This document shows positions 1 through 64,000 of a DNA stretch of 64,000 nt, piece after piece. The stretch is taken from assembly GCA_034521815.1 (NCBI GenBank), contig JAXHLW010000013.1, positions 1,408,001 to 1,472,000 on the forward strand, given 5' to 3'. The DNA is from Trueperaceae bacterium. Lineage in GTDB: Bacteria > Deinococcota > Deinococci > Deinococcales > Trueperaceae. The notes under the pieces are model-generated. The model was not told the origin of the DNA, ran no database searches, and worked only from the letters and a program-made list of their open reading frames with translations. The translations under genes were made by a program, and so were the position numbers. Within the stretch, counting starts at the first letter, position 1. Every line of letters starts with the position of its first letter.

Positions 1-893
1 ACCTCCGAGCCGTCGGCGGGCCGGCCCTGCACCACGGTACGGACGGCGCTGGTGCCCGCCTCGCCGGCGATGCGCAGCGTGTAGGTGCCCTGGGCGAGGC
101 CGAGGAACCCCATCGCCGTGCCCTGTCCGGGGCCCAGCGTGCCCTGCGCGACCTCGCTTCCGTCCGGTCCGATCAGCTCGACGGTGACGTCGCCGTCCAC
201 CGACGTCTGTCCTTCGACGCCCCACAGCAGGCCGGCGTCCTCCTCGCTCAGCTCCCAGGTCAGCTCGCGGGGCGTCCCGGCTTCGACCGGGCCGTAGGCG
301 CCGAACGCTCCCTGGGCCGTGTCGATGCGGTCGAACGGCCGATGGTCGCGGTCGAGGGTCCGGTCCTGCCGCACGAACGACAGCACGTACCGGCCCTCGC
401 CACCGCTCTTGGAGAGGCCCAGGTAGAGCGGCCCGGGCGGAAGCAGGATCGGGCCCGAGCGGTTCAGGCGCCCGGTCGTGGTGCCGAAGGTCCACATCTT
501 GTCGGCGGCGGTGACCCCGACGCCGTCGTCGGCGAAGGTGGCGTGGACCAGGTCCAGCTGCGTGAGCTGGTCCTCGATCCCCTCGATCTCGACCACCCAC
601 GGCACGGCCGCGTCCTCTGCGGAGACGTCCCAGACGAACACGTCCTGGGCGTCGTCCAGCGCCCCCACCATGCAGCGCTCGTCGCCGACCGGGGTGGCCC
701 GGTGCAGCTCGTCGTTCGGCTCGAGCTCCTCGGCGCAGCTGCGGGCGTGGCCGAACCCGGTCAGCACGGCCAGAACGGCCGCGAGCAGCACGGTCGCGCC
801 GACGCGACGGGGAAGGTGGCGCGTCAGGCGACTCAGGAGGAACGTGCGCCGCCTGGCGACGGCGGTACGGACGGGGTCGAGGTCGCGGGGCAC
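1..893 (-). CDS. Large secreted protein, 5' part only (runs off the window edge); PPC-like beta-sandwich repeats
   Basis: Read manually; absent from the ORF track because there is no stop in the window. GTG at 893 with AAGGAG RBS; signal peptide (VLLAAVLAVLTGFGHA); EELEPND motif typical of PPC-type domains. Confidence 0.7.
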   Translation of the reverse strand, partial: MPRDLDPVRTAVARRRTFLLSRLTRHLPRRVGATVLLAAVLAVLTGFGHARSCAEELEPNDELHRATPVGDERCMVGALDDAQDVFVWDVSAEDAAVPWVVEIEGIEDQLTQLDLVHATFADDGVGVTAADKMWTFGTTTGRLNRSGPILLPPGPLYLGLSKSGGEGRYVLSFVRQDRTLDRDHRPFDRIDTAQGAFGAYGPVEAGTPRELTWELSEEDAGLLWGVEGQTSVDGDVTVELIGPDGSEVAQGTLGPGQGTAMGFLGLAQGTYTLRIAGEAGTSAVRTVVQGRPADGSE

Positions 894-988
894 AAGGTCT
901 CCTTTTCGTGTCGAGCTCTACCGAAGCTGCGGGGCGGGCGCGGCGGACGGGGCGGACGCGGCCGCGCCGGCTCGGTCCGGGGCGTTCG

Positions 989-1588
989 TCAGGGCATCTC
1001 GATGTCCAGCTCGGGGAGCCGCTCGACGACGAAGCTTCCTTCGATCGTCGCGACCTGCGACATGTCCGGCTCGGCGTTCATCTGGGGAAGCAGCGGCATC
1101 TCGGCCGAGAAGGTGCCCTCCAGCCGGTACACGCCTTCGGAGATCTCCTCGAACGTGGTGATGGTCCCCTCGGCGCTGCCGCCTGCGTCGCTCACGTGCA
1201 CGTTCTGAAGCATCGAGCTTTCGGGCCAGTACATCGCCGAGACCTGCTCGGAGCCGTAGCTGCACGGGCAGTCGGACGGCGGGGAGTACAGGGAGAACTC
1301 GAGCGACAGCGTCTTCTCGAGCGCGTAGCGCCGCTGGGGGTGGGACTGCAGCGACAGGTTCAGCATCACGCCCATGATCGACGACCAGCTCGCGGTGGCT
1401 TGGGGTCCTTCGGCGGTCGCGAACTCGAGGACGTACCAGGTGCCGGCTTCGCCGTTCAGGGTGGCCTCGATGGTACCGATCACGGTGCCTTCCTGGGACC
1501 GGGCGTCCTGGGCTTGGGCGACGCCCAGCCCGACGAAGAGCGCCATGATCATGGCGAGGAAACGGAGTCGTGAGGCGACGATAGGCAT
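989..1588 (-). CDS. Hypothetical secreted protein
   Basis: GGAGG RBS before ATG 1588; signal peptide FLAMIMALFVGLGVAQA; acidic beta-rich mature part. Confidence 0.75.
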   Translation of the reverse strand: MPIVASRLRFLAMIMALFVGLGVAQAQDARSQEGTVIGTIEATLNGEAGTWYVLEFATAEGPQATASWSSIMGVMLNLSLQSHPQRRYALEKTLSLEFSLYSPPSDCPCSYGSEQVSAMYWPESSMLQNVHVSDAGGSAEGTITTFEEISEGVYRLEGTFSAEMPLLPQMNAEPDMSQVATIEGSFVVERLPELDIEMP

Positions 1589-1653
1589 GGGTCCTCCAGG
1601 GAAGGGCCACGCGCCATGATGGCGGACGCGGCTGGGCAGAAGCACGGGGGCGG

Positions 1654-2322
1654 TCACAGGCCGAACCAGGCGAAGACCAGGTTCTCCTCGATCCGCTCGC
1701 GATGGGGCGCGACGCGGTCGACGTTGGCCTGCGGCACGGTCGCGGTCGGCGACGCGCGGGTCGACGACGCCGGGTCGCCACCGGTGAGCTGGGTCACGTC
1801 GTAGCCGACGACGGCGTAGCCGGCCGCCTGGAGCACGCGATCACGGACCCAGCGGTACTCCTCCAACGAGAAGTCCTGAGCGTTGAGGGCGTCCACCTGC
1901 GCGCGCGTCGCCTCGACCAGGAGGCCCGTCACGTCGACGGCGGCCTGCGCCAGCTCGCGCGGGGTGGGGTCGCCGCCCCGCTGCTCGATACGCTCGTAGC
2001 GCTCGCTCAGCTCGTCGACACGCCCCTCGAGGCGCGCCCGCATCGCGTCCTGCACCGCCAGGAAGCGGTCGACCTGTCCGTCCTCGAGGACGTCGTCGGC
2101 GGGCGCGTCGTAGGGACCCTGGTCGCGGACGTCGTCGCGAATCTGCTCGATCTGCTGGACGTCGCGGACCGAGCCCAGCAGCTCGCCGGCCGGACGACCG
2201 ATGAACCACCAGGCCACACCGGCACCGGCCAGGAACAGCACGAGGAACACGACGCCGCAGCCGATGGCGATCTTGCGCCCCGCGCCGCCTCCCCGCTTCT
2301 CGGGCGTGACCGGGTCAGCCAT
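1654..2322 (-). CDS. Hypothetical membrane-anchored protein
   Basis: N-terminal TM (IAIGCGVVFLVLFL), helical body; overlaps the upstream gene by 8 nt. Confidence 0.75.
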   Translation of the reverse strand: MADPVTPEKRGGGAGRKIAIGCGVVFLVLFLAGAGVAWWFIGRPAGELLGSVRDVQQIEQIRDDVRDQGPYDAPADDVLEDGQVDRFLAVQDAMRARLEGRVDELSERYERIEQRGGDPTPRELAQAAVDVTGLLVEATRAQVDALNAQDFSLEEYRWVRDRVLQAAGYAVVGYDVTQLTGGDPASSTRASPTATVPQANVDRVAPHRERIEENLVFAWFGL

Positions 2323-3556
2323 GCCGGTCGGTGCGGTCGGCGGGTTCGTCGTCCGTATCGGACGCGGATGTCGGGCCGGCCGCGTCGTGACGGTGGGCTT
2401 CGTCGCCTAGCGTCGCCTTCGGCGTCCTCTCCTGGCGTCGGTGGTCCCTGGCGTCGGCGCTCGGTGGAGCCGAATCGCCGGCCACCGCGTCGACCGCGGC
2501 CGCTCCGGCGGCCATGGTGGCCGCAGCAGCCTCGCTCGGTGCTGCATCGTTGGCGGCGTCTCGCGGAGGCCGATCCGCGGCCGTTGCCGCGGGCGCGGCC
2601 GTGCCTGCCGTGTGGCCGGAGCCTCCGGTCGACGCGACGGCCTCCTGGGCCTTGCGACCAAGCTCCTTGAACTTGTCGCTCATGCCCTCGAGCTTGGCGA
2701 CCCAGGCCGGGTCGGGCGTCATGTCCAGCGTCGTGCGGTGGTACGCCAGCAGGGTCGCGGCCAGCGACCAGGCGTCGGCGACGGCGAGCTTGAGCATCCA
2801 GGCGCCGACCACGACCATCACGCCGAGGAACGGGCCCGCCGCGGGCAGCACCGCCGCGATGGCCAGGGCGGGCAGGCCGAGGATCACGAGCAGCAGGAAG
2901 AACTCGACGTAGCCGATCAGGGTCAGCACCACGGCGTTGGCGACGATCGGCTTCCACGCCTGGGCGTAGAGGACGACGCCCTCGTGCGCGACGCCCCAGA
3001 CGTTCTGCTCGCGCTTGGCGTAGGCGCGCGACAGGATCGACTCGTCGACGTAGGTCGAGGACATCAGCGCGACCCGCTCGAGCAGCTTGCCCAGCGAGTC
3101 GATGCCGGGGATCGGCAGGATGTCGACGATTCGGACGACGGTCCGCACGATCCGTCGCACGATCCCGTCCACCAGCTGATCGACGGCGAACATGATGCTG
3201 GTGTCCTTGAACCGCTCCGTCACCTGCTTGCGGCCGTAGGCGACCTGTCCCTCGTCGGGCCCCCGGCCGTGCACGATGAACTCGGTCATCACGGCGGTGT
3301 GCGCCGCCTTGAGCAGGTAGAAGTAGTACCGCGTCACCCAGCGCACGATTCCGAACGCCCCACCGATCCCGGCCAGGAACAAGATGAAGCCGAGCGGCGC
3401 CCAGAGCTGGCCCAGCAGCCAGGCGACCCCGCCGATGACGCCGAAGTAGACCCCCAGCCCCAGGCCGAGCAGCAGGTAGCTTCCGAGACGGATCCAGATG
3501 AACGGCAACGTCTTTCCTAGCAGACCGAGCGCTTCGCCGAGATAGAGCTTGGGCAC
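2315..3556 (-). CDS. Hypothetical multi-pass membrane protein
   Basis: About 4 hydrophobic segments, AAAGGA RBS, low-complexity Ala/Asp tail. Confidence 0.8.
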   Translation of the reverse strand: MPKLYLGEALGLLGKTLPFIWIRLGSYLLLGLGLGVYFGVIGGVAWLLGQLWAPLGFILFLAGIGGAFGIVRWVTRYYFYLLKAAHTAVMTEFIVHGRGPDEGQVAYGRKQVTERFKDTSIMFAVDQLVDGIVRRIVRTVVRIVDILPIPGIDSLGKLLERVALMSSTYVDESILSRAYAKREQNVWGVAHEGVVLYAQAWKPIVANAVVLTLIGYVEFFLLLVILGLPALAIAAVLPAAGPFLGVMVVVGAWMLKLAVADAWSLAATLLAYHRTTLDMTPDPAWVAKLEGMSDKFKELGRKAQEAVASTGGSGHTAGTAAPAATAADRPPRDAANDAAPSEAAAATMAAGAAAVDAVAGDSAPPSADARDHRRQERTPKATLGDEAHRHDAAGPTSASDTDDEPADRTDRHG

Positions 3557-3713
3557 GGGAGGTTCCTTTCGTCAGTGAACGGGATACGAAACGACGACCC
3601 TCGCCCCCTTCCGGGTCGAGGGAACTGCGCGACGGACGGACTCTCTCCACGCCAAGCGTACACGACGCGCGAAGCCCAGGCGCAGGGCGGCCGCGCCCGA
3701 CCGTTCGAGAGCG

Positions 3714-4325
3714 CTAGCCGACCGACGCGAACAGCGGCGTGACCCTCTCGGCACGGGGTACGCGGTGGCACGAGCGGCAGCGCGGCTCGTAGCTCTCCTG
3801 CGCGCCGACCAGGATCACCGGATCGCCGTAGTGCGCTGGATGCCCGCCGATCAGGCGTTGCGTGCGGGTGGCGGCCCGGCCGCAGCGACAGATGGCGGTC
3901 AGCTTCTCGACGTGCTCGGCGCGGGCCAGGAGGATGGGAAGCGGCCCGAACGGCTCGGCCCGGAAGTCGAGGTCGAGGCCCGCCACGATGATGCGCTTGC
4001 CGTCGTCCGCGAGGTCCTGCACGAGCTCGGGGAGCCGGTCGTCGAAGAACTGCGCCTCGTCGACCGCGACCACCTCGGTCGCGTCGCGAAGGCGCTCTCG
4101 AAGCCCGTCGGTATCGTCCACCGGCTGGGCCTCGAGGGTGCGGCCGGCGTGGCTGGCGACCGCGACCTTGTCGTAACGGTCGTCGATCGCGGGCTTGAAC
4201 ACCTGAACGGCTTGACGAGCGATCAGCGCGCGGGTCACGCGCCGGATCAGCTCCTCGGACTTGCCGCTGAACATCGGCCCGACGATCACCTCGAGCCAGC
4301 CTCCGCCGTAGGGATGGGCCTGCAT
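3714..4325 (-). CDS. tdk: Thymidine kinase
   Basis: GPMFSGKS P-loop, VDEAQF, C-terminal Zn-binding Cys; leaderless start (TACGCT 7 nt upstream). Confidence 0.95.
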
Positions 4326-4452
4326 ACCTGCGAGCGTACCGCAGCGCAGAGTGCCGGCAGGCAGGGGTGTCGGGCGTCCCGGCGTCCTGAGCGCGTTGGT
4401 GTCAAGCATTCGGATCACCGTCCGCTCACCCCACCGTGCTACCCTCCGCCCC

Positions 4453-5007
4453 ATGTCACGCATGCACGGCACCACCATCGTCGCGGTGCACAAAGACGGC
4501 GTCAGCGCCATCGCCGGGGACGGGCAGGTCACCCTGGGCGACCAGATCGTCAAACGCGGCGCGATCAAGGTCCGAACCCTCGAGCAAGGCGGCGTTCTCG
4601 CCGGCTTCGCCGGCGCGGTCAGCGACGCCTTCACGCTGATGGACAAGTTCGAGGGCTACCTCTCCTCGTCGAAGGGGAACCTGCTCAAGGCGGCCGTCGA
4701 GACCGTCAAGGAGTGGCGCACCGACCGGGCGCTCCGCAACCTCGAGGCGATGCTGATCATCGCCGATCACGAACAGATCCTGACCCTGTCCGGTGCCGGC
4801 GACGTGGTCGCTCCGGACGTGCCGGTGGCGTCGGTCGGAAGCGGCGGCGCCTACGCCCTGGCCGCGGCCGTGGCGCTGCTGGAGCACAGCGAGCTGAGCG
4901 CCCCCGAGATCGCCCGCGAGGCGATCCGCATCGCGGGCACCATCGACATCTACACCAGTGGCGAGGCGACCGTCCTCACCGTTCCGAGCAGCGAGGCGTC
5001 CGAATGA
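4453..5007 (+). CDS. hslV: ATP-dependent protease subunit HslV
   Basis: [27 protein letters not shown] motifs. Confidence 0.95.
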
Positions 5008-6332
5008 CCCAGTCCAACGCCCCCGTCCTCCGTCGCGACCTTCCCGATCTCGACGACCTGACGCCCATCCAGATCGTCGAGGCGCTGGACGCCGACATCA
5101 TCGGACAGCACAAGGCCAAGCGCAGCGTGGCGGTCGCCCTGAGGAACCACGTCCGCCGGCGCCGGCTGCCGCTCGAGACGCAAGCCGAGGTGACGCCGAA
5201 GAACATCCTGATGATCGGCCCCACCGGGGTCGGCAAGACCGAGATCGCGCGTCGCCTGGCGAAGCTGGCCAGGGCGCCGTTCCTGAAGGTCGAGGCCACG
5301 AAGTTCACCGAGGTGGGCTACGTGGGCCGCGACGTGGACAGCATCGTCCGCGACCTGGCGCAGGCGTCGTACGCCCTGGTCGAGGAGGAGAAGAAGGCCG
5401 AGGTGGCCGAGGCGGCCGCGGTCGCTGCCGAGCGGAAGCTGCTCGAGGCGCTGCTGCCCGGCGGCACCGAGGAGGGTCTCGAGCGGATGCGGGCGCTGCT
5501 GCGCGCCGGTCAGCTCGAAGACCGCACCGTCGAGATCGAGGTGGCCGAGGAGCCGCCCCAGCTGGGCATGGGCATGCCGGGCATGGAAGAGATGGGCCGC
5601 AACCTGCAGGACATGCTGTCGCGCTTCGCGCCGCAACGGTCGCAGACCCGCAAGACGACCGTGCGCGAGGCCAGGCGCATCCTCCAGGACCAGGAGGCCA
5701 CCTCGCTGCTGGACGAGGACGAGGTGAACCGCGAGGCGATCGACCGGGCCGAGAACCGCGGCATCGTGTTCCTGGACGAGATCGACAAGATCACGGGCGA
5801 GGACGGCGTCGGCGGCGCCGACGTGTCGGGCGAGGGCGTTCAGCGCGACCTGCTGCCGATCGTCGAGGGCACCCAGGTCCAGACCCGCTACGGCTCGGTG
5901 CGCACCGACCATGTGCTGTTCATCGCGGCGGGGGCGTTCAGCGTGTCGAAGCCTTCGGATCTGATCCCGGAGATGCAGGGACGCTTCCCGATCCGGGTGG
6001 AGCTCGACGAGCTCAGCGCCGGCGATCTGCAGCGCATCCTGACGCAGCCCCGCTACGCCCTGACCCGCCAGTACGCCGACCTGCTCCGTGTCGACGGCAC
6101 CGACCTCGTCTGGGACGAGACCGGCATCGTCGCGATCGCCGAGGTCGCCGAGCAGGTCAACCGCGACGTCGAGGACATCGGTGCGCGCCGGCTGCACACG
6201 ATCCTGGAGCGCGTGCTCGAGGACGTGGCGTTCGGCACCGATCTCGGGCGCGTCGTGATCGACGGGGACTACGTGCGCCGCAAGGTCGAGGACATCGCTG
6301 GAGACGAGGACCTGAGCCGCTACGTGCTCTGA
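5004..6332 (+). CDS. hslU: ATP-dependent protease ATPase HslU
   Basis: [35 protein letters not shown]-terminal DLSRYVL; ATGA overlap with hslV. Confidence 0.95.
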
Positions 6333-8478
6333 CGAGGCTAGGCACGCCCTCGAACACCACGATCGCGTCCTGCAGCGGCTCCAGGATCGAGCCCGGCTCG
6401 AGCACCGTGCCGGGCTCGACGTGGTCGGTGCCGAACGCGACGCGCCAGCCGGCGGCGTCGGCAGCCTTCGGCAGCGTGAACCGCTCGGGTCTGCGGCCCA
6501 GGAACACGACCAGCGCCGAGGTGTCGTGGCCGGTCCGGCCGTCACGCTGCACCTCGTGGAACGCGCTGCCGCACAGCAGCATCCCCAGCGTCGTGCGCTT
6601 CCGGTCGTGCCAGTCCCGCGACGTCATCTCGCGTCCTTCGGGTCCGTACCAGGTGACGTCCTTGCAGCCCGACGGGTCGGTCCGGCCGGTGAGGAACCGG
6701 CTGCGCCGGAAGATCGGATGCTTCCGCCGGAACGCCATCACCTCTCGGACGAACGTCAGGAACGCCTGATCCCGCTCGTCCAGATCCCAGCCGTACCAGG
6801 ACACGTCGTTGTCCTGGCAGTAGCTGTTGTTGTTCCCGCCCTTGCTCCTGGACAGCTCGTCGCCCCCCAGCAGCATGGGCACGCCCTGCGACAGGAACAA
6901 CGTGGCGATCAGGCCCCGCTTGACGCGCTCGCGCGCGTCCTGGATCTCGGGATCGTCGCTGGGCCCCTCCACCCCGAAGTTCTGCGACAGGTTGTGGTCG
7001 TGCCCGTCACGGTTGTTTTCGCCGTTCGCCTCGTTGTGCTTGCGCTGGTACGAGACCATGTCCTGGAGCGTGTAGCCGTCGTGGGCGGTGATGAAGTTGA
7101 CCGAGGCGTACGGCCGTCGGCTGTCGCGATCGTAGAGGTCCGCCGAACCCGACACGCGCGTGGCCAGCTCGCCCACGCCGCCACGGTGCCCCGCCCAGTA
7201 CCCGCGCACGGCGTCGCGGTAGCGGCCGTTCCACTCCGCCCAGTGCCACGGGAAGTTGCCGACCTGGTAGCCGCCCGGACCGACGTCCCACGGCTCGGCG
7301 ATCAGCTTGACCCGGCTCAGGACCGGATCTTGCTGCATCACGGTGAAGAACGGCGACAGCATGTCCACGTCGTACAGCTCGCGCGCCAGCACCGAGGCCA
7401 GGTCGAAGCGGAACCCGTCGACGTGCATCTCCTGCACCCAGTAGCGGAGGCTGTCGGTGATGAGCTGCAGCACGTACGGGTTGCCGGCGTCCAAGGTGTT
7501 GCCGGTTCCGGTGTAGTCCACGTTTCGGCTCGGATCGTCGGAGCGAAGCTTGTAGTAGCCCTCGTTGTCGATCCCGCGCCACGACAGGGTGGGGCCCTGC
7601 CGGTCGCCCTCGGCGGTGTGGTTGTACACGACGTCCAGCAGCACCTCGAAGCCGGCGTCGTGAAGCTGCCGGACCATCATCTTGAACTCGCGGACCGCGC
7701 CCTCGATGCCGAACGCCGCGAAGCGCGGCTCGGGCGCGAAGTAGGCCAGCGGGTTGTAGCCCCAGTAGTTCCTCAGGCCCTTCTCGCGCAGGTGCTGCTC
7801 GCTGATGAACGCGTGCACGGGAAGCAGCGAGATCGAGGTCACCCCCAGCGACCTCAGGTGGTCCACGATCGGCTCGCTGGCCACGCCCAGGTACGTCCCA
7901 CGCAGCCGCGGGGGAACGTCGGGATGACGCATGGTGAGGCCACGTACGTGGGTCTCGTAGATCACCGTGTCGGGCCACGGCACGTCGGGACGCCGGTCGC
8001 CGCCCCACTCGAACGCATGCTCGACGACCATGCCCAGCGGCGCCCAGGCATCGCTGGGGCGGGGATCGGGCCGGGCGGGGTCCGAGGGGTCGTGACCGTA
8101 GAGGCTGTCGTGCCACACCAGCGGGCGCCCCAGCGCCGTGGCGTACGGGTCCAGCACGACCTTCGCCGGGTTGAACCGCTGTCCGCGCTCCGGATTCCAC
8201 GGCCCGTGAACCCGGTAGCCGTACAGCTGACCCGGCCTGCGCTGAGGCAGGTAGGCGTGCCACACCGGGCCGGTCTTCTCGTCCAGAGGGATCACGTGCG
8301 CCGGCTCGGTGTCGTCCGCACGATCGAACAGCAGCAGGTCCACGGCCTTCGCACGCTCGGAGTACAGCGCGAAGTTGACGCCCGCTCCGTCCCAGCTGGC
8401 GCCCAGGGGGTACGGCCTGCCGGGACGGACGACGGGCGGGCGGGCGGCGAAGCGTTGGGAGAGGGGAGCGTCGCTCAT
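6157..8478 (-). CDS. glgX: Glycogen debranching enzyme (GH13 isoamylase); true stop probably near 6340
   Basis: YPLGA, NYWGY, DVVYNHT, DGFRFD, AEPWD, HDG, GDE motifs; the last ~60 codons overlap hslU and look like read-through after an indel. Confidence 0.93.
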
Positions 8479-8506
8479 CGGGCGTCCGCCTGGGCCGATA
8501 CGATCG

Positions 8507-10999
8507 TCACCCGGTCGACACCGGCGCCCGAACGGTCAGCAGCGACGGCACGTCGACGCTTCGTTCGCCCAGCGCCGCGACCGTGATCGGAAGCCGGCAG
8601 CTCGGAGCGGACGCCTGTCGCGATGCCGAGATCGCGTCCGGTCCGTCCCGCTGGCCCTCCAGGAGGCACCAGCTGAGGCCCGCCATGCCGATCGGCAGCG
8701 CGAGCGAATCGAACACGAGTCCCGCCCCGACGGCCGCGATCGCGCTGGCGAACATCGAGGTGATCACGAAGCCGGCCATGAAGCCCGTCACCCCGTCCAC
8801 CATGCAGCAGCCGACGTTGCCGCCGCTGGCCATGCACGTCCCGAAGCCCACCATGCCCGTGAACATGGAGAACGACAGTGCGACGAGGTTCGCGTACTCC
8901 ATGGCGTTGCCGCGCCCGTCGGCGCCCCGTCCCAGCGTCTCGCCCAGGACCGGATCGACGCGCCACCAGGCGGCGATCTCGGTCTCGTTCGGCATCGCCT
9001 CCGGCACGACCACCGCGTACCCCTGCTCGAGGTCGTCCGCGATCGCCCGGACCGACGCCTCGGGCAGCGGGAGGTCGGCCGCAGCGGCCTGCGAGCCCGG
9101 CGTGAGCGTGCGGACGGCGACGCCCTGCGAGCGAGCGGCGGCGAAGAACGACAGCGTGTCCTGCACCTCCTCGCCGCCTCCGAGGACCAGGCCCTCGACC
9201 GCCGACTCCCACACGCCGGCCCGCAGCGCGGTGTCGAACGACGGGACGAGCTCGCCACCGCCGCCGATCTCGAACGTCCGTCGGGCGTTGTGCACGATGT
9301 CGGTCTGTGCGGTCGACCTGTCGTACGCCGCGGTCGTGACGACCAGCGACGGCGTCGCACGGTACGAGACGACGTCCTCGTCGGCGATGAACGACGCGTC
9401 GTCGAACGCTTGGAACAGCTGAAGGAGCGGCGCGGCCAGCATCTCCTCGCTCAGCTCGTCGGACGGCTGGTCCACCGGCGCCCCGACGTCGGCCGCCTGG
9501 ACGTACAGCGTCTCCAGGTAGTCCAAGCCGTCACGAAGCGCGCTCAGCGAGCGCTGACTCAGGTAGGCGGCCGAGTAGCGGCCGGGCGCCAGCATGAAGG
9601 TGTGCTGCGCTTGGAGATCGAGAAGGATCTCCTCGTCGGTCATCGGCGTCAACGGGCCCGAGGCGTCGCCGTCGGCTCGGCGCTCGTCGCCGAGGCGGTC
9701 CACGATCATGCGGCGATAGGTGGTCTCCTGGCCTCCCGGCTCGATCAGCGTGAACTCGAGCCAGTGCGCGGTCATGGCGACGGCGTCCTCCTCGCCGCTG
9801 ACCTCGGACGTGGCGTCGGCCAGACCGCCCGCGAGGTTCCCGAACAGCCCGCCCGCCGCGGACGAGCCCGCGTCGGGCGGCACCACGCTGCCGAGCAGAT
9901 CGAAGAACTGGCCGCCCGGGGCCAGCGAGTCGTTGAACAGCGGGACGATGAAGACCGTGTCGTCGTACGCCTCCTGCCGGGGCGTCGAGAGGCCGTCGTC
10001 CAGGTACCCGTCAGGCAGGGCGAGGTAGCGGAGGGGCACGCCGTTCAGGTTCGCGACCGGCCGTTCCCACGCCTCCATGACCGGGTTCGTCTCGAGCTCG
10101 CCGCCCAGCCGACGCTCGACGACCGCCTGGAAGCGGAAGCGGTGCTGCAGCTCGGTCGGGATGTCGCCGTCGATGGTGGTGTCGGGCTCCAGCCCCGACG
10201 TCCATTCCGCGTCGGCCGGCGCGGCGGGGTGGACCGACGTCCACGGCTGGTCCGGGCCCAGGCGGTACTGCACCCAGGCGTAGTCGCGTGCGTCGTCGAT
10301 CACGGCGCTCATGTCCGCCCCGCCCAGCGACACGCCGGCGTCCTCCAGCGTGCCTCGGAGCCAGGCCGAGAGGTCCAGCGCTTCGCTCTCGAGCTCCGCT
10401 TTCAGCGCTTCGCTGCGCGCGTCCACCTGCTCGAGGTCCGCGCGGCTACCCGGCCCGGCCGCTGCGTACGCCTCCAGGGCGGCCGCCTGATCGACGGCGA
10501 GCGGTGCCGGCGAGCGCACGGTGTTCACCAGCGCCGTCGCGGCGTCGTCGGGCAGCGAGGCGCGAGCGATCCGCGCGGTGAACCCGGCGTCGTACAGCAG
10601 GCTGGCCAGCAGCAGCGACTGGTCCCAGGCGTTGGCGGCCCCGGCCTGAAGCGCACCGTCGGCGCCCCTGAGAACGCCCGCGTACGCCTGGTACGCGATC
10701 TCGTCTCGCACCCAGCTCGCGATCGTGTCGGGCTCCTCGAACGCGAGGTCGAACGCCAGGTCGTCCTTGGTCCAGTACGCGTCGGGCTGGGCGGCCTCGA
10801 GACCGTCCACCGTCCGTTCGATCTCGGCGAGCTTGGACACCGCGTCCTGGACGGAAGGATCCGTGGCCTGCGCCAGGGCCGCCGTCGTCCCGGGCCCCAT
10901 GAACATCAGTCCCACGACGAGGAGGTGGGTCAGCGCCGTCCGCAGCCTGGGCGCGACGTGGGCTCGAAACGTGGACGGGACGCGGTTCGTTGGGCTCAT
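8507..10999 (-). CDS. Large secreted protein with a degenerate transglutaminase-like core and hydrophobic C-terminus
   Basis: Signal peptide ending [37 protein letters not shown]; Gly/Cys-rich hydrophobic tail. Confidence 0.75.
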
Positions 11000-11099
11000 T
11001 CGACACCTCTCGAAGATCGTTCGGGCGGGACGCTCGCAGCGCCGTGGGCCGGGCACGCACGCCGGCCTAAGCCGTCACGGCGCGCCTCCGTTCGGCGCG

Positions 11100-11975
11100 T
11101 CAGACGTCCCAGAAGCGCAGCTCGTCCTCGCGGAAGCCCGGGACGACCCAGTTCCCGAACGCCGTCAGGCCGTCACGGTCGGGTCGCTCGAGATGGTACC
11201 GGAAATTGGCCAGGTAACGCAGCATCACGTCGGGCGTCACGCCCACGCGGCCGGCCGCCTCCGACGCGACGTCGGCCAGCCGCCCCAGGCCGTGCTGCCG
11301 GGCGGCGCGAAGCTTGGCGACCAGCCGATCGGACGGCGGCCGGTCGCGCAGCGAGGCCCATACGGCGAAGGTGAACGGCAGCCGCGTACGGTCGTACCAG
11401 GCCTCGCCGAGGTCGGTCATGATCGGGGTCCGCCCGTCGATCGGGCGCCGGGCGACGCCCTCGACCAGCGCCGCGTCGCCGATCAGCAGCGCCGCGTCGT
11501 ACTCGCGCAGCATCACGTCCAGCAGGGGCGCGGTGGGCACCAGCTCGGCCTCGATCCCGTCGCGACGAAGCAGGCTCCTGAGCAGCTCGACGCTGGTCGC
11601 CGAGTCGGTGGACACCGCGATCCGGGCACCGCTCAGCTCGGACCAGGGCCGCCAGTGGAACAGGCTCACGCTGTACACCGGTCCGAGCGTCGCGATCGAG
11701 AAATCCGGCAAGGCCCGCAGCACGTCGCGGTGCCGCAGGAACTCGACCGACGAGATCAGCGTCAGGTCGATCGTGCCCTCGAGCAGGGCGCGGTTGAGCT
11801 CGCTGGGGACGCCGTGCACGAAGGTGGCGCGGTGACCGTCCTCGTCCCACGGCGTCAGCCGCCAGTGGAGCGGCGCGACGTTCGTGTAGGCGACGATGCC
11901 CAGGCGCTCGATCGCGCGCAATGATGCGTCCTCGGCGAGCCGGTCGGACCGAAAGTCGCTGCGCAGACCGCTCAT
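11100..11975 (-). CDS. mqnA: Chorismate dehydratase (futalosine pathway)
   Basis: YTNVAPL, GPVYSV, TDSATS, LLIGD, DLGEAW..LPFTFAVW; ATGA overlap with mqnE. Confidence 0.9.
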   Translation of the reverse strand: MSGLRSDFRSDRLAEDASLRAIERLGIVAYTNVAPLHWRLTPWDEDGHRATFVHGVPSELNRALLEGTIDLTLISSVEFLRHRDVLRALPDFSIATLGPVYSVSLFHWRPWSELSGARIAVSTDSATSVELLRSLLRRDGIEAELVPTAPLLDVMLREYDAALLIGDAALVEGVARRPIDGRTPIMTDLGEAWYDRTRLPFTFAVWASLRDRPPSDRLVAKLRAARQHGLGRLADVASEAAGRVGVTPDVMLRYLANFRYHLERPDRDGLTAFGNWVVPGFREDELRFWDV

Positions 11976-13120
11976 GCCGCTTCGTGCACCTCGAGCTCGT
12001 TGTAGAGGGCGTCGCGCTTCACGGGCACGCGGCCCGCGTCGCGGATCAGCCGCAACAGCTCGGCTTCGGTGATCCCGGTCTCGGTCGAGGCGCCCGAGGC
12101 GTGGGCGATGCGCTCGTCCTTGATGGTGCCGTCGACGTCGCTGACGCCGGCCGACAGGGTGACCTGCACCAGCTCGGGCGTGATCATGATCCAGTAGCCC
12201 TTGACGTGCGGAACGTTGTCCAGCACGATGCGCGCGACCGCCAGGTTGCGCAGGTCGTCGACGCCGGTGGTGAACTCGGTCTTGCCCAGCTCGCGCGCCA
12301 GCTGGTTGTTGTCCGGCTGGAACGCCAGCGGCACGAAGCTCATGAAGCCGGGCGCCTCGTCCTCGAGGGCGCGGATGCGCATCATGTGGTCCAGCCGCTC
12401 CTCCAGCGTCTCGATGTGGCCGTAGAGCATCGTGGCGTTGGTGGGGATGCCCAGCTCGTGCGCGGTGCGGTGCACGTCCAGCCAGCCGTCCGCGTCGACC
12501 TTGGCGCGGGCGATGCGCTGTCGGACGCGCTCGGCGAAGATCTCGGCGCCACCGCCCGGCATGGCCACCAGCCCGGCGTCCTTGAGCTCCTGGAGCACCT
12601 CGCGGTAGGAGACCGGCTGGCGTTGGCCTTCGGGCCTGGCGATGCGGGTGAAGTGGTGGATCTCGGCCGCCGTCCACGCCTTGACCTGGTAGCCCCGCTC
12701 GGTCAGGCCGCGGGTCAGGTCGAGGTAGTAGTCCCAGCCGCGCTTCGGGTGGTGGCCGGAGCTGATGTGGATCTCGGTCAGGTCGGGGTGGGCGTGCTTC
12801 TCGACGTACGCCCAGACGTCGGACAGGTCCATGTCCCAGACGCCCTCTTCGCCCAGCTTGCGCTGGAACCCGCAGAACGTGCATCCGACGTAGCACACGT
12901 TCGTCTGGGAGAGTCGCAGGCTGTGGACGTAGTACGCCTTGTCGCCCACCTTCTCGCGACGGACGTGATCGGCCAGCGCCGCCAAGGCGGGAAGGTCGTG
13001 CGTGCGGAAGAGGGTCATGCCTTCCTCGAACGTCACGCGGCCTCCGGAGAGCACCTTGTCGACGATCGGCTCGAGGGCGGCGTCGCGGATCGGGAAGGCG
13101 TACGGCGCTGCGACGGTCAT
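11972..13120 (-). CDS. mqnE: Aminofutalosine synthase (radical SAM)
   Basis: TNVCYVGCTFCGF CxxxCxxC, MPGGGAEI, TMLYGHIET, HVKGYW; adjacent to mqnA. Confidence 0.88.
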   Translation of the reverse strand: MTVAAPYAFPIRDAALEPIVDKVLSGGRVTFEEGMTLFRTHDLPALAALADHVRREKVGDKAYYVHSLRLSQTNVCYVGCTFCGFQRKLGEEGVWDMDLSDVWAYVEKHAHPDLTEIHISSGHHPKRGWDYYLDLTRGLTERGYQVKAWTAAEIHHFTRIARPEGQRQPVSYREVLQELKDAGLVAMPGGGAEIFAERVRQRIARAKVDADGWLDVHRTAHELGIPTNATMLYGHIETLEERLDHMMRIRALEDEAPGFMSFVPLAFQPDNNQLARELGKTEFTTGVDDLRNLAVARIVLDNVPHVKGYWIMITPELVQVTLSAGVSDVDGTIKDERIAHASGASTETGITEAELLRLIRDAGRVPVKRDALYNELEVHEAA

Positions 13121-13181
13121 CCGATAAGGGTAGCAGCGGGGCGCGGCGCGCACGGTCGTGCGCGCCGCGTTTCCGGGCGGT

Positions 13182-13691
13182 TCAGTCCGAGCCGGCCTCC
13201 GCGTGGCTGAGGAGCCCGTCCTCCTGCGCCAGGATCGCGTCCACGCTGGGCAGGCGCTGCGCAGCGGCGTCGAACGACAGCTCCGCGGGGTCCTTGGCGG
13301 GATAGGCGGCCGGATCGCCGACGACGATGCGTCCCACCATGCCCAGCGACTCGTGCGGCAGGCAGTAGAAGTCGTACACGCCTTCGGCGGTCAGGGTGAT
13401 CTCGAAATCCTCGCCGATGTTCGACGACCACGCCTGGGCGTCCTCGGGGATCCGCTGCGGCTTGCCGTTCTCCTCGGCGTAGGCGACGGTGTTGTGGCTG
13501 CCGTTCTCGATCACGAATCGGACGGTGGTACCCGGCTCGATCGCGACCCCGACGGGATCGAAGTAGAACTGGCCGTCCTGGGTGTTCATCGTGATGGTGA
13601 CGGTCTCGCCCTCCTGGGCGAAGGCGCTGCCGAGAACCAGCATCGCGGCGACGGACAGGGTGGTGACGAGGGTCGTGACGAGGGTGCGCAT
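13182..13691 (-). CDS. Type I blue copper protein (plastocyanin/halocyanin-like cupredoxin)
   Basis: AAAGGAGG RBS, signal peptide, FDP, HN, YCLPHESLGM copper ligands. Confidence 0.88.
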   Translation of the reverse strand: MRTLVTTLVTTLSVAAMLVLGSAFAQEGETVTITMNTQDGQFYFDPVGVAIEPGTTVRFVIENGSHNTVAYAEENGKPQRIPEDAQAWSSNIGEDFEITLTAEGVYDFYCLPHESLGMVGRIVVGDPAAYPAKDPAELSFDAAAQRLPSVDAILAQEDGLLSHAEAGSD

Positions 13692-13854
13692 GCGCACCTC
13701 CTTTCGCACAGGCACTCTGTCACCTCGGCGCGTCCGCTCCCGCTAAATTCGAGACGGAGCGGGGAGGCGGACGGGGTGGTGTGACGGCGGCCGCGGCCGC
13801 GGGGAGTGCGGCGGAGGGGAGTCCGGCGGAGGCGACCTGATGTCGACGGTCCGC

Positions 13855-15264
13855 TCAGATGTGCAGCGAGGCTCCACCGGCGGCCAGCGCCGCCTCCTTG
13901 ACGATCTCGGACAGCGTGGGGTGGGCGTGCACCGTGCGGGCCACGTCTTCGGCGCTGGCGCCGAACGTCATCGCCGTCACCGCCTCGGCGATCAGGTCGC
14001 CGGCATGCGCGCCGATGATGTGCACGCCCAGGAGCCGATCGGTGTCCGCGTGGGCGAGGATCTTGACCTTGCCGCCGGTGCGGTCCATGGCGCGGGCACG
14101 GCCGTTGGCCTGGTAGGGGAACACCCCCTTGACGTAGGGGACGCCCTCCTCCTTCAGCGCCTCCTCGGTCTTGCCGACGGTCGCGATCTCGGGCTCGGTG
14201 TAGACGATCCCCGGAACCAGCCCGTAGTCGACGTGACCGGCGCCGGTGACGATCCTCTCGACCGCGGCGACGCCGTCCTCCTCGGCCTTGTGGGCCAGCA
14301 TCGGACCGGCGATCACGTCGCCGATGGCGTAGAACCCTTTCGCGGTGGTCCGGAACGCCTCGTCGACCTTGATTCTCCCCCGCTCGTCGAGCTCGACGCC
14401 GACGTCGTCCAGACCCAGGTCGGCCGTGTTGGGCGTGCGCCCGACGGCCAGCAGCACACGGTCGGCCTCGACCGGCTCCTCGCCTTCGACTTGGATCACG
14501 GCGCGCTTCTTCTTGCCGCGACCTTTCACCTGGACGCCGGTGACCTTCGAACCGAGCCTGAAGGTCATGCCTTGCTTGGCGAAGGTCTTCTGCGCCTCCT
14601 TGGCGATCTCGGCGTCCATCCCGGGCAGCACCCGGTCCAGGTACTCGAGCACCGTCACCTCGGCGCCCAGACGCTGCCAGACCGAGCCGAGCTCGAGGCC
14701 GATGTAGCCGGCACCGATCACGACCAGATGGCCGGGGACCTGGTCGAACGCCAGCGCTCCAGTGGAGTCGACGACGACCTCGCCGTCGATCTCGACGCCG
14801 GGCAGCGTCGCGACCTTCGACCCCGTCGCGATCAGCACGTGCTCGGCCGCGAGCTCCTGGGCGTCGTCGTCACCGCCCTCCTGACCGTGCACGACCACCG
14901 TGCCGGGGCCGGTGATCCGGGCCGTACCGGCATAGCGGGTCACGCCGTTCTTCTTCATCAGGAACGCCACGCCGTCGGTGTTGGCCTTCACGACCGCGTC
15001 CTTGCGTTCCATCATCGCGGCCAGGTCGAGACCCACCTCGCCCAGCTGGATGCCGTGCACGTCCAGCCCGTGCTTCGCTTCGGCATAGCGCTCGCTGGAC
15101 TCCAGCAGCGCCTTGCTGGGGATGCAGCCCACCCGGACGCAGGTACCGCCCAGCGCCGCTTCCTTCTCGACGATGCCGACGTTCAGCCCCAGCTGCGCGG
15201 CGCGAATCGCGGCCACGTAGCCGCCGGGTCCGGCACCGATGACGATCAGATCGTGTTCGGGCAT
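13855..15264 (-). CDS. lpdA: Dihydrolipoyl dehydrogenase (E3)
   Basis: GAGPGG, GGTCVRVGCIPSK, GAGYIG, HAHPTLSE. Confidence 0.95.
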   Translation of the reverse strand: MPEHDLIVIGAGPGGYVAAIRAAQLGLNVGIVEKEAALGGTCVRVGCIPSKALLESSERYAEAKHGLDVHGIQLGEVGLDLAAMMERKDAVVKANTDGVAFLMKKNGVTRYAGTARITGPGTVVVHGQEGGDDDAQELAAEHVLIATGSKVATLPGVEIDGEVVVDSTGALAFDQVPGHLVVIGAGYIGLELGSVWQRLGAEVTVLEYLDRVLPGMDAEIAKEAQKTFAKQGMTFRLGSKVTGVQVKGRGKKKRAVIQVEGEEPVEADRVLLAVGRTPNTADLGLDDVGVELDERGRIKVDEAFRTTAKGFYAIGDVIAGPMLAHKAEEDGVAAVERIVTGAGHVDYGLVPGIVYTEPEIATVGKTEEALKEEGVPYVKGVFPYQANGRARAMDRTGGKVKILAHADTDRLLGVHIIGAHAGDLIAEAVTAMTFGASAEDVARTVHAHPTLSEIVKEAALAAGGASLHI

Positions 15265-15429
15265 GAAATCCCTCCGCGAAGAAGCATACCGTCGCGGTCC
15301 AGCGAGCCGCCGCTGCCGACGCCGTCCCGCGCCATGGAGGATCGTCGACGACCTGGCGGGCCCCATCCACGTCGCTCCCTCGACGCAGTGTGCGCTCTCG
15401 TGCCATTATCGATATGGAGGTGTACCGTG

Positions 15430-16494
15430 ATGGATCCTCATAAAGCTTCGGCTAGAGCCATAGTATTCGGCCTACTCATCGCCCTTGTGGCCTGCTCGGG
15501 TCCGGGCGACACGTCTCAGCCGATCACGTCGGACGAGGCGGTACGCACCATGGACGCGTTGGTCACCGACGTCGAGAGCGCGCTCACCGGGCTCGAGAGC
15601 GATCCGGACCTGGCCGCCGTGGCCGGCTTCTTCGAGGGGACCACCACCGTCACCCCGGCCGGCGGCTTGTCGCCCGCCCAGCTCGCAGAGCCGTTCGAGC
15701 TTCCGCGTGGCGTTCTGGCGTGGTCGCCCGACACCGGGTACGCGCCGGACGAGGGAGCCACGCCGCCGGCGCCGTACGACTACCAAGTGATCGGGAACCC
15801 GAGCGACGCCGAGGCCGAGCTACGCATCGACTGGGACGCGGGCGACCCGCCCGCGACTCTCGCCTTCGCAGGCAGCACGATCGAGCTGCCGACCGACGCG
15901 TCGGCCGTCGCCGTGGTGGGAGGCGAGACGGTCGTCGAGGCGACCCTCACCGCCAGCTGGGAGCTGGTCGAGGAGACCCGTTGCGGCGCCACCGCCTCGT
16001 CGCTGACGGCGACCAGCCTCGTGCTCGAGGTGATGGCCGGATCGCGCACGTTCACGGCGACCCTGACGACGACGCCGGACTCGACCTCGCTGTCGCTGGA
16101 TCTCGCGCTCGGCGGTGTCGGAGCCGATCTCGGGTTCACGTTCGACGAGCAGATCCGCATTCTTGCCGAGCCGTGCGCGACCGGGCTTCCCCTGGGCGGC
16201 GCGATCGGCACGCCTTCGAGCGCCGGGCTGGACCTCGGCGTGACCTCGCCCGACCACAGCGCGGCGGTCTCCGCGGCGTTCGCCGACATCGTCTGGAACA
16301 CGGCGGTCGATCCGGTCACCCTCGCTGCGTTCGACGTGTCCGGCAGCCTCACGATCGACGGCTCGGAAGCCGGCACGCTGGAGGGCAGCTTCGACGACGC
16401 TGCGAGCCCACCCTTCGATGGAAGCGTGACCTTCGACGACGAGACGAGGACGTTCGACGAGATCGTCGACGAGCTTTCCGGCACCCAACCCTGA
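15430..16494 (+). CDS. Hypothetical lipoprotein
   Basis: GGAGG RBS; lipobox LVAC; acidic Thr/Ser-rich beta-strand body. Confidence 0.8.
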   Translation: MDPHKASARAIVFGLLIALVACSGPGDTSQPITSDEAVRTMDALVTDVESALTGLESDPDLAAVAGFFEGTTTVTPAGGLSPAQLAEPFELPRGVLAWSPDTGYAPDEGATPPAPYDYQVIGNPSDAEAELRIDWDAGDPPATLAFAGSTIELPTDASAVAVVGGETVVEATLTASWELVEETRCGATASSLTATSLVLEVMAGSRTFTATLTTTPDSTSLSLDLALGGVGADLGFTFDEQIRILAEPCATGLPLGGAIGTPSSAGLDLGVTSPDHSAAVSAAFADIVWNTAVDPVTLAAFDVSGSLTIDGSEAGTLEGSFDDAASPPFDGSVTFDDETRTFDEIVDELSGTQP

Positions 16495-16515
16495 CGCTTC
16501 GGCCGTCCCGATGAA

Positions 16516-16548
16516 ACGAGCCCCGGACCGCGCGGTCCGGGGGCTCGT
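16516..16548. terminator. Strong hairpin between convergent genes (lipoprotein and sucB)
   Basis: ACGAGCCCCGGACCG-cg-CGGTCCGGGGGCTCGT near-perfect inverted repeat, followed by TTT on the minus strand. Confidence 0.8.
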
Positions 16549-16582
16549 GCGACGAGGCGTCGACGCGGCGTCGGCGAGTTGG

Positions 16583-17890
16583 CTACACCTCGATCAGCAT
16601 GCGCGCAGGCCGCTCGACGGCGTCCTTGATGCGCTTCAGGAAGGTGACCGCCTCGCGGCCGTCGACGATGCGGTGGTCGTAGGTGAGGGCGAGGTACATC
16701 ATCGGCCGGATCACGACCTGGCCGTCGATCGCCACGGGTCGCTGCTGGATGGTGTGCATCCCCAGCACGCCCGACTGCGGCGGGTTCACGATCGGGGTCG
16801 AGAGCAGGCTGCCGAACACGCCGCCGTTGCTGATGGTGAAGGTGCCGCCCTGCAGCTCGTCGGGCGTCAGCTTGTTCTGCTGGGCGCGCGCGCCGAAGTC
16901 GGCGATGGCCGCCTCGAGCTCGGCGAAGCTCATGGTCTCGGCGTCGCGCACGACCGGCGTGACCAGGCCCTTCTTCGTCGACACCGCGACCGCGACGTCG
17001 TAGTAGTCCTTGTACACGATGCGGTCGTCACGAATCTCGGCGTTGAGCTGCGGGATCGTCTTGAGCGCGTCGATGGCGGCCTTGACGAAGAAGCTCATGA
17101 ACCCCAGGCGGACGCCGTAACGCTTCTCGAACGCGTCCTTGTACTCCGAGCGCAGCGCCATGACCTCGCTCATGTCGACCTCGTTGAAGGTGGTCAGCAG
17201 CGCGGCGGTCTGCTGCGCCTCGACCAGGCGCCGCGCGATCGTGCGCCGCAGCGGGCTCATCGCGACCGATTCCTCGCGACGGTCCGCGGCGGTCCCCGCC
17301 TGCGCCTGCGCCTGCGTGGAGGACCCGGCCTCGGCGCCGCCCTCCTTGCCCGCCGTGCCTCCAGCGTCCAGGTGACGCTGAACGTCCTCCTTGAGGAGGC
17401 GCCCGCCGGGGCCCGTGGCGCGCACCGCGGCGGCGGACAAGCCGTGCTCGTCCAGCAGCCTGCGGGCGGCCGGCATGACGGCACTGGGCTCGTCGCCGGA
17501 GGGCTCGTCGCCGGAGGGCGCCTCGGCAGCGGGCTCTCCACCGGCGGGCTTCGCCGGCTTCGGAGCGTCCCCGGGCTTCGCGTCTTCCGCGGGCTCGTCC
17601 GCGTCGGACGGCGCGTCGGCCCCTTCGGTCGCCTCGGCATCGTCGCCCGACGCAGCGCCCGCCTCGATGCGGGCGATGACCTCGCCCACCTCGGCGCTGT
17701 CGCCCTCGGACTTGAGGACCTCCTTCAGCACCCCGGCCTCGGACGCGGGAACCTCGAGCGTGGCCTTGTCGGTCTCGACCTCGACCAGCGGCTCGTCCTT
17801 CTCGACCCGGTCGCCGGGCTGCTTGAGCCAGGCTCCGATGAACACCTCGTTGATCGACTCGCCCACGGAGGGCACCTTGACGTCCGTCAT
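16583..17890 (-). CDS. sucB: 2-oxoglutarate dehydrogenase E2
   Basis: Lipoyl ETDKA, peripheral subunit-binding domain, [15 protein letters not shown]. Confidence 0.95.
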
Positions 17891-17939
17891 CGAATCTCCT
17901 CGTTTCGGGCGAGCGTCGGCGCGCCGCCGGATCGCGTCG

Positions 17940-20723
17940 TCACGACGCGCCTTCGAACGCGTCCTGCAGGAGCTCTTCCTGCTCGAGCTTGTGGGCGCTG
18001 CCCGAGCCGGTGGCCGGACTGGCCGACGCTGGGCGGGTCACGCCGTGGAAGCGGCGACCGAACGCCTCGCTTCCCCAGGGGGCGCGCAGGAAGCGCCAGG
18101 CGCCCATGTTCTCCGGCTCCTCCTGGACCCAGATCAGCGGCGCCTCCGCCGGGTAGAGCGCCAACGCCTCCTGGAGCTGCGCCTCGGGAAGCGGGTAGAG
18201 CTGCTCCATGCGCACGATGGCGACGTCGTCGCGCTCGCGTTTCTCGCGCTCTGCGACCAGGTCGTAGTACACCTTGCCGCTGCACGCCAGGATGCGGGTC
18301 ACGCCGTCGGGCGCCACGTCGGCGTCCGGCAGCACGCGCCGGAAGCGACCGCCGGTGAACTGGTCCAGCGGAGAGACCGCCCGCGGCGCGCGAAGCAGGC
18401 TCTTCGGGGTCATCACGATCAGCGGCTTGCGCCAGGGACGCAGGACCTGACGCCTGAGCAGGTGGAACATCTGTGCGGGGGTCGTCGGGTAGGCCACCTG
18501 CATGTTGTCCTCGGCGCACAGCTGCAGGAACCGCTCCAGTCTCGCGGAGGAGTGCTCGGGGCCTTGGCCCTCGAACCCGTGGGGAAGAAGCATCGTGAGG
18601 CCGGAGAGCCTGCGCCACTTGTCCTCGGCGCTGGCGATGAACTGGTCGATGATCACCTGCGCCGCGTTCACGAAGTCGCCGAACTGCGCCTCCCACGCCA
18701 CCAGACCCTCGGGCATGTCCATGCTGTAGCCGTACTCGAACCCCAGCACGCCGGCCTCGGACAGCGGACTGTTGTGGATCTCGACCGGCGCCTGCCCCTC
18801 GGACAGGTGGGCCAGGGGCATCCAGGCCGCATCGCTGGTCGGATCGTGCAGCACCGCGTGGCGATGCGAGAAGGTGCCGCGCTCGCTGTCCTGACCGGTC
18901 AGCCGGACGCGCGCTCCCCCGTCGGCCAGCGACGCCAGGGCCAGCGCCTCGCCCGCGGCCCAATCCAGCGGCTTCTCGCCCGCCGCCATCTCGTGGCGCG
19001 CGCTCAGCCCGCGCGCGATCTTCGAGTTCACCGTGAACCCGTCCGGCACCGCGGTGGTGCGCTCGAGCAGCCGCGCGACGTCCGCCGCGGCCAGGCCGGT
19101 GTCGACATCGTCGACGTCCGCGTCCGGACCGCCCGCGAACGGAGCCCAGATCCCTTCGCCCGCCGAGTAGTGCGGCTTGAACTCGTCGCTCCTTGCGGCC
19201 GAGAGCTCCTGCTCCAGCTGCTCGCGGCGCGCCTCGACGATCTCGGACGCCTCGTCGCGGCTCACCTCTCCCAGGGTCAGCAGCCGCTCCATGTAGCTTT
19301 CGCGCACGGTCGGGCGCTTGCGGATCACGTCGTACATGCGGGGCTGCGTGAACCCCGGCTCGTCGCCCTCGTTGTGGCCGTGACGGCGGTAGCAGTACAT
19401 GTCGATCACCACGTCGCGCTGGAAACGCTCGCGGAAGTCCATCGCCAGCTCGATCACCTGCGCGACCGCTTCGGGATCCTCGCCGTTCACGTGGAGGATC
19501 GGGGCCTGCAGCATCTTCGCGATGTCGCTGGCGTAGGTGGTGCTGCGGCTCTGCTCCGGACCGGTCGTGAAGCCGAGCTGGTTGTTCACGATCACGTGCA
19601 GCGCGCCGCCGACCTCGTAGCCCGGCAGCTCGGACAGGTTCAGCGTCTCCTGCACGACCCCCTCGCCGATGAACGCGGCGTCGCCGTGGATGAGGATCGG
19701 CATGACGCGCACCCGCCGGGCGTCACCGGCGCGGTCCTGCTTGGCACGGACGCGGCCCAGCACCACCGGATTGACGTACTCGAGGTGACTGGGGTTGAAC
19801 GCCAGACTCAGGTGGACGCTAGCGCCGTCCTGGGTCGTCCAGTCGCTGGAGTAGCCGAGGTGGTACTTCACGTCGCCGCGGCCGCGGTTCATCTCGGGGT
19901 CGACGTCGTCGAACTCGCGGAAGATCGTGCGCGGGCTCTTGCCCAGGATGTTCGCCAGCACGTTCAGGCGACCCCGGTGCGCCATGCCCAGCACGATCTC
20001 CCGGACGCCTTGCCGGCCGGCCTTCTCGATGGCGAGGTCGAGGAGCGGGATGAGGCTCTCGCCGCCCTCCAGGCTGAAGCTCTTCGCCCCGATGTACTTC
20101 TTCTGGATGAAGTCCTCGAAGATCACCGCGTCGGTCAGCTTGGTGAGGATCCGGAGCTGCGTGTCGCGGGACAGGACCCGCCGGTTCCGCGCGCGCTCCA
20201 TGCGCTCCTGCAGCCACACCCGCACGCCCAGGTCGTCGATGTGCATGAACTGCGCGCCGATGGCGCGGGTGTACGTCTCGCGCAGGCCCTCGATCAGCTC
20301 GCCCAGCGTCTCTGCCCCCTCGACGCTGGTGGCCAGCACCGGGGAGGCCATGTCGCTCTCGTCGAACCCGTAGTGGGCGGGGTCCAGCTCGGGGATCTCG
20401 GCACCGTCGCGCCCCAGCGGGTTCACGTCCGCGACCCGGTGGCCGCGCACCCGGTAGTTGCGCGTCAGCTTGTCGGCACGGTGCTGCACCCCACCGTCCT
20501 GAACGGTCCCGTGAGACGACCCGCCACGGAACACGCTGCGCGGCAGGAACGAGGGACCCATCGACTCTCGGCCCGACATCTCCGTGGCCGGGACGTCGTC
20601 GAAGTACCGCCGCCAGGCGTCGGGCACGGCGCCGGGGTCGCGAAGGTAGACGAGGTACATCTCCTCGGCGAACGCCAGACTGGAGCTGTTCAAGAGGGTA
20701 TCGGACTCTTCGGGTGGTCGCAT
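17940..20723 (-). CDS. sucA: 2-oxoglutarate dehydrogenase E1
   Basis: [37 protein letters not shown]. Confidence 0.96.
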
Positions 20724-20994
20724 CGGTACCGCCTACCTCGGGGATCGCGTCGCGCCGGACGGTGGGCTCGCGTCGGGGACTCGCGTCGGCTCGCGTGATC
20801 GTAGCAACCGGGTCGCCATCGACCAGGGTCTGCATCACCGTGTCGACCGCGCCTCACGGCGCGCACGCCGTCGGACGTTGTACCACGGCCGATGCCAGCC
20901 GCCTGGCGGCTGGGTGACCAGGCGTACGGAGCGCTCCATATCGTGGGGGACGCGATCGTGACGCGCACGCGAGGCGCTGCGGTACGGTGCGTGC

Positions 20995-21945
20995 ATGGCC
21001 GACGTACTGACCCTGGGCGAGCTCCTCATCGATTTCGTGCCCGACCGGACCGGCGTGACGCTGGGTCAGGCGGAGCGGTTCCTGAAGGCGGCGGGCGGCG
21101 CACCGGCCAACGTGGCGGTCGGCGTGCGCCGGCTGGGGCTGGACGTCGGCTTCATCGGCAAGGTCGGCGACGATCCGTTCGGGCACTGGCTGGCGTCGGT
21201 CCTGGACGACGCCGGCGTGGACGTGTCGCAGCTCCGTTTCGACGACGCCGCGCGAACGGCGTTGGCGTTCGTGTCGCTCACCGAGGAGGGCGACCGGGAT
21301 TTCATGTTCTACCGCCACCCCTCGGCCGATCAGCTGCACCGACCGGACGAGATCGACCTGCAGGCGGTCGCGGAGGCGGCGATCCTGCACTTCGGCAGCA
21401 TCAGCCTGATCCAGGAGCCGTCGAAGAGCGCGACCTTGGCGGCGGTCGACGCGGCGCGCGGGGCGGGCCGCCTGGTCAGCTACGACCCGAACCTGCGGCT
21501 TCCGTTGTGGGAGAGCGCGGACGCGGCCCGCGAAGGGATGCTGGCTCCTTGGGAGCTGGCGCACGTGATCAAGATCAGCGAGGAGGAGCTGTCGTTCCTG
21601 ACCGGCTCCAGCGATCTGGACGCCGCCTGGTCGCTGATGCACGACGAGCTTCGGCTGCTGACCGTGACGCAGGGCCGGGCCGGCGTGGCGTGGTTCGCCG
21701 GCGATCGCTCGGGACGTGTCGACGGCTTCTCGGTCAAGCCCGTCGACACCACCGGGGCGGGCGACGCGTTCGTCGCCTCGCTCCTGACGTCGCTGACGCG
21801 CGAGCCCGACCTGACGTCGGACGAAGGGGCGCTGGCGACCGCGCTGCGGCGAGCCAACGCCTACGCGGCGCTCACCACGACGCGGCCGGGCGCGATCCCG
21901 GCGCTGCCCAGCGCGGCCGAGCTGGATCGGTTCCTCGAGGGGTGA
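20995..21945 (+). CDS. PfkB family carbohydrate kinase (fructokinase-like)
   Basis: GGAPANVA, YDPNLR, DTTGAGDAF. Confidence 0.92.
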   Translation: MADVLTLGELLIDFVPDRTGVTLGQAERFLKAAGGAPANVAVGVRRLGLDVGFIGKVGDDPFGHWLASVLDDAGVDVSQLRFDDAARTALAFVSLTEEGDRDFMFYRHPSADQLHRPDEIDLQAVAEAAILHFGSISLIQEPSKSATLAAVDAARGAGRLVSYDPNLRLPLWESADAAREGMLAPWELAHVIKISEEELSFLTGSSDLDAAWSLMHDELRLLTVTQGRAGVAWFAGDRSGRVDGFSVKPVDTTGAGDAFVASLLTSLTREPDLTSDEGALATALRRANAYAALTTTRPGAIPALPSAAELDRFLEG

Positions 21946-22014
21946 GGCCGTCGAGCCGGGCGGCCGACACGAGCGGCGGTTTGCTCGACGCGCCCCGCGA
22001 CGTCGACCTCGCGC

Positions 22015-22064
22015 GCCAAGACGGTGCGAGCCAAGCCGGTGCCAGCCAAGCCGGTGCCAGCCAA
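22015..22064. repeat. 15-bp tandem repeat, about 3.3 copies (GCCAAGCCGGTGCCA)
   Basis: Seen directly in the sequence. Confidence 0.85.
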
Positions 22065-22110
22065 AAAAGATCGCTCGCCGTGGCGAGCGCGACCGCTTTT
22101 GCTTTGATAC
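22063..22110 (-). ncRNA. Candidate ~50-nt small RNA
   Basis: Downstream of a consensus promoter; ends in hairpin CGCTCGC-cacg-GCGAGCG followed by ATCTTTTTT. Confidence 0.45.
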
Positions 22111-22115
22111 TTCAT

Positions 22116-22144
22116 AGGATACGACGATATGCGGGATTCGTCAA
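22116..22144 (-). promoter_or_regulatory. Sigma70-type promoter TTGACG-N17-TATCCT
   Basis: -35 at 22139-22144, -10 at 22116-22121, in an AT-richer patch. Confidence 0.65.
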
Positions 22145-22265
22145 CCCCTTGCACGCGACCGCCCGTCCGAGGGGCCCAACCAGGGAGCTCGCGCCGTTCG
22201 AACGGGCTGTTCGGGGCGTTCGAGCGACCGTTTTCGGGGGCTCTCGTCAGGGGCGCTGGTAGGAC

Positions 22266-22895
22266 GTGGGCGACGTGACCTGGATCGAGGCCCTGGCGTG
22301 GGCGGGCACGCTGACGTTCGCCGCGGCCGGCGCGCTGACCGCGATCGAGAAGCGGTTCGACCTCGTCGGCGTGCTGGTGCTGGCGTCGGTCACGGCGGTC
22401 GGCGGGGGCGCGATCCGCGACGTGCTGGTCGGGCGCCTCCCGCCCGACACGTTCCGGAACGAGCCGCTGCTCTGGGCGGTCGCCGTCACCGCCCTCGCGA
22501 CGTTCGCGCTGCACGGCCGGGTGCGCTCGCGCCCGCGCCTGCTGTACCTGCTGGACGCCGTGGGCCTGGCGATCTTCGCCGCCCTCGGCGCGTCGACCGG
22601 GCTGAACGCGGGGCTGGGCCCGTGGGGCACCGTGTTCGCGGGCGCCGTCTCGGGCGTCGGGGGCGGCGTGCTTCGCGACGTGCTCAGCGGGCGCGTGCCC
22701 GGGATCCTCGACCGCAGCGGCGACTTCTACGCCTCGGCGGCGGCGGTGGGCGCCGCAGCGGTGTGGTTCGCGGCGTCGTTCACCCCGATGGCGCCGTCCG
22801 GCACGGTGACCGTCGGCGCACTGGTCACGCTGGCGGTGCGCTTCGGCAGCCGGGTGCTGGGGCTTTCGCTTCCGGTTCCCCGTGAGCCGACCTGA
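22266..22895 (+). CDS. UPF0126/TRIC (YadS-like) membrane protein
   Basis: Duplicated TAVGGGAIRD / SGVGGGVLRD motifs, LDAVGL. Confidence 0.88.
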   Translation: MGDVTWIEALAWAGTLTFAAAGALTAIEKRFDLVGVLVLASVTAVGGGAIRDVLVGRLPPDTFRNEPLLWAVAVTALATFALHGRVRSRPRLLYLLDAVGLAIFAALGASTGLNAGLGPWGTVFAGAVSGVGGGVLRDVLSGRVPGILDRSGDFYASAAAVGAAAVWFAASFTPMAPSGTVTVGALVTLAVRFGSRVLGLSLPVPREPT

Positions 22896-22927
22896 CCGCC
22901 ATCGAGCCGGCGCACGGCCGCCATCCG

Positions 22928-24001
22928 GTGGCCGGCCCAGTGGCATCATGCGGTCCACTGGATCCGACCTTCGCGGACGTGCGCGCCGCTGCCGACCGAA
23001 TCTCGGGGCTGGTGCGGCGCACGCCGCTGTTGCCCCTCCCTGGGCGTGGACCGGGCGCGCTCCCCGTCGAGGTGCAGGGGGAGGACGCCTCGGCCGTGGA
23101 CGCCTCGGCCTCGGGCCTGTGGGCCAAGCCCGAGAACCTCCAGCTCACCGGCTCGTTCAAGCTGCGCGGCGCCATGAACTTTCTGGCGTCGCTGGACCCC
23201 GGGGTCCGGGCTCGCGGTGTGGTGACGCATTCGAGCGGCAACCACGGCCAGGCCGTCGCCTGCGCGGCCGCCACCTTCGGCGTACCGGCAACGGTGGTGA
23301 TTCCCGAGGGAGCGCCGGCGGTGAAGCTCGAAAGGACCCGCGGCTGGGGTGCGACGGTGCTGCGCTGCGAGAACGATGGCGAGGCCCGTGCCCGCGCCGC
23401 GGACGAAGCGGTCCAGGCCAGCGGCGGGACGCTGGTGCCTCCTTACGACCACGCCTGGATCGTGGCGGGCCAGGGAACGGCCGGTCTGGAGATCGTCCAG
23501 GACCTACCGAACGTGGCGAACGTCCTGGTCTGCGTGGGCGGCGGCGGCCTGTCCGCCGGCACGGTCCTCGCCCTCTCCGAGCTCGCGCCCCATGCCCAGG
23601 TGATCGGCGTGGAGCCCGAGCTGGCCGCCGACGCACGCGATTCTCTGGCCTCGGGCGAGCGCGTCGCCTGGACCCCGGCGCAGACGAACCGAACGATCGC
23701 CGACGGCGTCCGCACCCAGGTGCTGGGCGAGGTGCCGTTCCGCATCCTGAAGGACCGCCTGCACGGCATCGTCACCGTGTCCGAGCACGAGATTCGAGCG
23801 GCGGCCGCCTGGTGGCCGCGGTTCGGCCGGATGGTGGTCGAGCCCACCGGAGCGCTCACGCTGGCCGCGTGGCGGCGTCTGGCGCGCGGCGACGCAGGCG
23901 GTCTTCGTCTCGCAGCGGGCCCGACGGTGCTCGTGATCAGTGGAGGGAACGTCGACGACGACGTTCTCGCCGCGCTTCTGCAAGATCCCGTCCTGCGGTA
24001 G
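22928..24001 (+). CDS. PLP-dependent threonine/serine dehydratase (fold type II)
   Basis: ENLQLTGSFKLRGA, SSGNH, GQGT, VGGGGL, SGGN. Confidence 0.9.
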   Translation: MAGPVASCGPLDPTFADVRAAADRISGLVRRTPLLPLPGRGPGALPVEVQGEDASAVDASASGLWAKPENLQLTGSFKLRGAMNFLASLDPGVRARGVVTHSSGNHGQAVACAAATFGVPATVVIPEGAPAVKLERTRGWGATVLRCENDGEARARAADEAVQASGGTLVPPYDHAWIVAGQGTAGLEIVQDLPNVANVLVCVGGGGLSAGTVLALSELAPHAQVIGVEPELAADARDSLASGERVAWTPAQTNRTIADGVRTQVLGEVPFRILKDRLHGIVTVSEHEIRAAAAWWPRFGRMVVEPTGALTLAAWRRLARGDAGGLRLAAGPTVLVISGGNVDDDVLAALLQDPVLR

Positions 24002-24002
24002 C

Positions 24003-24356
24003 ATGACGTCGATGTCTTCCCTGACGGCGCTGATCGCGCTTTCGTTCGCCACGCTCATCGCGACGCTTCTCGCCGTCTGGCTGACGCTCACGGCGGGCGA
24101 GCGGACGGTCCGCGCCGCCCAGGTCGCCCAAGAGCGCCCCGAGCGGAAACGGTTTGGAGCGGGCCGACGCAGCCGCCGCGCCGAGCTGGACAACGACGCC
24201 GTTCGCGGCGCCCGCGCCCCGCGCAAGAACGCGCCGGTCGACGCCGCCCCACTGCCCAAGGCCGACGGCGACGTACGCGTCGTACCCCGGAAACGTAGCG
24301 GCGAGGACGCCTTCGACCGGTTCCTGGACCCTTCGGTGCGCCGGGACGACTTCTGA
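24003..24356 (+). CDS. Hypothetical small membrane protein
   Basis: One N-terminal TM and a charged tail; abuts both neighbours. Confidence 0.6.
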   Translation: MTSMSSLTALIALSFATLIATLLAVWLTLTAGERTVRAAQVAQERPERKRFGAGRRSRRAELDNDAVRGARAPRKNAPVDAAPLPKADGDVRVVPRKRSGEDAFDRFLDPSVRRDDF

Positions 24357-24363
24357 TCGTTCG

Positions 24364-25524
24364 GTGAACGCTGCCCCCGTGTCGCTGAACGCGCGTCTGA
24401 GCGCCCTGGTCGCGTTGGGCGACCGTCTGGACGCGGCCGACACGGCGACGGCTCCAGGCGAAGCCCTTCGCGCGGTCGTGCCGGAGCTGGGCCTTCAGGC
24501 CGGATGGGTCTTCCTGACCGACACGGTTCTAGGCGATGTGCGCAGCGGCACGCTGTCCCTGGCGGACGGCTTCGGGCTACCCTCGGCACTGGCCCACGAC
24601 GACGCCAGCGCGCTTCGGTGCGGCGGCTGCGAATGCCAGCGGCGGTTTCGTGATGGCGCGTTGGCGCACGGCGTGAACATGGTGAGGTGCAGCCGACTGG
24701 CCGCGGCCGCCGGCCGAACGGACGGGCTCGAGCTTCACGCCAGCGTCCCGGTGCGCGGACGAGCGGGCCCCTTCGGCATCCTCAACCTCGCGGCGCCCGG
24801 CGAGCGTCGGTTCACGGAGGACGAGCTCGCCTTCCTCGACGTCGTCGGGCGTCAGCTGGGCGCAGCCCTGGAACGGGGTCGTCTCGCGGAGGCCAGGACG
24901 GAGGCGACCCGTTTCGGCGCTGCGCTCGAAGAGCGCCATCGGCTCGCACGCGAGCTGCACGACGCCCTGTCGCAGCTCCTGTTCGCGAGCACCCTGCAGC
25001 TGCGCCTGGCGCGCGAGGAGGGCGGCGATGCCGAGCCGATCGCACGTGCCGAGAGCCTGCTGTCCGACGCACGGGGTGAGCTCCGCGCACTGGTCGAGAC
25101 CAGCCGCTCCCCCGATCTGTCGGCCGGGCTGGTCCCCGCGCTGGCCCGCCTGGCGGACAGAATGGCGCCCAGCGTGACGGTCCACCTCGACGCCGCGCCG
25201 GCCCGCCCTAGCGCCGAGGTCGCGGAGGCGCTGTACCGCGTGACCCAGGAAGCGGTCCACAACGCGGTCCGCCATGGCGACGCGCAGCACCTGCGGATCG
25301 CTCTGGAACGGTCGGTCGCGGACTCACTGCGCCTCTCGGTCCAGGACGATGGCCGAGGATGCGACCCGCAGGTGGCGACCCGAGGGCCCGGCCTACGAGG
25401 AGCGTCGGAGAGGATCGCCTCGCTGGGCGGCACGCTCCAGGTCGATCGGAGCGACGCGGGAGGCCTACGAATCGTGGTCGAGATCCCCTCCAGCGCGCGC
25501 TGGTCGGACGAGGACGCTTCATGA
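24364..25524 (+). CDS. GAF-domain sensor histidine kinase (HisKA_3 type)
   Basis: Cys-containing GAF (CGGCEC, RCSRL, HASVP), ERHRLARELHD, QEAVHNAVRH, DDGRG. Confidence 0.88.
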   Translation: MNAAPVSLNARLSALVALGDRLDAADTATAPGEALRAVVPELGLQAGWVFLTDTVLGDVRSGTLSLADGFGLPSALAHDDASALRCGGCECQRRFRDGALAHGVNMVRCSRLAAAAGRTDGLELHASVPVRGRAGPFGILNLAAPGERRFTEDELAFLDVVGRQLGAALERGRLAEARTEATRFGAALEERHRLARELHDALSQLLFASTLQLRLAREEGGDAEPIARAESLLSDARGELRALVETSRSPDLSAGLVPALARLADRMAPSVTVHLDAAPARPSAEVAEALYRVTQEAVHNAVRHGDAQHLRIALERSVADSLRLSVQDDGRGCDPQVATRGPGLRGASERIASLGGTLQVDRSDAGGLRIVVEIPSSARWSDEDAS

Positions 25525-26276
25525 GCCGTCCGGGCTCCCGTCGAAGCGGTCGACGCGGCCGTCGCGACGCTGCTGGTCGACGACCATCCCGTCGTCCGGG
25601 CCGGCTTGCGCGCGTACCTCGAGCGCCACGCGGGGCTGCGGATCGTGGGCGAGGTGGACGGCCTGGCGCAAGCCCGCGCGTGGCTCGAGCGGGCTGCGTC
25701 CGGCGAGCACGGCACGACACGTCCCGGTCTCGGCAACGCCGCGTCCGAGCACGCACCGTCCGAGCATGCACCGTCCGAGCCTCCAGAGCTGGTGATCTTG
25801 GACCTGAAGCTCCGCGACGGGGCCGGAACGGAGCTGATCCCCGACGTGCACCGGTTGGCGCCCGGAGCCCGGATCCTGATCCTGTCCAGCTTTCCCGAGG
25901 AGGACGCCGTCCGTGCTGCCATGCGAGCGGGCGCGCACGGTTGGCTGGACAAACAGCAGGACCCGTCGGCTCTGGCCGACGCGGTTCGGGCGTCGCTGCG
26001 CGGCGAGCTGCCGATGGCGGCCGAGGCGGTCCGCGCACTGAGCGCACCACCGCGGAGCGATCCGTTCGACGCGCTCACCCCGCGCGAGCGCCAAGTGCTG
26101 GACGGCATCGCGGACGGCCTGTCCAACCGCGAGATCGCAGGGCGCCTGGGCGTGCGCGAGAAGACCGTCAAGACGCACGCCGGCAGCATCTACACCAAGC
26201 TGGGCGTCGACCGGCGCACGCAGGCCGCCCTGCTGGCACGCGAGCACGGTGCTGCCGGGCCGCACGGGCCCGGTGA
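25521..26276 (+). CDS. NarL/LuxR response regulator (indels near start and end)
   Basis: VDDHPVVR, ILDL, LTPRERQVL, SNREIA, TVKTH; ATG 25521 and TGA 26276 are each off-frame relative to the coding frame. Confidence 0.82.
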   Translation: MSRPGSRRSGRRGRRDAAGRRPSRRPGRLARVPRAPRGAADRGRGGRPGASPRVARAGCVRRARHDTSRSRQRRVRARTVRACTVRASRAGDLGPEAPRRGRNGADPRRAPVGARSPDPDPVQLSRGGRRPCCHASGRARLAGQTAGPVGSGRRGSGVAARRAADGGRGGPRTERTTAERSVRRAHPARAPSAGRHRGRPVQPRDRRAPGRAREDRQDARRQHLHQAGRRPAHAGRPAGTRARCCRAARAR

Positions 26277-26425
26277 GGACGGTCCCAGCGACGACGGGTT
26301 CGGTGGACGACCCAGGCGCTTGAATGCCGTCCGCCTGCGACCTTGGTCGCAGGCGGACGCGCGACCAAGGCCCGATGCCCGGCAGGGGCGGGACGACGCA
26401 TCCTTCGAGGCGAAGGAGGCACGCC

Positions 26426-26630
26426 ATGTTCTCGCACCCCGACGTTCTTCTCAGAATCGCCCGATCCACCGTCACCGAGCGCGCCGGCCGTGCCGCGTCG
26501 CGTGCTCGCGCTCGCTCCGCAAGCCCCGAACGCGATCACCCGAGGCCACGAGTCCAGCCACGAGTCCAGCGCCTGGAGCCCGCTCTTCGTCCTTCTTCGT
26601 CAGCTCTCCACGCTGCGAGGAGGCCGGTGA
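26426..26630 (+). CDS. Small hypothetical protein (probable frameshift)
   Basis: Strong AAGGAGG RBS then MFSHPDVLLRIAR; end uncertain. Confidence 0.4.
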
Positions 26631-26783
26631 CCGGCTCGACCTGCTGCCGAGCGAGGCGGCCCCCGACCGTCGCCTCGCGCCATCCGGAGCCACGGGAACG
26701 GCGGGCGTCCGAAGACGCCCGCCGAAGCCGCGATCCCGCGAGCACGTGCTGCTCGTACGTGCTGCCCTACGTGCCCGCGCCCG

Positions 26784-27437
26784 TCAGGCGGTCGCGGTCG
26801 TGAGCTCCTGCAGGCGCCGGTAGGCGAGGTCGGCACGCTCGCGCAGCTTCTCGTCCTGGCTGCGGCCCGCCATCATCAGGTGCATGTTCATGTGCTGGTC
26901 GACGTCGCCGAAGATCGAGTTGAGGATCTCGACCTCCTGATTGCTGCGGAGGCTGGCGTCCTCGCGGAACAGCGTGGTGTAGCTGAACTCGAACTGGCGG
27001 TCGTCGATCGCGCCGGACAGGTACTGCTGAAGCACCGTCATGTACGGCGCGAGGTCGCTCTGGTCGCCGGAGCCGGCCGAGACCGCAGCGCCGCCCACCG
27101 GGAGCTGCGCGAACCCTTCGTCCAGCGTGTCGGGCGTGATGTTCCAGTTGTCCACGGCGAACACGGCCTGGCCGTCACGGAACAGGATGACCTGCGGGCT
27201 CTCGTGACGAACCCCCGTCTTCTCGCTCACCAGGTTGCTGGCGGACCGAGCCTCGACCACGCGGATCACGCCGACCATCAGGTCCTCGCGCGGGTCGACC
27301 TTCTCCTGCACGAACCCGAAGCCCTGCATGGTCTTGTGGCACGTGCCGGCCTTGAACACGACGCTGGTCGGGTGGTCGGTCAGGAACGTCTCGACCTCGT
27401 CGGGGCTCGTCAGATTGACGATTCGATCTCTCAGCAT
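26784..27437 (-). CDS. YtxJ/BrxC (DUF2847) monothiol thioredoxin-like protein with an extra C-terminal helical domain
   Basis: GGAGG RBS; FKAGTCHKT and VRHESPQVILFRDG. Confidence 0.75.
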   Translation of the reverse strand: MLRDRIVNLTSPDEVETFLTDHPTSVVFKAGTCHKTMQGFGFVQEKVDPREDLMVGVIRVVEARSASNLVSEKTGVRHESPQVILFRDGQAVFAVDNWNITPDTLDEGFAQLPVGGAAVSAGSGDQSDLAPYMTVLQQYLSGAIDDRQFEFSYTTLFREDASLRSNQEVEILNSIFGDVDQHMNMHLMMAGRSQDEKLRERADLAYRRLQELTTATA

Positions 27438-27646
27438 AGGTCCTCCCTCTCGTGGGCATCGTACAGATAGGGACGCGCGTAACGATGTCGCCGAAACGGC
27501 AATTCCGAGCGGAGCGCTCGGAACCGCACGGCGTCGTAGCCGGCTCGCGGCCCGCGCGGCACCCGACTCGCAGGCGACGCCAGCGCCCGATGGAGGCTCG
27601 CTGTCCGTATCTCCGAGGGCGCGGCCTCCTCCGCGCCACCTCCTGA

Positions 27647-27763
27647 CCGGCGGCCCACGCCCGCCGGCGCCGCGGAGGCAAAGGGGACGCACGTCCTCGG
27701 GAGACGCACGTCCAGCACCGACTTCGAGCCCATCGCCGGGCTCGCGAGCGTGGGTCGCGACCC
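27647..27763 (+). ncRNA. Candidate structured 5' leader RNA
   Basis: 10-bp closing stem 27651-60/27748-57, internal hairpin 27725-44, 11-nt direct repeat GACGCACGTCC. Confidence 0.4.
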
Positions 27764-27782
27764 GAAGCGACGAGGACTCGAC

Positions 27783-29044
27783 ATGACCAAGCAGAAGACG
27801 TTCAAGAAGCGCGTGCGCGCACGGATGGACAAGACCGGCGAGCGGTACGCCGCCGCGCGCCGCCGCCTCCTGCCCGAGGTAAGCGACGGGGACGGCACGG
27901 ACCGCTCGACCAGCGGCGGTGTCCATCCCGCCACGACGGCCTTCCGGCTACTGCTCGACCACGCGGGACACGACCTCTCGGAGGCGTCGCTGCTCGTCGC
28001 AGGTGGAGGCGTCGGCATCGGCGTGTTCGCGTTCCACTACCCGGAGTTCTCGACGCTGTTCCTCGCCGGGCGGCATCTGTGGCACGACGACCTGGCGTTC
28101 TTGCAGGGCTTGGCCGAACGACTGGGCGCGACGCTCGACGTGCGCCGAGACCGGCGGCGCGAAGAAGGCCCGCACCGACCTCCTCGAGATGGTCGAGCGG
28201 GGACCGGTCGTGGCGTTCGTCGACCTCGGCACGCTGGGGCACCGCGGCGGGGTCGAGGCGTACTACGTCGTCGTCGTGCTGGACGTGGACGTCGAGACGG
28301 GCACCGCCCGGATCGCCGACCTGGCCGCGCAGCCGATCGACGTTCCGCTGGACACGCTGATGGCGGCACGCGCCCAAGCACCGCGGATTCGAGGACCCGG
28401 CTGCTGCGCCTCGACACCGCACCCGACGCGATCGACGTCGCGGCTGCCGCCCGCGCGGGCATCCGCGCTTGCATCGACGGCTTCGACGATCCACCCATGC
28501 GTGGCAGCAACTTCCGCGTGGACGGGCTCGACGCCCTCGCCAAACGCATGCGCGGTGGCGGCGAGGACGCGTGGAGCGAGGTGTTCCCCCTGGACCGCGT
28601 CTCTGGGCCGCCCTCGGGTCGTTCTACGAGTACGTCCAGCACTACGGCAGCGGAGGCGGACTGATGCGGACGTTCTATGCCGAGGCGCTGCGGGAGAACG
28701 GCGCGACCATCGACCTGGACGTCGGGGCTGCCGCCGACGCCTACGCGGCGCTCGGGGCGGCCTGGTCGGACGCCGCTCGCGCCTGCCTCCCTGACGACGT
28801 GCCCGAGCTCGCTGCGCTCGCTGCGACGATCGACGAGATCTACGACGTGTACCTGGCGCGCGGGACCGACGCGAACGAGGAGCTGGAAGCGCTGCGGGCG
28901 CGGCGGTCCGAGATCGACCAGGGCCCGTTCCCGCTGTCCGTGGCCGCGACGAGCGAGCTGGTGCACGAGCTCGCCGATCGGGTGGACGCCCTGGCGAGCC
29001 TCGAGCGGGAGGCGGTCGAGACGCTCCGGGATATCGGCGCCTGA
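27783..29044 (+). CDS. BtrH-N/DUF4872-like protein with basic N-terminal module (about 3 indels)
   Basis: GAGG RBS; MTKQKTFKKRVRARMDKTGERYAAARRRL; LSEASLLVAGGGVG; GPVVAFVD; GGGLMRTFYAEAL; joined across frames at ~28145, ~28385, ~28590. Confidence 0.7.
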
Positions 29045-29080
29045 CGCTGCGGAACATGCAGAGAGCCGGCTCGGGAGCCT

Positions 29081-29874
29081 TCACGTTGGCGACGTAGGTC
29101 GGCGATGGGCGTGACCACCGGCGCCGGTGGTCACGCCAGACGTGGCAGCGATCAGGCTCTCCTTGCCGCGGATCGTCGCGCCCCGGATCAGCGCGCTGTA
29201 GGCCAGGGTGACGACGGCGATCACCACCACGGCCAGCGCCGCCCGGGTGGTCGGCGCAATCCACGCGCCCCGTTCGCCGAACAGGTAGATCACGGCGACG
29301 GCAGGCGCCCCCACCGTCATGAGCGAAACGAGGGAGCCCCACCACGGCCCGCCTCGGTAGTAGGCGATCGCGGCGAGCACGCCGAGCGAGGCCATCGCGA
29401 AGAAGCGCAGGAACGCCTCGAACATCAAGGAGCCTATCGAGGCGGTGCGAGGGGCCAGCGTCCCCTCCGCGTCGTGCGTCCAGCCGTACGCGTCCAAGAC
29501 CAACTGACTCGACGACGAGCCCGACCGGCACCAAGAGCGCCAGCAGGGCGGCAGCAGCCATCATCGTCCAGCCGAGCGCGGCCGCGAGGCTCCGCCTCGT
29601 CATGCCGTGCGCCACGTGGACGGGCAGGTGCTGCTTGGTGAGCGCGGCGCCCATGACGAACAGGAACCAGGCAGGCGCGTTGACGGCGACGCCCATCGCC
29701 ACGTCGCTGCCGTCGGCTTCCCGCCAGAACGCGAACGATCGCGTAGAGAAGGACCGGGGCCGTGATCACGATCGGGGCGAACCAGACCAGCACCTTGCCG
29801 AGCGACCTCGTCAGGACAGCGACGGCGACGGGTAGCGGGGTCGGACGGGGCTCGCGCGACGGTGTGGAGGTCAT
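29081..29874 (-). CDS. ABC exporter membrane subunit (frameshifted)
   Basis: Hydrophobic segments across frames; KQHLPVHVAHGMTRR; follows the ABC ATPase. Confidence 0.7.
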
Positions 29875-30752
29875 GCGGCATCCCTTCCGGGCTCCGTGAG
29901 GTGGACGAACAGGTCCTGCAGCGAGACCGAGCCGAGCGTGAGGCCGAGCTCGCCGGCGCGGCGTCGGCCGGCGTCGTCGAGGTGGCCGTGCAGCGTCACC
30001 GCCGCCGTGCGACCGAGAACCTGTCTGCGCAGCACTGTGGTACCCGCCACGAAGGCGTCCACTCGGTCCGCCGGTCCCGTCACGGTCACGCCCTGGGCGG
30101 CGAGCGCGTCGGCCGCGTCGGCGACGAGGAGCCTGCCGCGGTCGAGGATCACCACGTGCTCGAACAGCCGCTCGATCTCCTCGATCAGATGGCTCGACAG
30201 GACGACGGTGCGCGGGTGGGCCATGTAGTCGGCGAGGAGCTCGTCGTAGAACGCGTAGCGTGTCGGAGCGTCCATCCCCAGGTAGACCTCGTCGAACAGG
30301 GTCAGCGGCGCGCGAGACGCCAATCCGATCGCGGCGCCGAGCGCCGAGCGTTGACCGCGCGACAGCGCGCTCACCGAAGCCTTGCGCGGCAGCTCGAAGA
30401 GGTCCACGAGCCGACGCGCGAACGCTTCGTCCCAGCCCGCACGTGTGCGCGAGGCGTAGCGCAGCGCGGCGTCGACCCGGTCGTCGAGCACGTCGCCCCC
30501 TTCGCGCACGAGGCAGATGCCCGCCATCACACGGGCGTTCTCGAACGGCGGCTCGCCGTCGACGAGCACGCGACCGGACGTGGGACGCCGGAACGCCGCG
30601 ACGGTGGACAGCAACGTGGTCTTGCCCGATCCGTTGCGGCCGAGAAGGCCACAGATCGTGCCGGGCTCGACGCGGAAGCCGACCCCGTCGAGCGCGCGGG
30701 TGGCGCCGAAGCGCACGCCCAGGTCCTGGACCTCGAACCCGAAGGGCCTCAC
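29871..30752 (-). CDS. ABC transporter ATP-binding protein
   Basis: GRNGSGKT, LSRGQ, FDE, SSH. Confidence 0.92.
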   Translation of the reverse strand: MRPFGFEVQDLGVRFGATRALDGVGFRVEPGTICGLLGRNGSGKTTLLSTVAAFRRPTSGRVLVDGEPPFENARVMAGICLVREGGDVLDDRVDAALRYASRTRAGWDEAFARRLVDLFELPRKASVSALSRGQRSALGAAIGLASRAPLTLFDEVYLGMDAPTRYAFYDELLADYMAHPRTVVLSSHLIEEIERLFEHVVILDRGRLLVADAADALAAQGVTVTGPADRVDAFVAGTTVLRRQVLGRTAAVTLHGHLDDAGRRRAGELGLTLGSVSLQDLFVHLTEPGRDAA

Positions 30753-31123
30753 GCTACCTCGTCCTCCGGCCGCGCGCTGGCATCGAGATGGGAGCGCAGC
30801 TCGGCGATGGGGACGCCGATGCGGCGCGCCTCCTCGATCGCCGGGTCGAGCACCTCCTCGAAGAAGCGGGCGCGCCGAGCCTCCCTCAGACGCTCGCGGG
30901 CGCCTGGGGCCACGAACATGCCGACGCCGCGCCGCTTGTAGAGCACGCCTTCGGCGACGAGCTCCGCGAACGCCTTCGCCGCGGTGGCCGGATTGATCCT
31001 GAACTCGCTAGCGTACTGGTTCGTCGACATCACGGGCTCGTCCTCCAGGAGGGTGCCGGCGACCACGTCCTGCCGGATCTGGTCGGCGATTTGTCGGTAG
31101 ATGGGGTCACGACCGTCGAACAC
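30749..31123 (-). CDS. GntR family regulator (YtrA subfamily)
   Basis: PIYRQI, INPATAAKAF, KRRGVGMFV; short protein heading an ABC operon. Confidence 0.9.
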   Translation of the reverse strand: MFDGRDPIYRQIADQIRQDVVAGTLLEDEPVMSTNQYASEFRINPATAAKAFAELVAEGVLYKRRGVGMFVAPGARERLREARRARFFEEVLDPAIEEARRIGVPIAELRSHLDASARPEDEVA

Positions 31124-31164
31124 GGTCGGCCCGTCGGCGGGGATGGGTGGGTCGTCGCTTGGCG

Positions 31165-31213
31165 CATGGGTTCATTACTTCACTAATTAACCATGGAAGG
31201 CCCGCGACGTCAA
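31165..31213 (-). promoter_or_regulatory. AT-rich imperfect inverted repeat (putative YtrA-type operator) overlapping the promoter
   Basis: CATGGGTTCATTACT-tc-ACTAATTAACCATG; TTGACG on the minus strand at 31208-31213. Confidence 0.6.
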
Positions 31214-31395
31214 GTCCTAGGCATCGAGCCCCTGGCGGATCGGCGCCCAGCACCCAACCCACTCGGTCGCCTGCGGTACGGAGGCGAGCAGCGCCGCGCG
31301 CGACGCACCATCCCCAGCGGCTCCGGAACCCAGCGTGGCCGGCCGCGCTAGGCGGCCGGCCACGAAGTGTCGGCGACGTCGTCAGGGGTCGGTGC

Positions 31396-32516
31396 TCAGT
31401 ACGTCGCTTCGAGCGTGAACTCGCCGCGGATGTCGGAGCCGTCATCGATCACGACGCGAACGGTCTTCTCCGTACCGTCCAGCGTGCCGCGGTAGGTGAC
31501 GACCCAGCCGCCGGCGGAGGTAGCGATCGGCAGCTCCGTCAGATCGAACGCGCTGAATCCGTCCCAATCGAAGAAGGTGCCGCCGGTGCCTTCCGCGCCC
31601 GTGAACACCTTCATGTTCTCGCCGCAGGTGACGCTCCCCGGGGCCCGACCACGTGGACCGTCGAGTTCCCGCTCAGGTCGCTCAGCAGGTCGTCGGTCGC
31701 GGGCGGAGCCCAGCCTTCCCAGCCTGCGTAGCTCGAGAACTCGGACTCGAACGTGGTGTCGGTGTGCGAACAGACGTCGGTGACGACGATCAGGGTCTTC
31801 TGCGCGCCCGCGCGCCAGTCCAGGTCGGTGGCCGCGAAGTCCAGCGCCCCGATCGCGTTCTCCGGATTGTCGCCACCGCCGCGCGGGGAGTCGTCGGTGA
31901 CGAAGGTCTGGAACGCATCGTAGTCGTCGGTCAACGGGAGCGTCGGCCGGACGTTGCCGTCGAAGGTGGGCGGGGTCCGATCTTCCAGCGAGGTGCCGCG
32001 GACGGGCGTGTCGACGTCGGCGACGGTGTCGAACGCGTCACCGAAGGTGACGGCGCCGAGCCGAACGTCGAGCCCCGCTCCGTCGAGGTGATCGGCGAAG
32101 GCGATGATCGAGTCCTGGACGCTATCCAGACCGGATCCCATGCTGAACGTCGTGTCGAACACGAACACGACGTCGGCCGCCGCGCGCACCTCGCCGCCGA
32201 TGCGCTCGACGGTGATGCCCTTGACCGTGCCGGCCTCGACGACGGTGAAGGCGCTTGCGGGCAGCTCGGCGAGCTGGGCGACGCTGAGCGAGCCGGTCTC
32301 GGGTTCGGTGAAGCCGGCGACGTTGATCTCCATCAGGTCGCCGCCCTCGTCGCTGGGTCCGATCGACCCGGACGTGGCGACGGTCGGATCCGTGATCGGA
32401 TCGGGCGGCGGGGTGCCGGGGTCGGCGTACGGGTCGCTGCCGCCACCCTCGCTGGTACAGGCGGCGGCGAGCACCGCGACGACGAGGATAGAGAGGAGTT
32501 TCGCTACGGGTTTCAT
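31396..32516 (-). CDS. vWA-domain lipoprotein (frameshift near 31625)
   Basis: GGAGG RBS; lipobox LAAAC; MIDAS DVVFVFDTTFSM, GGDNPE, WR..VVTD. Confidence 0.82.
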
Positions 32517-32898
32517 GGGGACCTCCCGGGTTCGAGGACGTTGCGCGAGAAGACGGATCCGATACGTGGACCACGGTCGACGACGCGGCGTGTACGCCCG
32601 TGCCCGAAGCACGATGCGCGCCCGAGGGGCGGTCGTCGATTACCTTCCCAACGCGGTCGCAGACCGTAACGAAGAACGATCGGGCGCGACGTACACGGGT
32701 GACACACTCGAGTGTCCCGCGATGCTGTCGCCGTTCTGCCTTCCGCCAGGCGGTACGGCTGCGCCCCTGCCGAGCCCTCCATTGGCCGCGCCCTTCGGCT
32801 AGGCGCCGCCGTCCCGTGCGTCGCCACGCGCCGTCCCCTAGGGGGCCGAGCGGAACGCCAACGCGCGATACACGCCGTGAGCGTGGGAGCGGTTCGCG

Positions 32899-32927
32899 TT
32901 GACCCCCCTCCCCCTCCCTGCTAGACT
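32899..32927 (+). promoter_or_regulatory. tRNA promoter TTGACC-N17-TAGACT
   Basis: Near-consensus hexamers with 17-nt spacer, 21 nt upstream of the tRNA. Confidence 0.8.
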
Positions 32928-32948
32928 CCCCGTTGCCGCTGACGTCCT

Positions 32949-33039
32949 GGAGGGGTGTCCGAGTGGTTGAAGGAGCGCGCCTGGAAAGCGCGTATACGGG
33001 TCTCCCGTATCGAGGGTTCGAATCCCTCTCCCTCCGCCA
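32949..33039 (+). tRNA. tRNA-Ser (GGA)
   Basis: GGAGGGG/TCCCTCC acceptor stem, anticodon arm CGCGC-ctGGAaa-GCGCG, long variable arm, GGTTCGAATCC, encoded CCA. Confidence 0.97.
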
Positions 33040-33053
33040 GCGACGCAAGAATC

Positions 33054-33075
33054 GCCCCGCATCGACTGCGGGGGC
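33054..33075 (+). terminator. Hairpin downstream of the tRNA
   Basis: CCCCGCA-tcgac-TGCGGGG. Confidence 0.55.
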
Positions 33076-33949
33076 GGCTCTCTGTGGGGCGGTTGACAAC
33101 AGTTTGACAACAACGGGATCCGCCGGAAGGGGTAAGTGGTGACGGTCGAGGGCCTGCTGACCAGGTGCCGCTTCGCTTTAGGTTGGCCGGAAGAACCACG
33201 GCTTCATCGATGGCATCAAGCGGACGGCCCCGGATCCCCGCCGAGGAGACCCTGTCCTGGAAATGGATACGAGCCGAACTGGACACAAGAGTCGCGCGTG
33301 CTTGCAATCGAGCCTCGAGTGGTGCGGGCTGTCCCCGACCAAGAGGGACTCCGCCATGCGCTGGCGTTCGGCTACGGCTTCGATCCCGCAGAAGCATCGC
33401 ATTCCCTGAGCGACGTATTGGCATGTTCCGCTGACGCGGCTGACTCGCTGAGGCGCAATAGCTCCGTGACGTCGACGGCTGCGGCGGCGCGTTCGTGTTC
33501 GCAAGCCTGCCTCGCCTACACCGCGAGGCGGGCGCCTACCTCCACTGGTGCTGGCGGGGCCGGCCCGCCCTCTGTGGGAGGCCCGTAACGCGGGCAGCGC
33601 ACGAGTCGACACGGCTGATCTGCGTATCCGGAAGCAGATGCCGAGCGTGCTCGACGCGTCGAGCCACATGCAGGGCGTGTCACGCCGCGTTCCGAAGCAG
33701 AAGCCGAATCCGTCGACCAAGACGCGCGACCGCCGCGCAATCGCGATCGTTGCGCGACGAGAGCGACCGGGCGCTCCGTACTCGGTGCGTTGGGACATTC
33801 GTCCGGAACAACGGACGTACATTCATCTCGATCGTTCACCGTTCAGTCGGGGAGACATTCCGGAGCGATGACCCCGCGTGCTCGAATCTGGGCGCTTGAG
33901 CCGGGGCGAGCGTAGTAGCGCAACCCACGGAAAGCGGGTCGATATTCCC

Positions 33950-35348
33950 ATGACGCCGATCGATCGTCGCCGGTTCCTCCGACTGATGGCAGGCACCGTC
34001 GGTGGCACCCTCGTGAGCTCCAGCCTGGTGGGCTGCGGCATCGGTACGGAGCCGCCCGGCGGCGACGGGCCGTTCCCGGTCCTGCCCAGCGGCTACCGTT
34101 TCTATCGCGTGAAGACGACCGGCGAGACGCTGGGCGCAGGGTCGAGGTCGCTGACGCTGGACTACCTGTACGGCGGCGTCCACCTCGCGTCGAACGGGAT
34201 CCTCACCGTCGAGGGGCGCGACGCCGCGAGGCAGGGCGGGATCTTCCAGATGGGGCTCGACCTTGACGCCCAGCAGCCCCGCGTCGACTGGGAACGCACC
34301 GCGCTGCTGGTCGGCGACACGCTACGTGACGGCCGGGTCGTCTCGACGTACGAGTCGTACGACGTGGACGACATCGGCTCGATCGCTGCGGTACTGGAGG
34401 CGGACGGTAGCGACGCGGCGCGCCATTACGGCGGCGGCCTCTATCTGGATCGGTACCAGGGCGGGTTCGAGCCGCTACTGATCGCTGGCCAGACCTTCGC
34501 CGGCGGCGAGCTGTACGCTACCGGGATCCTTGGCGACGTCGACGTGCACACCGGGCACGACGTGCTGTTGGTAGCGCACCACGAACGCAGCAGCGAGACC
34601 GAGCACGCCCCCGTGCACAGCATCGTTCACCTGCCCGGCGCCTCGCTGAACGAGGGCGTTTCGCTGGTCACCTCCGGCGAGCTCGTCGACGGCACGGATC
34701 ACGTTCTGAGCGACATCGGACTGATCGACCTGCACGATCAGGGAGCGTACGCCTACCAGGGTCGCACCACCGCGATCGACGAGGGCGCAGGGCCTCTGGC
34801 CACAAGCGCGTTGGCGGAACGCCACGCGATCCTCACCGGAAACGTGACCGCGCCCCAGGAGACACGGCTTCTCACGAGCACGTCCAGCACCCTCCTGACG
34901 GGCGAACTGGACGGCGACGTCCACTACGGTCCACGCGTCGGACCCACCGGCCAGGTGGCCTCGATCGTCGACCTGGGCGACGAGCGTGAGGCACTTCTGC
35001 TCGACGGCGCCCAGCGTACTGCGCTCCGGCGACGCGGGCCCGCACCACGGCACCATCCTCGGCTTCGGTCCAGGGTCGATCGGCCAGGACGGCGCGCTGT
35101 ACTACATGCTGTTCTGGAGGCCGACCGGGCACACGTCGGCGCCGGTCGTGCAGTCGCTCATGGCGTTCGATGGACGTGACCACCGCACACTGCTTTCGAC
35201 GGGTCACGGCCTGGCCGACGGCGGGCCGAACGTCCGCTCGATCCTGTTCGGTACCTCGACCGAGCATGTGAACGCGCACCACCACATCGTGCTCCTGTGC
35301 GACTTCGACGACGATTCGATGTCCGTCGTGGTCGGAATGCCGGTCTGA
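33950..35348 (+). CDS. Tat-exported lipoprotein with 7 beta-propeller-like repeats (frameshift near 35010)
   Basis: DRRRFLRL twin-arginine signal plus lipobox LVGC; recurring L..G[DEQ].L and [VIL]xxxG motifs. Confidence 0.75.
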
Positions 35349-35362
35349 GAGGTCGTTGGACG

Positions 35363-36536
35363 ATGTCCGATACGCTCGCTATCCGCCGAACCCTCCTCGC
35401 GACGTCCGACCCGGTCACGATCGGCGACGGGATCCCGCTCTTCCCCGAAATCGGGATGATCGACGCGGGCTTTTCGGTCGGCTCGAACCTTTGGGACACC
35501 ACCATCCACGCATCCGGCTTCACGATCGGCACGCGGGCCGCCATCACGCTCGAAGGGGGCGTGCTGGGGCCCAGCTACGGCGGACGCATGATGATCGACT
35601 CCGGGTCGATCGATCCGACCTCGGGGACCATGGCGCTGACCGTGCTGGACGACGAGTACCTCGCCGGAATGGTGATCGGGGTGGTTGGCCGCCTGGAGTT
35701 CCACGTCGACATCCGCACCCGCTGGGGTCACTTCGTACGGCATGGATGGCACGTCAAGTGGGAGTCGTACTGGAAGACGTGGCTGAACAAGACGACCGGC
35801 GCCGAGTTCGACCTGATCCCGCTGGTGATCAACCTGACGCTGCTGGTCGCCAGCAAGATCCCCGCGCTGAAGAAGATCGTCGCCTTCATTCCACGTGGCC
35901 TGCTGGACGGATTGCGCGACCGAAAGGCCGGGGCGGACGCTCTGATGGCGGGCGGCGGGACAGCGACGATGACCCCGCACATGGTCGGACGTCTGGACAT
36001 GGTTCAGATCGGCAAGGTCCTCGCCGAAGACCGCGCCCGAGGTCATCCAACCCGAAGTGGCTCCGGCGGTCGAGTTCGCGTCCGAGGTCGACGACCTCTC
36101 CAAGGAGGTCAAGCCGATCGTCAAGACCGGTCCGATCTTCGGACTGGACTTTCCGGTGAAGGTCACGATGAAGCGCCTGGTCGCGATCGGCGCGGACGGC
36201 ACCGCGGCCCGCTTCGGCGATCTCTCCTTCGGCCCCGACGCCGCCGACGTCTCGGGAACGATCATGGCGGGCGACACGCTGCCCAGCGACGTCGCGGACG
36301 TCGGCGTCGAGATGACCCACGTCACCGGATTGGACCTCACCGTCGGCTGGTTCATCGCGGTTCAGTGGTCGAAGCTGTTCAAGAAGTCCAAGTCGAAGGA
36401 CGAGCGGCTGCTGTCGAGCCTGGGGATCGATCCCACCTTCCTGTCGACCGAGTACAACTACCGCTACGCCAACGCCAACGGCGCGACCGGCGACGGGGGC
36501 GTGTCGCTGCACTACCTGGGCGAGTGGGAAGCGTGA
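35363..36536 (+). CDS. Hypothetical beta-rich protein, no signal peptide (frameshift near 36030)
   Basis: GAGG RBS; coding-like codon bias in two joined frames; GTGA overlap with the next gene. Confidence 0.7.
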
Positions 36537-37800
36537 CCCACGCGGCGGCCGCGAGCACGCCGACGGATCGCGTGAACGTCGTGATCCGGACGGGCGACGA
36601 CCTCGCGGCCGCCCTTCGCCATCCCGAGCCTCGCGTCCGCGTCGCGGTGCTGCGCGACGTCGCCTCCGATCCGGAGCGCCTGGCGCGCTACGGCGGGGCG
36701 GCCGGTCGCGACCTGGTCGGCGAGCTCCTGCTCCTCTGCCGCGAGTCGGCGGGCAGCGCCGACCGGGTCGGGTACGCGTACGCGCTGCTGCAGCTGGACG
36801 ATCCGCGCGTGACGACCTTCGCGAAGCACGAGTTCGTGCACGGCGACCACGCCAAGCTGGCGCTGGTCGCCGCCGCCCGGCTGGCCACGCTGCCCGCCCA
36901 CGAGCGTGTCGCGACACTGGCCCCCGTGATCACCGGCCGGTACGGCCCCACGCGACAGCGCGGAGCCGCCAACCTTTTGGCCGACGTTCCCGATCTCGAA
37001 CCGGCCGTCGCGCTGCGCGTCGCCCTGCTGACCGACCATCCGGTCGCGCCGCCTCCCCTGACCACGAGTACGTTGGGTGCGTGGCTGACCGAGCTCGACG
37101 GCGACAGGCCCGCCGGCGCGCGCGCCGCCCTGCGCAGAGGCGGCCCCACGGGCCTCCTGACCCTGCTGCGGCATTGGGAGACGCTGCCGGAGACGCTGCG
37201 AGCGTGGACGCTCCGGTGGGCGGACGAAGGCGCTCAGCAGCGACGCCGAGCCGCGGACCGAGCTGGATCGTCTCGTCGTTCCCGCGCTCGTCGCTGCGCT
37301 GACCTCGTTCGGTGACGCCCTGCCTGGTCGATGCGATGCGCCTCGCCGGCAAGCTGCTTCGGGACGACACGACGGGCTCACGGCTCGACCTGACGCGCGC
37401 CGTCCGCGCGCTGGACCGGCATCCCGACGACGTGGTCCGTGGCCTGGCGCTGACCACCGGGGACGGCGCCCCGGACCCGCTGGACGCGCTGAACACCGAG
37501 ACGGCCGAGGCGGTGCGGCTGCGCCTATTCGGGCGGTTGCAGTCCGATCCCAGGCCCGAGGCTCAGGAGCGACTCGAAGCCGCGCTTCGGGACGGCGGCT
37601 GGAGGATCCGTGTGATCGCGGCGTCGGCGCTGGCTTGGCAGGTCCGCGCTTCCGAGGCGGACGCCGCGGCACCGGGCGCGTGGCGCGGCGCGCTGGACGT
37701 GCTGCGGGCGGCGTTCGCCGGCCAGCACGAACACGCCCGTATCGCAGCCGGACGAGCCCTGTTCGGAGCTCGACGACCGAAAAGGCCTCGAGGCAGGATC
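36533..37800 (+). CDS. HEAT/PBS-lyase-like repeat protein (frameshifted, end approximate)
   Basis: ALRHPEPRVRVAVL, LDRHPDDVVRGLA, ALRDGGWRIRVIAASAL, HEHARIAAGRAL. Confidence 0.65.
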
Positions 37801-37857
37801 GTGGCCCAGCACGCAATATGGCTCGCGGCCAAATGGCCCGTATTCAGGAGGCAAGAC

Positions 37858-40800
37858 ATGACGAGAGCGACTGTTGTTGACCTTTGTGGCGATCGCGGGA
37901 TTGCTCGCGGCCTGCTCGAGCCCAGATTCGGGTTCGAACGCCACCATTCCAGACCCGGACGCATCCACGATCGCGGGGCCGGCTTCGAACGAAGCAACGA
38001 TGGGCCAGGCCTTCACGGTTTCTGCCCAAGCACGCGACGCTTTGGGGACCCGGTCCGCGAAGCCGGCCGATCCGTGACGTTCGTCGCGTCGTCCGGAGTC
38101 GTGAGCGAGGACGATACGCAATCCGGCGCGGGGTCCACGTTGACCGTGTTTACCAACGCTGAGGGCGTCGCTACGGTCGTCGTCACGCCGACGGAGCTCG
38201 GCGCGATGACCGTCACCGCGTATTTCGGTTCCGACGCGTCGGGTGAGCCTCTCGGATCGATCGAGGTCGAGATCGAGGCGCACACCGCCGATCCTGGGGA
38301 AGTCCCAGCTGGAGGGACCGTCGCCCGATTCGTCGGTATCGGTCGATGCTCCCGTTCGACGTGTCGGTCCAGTTGCGCGACGAGGACGGCGAAGTGCTTG
38401 CGGAGGCCGGGCGTTCCGTGACGTTCGCCACCACGCTTCCTGCTGGTATCGCGGTGTTGGACACGTCCGGCTCGTACGCTTCGGAAGAAACCGTGGAAAC
38501 CGACGAAGAGGGCGTAGCGCGCGCCCGCATCACCCCGCTGGAAGTCGGCACCATCCGCGTGCACGCGTTCATCGGTACCGGGACCGAACCGGAGAACGAG
38601 ATCGGACGCATCACGCTGTATGCTGCAGCGTCGGTCGTGGAGATTCTCAGCGAGCAGTTGCTGCGAACCTACGACGGGACAGCGCACGAGATCGTGCCTC
38701 GATTCAAGCCCACCGTCCGCCGAAGAGGGGTCCGACATCGAGTACGCCCTTGACGGGGACGTGCTGGACGGACCGCCGATCGCTGCCGGAAGCTACGACG
38801 TGACCGTGACGGCCGGTGCCGGCTTCGATGTCACCGTGACGCGCACGTTGGTCGTCGAGCCGCGCGATCTGGGAGTCACGAACGTCCAATGGGCCGATCG
38901 AACCTACGACGGCACGACCGACGCCATCGCAACCGATGCCGGCCTCGATCCGTCCAACCTCGTCGATGGAGACGACGTTGCGCTCACCACGCCTCTCGTG
39001 GGCGCGTTCGCTGCGAGCGACGTAGGCGATCACGCCGTCTCCGCCAGCTTCGAGCTCGAGGGAGATGACGCGAGCAACTACGCGCTGGTGGCGCCTGCGG
39101 CCGGGAGCGCGACGATCACGGCTAGGCAGCTCACGCTGGCGGACGCGACCGTCGAAACGCGCATCTACGACGCGACCGACGTCGCGACCGTCAACGGAAC
39201 CCTGCAGGGCGTTGTTAATGGCGACGACGTCGCTGCCGAGGGTAGCTTCGAGGACGTCGATGCCGGCACGGACGTTCCCGTGTCGACCACGCTCACGGGA
39301 CCCGATGCGGGAAACTACGTTCTCAGCAGGCTGCAGGCCTGGTCGGGACGATCCAGCCCGCGACGCTGACGATCACGCCGGAACCTGATCAGGTCAAGGA
39401 AATCGGTGACGCGGATCCCACGTTCACGTTCGAGGCGAGCGGCTTCGTCGGAAGCGACGACGACTCCCTGTTCAGCGGTGCCCTGTCGCGCGAAGCGGGC
39501 GCGTCGACCGGTACGTACCCCTATACGCTCGGCGACCTGGCGGCGGACCGAACTACACGCGTGTCGCTCGACGAGGATGCGCCGACGTTCCGGCATCCTC
39601 GCTGGCGTCGTCAGCGATCGAACCGGATGCCGCCCAGCAGAAGACGTACGGTGCGGAAGATCCCGCGTTCACACTCACGGCGTCCGGGTTCGTGGACGGC
39701 GATGACGTGTCGATCTTGACCGGCTCGCTGGGTCGTGAGGCAGGTCAGGACGTCGGGACGTACGCGTTCACGCTCGGTGACCTGTCGGCGGGAAGCGACT
39801 ATGTGCTCGAGCTGTCCGCGACCGCAGCGACGTTCGCGATCGAGCCGGCTCCCCTAGCCATTGCGCCCGATGCCGGACAGTCGAAGCTGGTCGGCGACGA
39901 TGATCCGACGATCACGTACGTCGCGTCCGGGTTCCAACTGGACGACGACGACGCGATCCTGTCGGGTGACCTCGGTCGCGAGGCGGGCGAGGACGTCGGT
40001 TCGTACGCTTACACGCTCGGCAGCCTCGATGCGGGAGCGAACTACGAGCTCGTTCTCGCCGACGACGAACAGTTCGAGATCACGAGCGTCACGCTCGACG
40101 ACGACACCGTCGAGTACGACGGCACGACGCACGAGCTCGAGGCGAGCTTCATGCCGCCGGAAGCCGCGGACGGCGCGACGTACGAGTACGTCGATGCGTC
40201 CAGCGGAAATCCGCTCGCCGGGTGCGCCGGGCGACGCGGGCACGTACCTCGTGACGGTCACCGCCGGTTCGGGCTACGCCGGTACTGCAACCGCCAACCT
40301 GACGATCGAGCCGCGTGACCTGAACGTCACGAACGTCGAGTTCGCCGACAAGGAGTACGACGCCGGTACCGGTGCGACGCTGAGCGCGACGCTGGTCACC
40401 ACGAACGTCGTGTCGGGCGACGACGTGCAGCTGGTCGAGCGGCTGGTCGGACGCTTCGCGTCCCCGGCCGTGGGCACCCACGAGGTCGTGGGCGACATCG
40501 AGCTCGAAGGCGCGGACGCCGGCAACTACCGCATCGATCCGCAGCCGACCGGTACGGCAGAGATCACGCTTCGCACGGTGACGCTCACGGGCGCCGCGGC
40601 CGACGACAAGACCTACGACGGGGACCCCGTAGCGACCGTCACCGGAACGCTGACCGGCGTTCGATCGGCCGACGCCAGCGACATCGGTTCGGTCGCAGCG
40701 TTCGCGGCTTCCGACGTCGATGCCGACGTGCCGGTCTCCGTCGTCCTCACCGGCGCCGCGTCCGACAACTACGCGTTCGTCGACCCGAACCTGACCGCCT

Positions 40801-43800
40801 CGATCACCGCAGCGGCCCTCCACGATCACGATCGACGATCTCGCGGACAAGACGTACGGCGACGCTCTGGCGCTCGGTACGACCGAGACCGGCTTCACCG
40901 GTCACGAACCTGGCGGACGGCGAAACCGTCGACCTCGGTCGACCTGGCCAGCGACGCCGAAGCGGCAGAGGCGGGCGTCGGTACGTACGACGTGACCGGC
41001 TCGAACCCCGTCGGCAGCGGCGGCTTCGTCAGCGACCAACTACGACCTGACCTGGGTAGCCGGCACGACTCGAGGTCGTGGCGCGCCCCGTCACGATCAC
41101 CGCAGCCACGACCACGTGGACGTACGGCCACGCGCCCGAAGCGGGCGACCTGGCGCCGATCGTCGCGGCCGACAGCGACCCTTCCGGCGTTCGCCACCTT
41201 CACGGGCGACCTCGCACGACCGAACGACAACGCCGGAGCCGACGCGACCTTCGAGCGTGGCACGGTCGACGCCCTCGACATCAGCTCGACCTCGATCTGG
41301 ACGAACCTCGACGTGACGTTCGCGACGTACGTGGTCGAGGCGCGTGTCTTCGACCATCACGATCGACGATCTCGCGCGACAAGACGTACGGGCGACGCTC
41401 TGGCGCTCGCGTACGACCGAGACCGGCTTCACCGTCACGAACCTGGCGGACGGCGAAACCGTGACCTCGGTCGACCTGGCCAGCGACGCCGAAGCGGCAG
41501 AGGCGGGCGTCGGTACGTACGACGTGACCGGCTCGAACCCCGTCGGCAGCGGCGGCTTCGCAGCCACCAACTACGACCTGACATGGGCGGCCGGCGCGAT
41601 CGACGTGCTCGCCCGCGACCTGACGATCGGCGGTCAGCTTCGCCGTCGTCGAGAAGGCGTACGACGGCGGTACCTCGGCGCGACATCGCCGACCCCGCGA
41701 CGCTCGACCTCCTGAACACGGTCGACGGCGACGACGTCGCGCTCCAGCCCGTCGCCGCGTTCGACAACCCTGCGGTCGGTACCGACAAGCCCGTCACGCT
41801 CACCAGCGCGACCGGACTGGCGGGTACCGACGCCGACAACTACGCGCTGTCCCTCGATCGGCGCCCCGACGTCGATCGGCACGATCGTGAAGGACCAGAT
41901 CTCCTTCGACGTCACCATCGCCGGAACGGATGGACAGAAGACCGTCGTGTACGACGGTGGCACCACCTTCCAGCCCAACGTCGTCAGCAGCGTCGAACCC
42001 GTCCCGTCCAGCGATCCGGTCGCCTTCGTCCTCGAAATTCGCTACGGCGACGTCACCGGCCCGAGCCGCAGTTCGTTCGGTCCCGTCGGAACCTACTGGA
42101 TCCGCGTCACCGCGGACGATCCCCGCTACGAAGGCCAGACGATCATCGAGGACGTCGAGGTCCTGGCGCGCGAACTCGTGCTCGAGCCCACCGTGTCCGA
42201 ACGGATCTTCGGCGAACCGGATCCGGATCTCGCACCGCTCGTGGCCGGTAGTTCTCCGTTCGGCCTCGGAAGCGACGACGACTTCTCGGCCGGCGACGAC
42301 CTGAGCTACGCAGGCGCCGGCAACACGGAACTCGCGGTCGGCTCGTACCCGGTCGACCTGGGCGACGTCACCATCGTGCGCGGCGGCATCGACGTCACCA
42401 GCAACTACGCGATCACCTTCGCGACCGACTTCGAGGTCACCGCCCGCACGGTCACGATCACGCCCGACGCGGATCAGGCCAAGACCTACGGGGACGACGA
42501 CCCGATCTTCGGGTACGACGCCGCCAACCTGGTGGGTACCGACGCCGTCACCGGCGCCCTCGGACGCGACGTCGGCGAAGACGTCGGCAGTTACGCCTTC
42601 ACCCTCGGCGACCTGAGCGCGGGCAGCAATTACGAGCTGGTGCTCGCGAGCCGATCCAGCGACGTTCGCCGTCCAGGCTACGCCCGCTCACGCTTCACCG
42701 CCGCGACCACCGCGATGGTCTACGGGAGCGAAGGACACGACCTCACGGCGTCCATCGCAACGCGGCACGCTGCGGGAAGGCGACGTCGTCGACCGGTGCA
42801 CTCGACCTGCCCGAGACCGACGTCGGCACGCACGACTTCGGAGTCGGCACCGCCGCCCTCATGCGCGACGACGTCGACGTGACCGCAAACTACGACCTGT
42901 CCTTCGCCAGCTACGAGATCACCGCCCGCCCGGCCACCGTGGTTCCAGGCGCCGAGCAGGGCAAGGTCTACGGCGACGACGACCCGAGCCTCACCTTCAC
43001 GACCGAGAACCTGGTCGGCGAGGACGCGCTCGACGGCGACATGGGCCGCGACGACGGCGAAGACGTGGGCAGCTACGCCTTCACGCTCGGCACGCTCGCG
43101 AACCCGAACTACGATCTGTCGCTCGTTGCCGAACCGACCACGTTCGAGATCGAGCGCACGACCGCTGGAGCTTCACGCCGCCGAGGGTCAGAAGGAGTAC
43201 AGCGACGCGGATCCCGACCTGACGCCCGTCGATCGCTTCCGGCTCCCTCCGGGACGGCGACGCGCTCGACGGAGCGTTGGCGCACGACGGCGTGGACGCA
43301 GGAAGCGACTACCCGCTGAACCTCGGTTCGGTCGAGATCCTTCGCGACACCGTGAACGTGACCGGCAACTACACGCTCACCTTCGGAACGTTCACGATCG
43401 TGCCGAAGCCCGTGGTGTTCGACATCGCCAACAGCGACTTCGTCATCGACGACGGTGCTGCCTCGGCGCACGTGTTCCAGAGCGACGGATCGAGCGAGAT
43501 CCGCGGCCTCGAGGTCGACTCCGATCCGGCCGGCGTGAACTCGTTCGTCTTCAGCTACCGCCGCACCCACGACGAGAATCACGACCCCGTCCCCAGCGGA
43601 CAGCAGACCGTGCAGAACATCAACCTGCTGGGCAGCTACGTCGTCACCGTGACGGCCACCGATCCGAACTACGACGGCTCCGACGCCGATCGACGTGTGG
43701 GTGACCGATGCGAGCCAACTGGCGTTCACCGACGCCAGCGCCGACGAAGCGATCCTCGGCTTCGACGCGCCGCTCACGATCGAACTCCGCAACGCCTCCG

Positions 43801-45451
43801 GCGACGCTCGCTACGTGGGCACCGTCGCCCTCCAGGTCGCGCTCGAAGCGACCGGCACCGGCAGCGCGACCTTCCGTGACGCGGCCGACACGCAGGACGT
43901 CGTCAGCGTCGAACTCGCGTCCGGAACGTCGAGCGTCGACGTGCTGGATGCGTCCCGACCGAGTCCGGCGCCATGACGGTGACCGCCACGGCGAGCACCG
44001 ATCCTGTCGGCGCGTTCGACTGTGGGCAGTCATCCGTTCACCGGGCTCGAACCGACCCTCACCGCTCTCGACGACGGTCCGTACGACGTCGTCGAGGGGG
44101 GCAGCACGAGAATCGCGATCGCAGACCTGCTCGACAACGACACATGGACCGGAGCCTCGACCTGGGGCTTCGATGCGATCGTCTCGGCCTCGGGAGTGGA
44201 CGCCCTGGTCGATGGAGGCGACATCGTCGTGTCCGCCGATCCTGACACCGGAAACACGAGCGGTACCGTGACCTACCGGATCGCGAGCCACGGTACCGTA
44301 CGGAACGACGGCAGTGGCCGACGTCGCCGTCGACGTCACGCTCGCGCCGATCGACGCCATCCTCTTCACCGACACCGCCGAATTCAACGACTTCATCTCG
44401 AGCGAGTACACCCCCCCGACCTTCGAGCAGGTGCTGGCCAACTGGCCCGTGTTCGAAGGAGCGACCGTCTACGACAACGTCGCGAGCGCGGGAGGCAGCA
44501 CCTTCGCGAAGGATTGGGCGTACGACCCAGGCTCCGACAGCATCGTCCAGCCTGGCAACGCCTTGCCGCCCACGGGCCTCATCAGCGAGGAAGCGATCGA
44601 GTACTACGAGTTCGAAAGCGACTCTTGCCTCGTCGGACCCGGACAACAGGGACAATGACTCCATCGGTTTGGTCGTCGCGTACGACCTCGATACGAACAG
44701 CTACCTCGTCGCCGTAAGGGGTCAGAACGGTGGACCCAGCCTGGCTCCAGAGAGCGGATGGGGATTGTGGTACTTCGCGAACGGAACGCGGACCCAACTC
44801 CTCAACGACGTTTTTGCCGGTGCGACGTACGGAGAGTGGAACGAGTACGAAGCCCGCGTCTCCGTGCAACGTACGGGGAGCACCGTCCGACTTCGCACGA
44901 CGGAGTTCGCTCCATCCGGAACGGTGTTCGATGCGAGCGACTACGTTTCTGCCGAGCGAAATCACCATCGACCTCGACTCGGGCCTGATCGAGCGCAACG
45001 ACGGTGGTGGCGATGCGTTCGGAAATCTCAGCCGGTTCGCTGGCCCCAAGCCGTACGGTTACTGGACCTACAGCCAGCCGGACACGAAGTACCTCGACGT
45101 GACGTTCACGGGAGGCGTCGCCCGTGATACGGCGATCCTGTTGACCGATCCGGTGGTCGGCGAGGACGCATGGACCGGGAAGCGAAGTATGGCGCTTCGA
45201 CGCCGCCGCCAACGCTGGTGCCGGCGCCTGGAACCAGGACGGCGCCGCAACGATCCAGACCGAACTCGGCTCGCCGCCGCGCGGTCACGTCCGTAGCGGA
45301 ACCGGAAGTCGGCTCGTCGTACACCTCCTACGAGGTCAACGGCAAATCGTTCGTCGTCGAGGGCAGGCAGGACGGTCGCGACGACGCCATAACCTCGAGC
45401 GACGCCTGCGACATGCCTACGTTCCGTCTCCCTACCTGCATCGGCGGGTAG
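37858..45451 (+). CDS. Giant surface lipoprotein/adhesin (~2500 aa): Big-1-like Ig, YDG and MBG repeats, C-terminal lectin-like domain; many indels
   Basis: AGGAGG RBS; lipobox LAAC; TNAEGVA/TDEEGVA; repeated K/R.YDG, K.YGDDDP, GEDVGSYAFT, NY motifs across consecutive frames. Confidence 0.75.
40825..41587 (+). repeat. ~230-bp near-identical direct repeat (40825-41056 and 41356-41587)
   Basis: Copies align throughout and differ mostly by single-base indels. Confidence 0.92.
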
Positions 45452-45460
45452 GGAGACGTT

Positions 45461-45710
45461 CCCGCCGGGCGCCTGGAACCCATCACTCGGAGACGCTCGC
45501 AGATGTTGTAGCGCCCCGCACGGCAGTTGCGGCATACGCCGCACACCAGCGACGGCTCCAGCGCCGCCCTCGCGCCGATCCATGCGTCGTCGGCGTCATC
45601 GTCGACCGCCACCACCTCGGCGGCGATCTCGTGACCAGTAAAGACCGGGTAGTCGACGAACGGATGGTGGCCCGCCAGCACGTGCAGGTCGCTGCCACAG
45701 ATGCCGTTCG
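45461..45710 (-). pseudogene. Fragment of a zinc-dependent alcohol/polyol dehydrogenase
   Basis: GICGSDLH, GHE, CGVCRNCRAGRYNIC; no start codon and no Rossmann domain. Confidence 0.8.
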
Positions 45711-45988
45711 CTATCGGGCGAAGGCCCAGAACTGGGTCAATTTACCGACCGAGACGCTGCTGGCCGATCGGACCGAGGAGCACGCTCAGGGCCGCGTCAA
45801 AGGAGCACACTTCGCGTGGAGTCGCCTCTGGTGGACATTCACCTTACCGCTGGCGAGCTGCCTGATCGGCGGCCTGATCGGCTAGCCGGCGTGCTGGATC
45901 GTCGTGATCCTGTCCACTGGCTCGCAGCGTATCGCTGCGACCGGCGGCCCCTGGCCAGGCGCCGGCGCCGAGTCGCTGACGGACCCGT

Positions 45989-46407
45989 TCATGCTTTCTC
46001 GAGCCGCTTCCAGGTCACCTGCAGATCGACCGCCTCCTGGAGCGTCGAGACCACGGTGCTAGCCCGACGGGCGATGTCGACGATGCGGTCGAGCTTGTCG
46101 TCCTGCGCCGGGGAGGCGATGCCGATGTCGATCTGTGCCGAGACCAGTCGGGGTGGCTTCGACTGGCGGGTGCCGGCCACGGAGACCACGACGTCGTTCA
46201 GAACGACATCGCTGTTTTCGGCGACTAGTCCAAGAGACGACGTCATACAGGCGCCCGCCGCCGTAGAAGCGTCTCCACGGGATTGAAGCCCGCCGAGGGG
46301 TCGCTTGCCTTGCTTCCGACCTCCAGCGAGAACTCTCTGACCTTGGCTGTGGTGCGCGTCCCGTCGGAATGACGGTTCAGGGTTACGGCGTAGCTCTGGG
46401 TACTCAT
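45989..46407 (-). CDS. OsmC/Ohr family protein (frameshift near 46262)
   Basis: AGGAGG RBS; MSTQSYAV..GFNPVETLL joined to AAGACMTSSL; second Cys position appears to be Ser (RASTVVSTL). Confidence 0.75.
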
Positions 46408-46719
46408 CGATGCCTCCTGCTTCTACAAGGTGTATCGCATGCACGATCTGTCGCGCTTGGCCCGGCGGGCTCCGCTCCGAGCGTCGTGTTCTCGGACGCG
46501 AAGTCGGCAGGCGCATACCTCTGAGGGCAGCGTAGACGGTCAGCGGCGGCAGCGCACGAACCGCGGCGCGAGCACCCGAGCCCCTGCTACGGTGCAGCGC
46601 AAGAGCGCGCAATGGTCATGATCGCGGACGAGGGCACGCTGCGGCGTCGGCGACGAAGCAGCGACCCCGCTTTCCGCGCCGACGAGCATGCTCACGCCTG
46701 CGCAGCGAAGGGGATCGAC

Positions 46720-47142
46720 ATGGCGACCGAAGACGACCGGGCAGCAGCGATCGCGATCTTCGAGAGCGGCTGGAACCGTGGCGAGTTCGGAGGACTTGAC
46801 GGACATCTGCGCAGAGCCGTTCGCCTTTCACGTCCACGGCCGCACACGTGTCACGGACCTCGCCGAGCTCGAGCGATCGTCGCCGGCTGGCGGCGGGGCT
46901 TCCCCGATCTGCACTTCGACCTTCGCGACGTCGTCGCCGAGGGTGGACGCGTGGCGATCCGTGCGACGCTCACGGGCACGCACCGAGGCGAGTGGAACGG
47001 CAGACCGCCGACGGCGAACGCGATCGCCGTGGACCATTTCTTCCTGCTGCGGTTCGATCAGGGCCTGCTGGTCGAGGTCTTCGAGGTGCTCGACAGCGCG
47101 GCCCTCGAGCGGCAGCTCGAACCGGGCCCGTCAGGGGGCTAG
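46720..47142 (+). CDS. SnoaL-like ester cyclase (NTF2 fold)
   Basis: RRGFPDLHF, AEGGRVA, GTHRGEW.GRPPT; probable compensating indels at ~46795-46870. Confidence 0.8.
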   Translation: MATEDDRAAAIAIFESGWNRGEFGGLDGHLRRAVRLSRPRPHTCHGPRRARAIVAGWRRGFPDLHFDLRDVVAEGGRVAIRATLTGTHRGEWNGRPPTANAIAVDHFFLLRFDQGLLVEVFEVLDSAALERQLEPGPSGG

Positions 47143-48482
47143 ATCACCCCGACCGACCGCCCCAGCACCACCAGGATCAGCGCCGGCGTCACCCAGCGCA
47201 GCATGAACAGCCAGGCCCGGCCCAGCCAGGCGCGTTCGAAGCCCACCTCCTCGAGCGCGACCGCCCGTCCCCACGACCAGCCGACGAACAGCGCGAAGAT
47301 CAGGCCGCCCAGGGGCAGGACCACCTGCGACGCGGCCAGGTCCAGGCCGTCCAGGATCGAGCCGCCGAACAGTCGCACCCCCGCCAGCGGTCCGTAGCCC
47401 AGCGACGGCAGCGTCGACAGCGCGAAGATCGCGGCGCCCAGCAGAAGGGCCGCCTTGCGCCGGCCCCAGCGAAGGCGCCGCATCGCGTAGGCGACGACCA
47501 CCTCGAGCAGCGACACGGCCGAGGAGAGCGCCGCCGCGGCGAGAAGCACGAAGAACGCCAGCCCGACCAGCGAGCCGGCCGGCATCACCTCGAAGATCCC
47601 CGGCAACACCACGAACACCAGCGTCGGGCCGGTGGCCGGGTCGATCGCGAAGCTGAACACGGCTGGGAAGATCACGAGGCCCGCCACCAGCGCGACCGCG
47701 AAATCCAAGGCGACGATGCGTGTCGCCAGTCCCGGAAGCCCGGCCGAGGCCGACAGGTACGAGCCGTACGTCAGCAGCGCGCCCATCCCCAGACTCAGCG
47801 AGAAGAACGCCTGGCCGACGGCGGCCAGATACGCCTCTCCCTGGCCGAACGCCGACCAGTCGGGCGTCAACAGGAACCGGAGGCCCTCGCCCGCGCCTGG
47901 CAGCGTCAGCCCGTAGACCGCCATGGCGACCAACAGGAGCGCCAGGAGCGGCATGAGCACGCGGTTGGCGCGCTCGATCCCCTGTCGGACACCCGAGACG
48001 ACGATCCCGGTCGTGATCGCGAGGAAGCCGAACGCCCAGGCCAGCGGGGCGTACGTGCTCGCGATGAAGCTCTCGAACAGGGTGCCGAACTCGGCGGGCG
48101 GCACCGCCGTCATCTCACCGCTCAGGTACCCGACCATGTAGCGCCCCACCCAGCCGCCGATCACGGCGTAGTAGGAGAGGATCACCACCCCCGCCCCGAC
48201 CGAGAGGTAGCCGGCGACGACCCACGGGCGTCCGGGGGCCAGGACCTGGAACGCGCCCACCGCGTCGGATTGCGCGCGGCGGCCGATCGCCAGCTCGGCC
48301 AGCATCACCGGCAGTCCCATCACGATCAGGATGGCGATGTAGAGGATCAGGAACGCGGCGCCGCCGTGCTCGCCCACCACGTACGGGAAGCGCCAGACGT
48401 TGCCGAGACCGACGGCGGAGCCCACGGCGGCCAGGGTGAAGCCGAGCCGCGAGCTCCATTGCTCTCGAGGAGGCATGCTCAT
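47139..48482 (-). CDS. Sodium-dependent transporter (NSS/SNF family)
   Basis: REQWSSR, GSAVGLGNVWRFPY, GQAFFSLSLG. Confidence 0.93.
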   Translation of the reverse strand: MSMPPREQWSSRLGFTLAAVGSAVGLGNVWRFPYVVGEHGGAAFLILYIAILIVMGLPVMLAELAIGRRAQSDAVGAFQVLAPGRPWVVAGYLSVGAGVVILSYYAVIGGWVGRYMVGYLSGEMTAVPPAEFGTLFESFIASTYAPLAWAFGFLAITTGIVVSGVRQGIERANRVLMPLLALLLVAMAVYGLTLPGAGEGLRFLLTPDWSAFGQGEAYLAAVGQAFFSLSLGMGALLTYGSYLSASAGLPGLATRIVALDFAVALVAGLVIFPAVFSFAIDPATGPTLVFVVLPGIFEVMPAGSLVGLAFFVLLAAAALSSAVSLLEVVVAYAMRRLRWGRRKAALLLGAAIFALSTLPSLGYGPLAGVRLFGGSILDGLDLAASQVVLPLGGLIFALFVGWSWGRAVALEEVGFERAWLGRAWLFMLRWVTPALILVVLGRSVGVI

Positions 48483-48642
48483 GAGGCGATCGTGGCACGC
48501 CGCCAGGCGCGGCGCGCGGGTCGGGCGTCCCGCAAGGTCGCTCGGCTATGTTGGGCTCAGCGTCCGCAGGCGGGACCGCGCTCACATCGGTCTCTGCCCG
48601 CAGCGGGATCGAAAGCGTTCGAGCTATGGAAAAATCGTCACC

Positions 48643-49946
48643 ATGCCACGAACCGTGCGTCGTCGTTCCGCCAAGCCCGTCGTCCTCCTCGTCCTCCTTC
48701 TGGTCGCGCTATCCCCTGCCGCTCGGGCGCAATCGGACGTCCTCGTCGCCGCCGAGCGCTTGCTGTACGAAGGCCAGGCGGGTGCAGCGGCCGACACTCT
48801 GGCGGACGGCCTGGCAGCCGATCCTGCCGACGCCTCGGTGCGACTGGCTCTGGGCACCGTGCAGGCCATGACCGCACTGGAGGCCCTGGCACAGGACGCG
48901 TTCCGTCACGGCCTGGGCGGCGGCGGGATCGAGGAGGCGGGGCAGATGCTGGGCGTTCCGGTCACCGCGGAATCCCCGACCCGAGCCGGTCGGGTACGAC
49001 GACGCGCGTGCGGCGTCTGGAGCGGTTCCACGCGCGCCTGGTGGCGGCCGACGAGACCCTCGCTCCCCTGACCGAGCTGATCGGCACGGAGGCGGGACGC
49101 ACGCTGGAATGGACCGTCGAGCTGGGTCGCGTGCGACTGGACTTCGACGGGGACGGCGTGGCGGGCGAGCCTCTCTCGCTCCTGCTGGCTCAGGCTCGCT
49201 CCGTGCGCCCCACGGAGCTCGAGGGTGCCGCGGAAGCGATCCCGATCGACGCCGATCTGGGCGACGCGCTCTGGCTACGCGGCTACCTGAACCTGGTCAC
49301 CGCGACGCTGGACGCTTTCCTGGCGTACGACGCGCGAGAGGCGTGGGACGCGACGGCGCAGCTGTTCTTTCCGCGCCCGATCACCTCGATCCCGTACCTT
49401 GCCGAACCCAGCGAGCCGCGGCTGGGCGGATTCGATGCGGCGCTGCTGGCCGACGTGATCGCGCTGATCCATCTGATCGACTTCCCCGTGCTGGACGCCG
49501 ATCGAGCAGCCGCTGCGCTGACGCGCCTCAGGACGACCGTCGCGATGAGCCAGGCTTCGTGGCGCGCGATCCTGGCCGAGACGGACGACGGGCGCGAATG
49601 GCTGCCCAATCCGAGCCAGTCGGGCGTGGTGCCCGGCGGGCCCGGCGGGGCTGCGCTGGCCGTGGAGGAAGAGATGGTGACCAGCTGGCTCGAGCTGATG
49701 GACGAGCTCGACGCGATCCTGGCCGGCGAGCGGCTGGTCCCCTACTGGCGAGTGACCGATGGACGCGGGGTGAACGTGCGCCGCGTCTTCACCGAGCCAC
49801 GCCCGCTCGACCTGATCCTTTGGATCCAGGGCGCGGCCGTGCAGCCGTACCTCGAGGAGGGCACGCTCACGAGCGGCGAAGACTGGGCTCGCATTCGGCG
49901 CGCGTTCGGCGGGCGCTTCGCGTCGTTCGCGTTCTGGTTCAACTAG
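48643..49946 (+). CDS. Hypothetical secreted alpha-helical protein (frameshift near 49000)
   Basis: Signal peptide ARAQ; DLGDALWLRGY, ETDDGREWLPNP, C-terminal FAFWFN. Confidence 0.7.
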
Positions 49947-50082
49947 GTTTCCGTCTCGGCGACCGCCGCAGCTAGGCGAGCGTTCCGATCGGTCGAGCGA
50001 TGCGGCGCCGACGAGACTCCTGCGGAGGCCACATATCGCGATCGGGCTCCACTGCTACGGTGAAGAATCTCGAAAGGATGTG

Positions 50083-50256
50083 ATGCAGGTGTTGAAGGCG
50101 TACGACTACGTGCTGTTCGCCGCCGCGTTTCTGTCGTTCCTGTTCTCCGTCTACCTCTGGTTCTCGGGCCAGAAGGACGCAGGCGTGTACGTCGGCCTGT
50201 GGGTGCCCTCGATCATCGCGTTCGGCGGGTACATCAAGATCGCGATGCTGAGATGA
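50083..50256 (+). CDS. 57-aa two-TM microprotein
   Basis: AAAGGA RBS; MQVLKAYDYVLFAAAFLSFLFSVYLWFSGQKDAGVYVGLWVPSIIAFGGYIKIAMLR; strong GC3 bias. Confidence 0.75.
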   Translation: MQVLKAYDYVLFAAAFLSFLFSVYLWFSGQKDAGVYVGLWVPSIIAFGGYIKIAMLR

Positions 50257-50260
50257 GCGG

Positions 50261-50368
50261 ATGAACGACGCCGCCATCTTCGTGATCGGCCTGATCGTCT
50301 CCGGCCTCGTCGCCGTTTACATCGTCATGGCGTTCATCGCCATGCGGCAGGACCCGCACCAGGACTAG
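50261..50368 (+). CDS. 35-aa single-TM microprotein
   Basis: MNDAAIFVIGLIVSGLVAVYIVMAFIAMRQDPHQD; starts 4 nt after the previous stop; GC3 bias. Confidence 0.65.
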   Translation: MNDAAIFVIGLIVSGLVAVYIVMAFIAMRQDPHQD

Positions 50369-50441
50369 CGAGACTCGCGCTGCGCGTCGATCGCGTTCCG
50401 AAGTTGACCGCTCCTAGGTCGTGCACGCCGTACCGTGCTTC

Positions 50442-50779
50442 ATGATTCGAATCGAGCTCCTGTTCTTCGACGGCTGTCCCTCTTGGCAGCAGGCCTGGAT
50501 CGAGCTGGGCCAAGTGCTGGCCGAGACTGGGCTGGACGCCTCGGTCGAGCTGCGGAACGTCAGAGCGATGGACGAGCGCCACAAGGTCGGGTTCGCCGGC
50601 TCCCCCACGATCCGCATCGACGGAATCGATCTGGCGGGGTACGACGGTCCGGCCGTGATGGCGTGCCGGCGGTACGAGGACAACGCCGGGCGCGGCTGGC
50701 CCAGCATCGAGCTCGTGCGGACGCGCCTGCTCGAGGCGAGCTCGAAGGCCGTCCCGGGGCGGAGCGGCCTGGTGCTTGA
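50442..50779 (+). CDS. Thioredoxin-like DUF2703-type protein (end approximate)
   Basis: IELLFFDGCPSW, FAGSPTIRIDG, CRRY. Confidence 0.7.
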
Positions 50780-50786
50780 CGTCGGC

Positions 50787-51263
50787 TCAGGAACGCGCCC
50801 GGACGTAACGCCGGAACAGGTAGCGCGGATGCGGCCGTTCCTCCGCCAACGTCCAGACGTCGGCATCCCAAACAGGAAAGTACGCGTCGCCCTCGAACCG
50901 CCCAGGAACGAACGAGAGGTGCATCTCGTCCGCGACCGGTAGCGCCTGGCGGTACACGCTGGCGCCGCCGGCGATCCAGGGATCCCGCCCCAGCTCCCGG
51001 GCGATGTCGACAGCGCCTTCGACGCTGTCCGCCTTGTGCGTCCCGGCCGGGGCGCGGTCACGGCGGGTGAGCACGATCGCCTCGACCTCCTCGAGGTCGG
51101 GGCCGAAGATCTCGTAGCTCGTCCGACCCAAGATCACCGCGCCACCACGGACGCTGTCCACGAAGTGGCGGTACTCCTCGGGCACGTCCCACGGCATCCC
51201 GTCGTCCGCGCCGATCACGCGGTCGACGGTCATCGCCGAGATGATGCGGACCGGGGCGGTCAC
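50787..51263 (-). CDS. folA: Dihydrofolate reductase
   Basis: VIG..GMPW, ILGRTSY, IAGGASVY, EGDAYFP. Confidence 0.88.
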   Translation of the reverse strand: MTAPVRIISAMTVDRVIGADDGMPWDVPEEYRHFVDSVRGGAVILGRTSYEIFGPDLEEVEAIVLTRRDRAPAGTHKADSVEGAVDIARELGRDPWIAGGASVYRQALPVADEMHLSFVPGRFEGDAYFPVWDADVWTLAEERPHPRYLFRRYVRARS

Positions 51264-52160
51264 GAGTCGGCCTCGGTGCCCGCCTCGGGGTTCGCCTCGA
51301 GTCCTGCCGAGAGCATGCGGCGCGAGCCCCGAACCGCGGCATCGACGAACGCGCGGGCGCGCGCCGCGCGACGTGCAGGCGTGTCGGCCGCCAAGGTACG
51401 GACCGGCAGCACGGCGCCGACCCAGCCGTCGGTCGTCCACGCGCCGTCGGGCAGCGGCGGCAGCCGGGGCGCCGCCGGGTACGGCCAGGGCGTAACGTAC
51501 AGGTACGGCTCGCGCACGCCCTCGTCGCCGGGCGTCATGCCGATCCCGACGGTGCGCCGCCGCTCGGGATCGACACGCGTGTCCGCGTCGAGATCGTCGA
51601 GCACCGCGAGATCGAAATGGTGCGGCCACAGCCGCGCCGGCGAGGGGCTCGTCAGGTCGGGACGCAGCTCGTCCAGCAGCGACGCAGCGTCGGCGAACAG
51701 CTCGCGGAGGGCCAGCAGTGCCGGCCCGTCCGGCTCGAACGGCGCACCGCCGGCGACCGGGTGCGCCGGCAGCTCGGCGTTCAGCCGCACGAACTCGCCG
51801 GGGCCGGCGACGTCGTGCAGCATCGCCGCGAAACGGACGTACGCGTCCTCCAGCGCGACACCGGCCAGCGGGAGTCGCCCCACGACCTCGCCGTCGGCCG
51901 CCGCGCAGCTCGACCTCCAGCGTGTCCGGACGCAGCGCGGCGCGCCACGGCACGTCCGGGTCGCCGAGGCTGACGAACGCGCCGCCGTCCATGACGAACG
52001 CCGTGTGGCTCTGATCCTCGCGCGCCGCGTAGCGACTCACGTGCAGCGCGGCGGGAACCTGCAGCGCGTAGTGCGCCTGCACGCGCGCGTTCCAGATCCG
52101 GTCCGGGGAAAGGTCGCTCAGCGAGCCCCAGTCGGAGCGCGGTGGGGTCGGATCGTCCAT
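51260..52160 (-). CDS. Hypothetical protein, DUF5996-like (frameshift near 51900)
   Basis: DQSHT, RLWPHHFDLA, GMTPGD..EPYLYVTPWP. Confidence 0.65.
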
Positions 52161-52203
52161 GGTTGAAGTCTCCTCTCGATTCTCGATGCGGCCGAAGCCT
52201 ACG

Positions 52204-54215
52204 TCACAGCAGCGCGGGATCGGTGCGGATCTCGACCAGCGCCGGCCCCGGATGCGCCACGGCGGTGGCGAGGGCCGTATCGAGCTCGTCCGAGCGCTCG
52301 ACCCGCACGCCGTGCGCACCGCACGAGCGTGCGAACGCGGCGAAGTCGGGGTTCACCAGGCCGGTCTGCCAGACGTCCCAGCCGCCCGACGCGCTGCTCC
52401 TTGCTGATCTTGCCCAGCTCGTCGTTCACCAGCACGACGTGGGTGACGTTCATGTCGTGCCGCACCAGGGTGGTGATCTCGGCCAGGTACTGCCCAGTCC
52501 GCCGTCGCCGGAGACGGACACGACCTTCCTGCCCTGCCAGCGGCCGGGCTCCTGGGTGGCGGCCCAGGCGCCCATCGCGGCGGGCAGCGCGAAGCCGATC
52601 GAGCCCAGGTAGCCCGACATCAGCACCGTCTGACCGGACGTCTCGAAGTAGCGGCCGAAAGCGTAGGTGTTGTTGCCCACGTCCACCGGCATCACGGCGT
52701 CCGCCGGCACCTGCCGCTGGAGCGCCGCGAACACCGCCGCGCTACCGACGCCGCGTCCGCGGTCGTCCTCGCGCCGATGCGCCTTCTCCTCGCGCCACAG
52801 CGCCCAACGCTCCGCCAGATCGCGTCGCTGACGATCGGACGGCTCGGTCCCGCCCAAGCGCTCCAGCAGCTCGCTGGCGACCGGACCGACGTCGCCCCAG
52901 ACGGGCACGTCCACGGCGTGGAACTTACCGAGCGCCATCCGGTCGCGGTCCACCTGGATCGTGGGCGTCTTGGCGCTGATCCCGGTGTGGTTCGAGAACG
53001 ACGCGCCGAACACCAGCAGCAGGTCCGCCTCGTTCATCAGCCACGACGCGACCGGCGTGCCGGACCGTCCGAGCACCCCGCCCGCCAGCGGGTGCCGGTC
53101 GGGGATCTGACCCTTCGCCTTGAAGGTGGTCAGGACGGGCGCGCCCAGCCGCTCGGCCAGCTCGGTGACGGCCGGCATGTCGAAGCGCGCGCCGTGCCCG
53201 ACGATGATCACCGGGCGCTGGGCAGCGGTCGAGCCGATCCACGGCGTCCGCCAGCACGCCGGGGTCCGGCCGGATGCCGGCCGCCGCCACGCGGCCCCCT
53301 GGGTCCGACGGCGGCGCGTCGGACGGCTGCCCGGCGACCTCGTCAGGGAAGATCAGGTGCGCCACGCCCCGCTGGACCACCGCGCTCTTCCAGGCGCGCC
53401 CCATCAGCTCCACGTGCTGCGAGCCCGGCAGCACGCTGGCGCTCCAGGCGGCGACGCCGCCGTAGGCGGCGGCGAGGTCGACCTCCTGAAAGTCGCCGGT
53501 GCCCAGCACCTGCGTCGCGACCTGGCCGGTCAGCGCCAGCACCGGAGCTGCGGTCCACGTGCGCGTCCCACAGCCCCGTCAACAGGTTCGTCGCGCCCGG
53601 CCCGGCGATCGCGAGGCAGGCCGCCGGCACGCCGGTCAGCTTGCCGTACGCCGAGGCGGCGAACGAGGCGGCGCCCTCGTGGCGGATCGCGACGTAGCGG
53701 AGCGGGCCGTGCTCGGACCGGCGACGCACGGCGTCCGCGACGTGCAGGTTCGAGTGGCCGACCATCCCGAACACCCAGCGCACGCCCCAGCGCTCCATCG
53801 TCTCGATCATCGCGTCCGACACGGTCCGCGCCGCCGGGGCCTCCTCCGGCAGGCCGACGTACACCCCGTCGGCGCGCTCCTCGACCGGGAACGTCGGTAC
53901 GGCGTCGTCGAACCCGCCGGGCGGACGCCCGGTGATGGGGTGGTAGTCGAAGCCGTGCCAGGGGCAGCGCAGCCAGCCGTTCTCGATCGAGCCCTCGCCC
54001 AGCGGCCCGCCCTGGTGCGGACAGCGCGCGTCCAGCGCGCCGTAACGTCCTTCGAAGCGCGTCATGCACAGGTTCCTGTGCCCGCAGACGACCGGAGAGA
54101 CGCGTCCCTCGGACAGCTCTTCCGGCTCCAGCACCTTGTGCCACTCGCTGGGCCGTTCGCCGGTCGCGTCGCTGGTCGGCTCGCCGCTGGCGTCGTTCCA
54201 CTCGTTCGGTTCCAT
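52204..54215 (-). CDS. Rieske [2Fe-2S] domain fused to a TPP-dependent pyruvate oxidase/acetolactate synthase-like enzyme (several indels)
   Basis: CPHQG..CPWHG; RHEGAA, GPGATN, GSIGF, GDGG..N. Confidence 0.82.
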
Positions 54216-54296
54216 GCTGCGGAGCATCGCAGCCGGATCGTGGCCCGGTCGGTCCCGAGCTTGACGAGACGTTCCCGCCGGCGGCCGTGTCCCGCG

Positions 54297-54911
54297 CTAC
54301 CCCTGCGCGTCCATCTCTCCAGCCGTTACCGCCACCTCTAGCCTGTTCTCGGGCGGGGAGAGGGGGCACACCCAGCGCGGGTGATGGGCGCACGACGGGG
54401 CGTAGGCGTAGTTGAAGTCCAGCACCGGCCCGCCGCCGTAGCTGCCCAGGTCGGCGTGCTTGATCGTGTCCAGCAGGTAGCGCCCGCCACCGTAGCTGCC
54501 GGCGCCGCTGGTCGCGTCGCGGAACGGCACGAACAGCCCGCCGCCGTAGCCGCCGATCCAGAACGCGGTCAGGCGCCGAGGCTCGCCGTCCAGCTCGAAG
54601 CGGAGACGTCCCGCCCGACTCAGCACCAGCCGGCCGTCCTGGCCGGCGTCCACTTCGATCGTGCCGTCCGGCACGTCCAGATCCACCTCCGCGACGACGC
54701 GCCAGCGTGACGCGTACGGCGCGTAGCTCAGGCCGCTGAAGGTGGAGCGCGCCGCGTCGTCCAGCGGGGAGGCGGGATGCTCGCGGAACAGGCGGTCCTT
54801 GCCCTCGCGAAAGCGCCGGCAACGCTCCGCGCCCGGCAGCGCGGGGTCGCGTGCCAGCGCGTACAGGGCGGCGACCTCGCGGCGGTAGTCCAGCAGATCG
54901 AACGCGGTCAT
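54297..54911 (-). CDS. DUF1684 domain protein
   Basis: FRDATSG.GSYGGGRYL, DFNYAYAPSCA, CPLSPPEN. Confidence 0.88.
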   Translation of the reverse strand: MTAFDLLDYRREVAALYALARDPALPGAERCRRFREGKDRLFREHPASPLDDAARSTFSGLSYAPYASRWRVVAEVDLDVPDGTIEVDAGQDGRLVLSRAGRLRFELDGEPRRLTAFWIGGYGGGLFVPFRDATSGAGSYGGGRYLLDTIKHADLGSYGGGPVLDFNYAYAPSCAHHPRWVCPLSPPENRLEVAVTAGEMDAQG

Positions 54912-54921
54912 GGCTGGGACG

Positions 54922-55800
54922 CTACCGCGACGAACCCTTGGAAGGCTCGGTCTCGACGGGCTCCTGCTCCAAGCGGTCGCGCACCAGGTCGCGGTGCTCC
55001 GGTTTCAGCGCGTACCAGAACGGAACGGCGACGAGCAGCGCGCCGCCGATCATGTTGCCCAGGCCCGCAGGCAGGAGGTTCCACGCGAGCGCCTGGCCCC
55101 AGCTGGGACCCAGGCCCAGCGGTGCCGCCAGCCCGAAGTAGCCCATGTTGGCCGGTGCATGCTGGAAGCCGGCGGTGACGAACAGCGTGACGGCCAGGAA
55201 CACGGGAACGTACTTGCCGATGATCGTGCGACCCATCGTCGCGAAGAACGCGGCCATGCCGACGAAGGTGTTCGCCAGCACGCCCGAGGCGACCGCCTGG
55301 AACCAGGCGGCGGTCGTACCGGTCTGGGCGTACGCCATCTTCTTCGCGACCACGGCGGCCAAGGCCTCGTGGACCTCGGGCCGATACGATTGCGCGAAGC
55401 CGACGAGCTGCCCGAACGCCCAAGCGCCCACCAGGTTGCCCACGCCGACCAGCACCCAGAACACCACGACCCGCCGAAGCAGCCGCCGCCGCGCGCCGCG
55501 AAGCAGGACGGCGGGCATCACCACGTTCGCCTCGGTGAACAACGCCGCCTCGGACAGCACCACGAAGAAGAATCCGGTCGAGAAGCCCAGCCCCATCAGC
55601 AGGTCGTGCGGCCCGCCGGCGTCGACGCCGGTGGTGAGCAGCACCGAGAACAGCGCGCCCGCGCCGATGAACGCACCGGCGACCAGCGCCAGCACGAACA
55701 GCTGCAGCAGCGTCAGGTGGCGGAGACGGCGATCGCCGAAGCGGGCCATCTCCTCGAGCACGTGATCGGCGGAGAGGTGCTGAGGGCGAGGGGAGTCCAT
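54922..55800 (-). CDS. Formate/nitrite transporter family protein
   Basis: AGAFI, LFTEAN, GNLVG, FQH..ANM, GNMIGG. Confidence 0.88.
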   Translation of the reverse strand: MDSPRPQHLSADHVLEEMARFGDRRLRHLTLLQLFVLALVAGAFIGAGALFSVLLTTGVDAGGPHDLLMGLGFSTGFFFVVLSEAALFTEANVVMPAVLLRGARRRLLRRVVVFWVLVGVGNLVGAWAFGQLVGFAQSYRPEVHEALAAVVAKKMAYAQTGTTAAWFQAVASGVLANTFVGMAAFFATMGRTIIGKYVPVFLAVTLFVTAGFQHAPANMGYFGLAAPLGLGPSWGQALAWNLLPAGLGNMIGGALLVAVPFWYALKPEHRDLVRDRLEQEPVETEPSKGSSR

Positions 55801-55927
55801 GCCGGCAGCGTCGTCCACGAAGCCCGGGGCCGTCGGTCGGCCTCTTGACGTGGCTGCGGCCCCAGCCGTGCGCACGATGGGGGCGCATCGATGGCCGACC
55901 GACGAGCCTCACGAGCGAGGAGTCCCC

Positions 55928-56485
55928 ATGCCCTACATCCGCGTGATCGAGCCCGAGGACGCCGAAGGCGAGCTGCGCGAGGAGTACGAGCGCCTGCTGG
56001 GCAGTCGCGGCAAGCTGGCCGCGATCCACACCATCCACAGCCTCTCGCCCGCGGCGCTGCGGGCCCACATGGACCTGTACCTCACGTTGATGTTCGGCCG
56101 CTCCAAGCTGCGGCGCGACGTCCGCGAAGCGATCGCCGTCATCGTGTCGCGCGCGAACGGCTGCGCGTACTGCGACGAGCACCATGCTCAGGCCTTGCTG
56201 GCGTACTGGAAGGACGAGGCGCGCCTCGAGGCGCTGCGGCGCGACCCTCGCGAGGCCGGCCTGGACGCGCGCACCGTCGCGATCCTGGATCACGCCGCGC
56301 TGCTCACCCGCGACCCCGCCGCGGCCGGCCCGGACGACGTGGAGAGCCTGCGGGGGCACGGCGTCTCGGACGAGGAGATCCTCGACCTGACGCTGATCAC
56401 GGCGTACTTCAACTTCGTGAATCGCATCGTGATGGGCCTCGGCGTCGAGATCGACGGCGACGAGGCGAAGGGGTACCGCTACTGA
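55928..56485 (+). CDS. AhpD/CMD-family peroxidase-related enzyme
   Basis: GAGGAG RBS; EAIA..VS..NGCAYC..HH; FNFVNR. Confidence 0.88.
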   Translation: MPYIRVIEPEDAEGELREEYERLLGSRGKLAAIHTIHSLSPAALRAHMDLYLTLMFGRSKLRRDVREAIAVIVSRANGCAYCDEHHAQALLAYWKDEARLEALRRDPREAGLDARTVAILDHAALLTRDPAAAGPDDVESLRGHGVSDEEILDLTLITAYFNFVNRIVMGLGVEIDGDEAKGYRY

Positions 56486-56519
56486 GGCTCACGGCCCGCC
56501 ACCTGGAGCCGACGACCGC

Positions 56520-60280
<3,761 letters not shown>

Positions 60281-60511
60281 CCGTCCTCCTCGCCTGGACG
60301 TCGCTACGAGCCGGCCGTCGACCCCGATCGGGAACCTGGACGCGTCGGCGGTATGGTCCAGTCTACGAGCGGGGCCGATCGGACCGTGTTCGCACGGCGT
60401 CCAGCGCGAGCATCGTCCGTGCGTTCGCGCCCTGACGACGAACCTCGGTGCGGGACGCTGCCGCCGACGAATCGCCGATCGCCCCCACCATCGCGACCCC
60501 AAGGAGCGCTC

Positions 60512-62723
60512 ATGACCCGCGACGCCTCACGTTCCGACGAGCCCACCAGCGACGGCGCTGCGGCCCACGGCCCGAACGCCGCCCAAAGCGACCCACCCAC
60601 CGGCGACCGTTCAGAACGCGGTGACCGTCCGAAGCGCGACGGCGGGCGCGGCGACAAGCCCGGCCAGGATCGTCATCGGGGCCGCGGAGCCGAGCTCGGC
60701 CCGGTTGGCGGGCCACGACGCGGCCGCTGGTGGATCTACTTGTTGGTCGGGGCGCTGCTGTACGTCCTCCTCGATCCGTTCGGCGACCGGCGTCCGACCG
60801 TCCCGTACAGCGTGTTCGAGCAGCAGCTGCGCGCAGGGAACGTCGACGAGGTCACCTGGCAGGGACAGGAGATCAGGGGCTCGTTCAGCGAGTCCGTGAC
60901 GCTCTCGACCCAGACGGGACGACCGCTTTCCGCCGCTGGTGACGGTGGCCAGGACGCGCGGTCAGGACGGCGGTCAGGACGACCAAGCGCTGGACGGTGA
61001 AGGCACCTCGGACGACCCCGCCGGCACGACCGTCGAGCAGTTCACCACCTACGTCCCGTCCGGAGGCGACGCCGCCCTGCTCCGGATCATGCGGGAGCAG
61101 GACGTGCTGATCGACACCCGTCCCGAGGCCGACGGCGCGTGGTCCGCGTTGCTGCTGGGCGCCTTGCCGGTCGTCCTGCTGATCGTGCTGGGCCTCTGGT
61201 TCATGAGGCGCATGCAAGCGCAGGGCGGACCGGGATCCGGCCTGTTCCAGGTCGGGCAGAGCAAGGCGAAGCTGTACGAAACCGAAGACGCCGACGTCAC
61301 GTTCGACGACGTCGCCGGAACCGAGGGCGCGAAACAGGAGCTGCGCGAGACGATCTCGTTCCTGAAGGACCCGGATCGGTTCCTGGCGCTGGGCGGCCGC
61401 TCGCCGGCCGGGCTGCTGCTATTGGGGCCGCCCGGAACCGGCAAGACGCTCCTGGCGCGCGCGGTAGCGGGCGAGGCGGGCGTGCCGTTCCTCTCGACCT
61501 CCGGCTCGGACTTCATGGAGATGTTCGTCGGCGTCGGCGCGTCGCGCGTGCGCGACATGTTCGAGGACGCCAAGAAGACCGCCCCGGCGATCATCTTCAT
61601 CGACGAGCTCGACTCGATCGGCCGGCAACGAGGCGCCGGCCTGGGCGGCGGCCACGACGAGCGCGAGCAGACGCTGAACCAGCTGCTCAAGGAGATGGAC
61701 GGGTTCGAGCCGACCGAGAAGGTCATCGTGATGGCGGCGACGAACCGACCCGACGTGCTGGACCCCGCGTTGTTGCGGCCGGGCCGCTTCGATCGCCGTG
61801 TCACGGTGAACCTGCCGCGCAAGGAGGCCCGCCTCGAGATCTTGCGGATCCACGCGCGCGGCAAGCCCCTCGCCGACGACGTGGACCTCGAGTCGTTGGC
61901 GCGCAGCACGCCCGGCATGTCGGGAGCCGACCTCGAGAACCTCCTGAACGAGGCCGCGCTGCACGCCGCCCGCATGGACAAGGACGTGATCGAGGCCGAG
62001 GACATCGGCACGGCGCGTGACAAGGTGCTGCTGGGACGGGAGCGCGAAGGCGTGAACCTCAGCGAGGCCGATCGCCGGACGATCGCGTACCACGAGGCGG
62101 GCCACGCCGTGCTGGCCGCCACGCTGAAGCATGCCGATCCGCTCGAGAAGGTGTCGATCGTCCCCCGCGGGCAGTCGATGGGCGTCACGCACCAGCTGCC
62201 CGCGCGCGAGAAGTACGTGTACGAGCGCGAGTACCTCCTGGACCGGCTGGCGGTCGTGATGGGCGGTCGCGCGGCCGAGATGCTGGCCTTGGGCACGCAG
62301 ACGTCGGGCGCCGCCGGGGACTTCCAGGAGGCGACGAAGCTGGCGCGCCGGATGGTGCGCGAGTTCGGCATGAGCGAGCGGCTGGGGCCGGTGTCGTTCA
62401 AACGCCACGAGGGCCAGGTGTTCCTGGGCGAGCAGCTCGCCGCAGCGCAGCGACGCCAGCGAGCAGACCGAGCGCGAGATCGACGTGGAGGTCCATCGCA
62501 TCCTCAGCGAGGCGATGGAACGCGCGCGCGACACGCTGGAGCCGCGCCGCGAGGCGCTGGACCGGATCGCCGACGAGCTTCGCGAGGACGAGGAGCTCGA
62601 GGGCAGCCGCGTGAGCGAGATCCTGGAGGAGCTCGGCGTGGGCGTGCGGTGTGGGCGTCCGGCGCTGACGACCGCGCTGGCGAGACCGCGCGCGACGACG
62701 AGGACGCGCAGAAGAGCGACTAG
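60512..62723 (+). CDS. ftsH: ATP-dependent zinc metalloprotease FtsH (indels near 60955, 62445, 62645)
   Basis: AAGGAG RBS, two TM segments, [26 protein letters not shown]. Confidence 0.9.
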
Positions 62724-62940
62724 CGCCTGCTGCTGCCGGGCGGCCGTCAGCGACGCCGGGCGAGCGCTTCACGGGCCGGCTGCCGAGCGAGGGACGGACG
62801 GGGTTACGTCCGTCCCTTGTCCGGCCTGCCGCGGCGTGCCAGCGTGGACCATCGCATCGAGGCCACGGCGGCGAGATGGCGCCCGTCGTCGGTTCCGTGA
62901 TCGTTCACAGCGCGCCCCGTCGTGGAGGTCGGTCCGTATC

Positions 62941-63420
62941 GTGCGCACCGCGAAGACGACGCTCGCGCTCCTCGTGTTCTGGCTCGTCGTCGTGCCTCCA
63001 GAGTCGTGGATCGACGTCCTGGTCGGGGCGGTCGCGGCGGGTCTGACCGTGACCTGGTCGCAGCGGTTCTTGTGGCGCCATGCCCAGCCGTACTTCTCGA
63101 CCGTTCCCGTCGCCCGGATCCCGCGCTTCGCGGCGGTGATGGCGCTGCGCATCGTGACCGCCGCGACGCAGGTGCTCACGATCGTGCTGAATCCGCGCCT
63201 GCCGATCGCTCCCGAGCTGCTCGAGGAGACCGTCGCGTTCGAGAGCGAGGCGGCCCGCGTGACGTACGCCAACGCCATCACGGCCACGCCCGGCACGCTG
63301 ACCGTGGACGTCCGGGGGGACACCTTCGTCGTGCACTGCCTGGCGCCGGGACTGGCCGACGACGTGACGCACGGTCGCTTGGCGCGCGACGTGAAGCGGC
63401 TGTTCGGAGAGGCGTCGTGA
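62941..63420 (+). CDS. mrpE: Na+/H+ antiporter subunit E
   Basis: ANAITATPGTLTVD; GGAGG RBS. Confidence 0.85.
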   Translation: MRTAKTTLALLVFWLVVVPPESWIDVLVGAVAAGLTVTWSQRFLWRHAQPYFSTVPVARIPRFAAVMALRIVTAATQVLTIVLNPRLPIAPELLEETVAFESEAARVTYANAITATPGTLTVDVRGDTFVVHCLAPGLADDVTHGRLARDVKRLFGEAS

Positions 63421-63695
63421 CCACCGCGCTGTGGGCCGCGGCGACGGCGCTGCTGGTGATGGCGTTCGCCTGTCTGTGGCGTGCCGACCGAGGCCCGACG
63501 CTGCAGGACCGGATCCTGGCGGTGAACGTGGTGGGGACGAAGACCCTGATCGTGTTGGCGCTGCTGGCCAGGATCGCGGGTCACGACTTCCTTCTGGACG
63601 TCGCGCTGGTGTACGGACTCCTCAACTTCGTGCTCACCATCGCCGCGAGCCGGTTCGTCGAGACCGGCCGCCTGCGCAGCGAGACGCCGTCGTGA
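63417..63695 (+). CDS. mrpF: Na+/H+ antiporter subunit F
   Basis: RGPTLQDRILA, DVALVY; GTGA overlap. Confidence 0.88.
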   Translation: MTTALWAAATALLVMAFACLWRADRGPTLQDRILAVNVVGTKTLIVLALLARIAGHDFLLDVALVYGLLNFVLTIAASRFVETGRLRSETPS

Positions 63696-64000
63696 CGTTT
63701 GCGCTGGACCTGCTCAGCGTGGCCGCGCTGGCGACCGGGGTGACGTTCCTGGCGGGCGGCACCGTCGGACTGGTTCGGCTGCCCGACCTGTTCGCGCGCG
63801 CGCACGCGACCAGCAAGTGCGACACCATCGGCGCGGGCTCGATCCTGTTCGCCCTGGCGCTCCAGAACGGCGCGGGGGCGGGCGACCTCAAGCTGGCGCT
63901 GCTGGCGCTGCTGGTTCTCGTCTCGGGACCGACCACGGCGCACGCGTTGGCGCGCGCCGCCTATCGCACCGGCCGGGTTCCGTGGCGACGGAGCGACACG
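63692..64000 (+). CDS. mrpG: Na+/H+ antiporter subunit G (partial at window edge)
   Basis: GLVRLPDLFARAHATSKCDT, PTTAHALARAA. Confidence 0.85.
   Translation, partial: MTFALDLLSVAALATGVTFLAGGTVGLVRLPDLFARAHATSKCDTIGAGSILFALALQNGAGAGDLKLALLALLVLVSGPTTAHALARAAYRTGRVPWRRSDT

Follow-up and report, generated by a model that had tools for sequence, protein, structure and literature searches.

Results

A structured leader and a basic N-terminal cap at the head of a probable BtrH_N-DUF4872 gene

The window analysed here is a stretch of 64,000 nucleotides from a Trueperaceae bacterium (contig JAXHLW010000013.1, positions 1,408,001 to 1,472,000). Its segment of interest (Table 1) holds a protein-coding gene that opens with a short basic peptide, hereafter the cap, and there is good support for assigning positions 27618-27782 to a 5' untranslated leader of about 165 nt ahead of the ATG at 27783. 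The gene is read in three frames, with shifts near 28145, 28373-96 and 28575-88; contigs of relatives, taken from four DNA runs, carry 1-nt indels exactly at these three places and keep the frame. BtrH_N (PF14399) is matched by the first frame piece at 22.6 bits, under the cut-off of 29.7, and DUF4872 (PF16169) by the third piece, in a different frame, at 34.7 bits, above the cut-off of 28; orthologues of the gene clearly match both. The cassette of leader and cap is intact in the window, and the three frameshifts behind it are due either to decay or to assembly errors. Among the homologous loci, L021, L050 and L058 resemble interrupted copies of full-length relatives.

Table 1. Features of the leader, the cap and the downstream gene, in window coordinates.
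Feature	Position	Strand	Remarks
-10-like hexamer position	27608..27613	+	TATCTC in the window; TANNNT in most homologues
P0 hairpin	27618..27637	+	GGCGCGG / CCGCGCC; 90.4% of cells paired in 78 leaders
P1 long-range helix	27626..27703	+	CTCCT 27626-30 with GGGAG 27699-703
P2	27639..27678	+	CCTCC 27639-43 with GGAGG 27674-78
P3 hairpin	27647..27667	+	CCGGCGG / CCGCCGG; 7-nt loop CCCACGC 27654-60
Kissing loop	27654..27754	+	CCCACGC 27654-60 with GCGTGGG 27748-54; 7 bp
Junction CAAA	27679..27682	+	within near-invariant G(C/U)AAAGG (two leader alignments)
P4 hairpin	27683..27698	+	GGGGAC-GCAC-GTCCTC; includes the first direct-repeat copy
Variable P5 region	27704..27741	+	second repeat copy 27703-13; hairpin GCCC 27728-31 / GGGC 27738-41
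P6 hairpin	27742..27760	+	TCGCGA / TCGCGA; 7-nt loop GCGTGGG 27748-54
Shine-Dalgarno GAGGA	27772..27776	+	6 nt upstream of ATG; purine-rich block in the same place in homologues
29-aa N-terminal cap, coding region	27783..27869	+	invariant residues, free third-position variation
Probable BtrH_N + DUF4872 gene	27783..29044	+	from ORF pieces; Pfam on the pieces

The leader folds into kissing hairpins on a three-way-junction core

The overall fold is well supported. One arm, P2-P3, and a second, P4, extend from a three-way junction, which on the alignments is closed by P1, and P0 lies at the 5' side. P6 lies further downstream, its loop base-paired to that of P3 over a distance of about 90 nt, and the ribosome-binding site and ATG follow 3' of P6. 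P1, whose placement in the window comes from the cmsearch alignment, shows compensatory changes at all five of its pairs and is 93.6-93.7% paired in alignments of 36 and 78 leaders; RNAalifold recovered it independently. In the larger alignment, P2 is 99.0% paired (4/5 pairs compensatory), P3 97.8% (6/6), P4 98.5% (4/6) and P6 92.5% (4/4 modelled pairs). Covariation of P0 is weak, with double changes at 3/5 pairs in few of the 78 sequences, and its loop contains the 5' strand of P1, an arrangement that corresponds either to an H-type pseudoknot or to an alternative fold. The P5 region depends on lineage, and inspection of homologous leaders revealed no consistent helix in it.

The contact between the P3 and P6 loops, which the covariance model excludes, is 100% paired in the 36 leaders, with compensatory changes at four of seven pairs, and 98.9% paired in the 78 leaders, with five of seven. 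The loops change together, giving CYCACGC/GCGUGRG, CCUGCGC/GCGCAGG, CUCGCGC/GCGCGAG, CCCGCGC/GCGCGGG and CCCCAGC/GCUGGGG. As a kissing loop demands, the complementarity is confined to two hairpin loops and covaries, and both supporting stems covary as well.

These results recast an earlier proposal, made from the letters of the window only, which is referred to here as the sequence-only reading. Every element it listed lies where it was placed, the start codon and the peptide included. Its 10-bp closing stem, CGGCCCACGC (27651-60) with GCGTGGGTCG (27748-57), is complementary over 10 bp including one G-U, and seven of the ten pairs are the loop-loop contact, the remaining three being part of the P3 and P6 stems, and inspection of homologues showed the extension beyond 7 bp not to be conserved. 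The actual fold is therefore not a single long closing stem, and the long-range P1 had been missed. What had been taken for mutually exclusive partners of the closing strands are the stems of the two hairpins whose loops kiss; the CCGGCGG/CCGCCGG pairing (27647-67) is the covarying P3 stem, whereas the palindrome at 27752-63 is present in the window and not kept in homologues. The same is true of the pairing between CCGGCG (27664-69) and CGCCGG (27734-39); in L076 and L029 the P3 stem changes and the P5 loop does not follow. The hairpin CGAGCCC/GGGCTCG (27725-44) exists in sequence, but its 7-bp version overlaps P6. An 11-nt direct repeat, GACGCACGTCC (27686-96 and 27703-13), is exact in the window and its first copy forms P4, but the second copy recurs, partly kept, in one other leader only, that of the same-genus relative L002.

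Two further pairings were considered and set aside. A helix of GCCGG, after P1, with CCGGC in the P5 region was dropped because it is broken in L010, L011, L020, L045 and L049. The second repeat copy as an alternative P4-like hairpin offers 3 bp only and was likewise rejected.

Comparison, rather than folding energy, supports the structure

The sequence-only reading had tied its structured leader to three expectations, a folding energy better than that of shuffled controls, covariation among homologues and a transcription start not downstream of 27750. The first did not hold: the window fold is no better than its shuffles, over 146 nt (z = -0.38; 66 of 200 shuffles fold equally well or better) as over 360 nt (z = -0.38; 38 of 100). 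Since the sequence has 75% G+C, the energy of a single sequence says little. On the second expectation the outcome was unequivocal, as the same architecture covaries in 36 MAFFT-aligned and in 78 model-aligned leaders. In the MAFFT alignment, 95.9% of cells are paired compared to 84.1% after shuffling, with 0 of 500 shuffles reaching the real value and 31-49% paired when partners are slid; 25 of 34 pairs show compensatory changes. In the model-aligned set 96.2% of cells are paired; shuffling lowers this to 74.9% and sliding to 41-57%, and compensatory changes occur at 31 of 38 pairs. This covariation supports helices P1-P4 and P6 as well as the 7-bp kissing loop, and comparison across homologues from at least seven phyla shows the leader to be a genuine, widely conserved structured RNA.

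The sequence-only reading had recognised no named RNA family, and this held for Rfam 15 in the window and in twelve homologous loci. A search of positions 26500-29500 at E<=10 gave seven matches, all far below gathering, and the sole match overlapping the leader was to a lncRNA fragment model (16.2 versus 50 bits); the twelve loci gave no match at E<=1. We found no relevant paper in openly licensed PubMed Central and bioRxiv texts, although supplementary motif tables could still list the leader.

Probable promoter position and the ribosome-binding site

In 65 of 75 leaders examined, a TANNNT hexamer begins 12-14 nt upstream of the first G of P0. The hexamer of the window was not counted as a match because its final base is C; the same-genus relative L002 has TAGACT at this position. 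This conserved -10-like hexamer suggests that transcription probably starts near 27618, far upstream of the limit of 27750 set by the sequence-only reading. A scan of positions 27400-27900 for sigma-70 and terminator consensus sequences returned no sites.

Candidate partners of the ribosome-binding site were also evaluated. Pairing with the 3' strand of P6 is no better at the own locus than with other loci (-5.83 versus -5.52 kcal/mol; median rank 0.50), and we do not claim it as an anti-Shine-Dalgarno element. The P5 region gave a weak signal (-19.2 versus -16.5; median rank 0.28), which we do not claim either. P2 as a mimic of the anti-Shine-Dalgarno sequence was rejected because P2 covaries freely in the 78 leaders.

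The cap is a conserved, portable peptide

The cap matches 3,989 protein clusters (50% identity) and is found at the start of three main families unrelated to one another, DUF4287-AHSA1, BtrH_N-DUF4872 and DUF1835, all large, which together carry most caps. The earlier view of a discrete basic module of 29-30 residues found on unrelated proteins is borne out in this respect. Across 83 distinct sequences, the codons of the invariant residues T2, K8, R12, R14, K17, T18, G19, E20, A25 and R26 have an entropy of at most 0.09 bits at positions 1 and 2 and of 0.28-1.44 bits at position 3; M15 has a single codon. On this codon pattern, the cap is under protein-level selection as a peptide. The start codon lies exactly 10 codons ahead of VRARM in 84 of 84 loci matched, and among the best 150 cluster representatives most have the cap at residues 1-32.

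For the L003 orthologue, AlphaFold2 predicts a helix at residues 3-18, a turn, a helix at 22-36, a disordered linker (pLDDT <50 at 34-48) and then a confident domain; the cap itself is modelled with low confidence (pLDDT 57-67). A description of the cap as a Lys/Arg-rich, helix-turn-helix-shaped stretch of 30 residues, followed by a disordered linker and an unrelated enzyme domain, is well supported. Profile searches of the PDB with the cap found no match, nor did the sequences of two capped proteins, P0005 and the one encoded at L052, when compared with it. Against Pfam and NCBIfam, the cap alone matched no model even at E<=10, with sporadic hits from 4 of 42 members (best E 0.037), and the ESM Atlas returned unnamed short proteins only, with scores below 0.9. 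Identity with Pfam DUF4287 (PF14117) was rejected, as that match begins at residue 48-70, past cap and linker, in the four capped proteins checked (P0003, P0005, P0009 and P0014). Twin-arginine (Tat) signal peptides carry an RR motif followed by a hydrophobic stretch; the RR of the cap is followed by a polar, disordered linker with no such stretch, and this assignment was rejected too. Stand-alone cap proteins are not claimed here, the short ORFs concerned being mostly metagenome singletons.

Leader and cap occur together

Starting from the cap, cmsearch with a covariance model that leaves out the cap codons located the leader ahead of the cap gene both in the window and in 88 of 88 further loci, two of them with weak matches (L006, E=0.061; L086, E=0.28). 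The 5' domain of the leader begins 160-210 nt before the start codon, with the exception of L004 (280 nt). Starting from the leader, the cap followed in 7 of 7 matches in five whole genomes, in 5 of 5 matches among 121 genomes of the window's own family, in the single match in the window's genome, and in 15 of 15 matches in one class, where 11 of 151 genomes had a match; without two matches in genomes flagged as unpublished, the last count is 13 of 13. Such co-occurrence is what a protein-binding autoregulatory leader would show with the gene of its binding protein. Occurrence is patchy, at 11 of 151 genomes in this class and 9 of 266 in the window's phylum.

The suggestion that module and leader travel together met no exception in these samples in either search direction. 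Among the BtrH_N genes of five genomes, four have both cap and leader and three have neither, and no leader hit coincides with any of 41 AHSA1 matches. By these distributions, the leader tracks the cap and not the enzyme family; in everything sampled, it stands only before genes that begin with the basic peptide cap, whatever enzyme follows.

Discussion

Our best reading of these data, to which we give close to an even chance, is that the cap binds its own leader and controls translation. The cap would be the protein partner of the leader: once made, and possibly while still nascent, it would bind the folded 5' domain of its own mRNA, and binding would alter how the two loops, and the bases near the ribosome-binding site, pair. 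The altered pairing would set translation of the cap's own gene, and the result would be an autoregulatory RNA-peptide cassette that could be placed ahead of different enzymes. The fused domain might in addition modulate the cap, in line with the sensing that the sequence-only reading had suggested. When an RNA keeps to the gene of one protein module, it follows the pattern of ribosomal-protein leaders, where the RNA is bound by that protein. In its full form, the proposal is of a portable ribonucleoprotein control cassette made up of a promoter, a leader of about 165 nt and, encoded directly behind the leader, a 30-residue Arg/Lys helical hairpin. The leader would hold two tertiary contacts, the kissing loop and the P0/P1 pseudoknot; the peptide would bind the leader of its own mRNA, perhaps while emerging from the ribosome, and set translation; and evolution would have moved the unit ahead of three or more unrelated enzyme families in at least seven phyla. 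We hold this version tentatively, somewhat short of an even chance. Several considerations speak against this reading. A large RNA with two tertiary contacts and a near-invariant junction looks at least equally like a metabolite aptamer; the cap is modelled with low confidence, and PDB, Pfam and NCBIfam yielded no relative that would point to RNA binding; the 3' strand of P6 shows no locus-specific pairing with the ribosome-binding site; and recombination in the linker could co-inherit the adjacent leader and cap without any mutual contact.

A serious, if rather unlikely, alternative is that the leader is an orphan riboswitch, a small-molecule or ion aptamer controlling translation via the kissing loop and the ribosome-binding site, with the cap an independent functional tag (for tethering to nucleic acids or polyanions, for instance, or as a signal for localisation or stability) that is co-inherited only by its adjacency to the leader. 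The multi-helix junction, the pseudoknot-like P0/P1, the loop contact to a hairpin near the ribosome-binding site and unpaired nucleotides that are near-invariant across at least seven phyla all fit an aptamer: such architecture, and a kissing loop joining sensor and platform as in cobalamin riboswitches, is typical of riboswitches. Likewise, the covarying aptamer-like fold sits in a 5' UTR with the -10-like hexamer just upstream. Moreover, the three families with most caps have no assigned function and could share a substrate; with most caps concentrated on them, a shared ligand or cellular target is therefore conceivable. Against this, riboswitches serve one pathway or function, whereas this leader spans three unrelated families and is absent from cap-less paralogues: it follows the cap and not the enzyme family, all three cap-less BtrH_N paralogues in the same genomes lack it, and the AHSA1 matches never coincide with it. 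No Rfam family matches the leader, and riboswitch classes are not known to be coupled to a peptide at the N-terminus.

We consider it less probable still that the leader answers to another trans-acting factor (a protein, sRNA or the ribosome) or acts by itself through stability, processing or temperature, with the cap serving a shared cellular role of the proteins and the two elements co-adapted without direct contact. Strict coupling shows joint selection only, not contact, and the conserved promoter position makes everything from promoter to cap one portable piece, both of which suit this explanation. The patchy occurrence, on the other hand, argues against reliance on a separate conserved factor, unless that factor is universal. 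That the helices arose by chance in G+C-rich intergenic DNA, with nothing functional behind them, is hardly credible: the single-sequence folding energies would allow it, but covariation, conservation across phyla and the strict coupling refute it.

A cap that binds its own leader would have partial precedents. The mRNA leaders of ribosomal-protein operons (L20, S15 and L1) are autoregulatory, structured and often pseudoknotted, and act at the ribosome-binding site. As with these, a structured 5' leader here travels with the gene of one, in our case presumed, RNA-binding protein; unlike them, the part presumed to bind is a 30-residue tag on unrelated enzymes, the leader mimics no known rRNA site and it matches no leader in Rfam. 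Phage antiterminator N proteins use arginine-rich N-terminal peptides with boxB RNA hairpins. The cap similarly is a short, basic and helical peptide at the extreme N-terminus for which action through a specific structured RNA is proposed, but this RNA has about 165 nt and five to six helices where boxB is a single small hairpin, the setting is the translation of the mRNA that encodes the peptide, and Pfam, NCBIfam and the PDB indicate no relationship. In cobalamin riboswitches, loop-loop pairing connects the sensing domain to a hairpin near the ribosome-binding site. The present leader shares a kissing loop to a hairpin next to that site; it differs in that no cobalamin model of Rfam matches it and its downstream loop contains no Shine-Dalgarno sequence. 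With the orphan riboswitch candidates of comparative genomics it has in common a widespread covarying 5' UTR structure and no known ligand, while differing from them in being tied to an N-terminal peptide rather than to gene function, and in being absent from Rfam 15. The BtrH_N-DUF4872 family itself includes members without cap and leader in the same genomes as capped ones, and the window copy is frameshifted.

Under either of the two leading explanations, the leader represents an undescribed and widespread class of structured RNA, absent from Rfam 15 and from the literature searched. If it is a riboswitch, it would add a new orphan class whose kissing-loop platform is unusual, and the strongly conserved N-terminal tag formed by the cap would be left without an explanation. 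Should the cap bind the leader, the pair would be the first portable module of its kind for RNA-peptide autoregulation in bacteria and would offer synthetic biology a small orthogonal pair; the portable cassette, if true, would amount to a hitherto undescribed kind of bacterial gene control, available as a ready-made pair for engineering. Both outcomes would provide a handle on three large protein families of unknown function.

A conserved, covarying RNA leader

The leader of the cap gene, for which we derived a fold from a MAFFT alignment of 36 leaders (A2) with RNAalifold, is a conserved and covarying RNA (see table). In this alignment, which was made blind to structure, 95.9% of 1,176 cells hold standard pairs, as compared with 84.1% after shuffling (none of 500 shuffles attains the observed value) and 31-49% when partners are slid by 1-3 columns. 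Compensatory changes occur in 25 of the 34 pairs, and every cell (100%) of the loop-loop contact is paired. Seventy-eight leaders aligned to the covariance model R1 (167 positions) gave 96.2% paired cells against 74.9% shuffled and 41-57% slid, with compensatory changes in 31 of 38 pairs; the loop-loop contact reached 98.9%, although it had been left out of R1, and its loops covary as CYCACGC/GCGUGRG, CCUGCGC/GCGCAGG, CUCGCGC/GCGCGAG, CCCGCGC/GCGCGGG and CCCCAGC/GCUGGGG. P0 is largely invariant and its covariation support is weak. The window's own leader scores 73.7 bits against R1, and the same blocks appear across all phyla when the 170 nt 5' of 84 cap genes are set side by side.

Features of the leader in window coordinates (+ strand)
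Feature	Position or 5' strand	3' strand or partner	Loop or remark
P0 hairpin	27618-24	27631-37	
P1	27626-30	27699-703	
P2	27639-43	27674-78	
P3	27647-53	27661-67	loop 27654-60
Junction	27679-82		CAAA
P4	27683-88	27693-98	
Variable P5 region	27704-41		
P6	27742-47	27755-60	loop 27748-54
Kissing loop	loop 27654-60	loop 27748-54	7 bp
Shine-Dalgarno	27772-76		
Start codon	27783		ATG

All elements named by the sequence-only reading were found in place (in the sequence, a listing of repeats and inverted repeats, and the translation); the fold assigns several of them differently. Its 10-bp closing stem (27651-60 with 27748-57) is really the kissing loop plus three pairs belonging to P3 and P6, and the P3 and P6 stems, which it took for mutually exclusive partners, form alongside the loop-loop contact. 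The exact direct repeat is present and its first copy is P4; the second copy is rarely kept in other leaders, being found outside the window only in a same-genus relative (L002), where it is partly kept. Since the loop of P0 doubles as the 5' strand of P1, the two helices either make up a pseudoknot or are alternative folds. Folding energy, expected by the same reading to be better than that of dinucleotide shuffles, does not set the leader apart: for the 146 nt preceding the gene the energy is -64.5 kcal/mol, with -63.0 +/- 3.9 for the shuffles (z -0.38; 66 of 200 shuffles fold as well), the 360-nt whole intergenic region gives an identical z of -0.38, and judged by energy alone the leader would fail.

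In DUF1835-type (type-B) leaders, such as L052:1340-1503 and L036:1341-1503, the P6 strands are GAUC/GAUC or CGUC/GACG and reappear in the spacer right before the AUG (GAUC or GACGUC), plus once further upstream. These recurring strands hint at alternative pairings.

Putative promoter and upstream region

In 65 of the 75 leaders examined, a TANNNT motif begins 12-14 nt 5' of the first G of P0 (43 at -13, 18 at -12 and 4 at -14); the window has TATCTC at this site (27608-13) and was excluded from the match count. The fixed distance would put the transcription start no more than a few nt from P0, so that the entire structure would be 5' UTR, and the promoter seems to belong to the portable unit. 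Upstream of P0 in L010-L109, TTGNNN often lies ~17-18 nt above this -10-like element. The divergent upstream gene (26784-27440, - strand) encodes a monothiol, AbxC-like bacilliredoxin (BrxC/AbxC domain) whose C-terminal part is colicin-immunity-like, and a perfect 9-bp hairpin with a 3-nt loop (TTCCGAGCG / CGCTCGGAA, 27503-27523) lies between it and the leader.

A portable N-terminal peptide

As the sequence-only reading had suggested, the N-terminal module is discrete and portable; it heads three main unrelated families. A word-based search found 38 longer proteins that share the first 45 residues of the cap gene product, with DUF4287+AHSA1, BtrH_N+DUF4872 or DUF1835-like bodies. In the four proteins scanned (P0003, P0005, P0009, P0014) the DUF4287 match starts only at residue 48-70, which makes the cap a separate unit. 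Scanning a single genome per species for one cap pattern yielded 358 confirmed loci, and the 80 loci kept came from Actinomycetota, Chloroflexota, Myxococcota, Acidobacteriota, Planctomycetota and Gemmatimonadota. The window's phylum is small (five families in the genome collection) and the cap is rare there, occurring in 9 of 266 genomes, counting the window's own (G000). Among 1.84 billion cluster representatives, a profile built from 42 caps (A6) matched 3,989 at E<=0.001, of which 744 reached E<=1e-10; in most of the top 150 of these the match lies at residues 1-32. Pfam assigned DUF4287 to 28, AHSA1 to 25, BtrH_N to 15, DUF4872 to 9 and DUF1835 to 7 of 79 full-length capped proteins. When 63 representatives of >=140 aa were aligned (A8), the pattern located the cap in 62 (P0181 was missed), and these fall into three families (35, 9 and 8) and eight singletons.

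The start codon lies exactly ten codons 5' of VRARM in 84 of 84 loci where the pattern located the cap. Ten invariant residues (T2, K8, R12, R14, K17, T18, G19, E20, A25 and R26) show an entropy of <=0.09 bits at codon positions 1 and 2 and of 0.28-1.44 bits at position 3 (M15 has a single codon), the invariance of residues 11-19 being partly due to sampling because these belonged to the search pattern. With the first two positions nearly fixed and the third variable, selection acts on the peptide. An AlphaFold2 model of the L003 orthologue (mean pLDDT 88.2) has a helix at 3-18, a turn and a helix at 22-36 (pLDDT 57-67), followed by a linker with pLDDT <50 and a confident domain.

Some cap ORFs measure only 33-53 aa (L021, L050, L058; proteins P0040-P0070). 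Those at L021, L050 and L058 resemble interrupted copies of full-length relatives, and one metagenomic cluster has five 53-aa members, all of the same length; stand-alone caps may exist. The BtrH-type capped proteins (A7) gave only weak sequence matches in the PDB, to AziU3 and Azi29 (E ~0.005) and to a CAM1-named chain (E 0.006).

In the window, the ORF from ATG 27783 encodes a BtrH_N (PF14399) + DUF4872 (PF16169) protein that requires three reading frames in the assembly (2.63 Mb, 13 contigs, 83.5% complete). Contigs of related strains from public runs differ by single-base indels at 28145, at 28373 and 28396, and at 28575, 28577 and 28588, which coincide with the frame changes of the gene (27783-29044). 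Since the related contigs stay in frame at these sites, the window copy would be either a pseudogene or a product of assembly indels. No ATG, GTG or TTG lies in frame ahead of the LLVDDHP receiver motif in the response-regulator gene that follows the histidine kinase (25525-25606); this gene may have an unusual start or another indel.

Cap and leader occur together

The suggestion that module and leader travel together holds in both search directions, with no exception in our samples. Starting from the cap, R1 finds a leader 5' of the gene in the window and in 88 of 88 further loci; the match is weak at L006 and L086 and covers only the 5' domain at L003 and L060. L004 is the only locus at which leader and cap are separated, by a 37-codon ORF. 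In this same-family relative (L004:1218-1600) the leader ends at the ATG of that ORF, which begins MTR, and the cap ORF begins 110 nt downstream of this, at a GTG overlapping the stop of the 37-codon ORF (GTGA). Starting from the leader, in whole-genome searches that scored a subset of first-look candidates and may let weak leaders escape, a cap follows 7 of 7 matches in five genomes (two of these caps being variants missed by the cap pattern), 15 of 15 in 151 genomes of one class (from 11 genomes; 13 of 13 without two matches in genomes flagged unpublished) and 5 of 5 in 121 genomes of the window's family. The window's genome has a single leader match, and a cap follows it. As a control within genomes, of seven BtrH_N genes in five genomes four carry both cap and leader and three carry neither, and 0 of 41 AHSA1 matches there lie at a leader match.

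Discussion

The data establish that the 5' leader is structured, that the N-terminal peptide is under selection and that the two strictly co-occur, whatever enzyme follows. Ribosomal-protein leaders are marked by an RNA that keeps to the gene of a single protein module, and the cap leader likewise accompanies one such module. Because of this likeness, and because we know of no riboswitch class tied to an N-terminal peptide, we infer that the cap would bind the leader and, once bound, would feed back on translation, a reading to which we give nearly an even chance. Counting against such feedback, charge alone marks the cap as RNA-binding; locus-specific pairing tests for an expression platform were negative or weak.

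The leader also looks as elaborate as a metabolite aptamer, which speaks against such feedback; we regard an orphan riboswitch with the cap as an independent tag as the less likely reading. Less probable still is that another trans factor acts on the leader or that the RNA has an intrinsic role. Chance helices would agree with the ordinary folding energy, and we consider them practically out of the question given how the helices covary, recur across phyla and keep to the cap.

Neither leader nor cap has a match in Rfam 15, Pfam or NCBIfam, as anticipated for the RNA, which had been assigned to no named family; Rfam also gave none for 12 homologous loci and, run permissively on 26500-29500, only seven sub-threshold chance matches, and the PDB gave none for the cap. 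Full-text searches of CC-licensed PubMed Central and bioRxiv articles brought up nothing relevant; an earlier listing in a supplementary table or a subscription journal is possible. A structured cis-regulatory leader as such is an already known sort of element; what is new is its obligatory pairing with a portable peptide.
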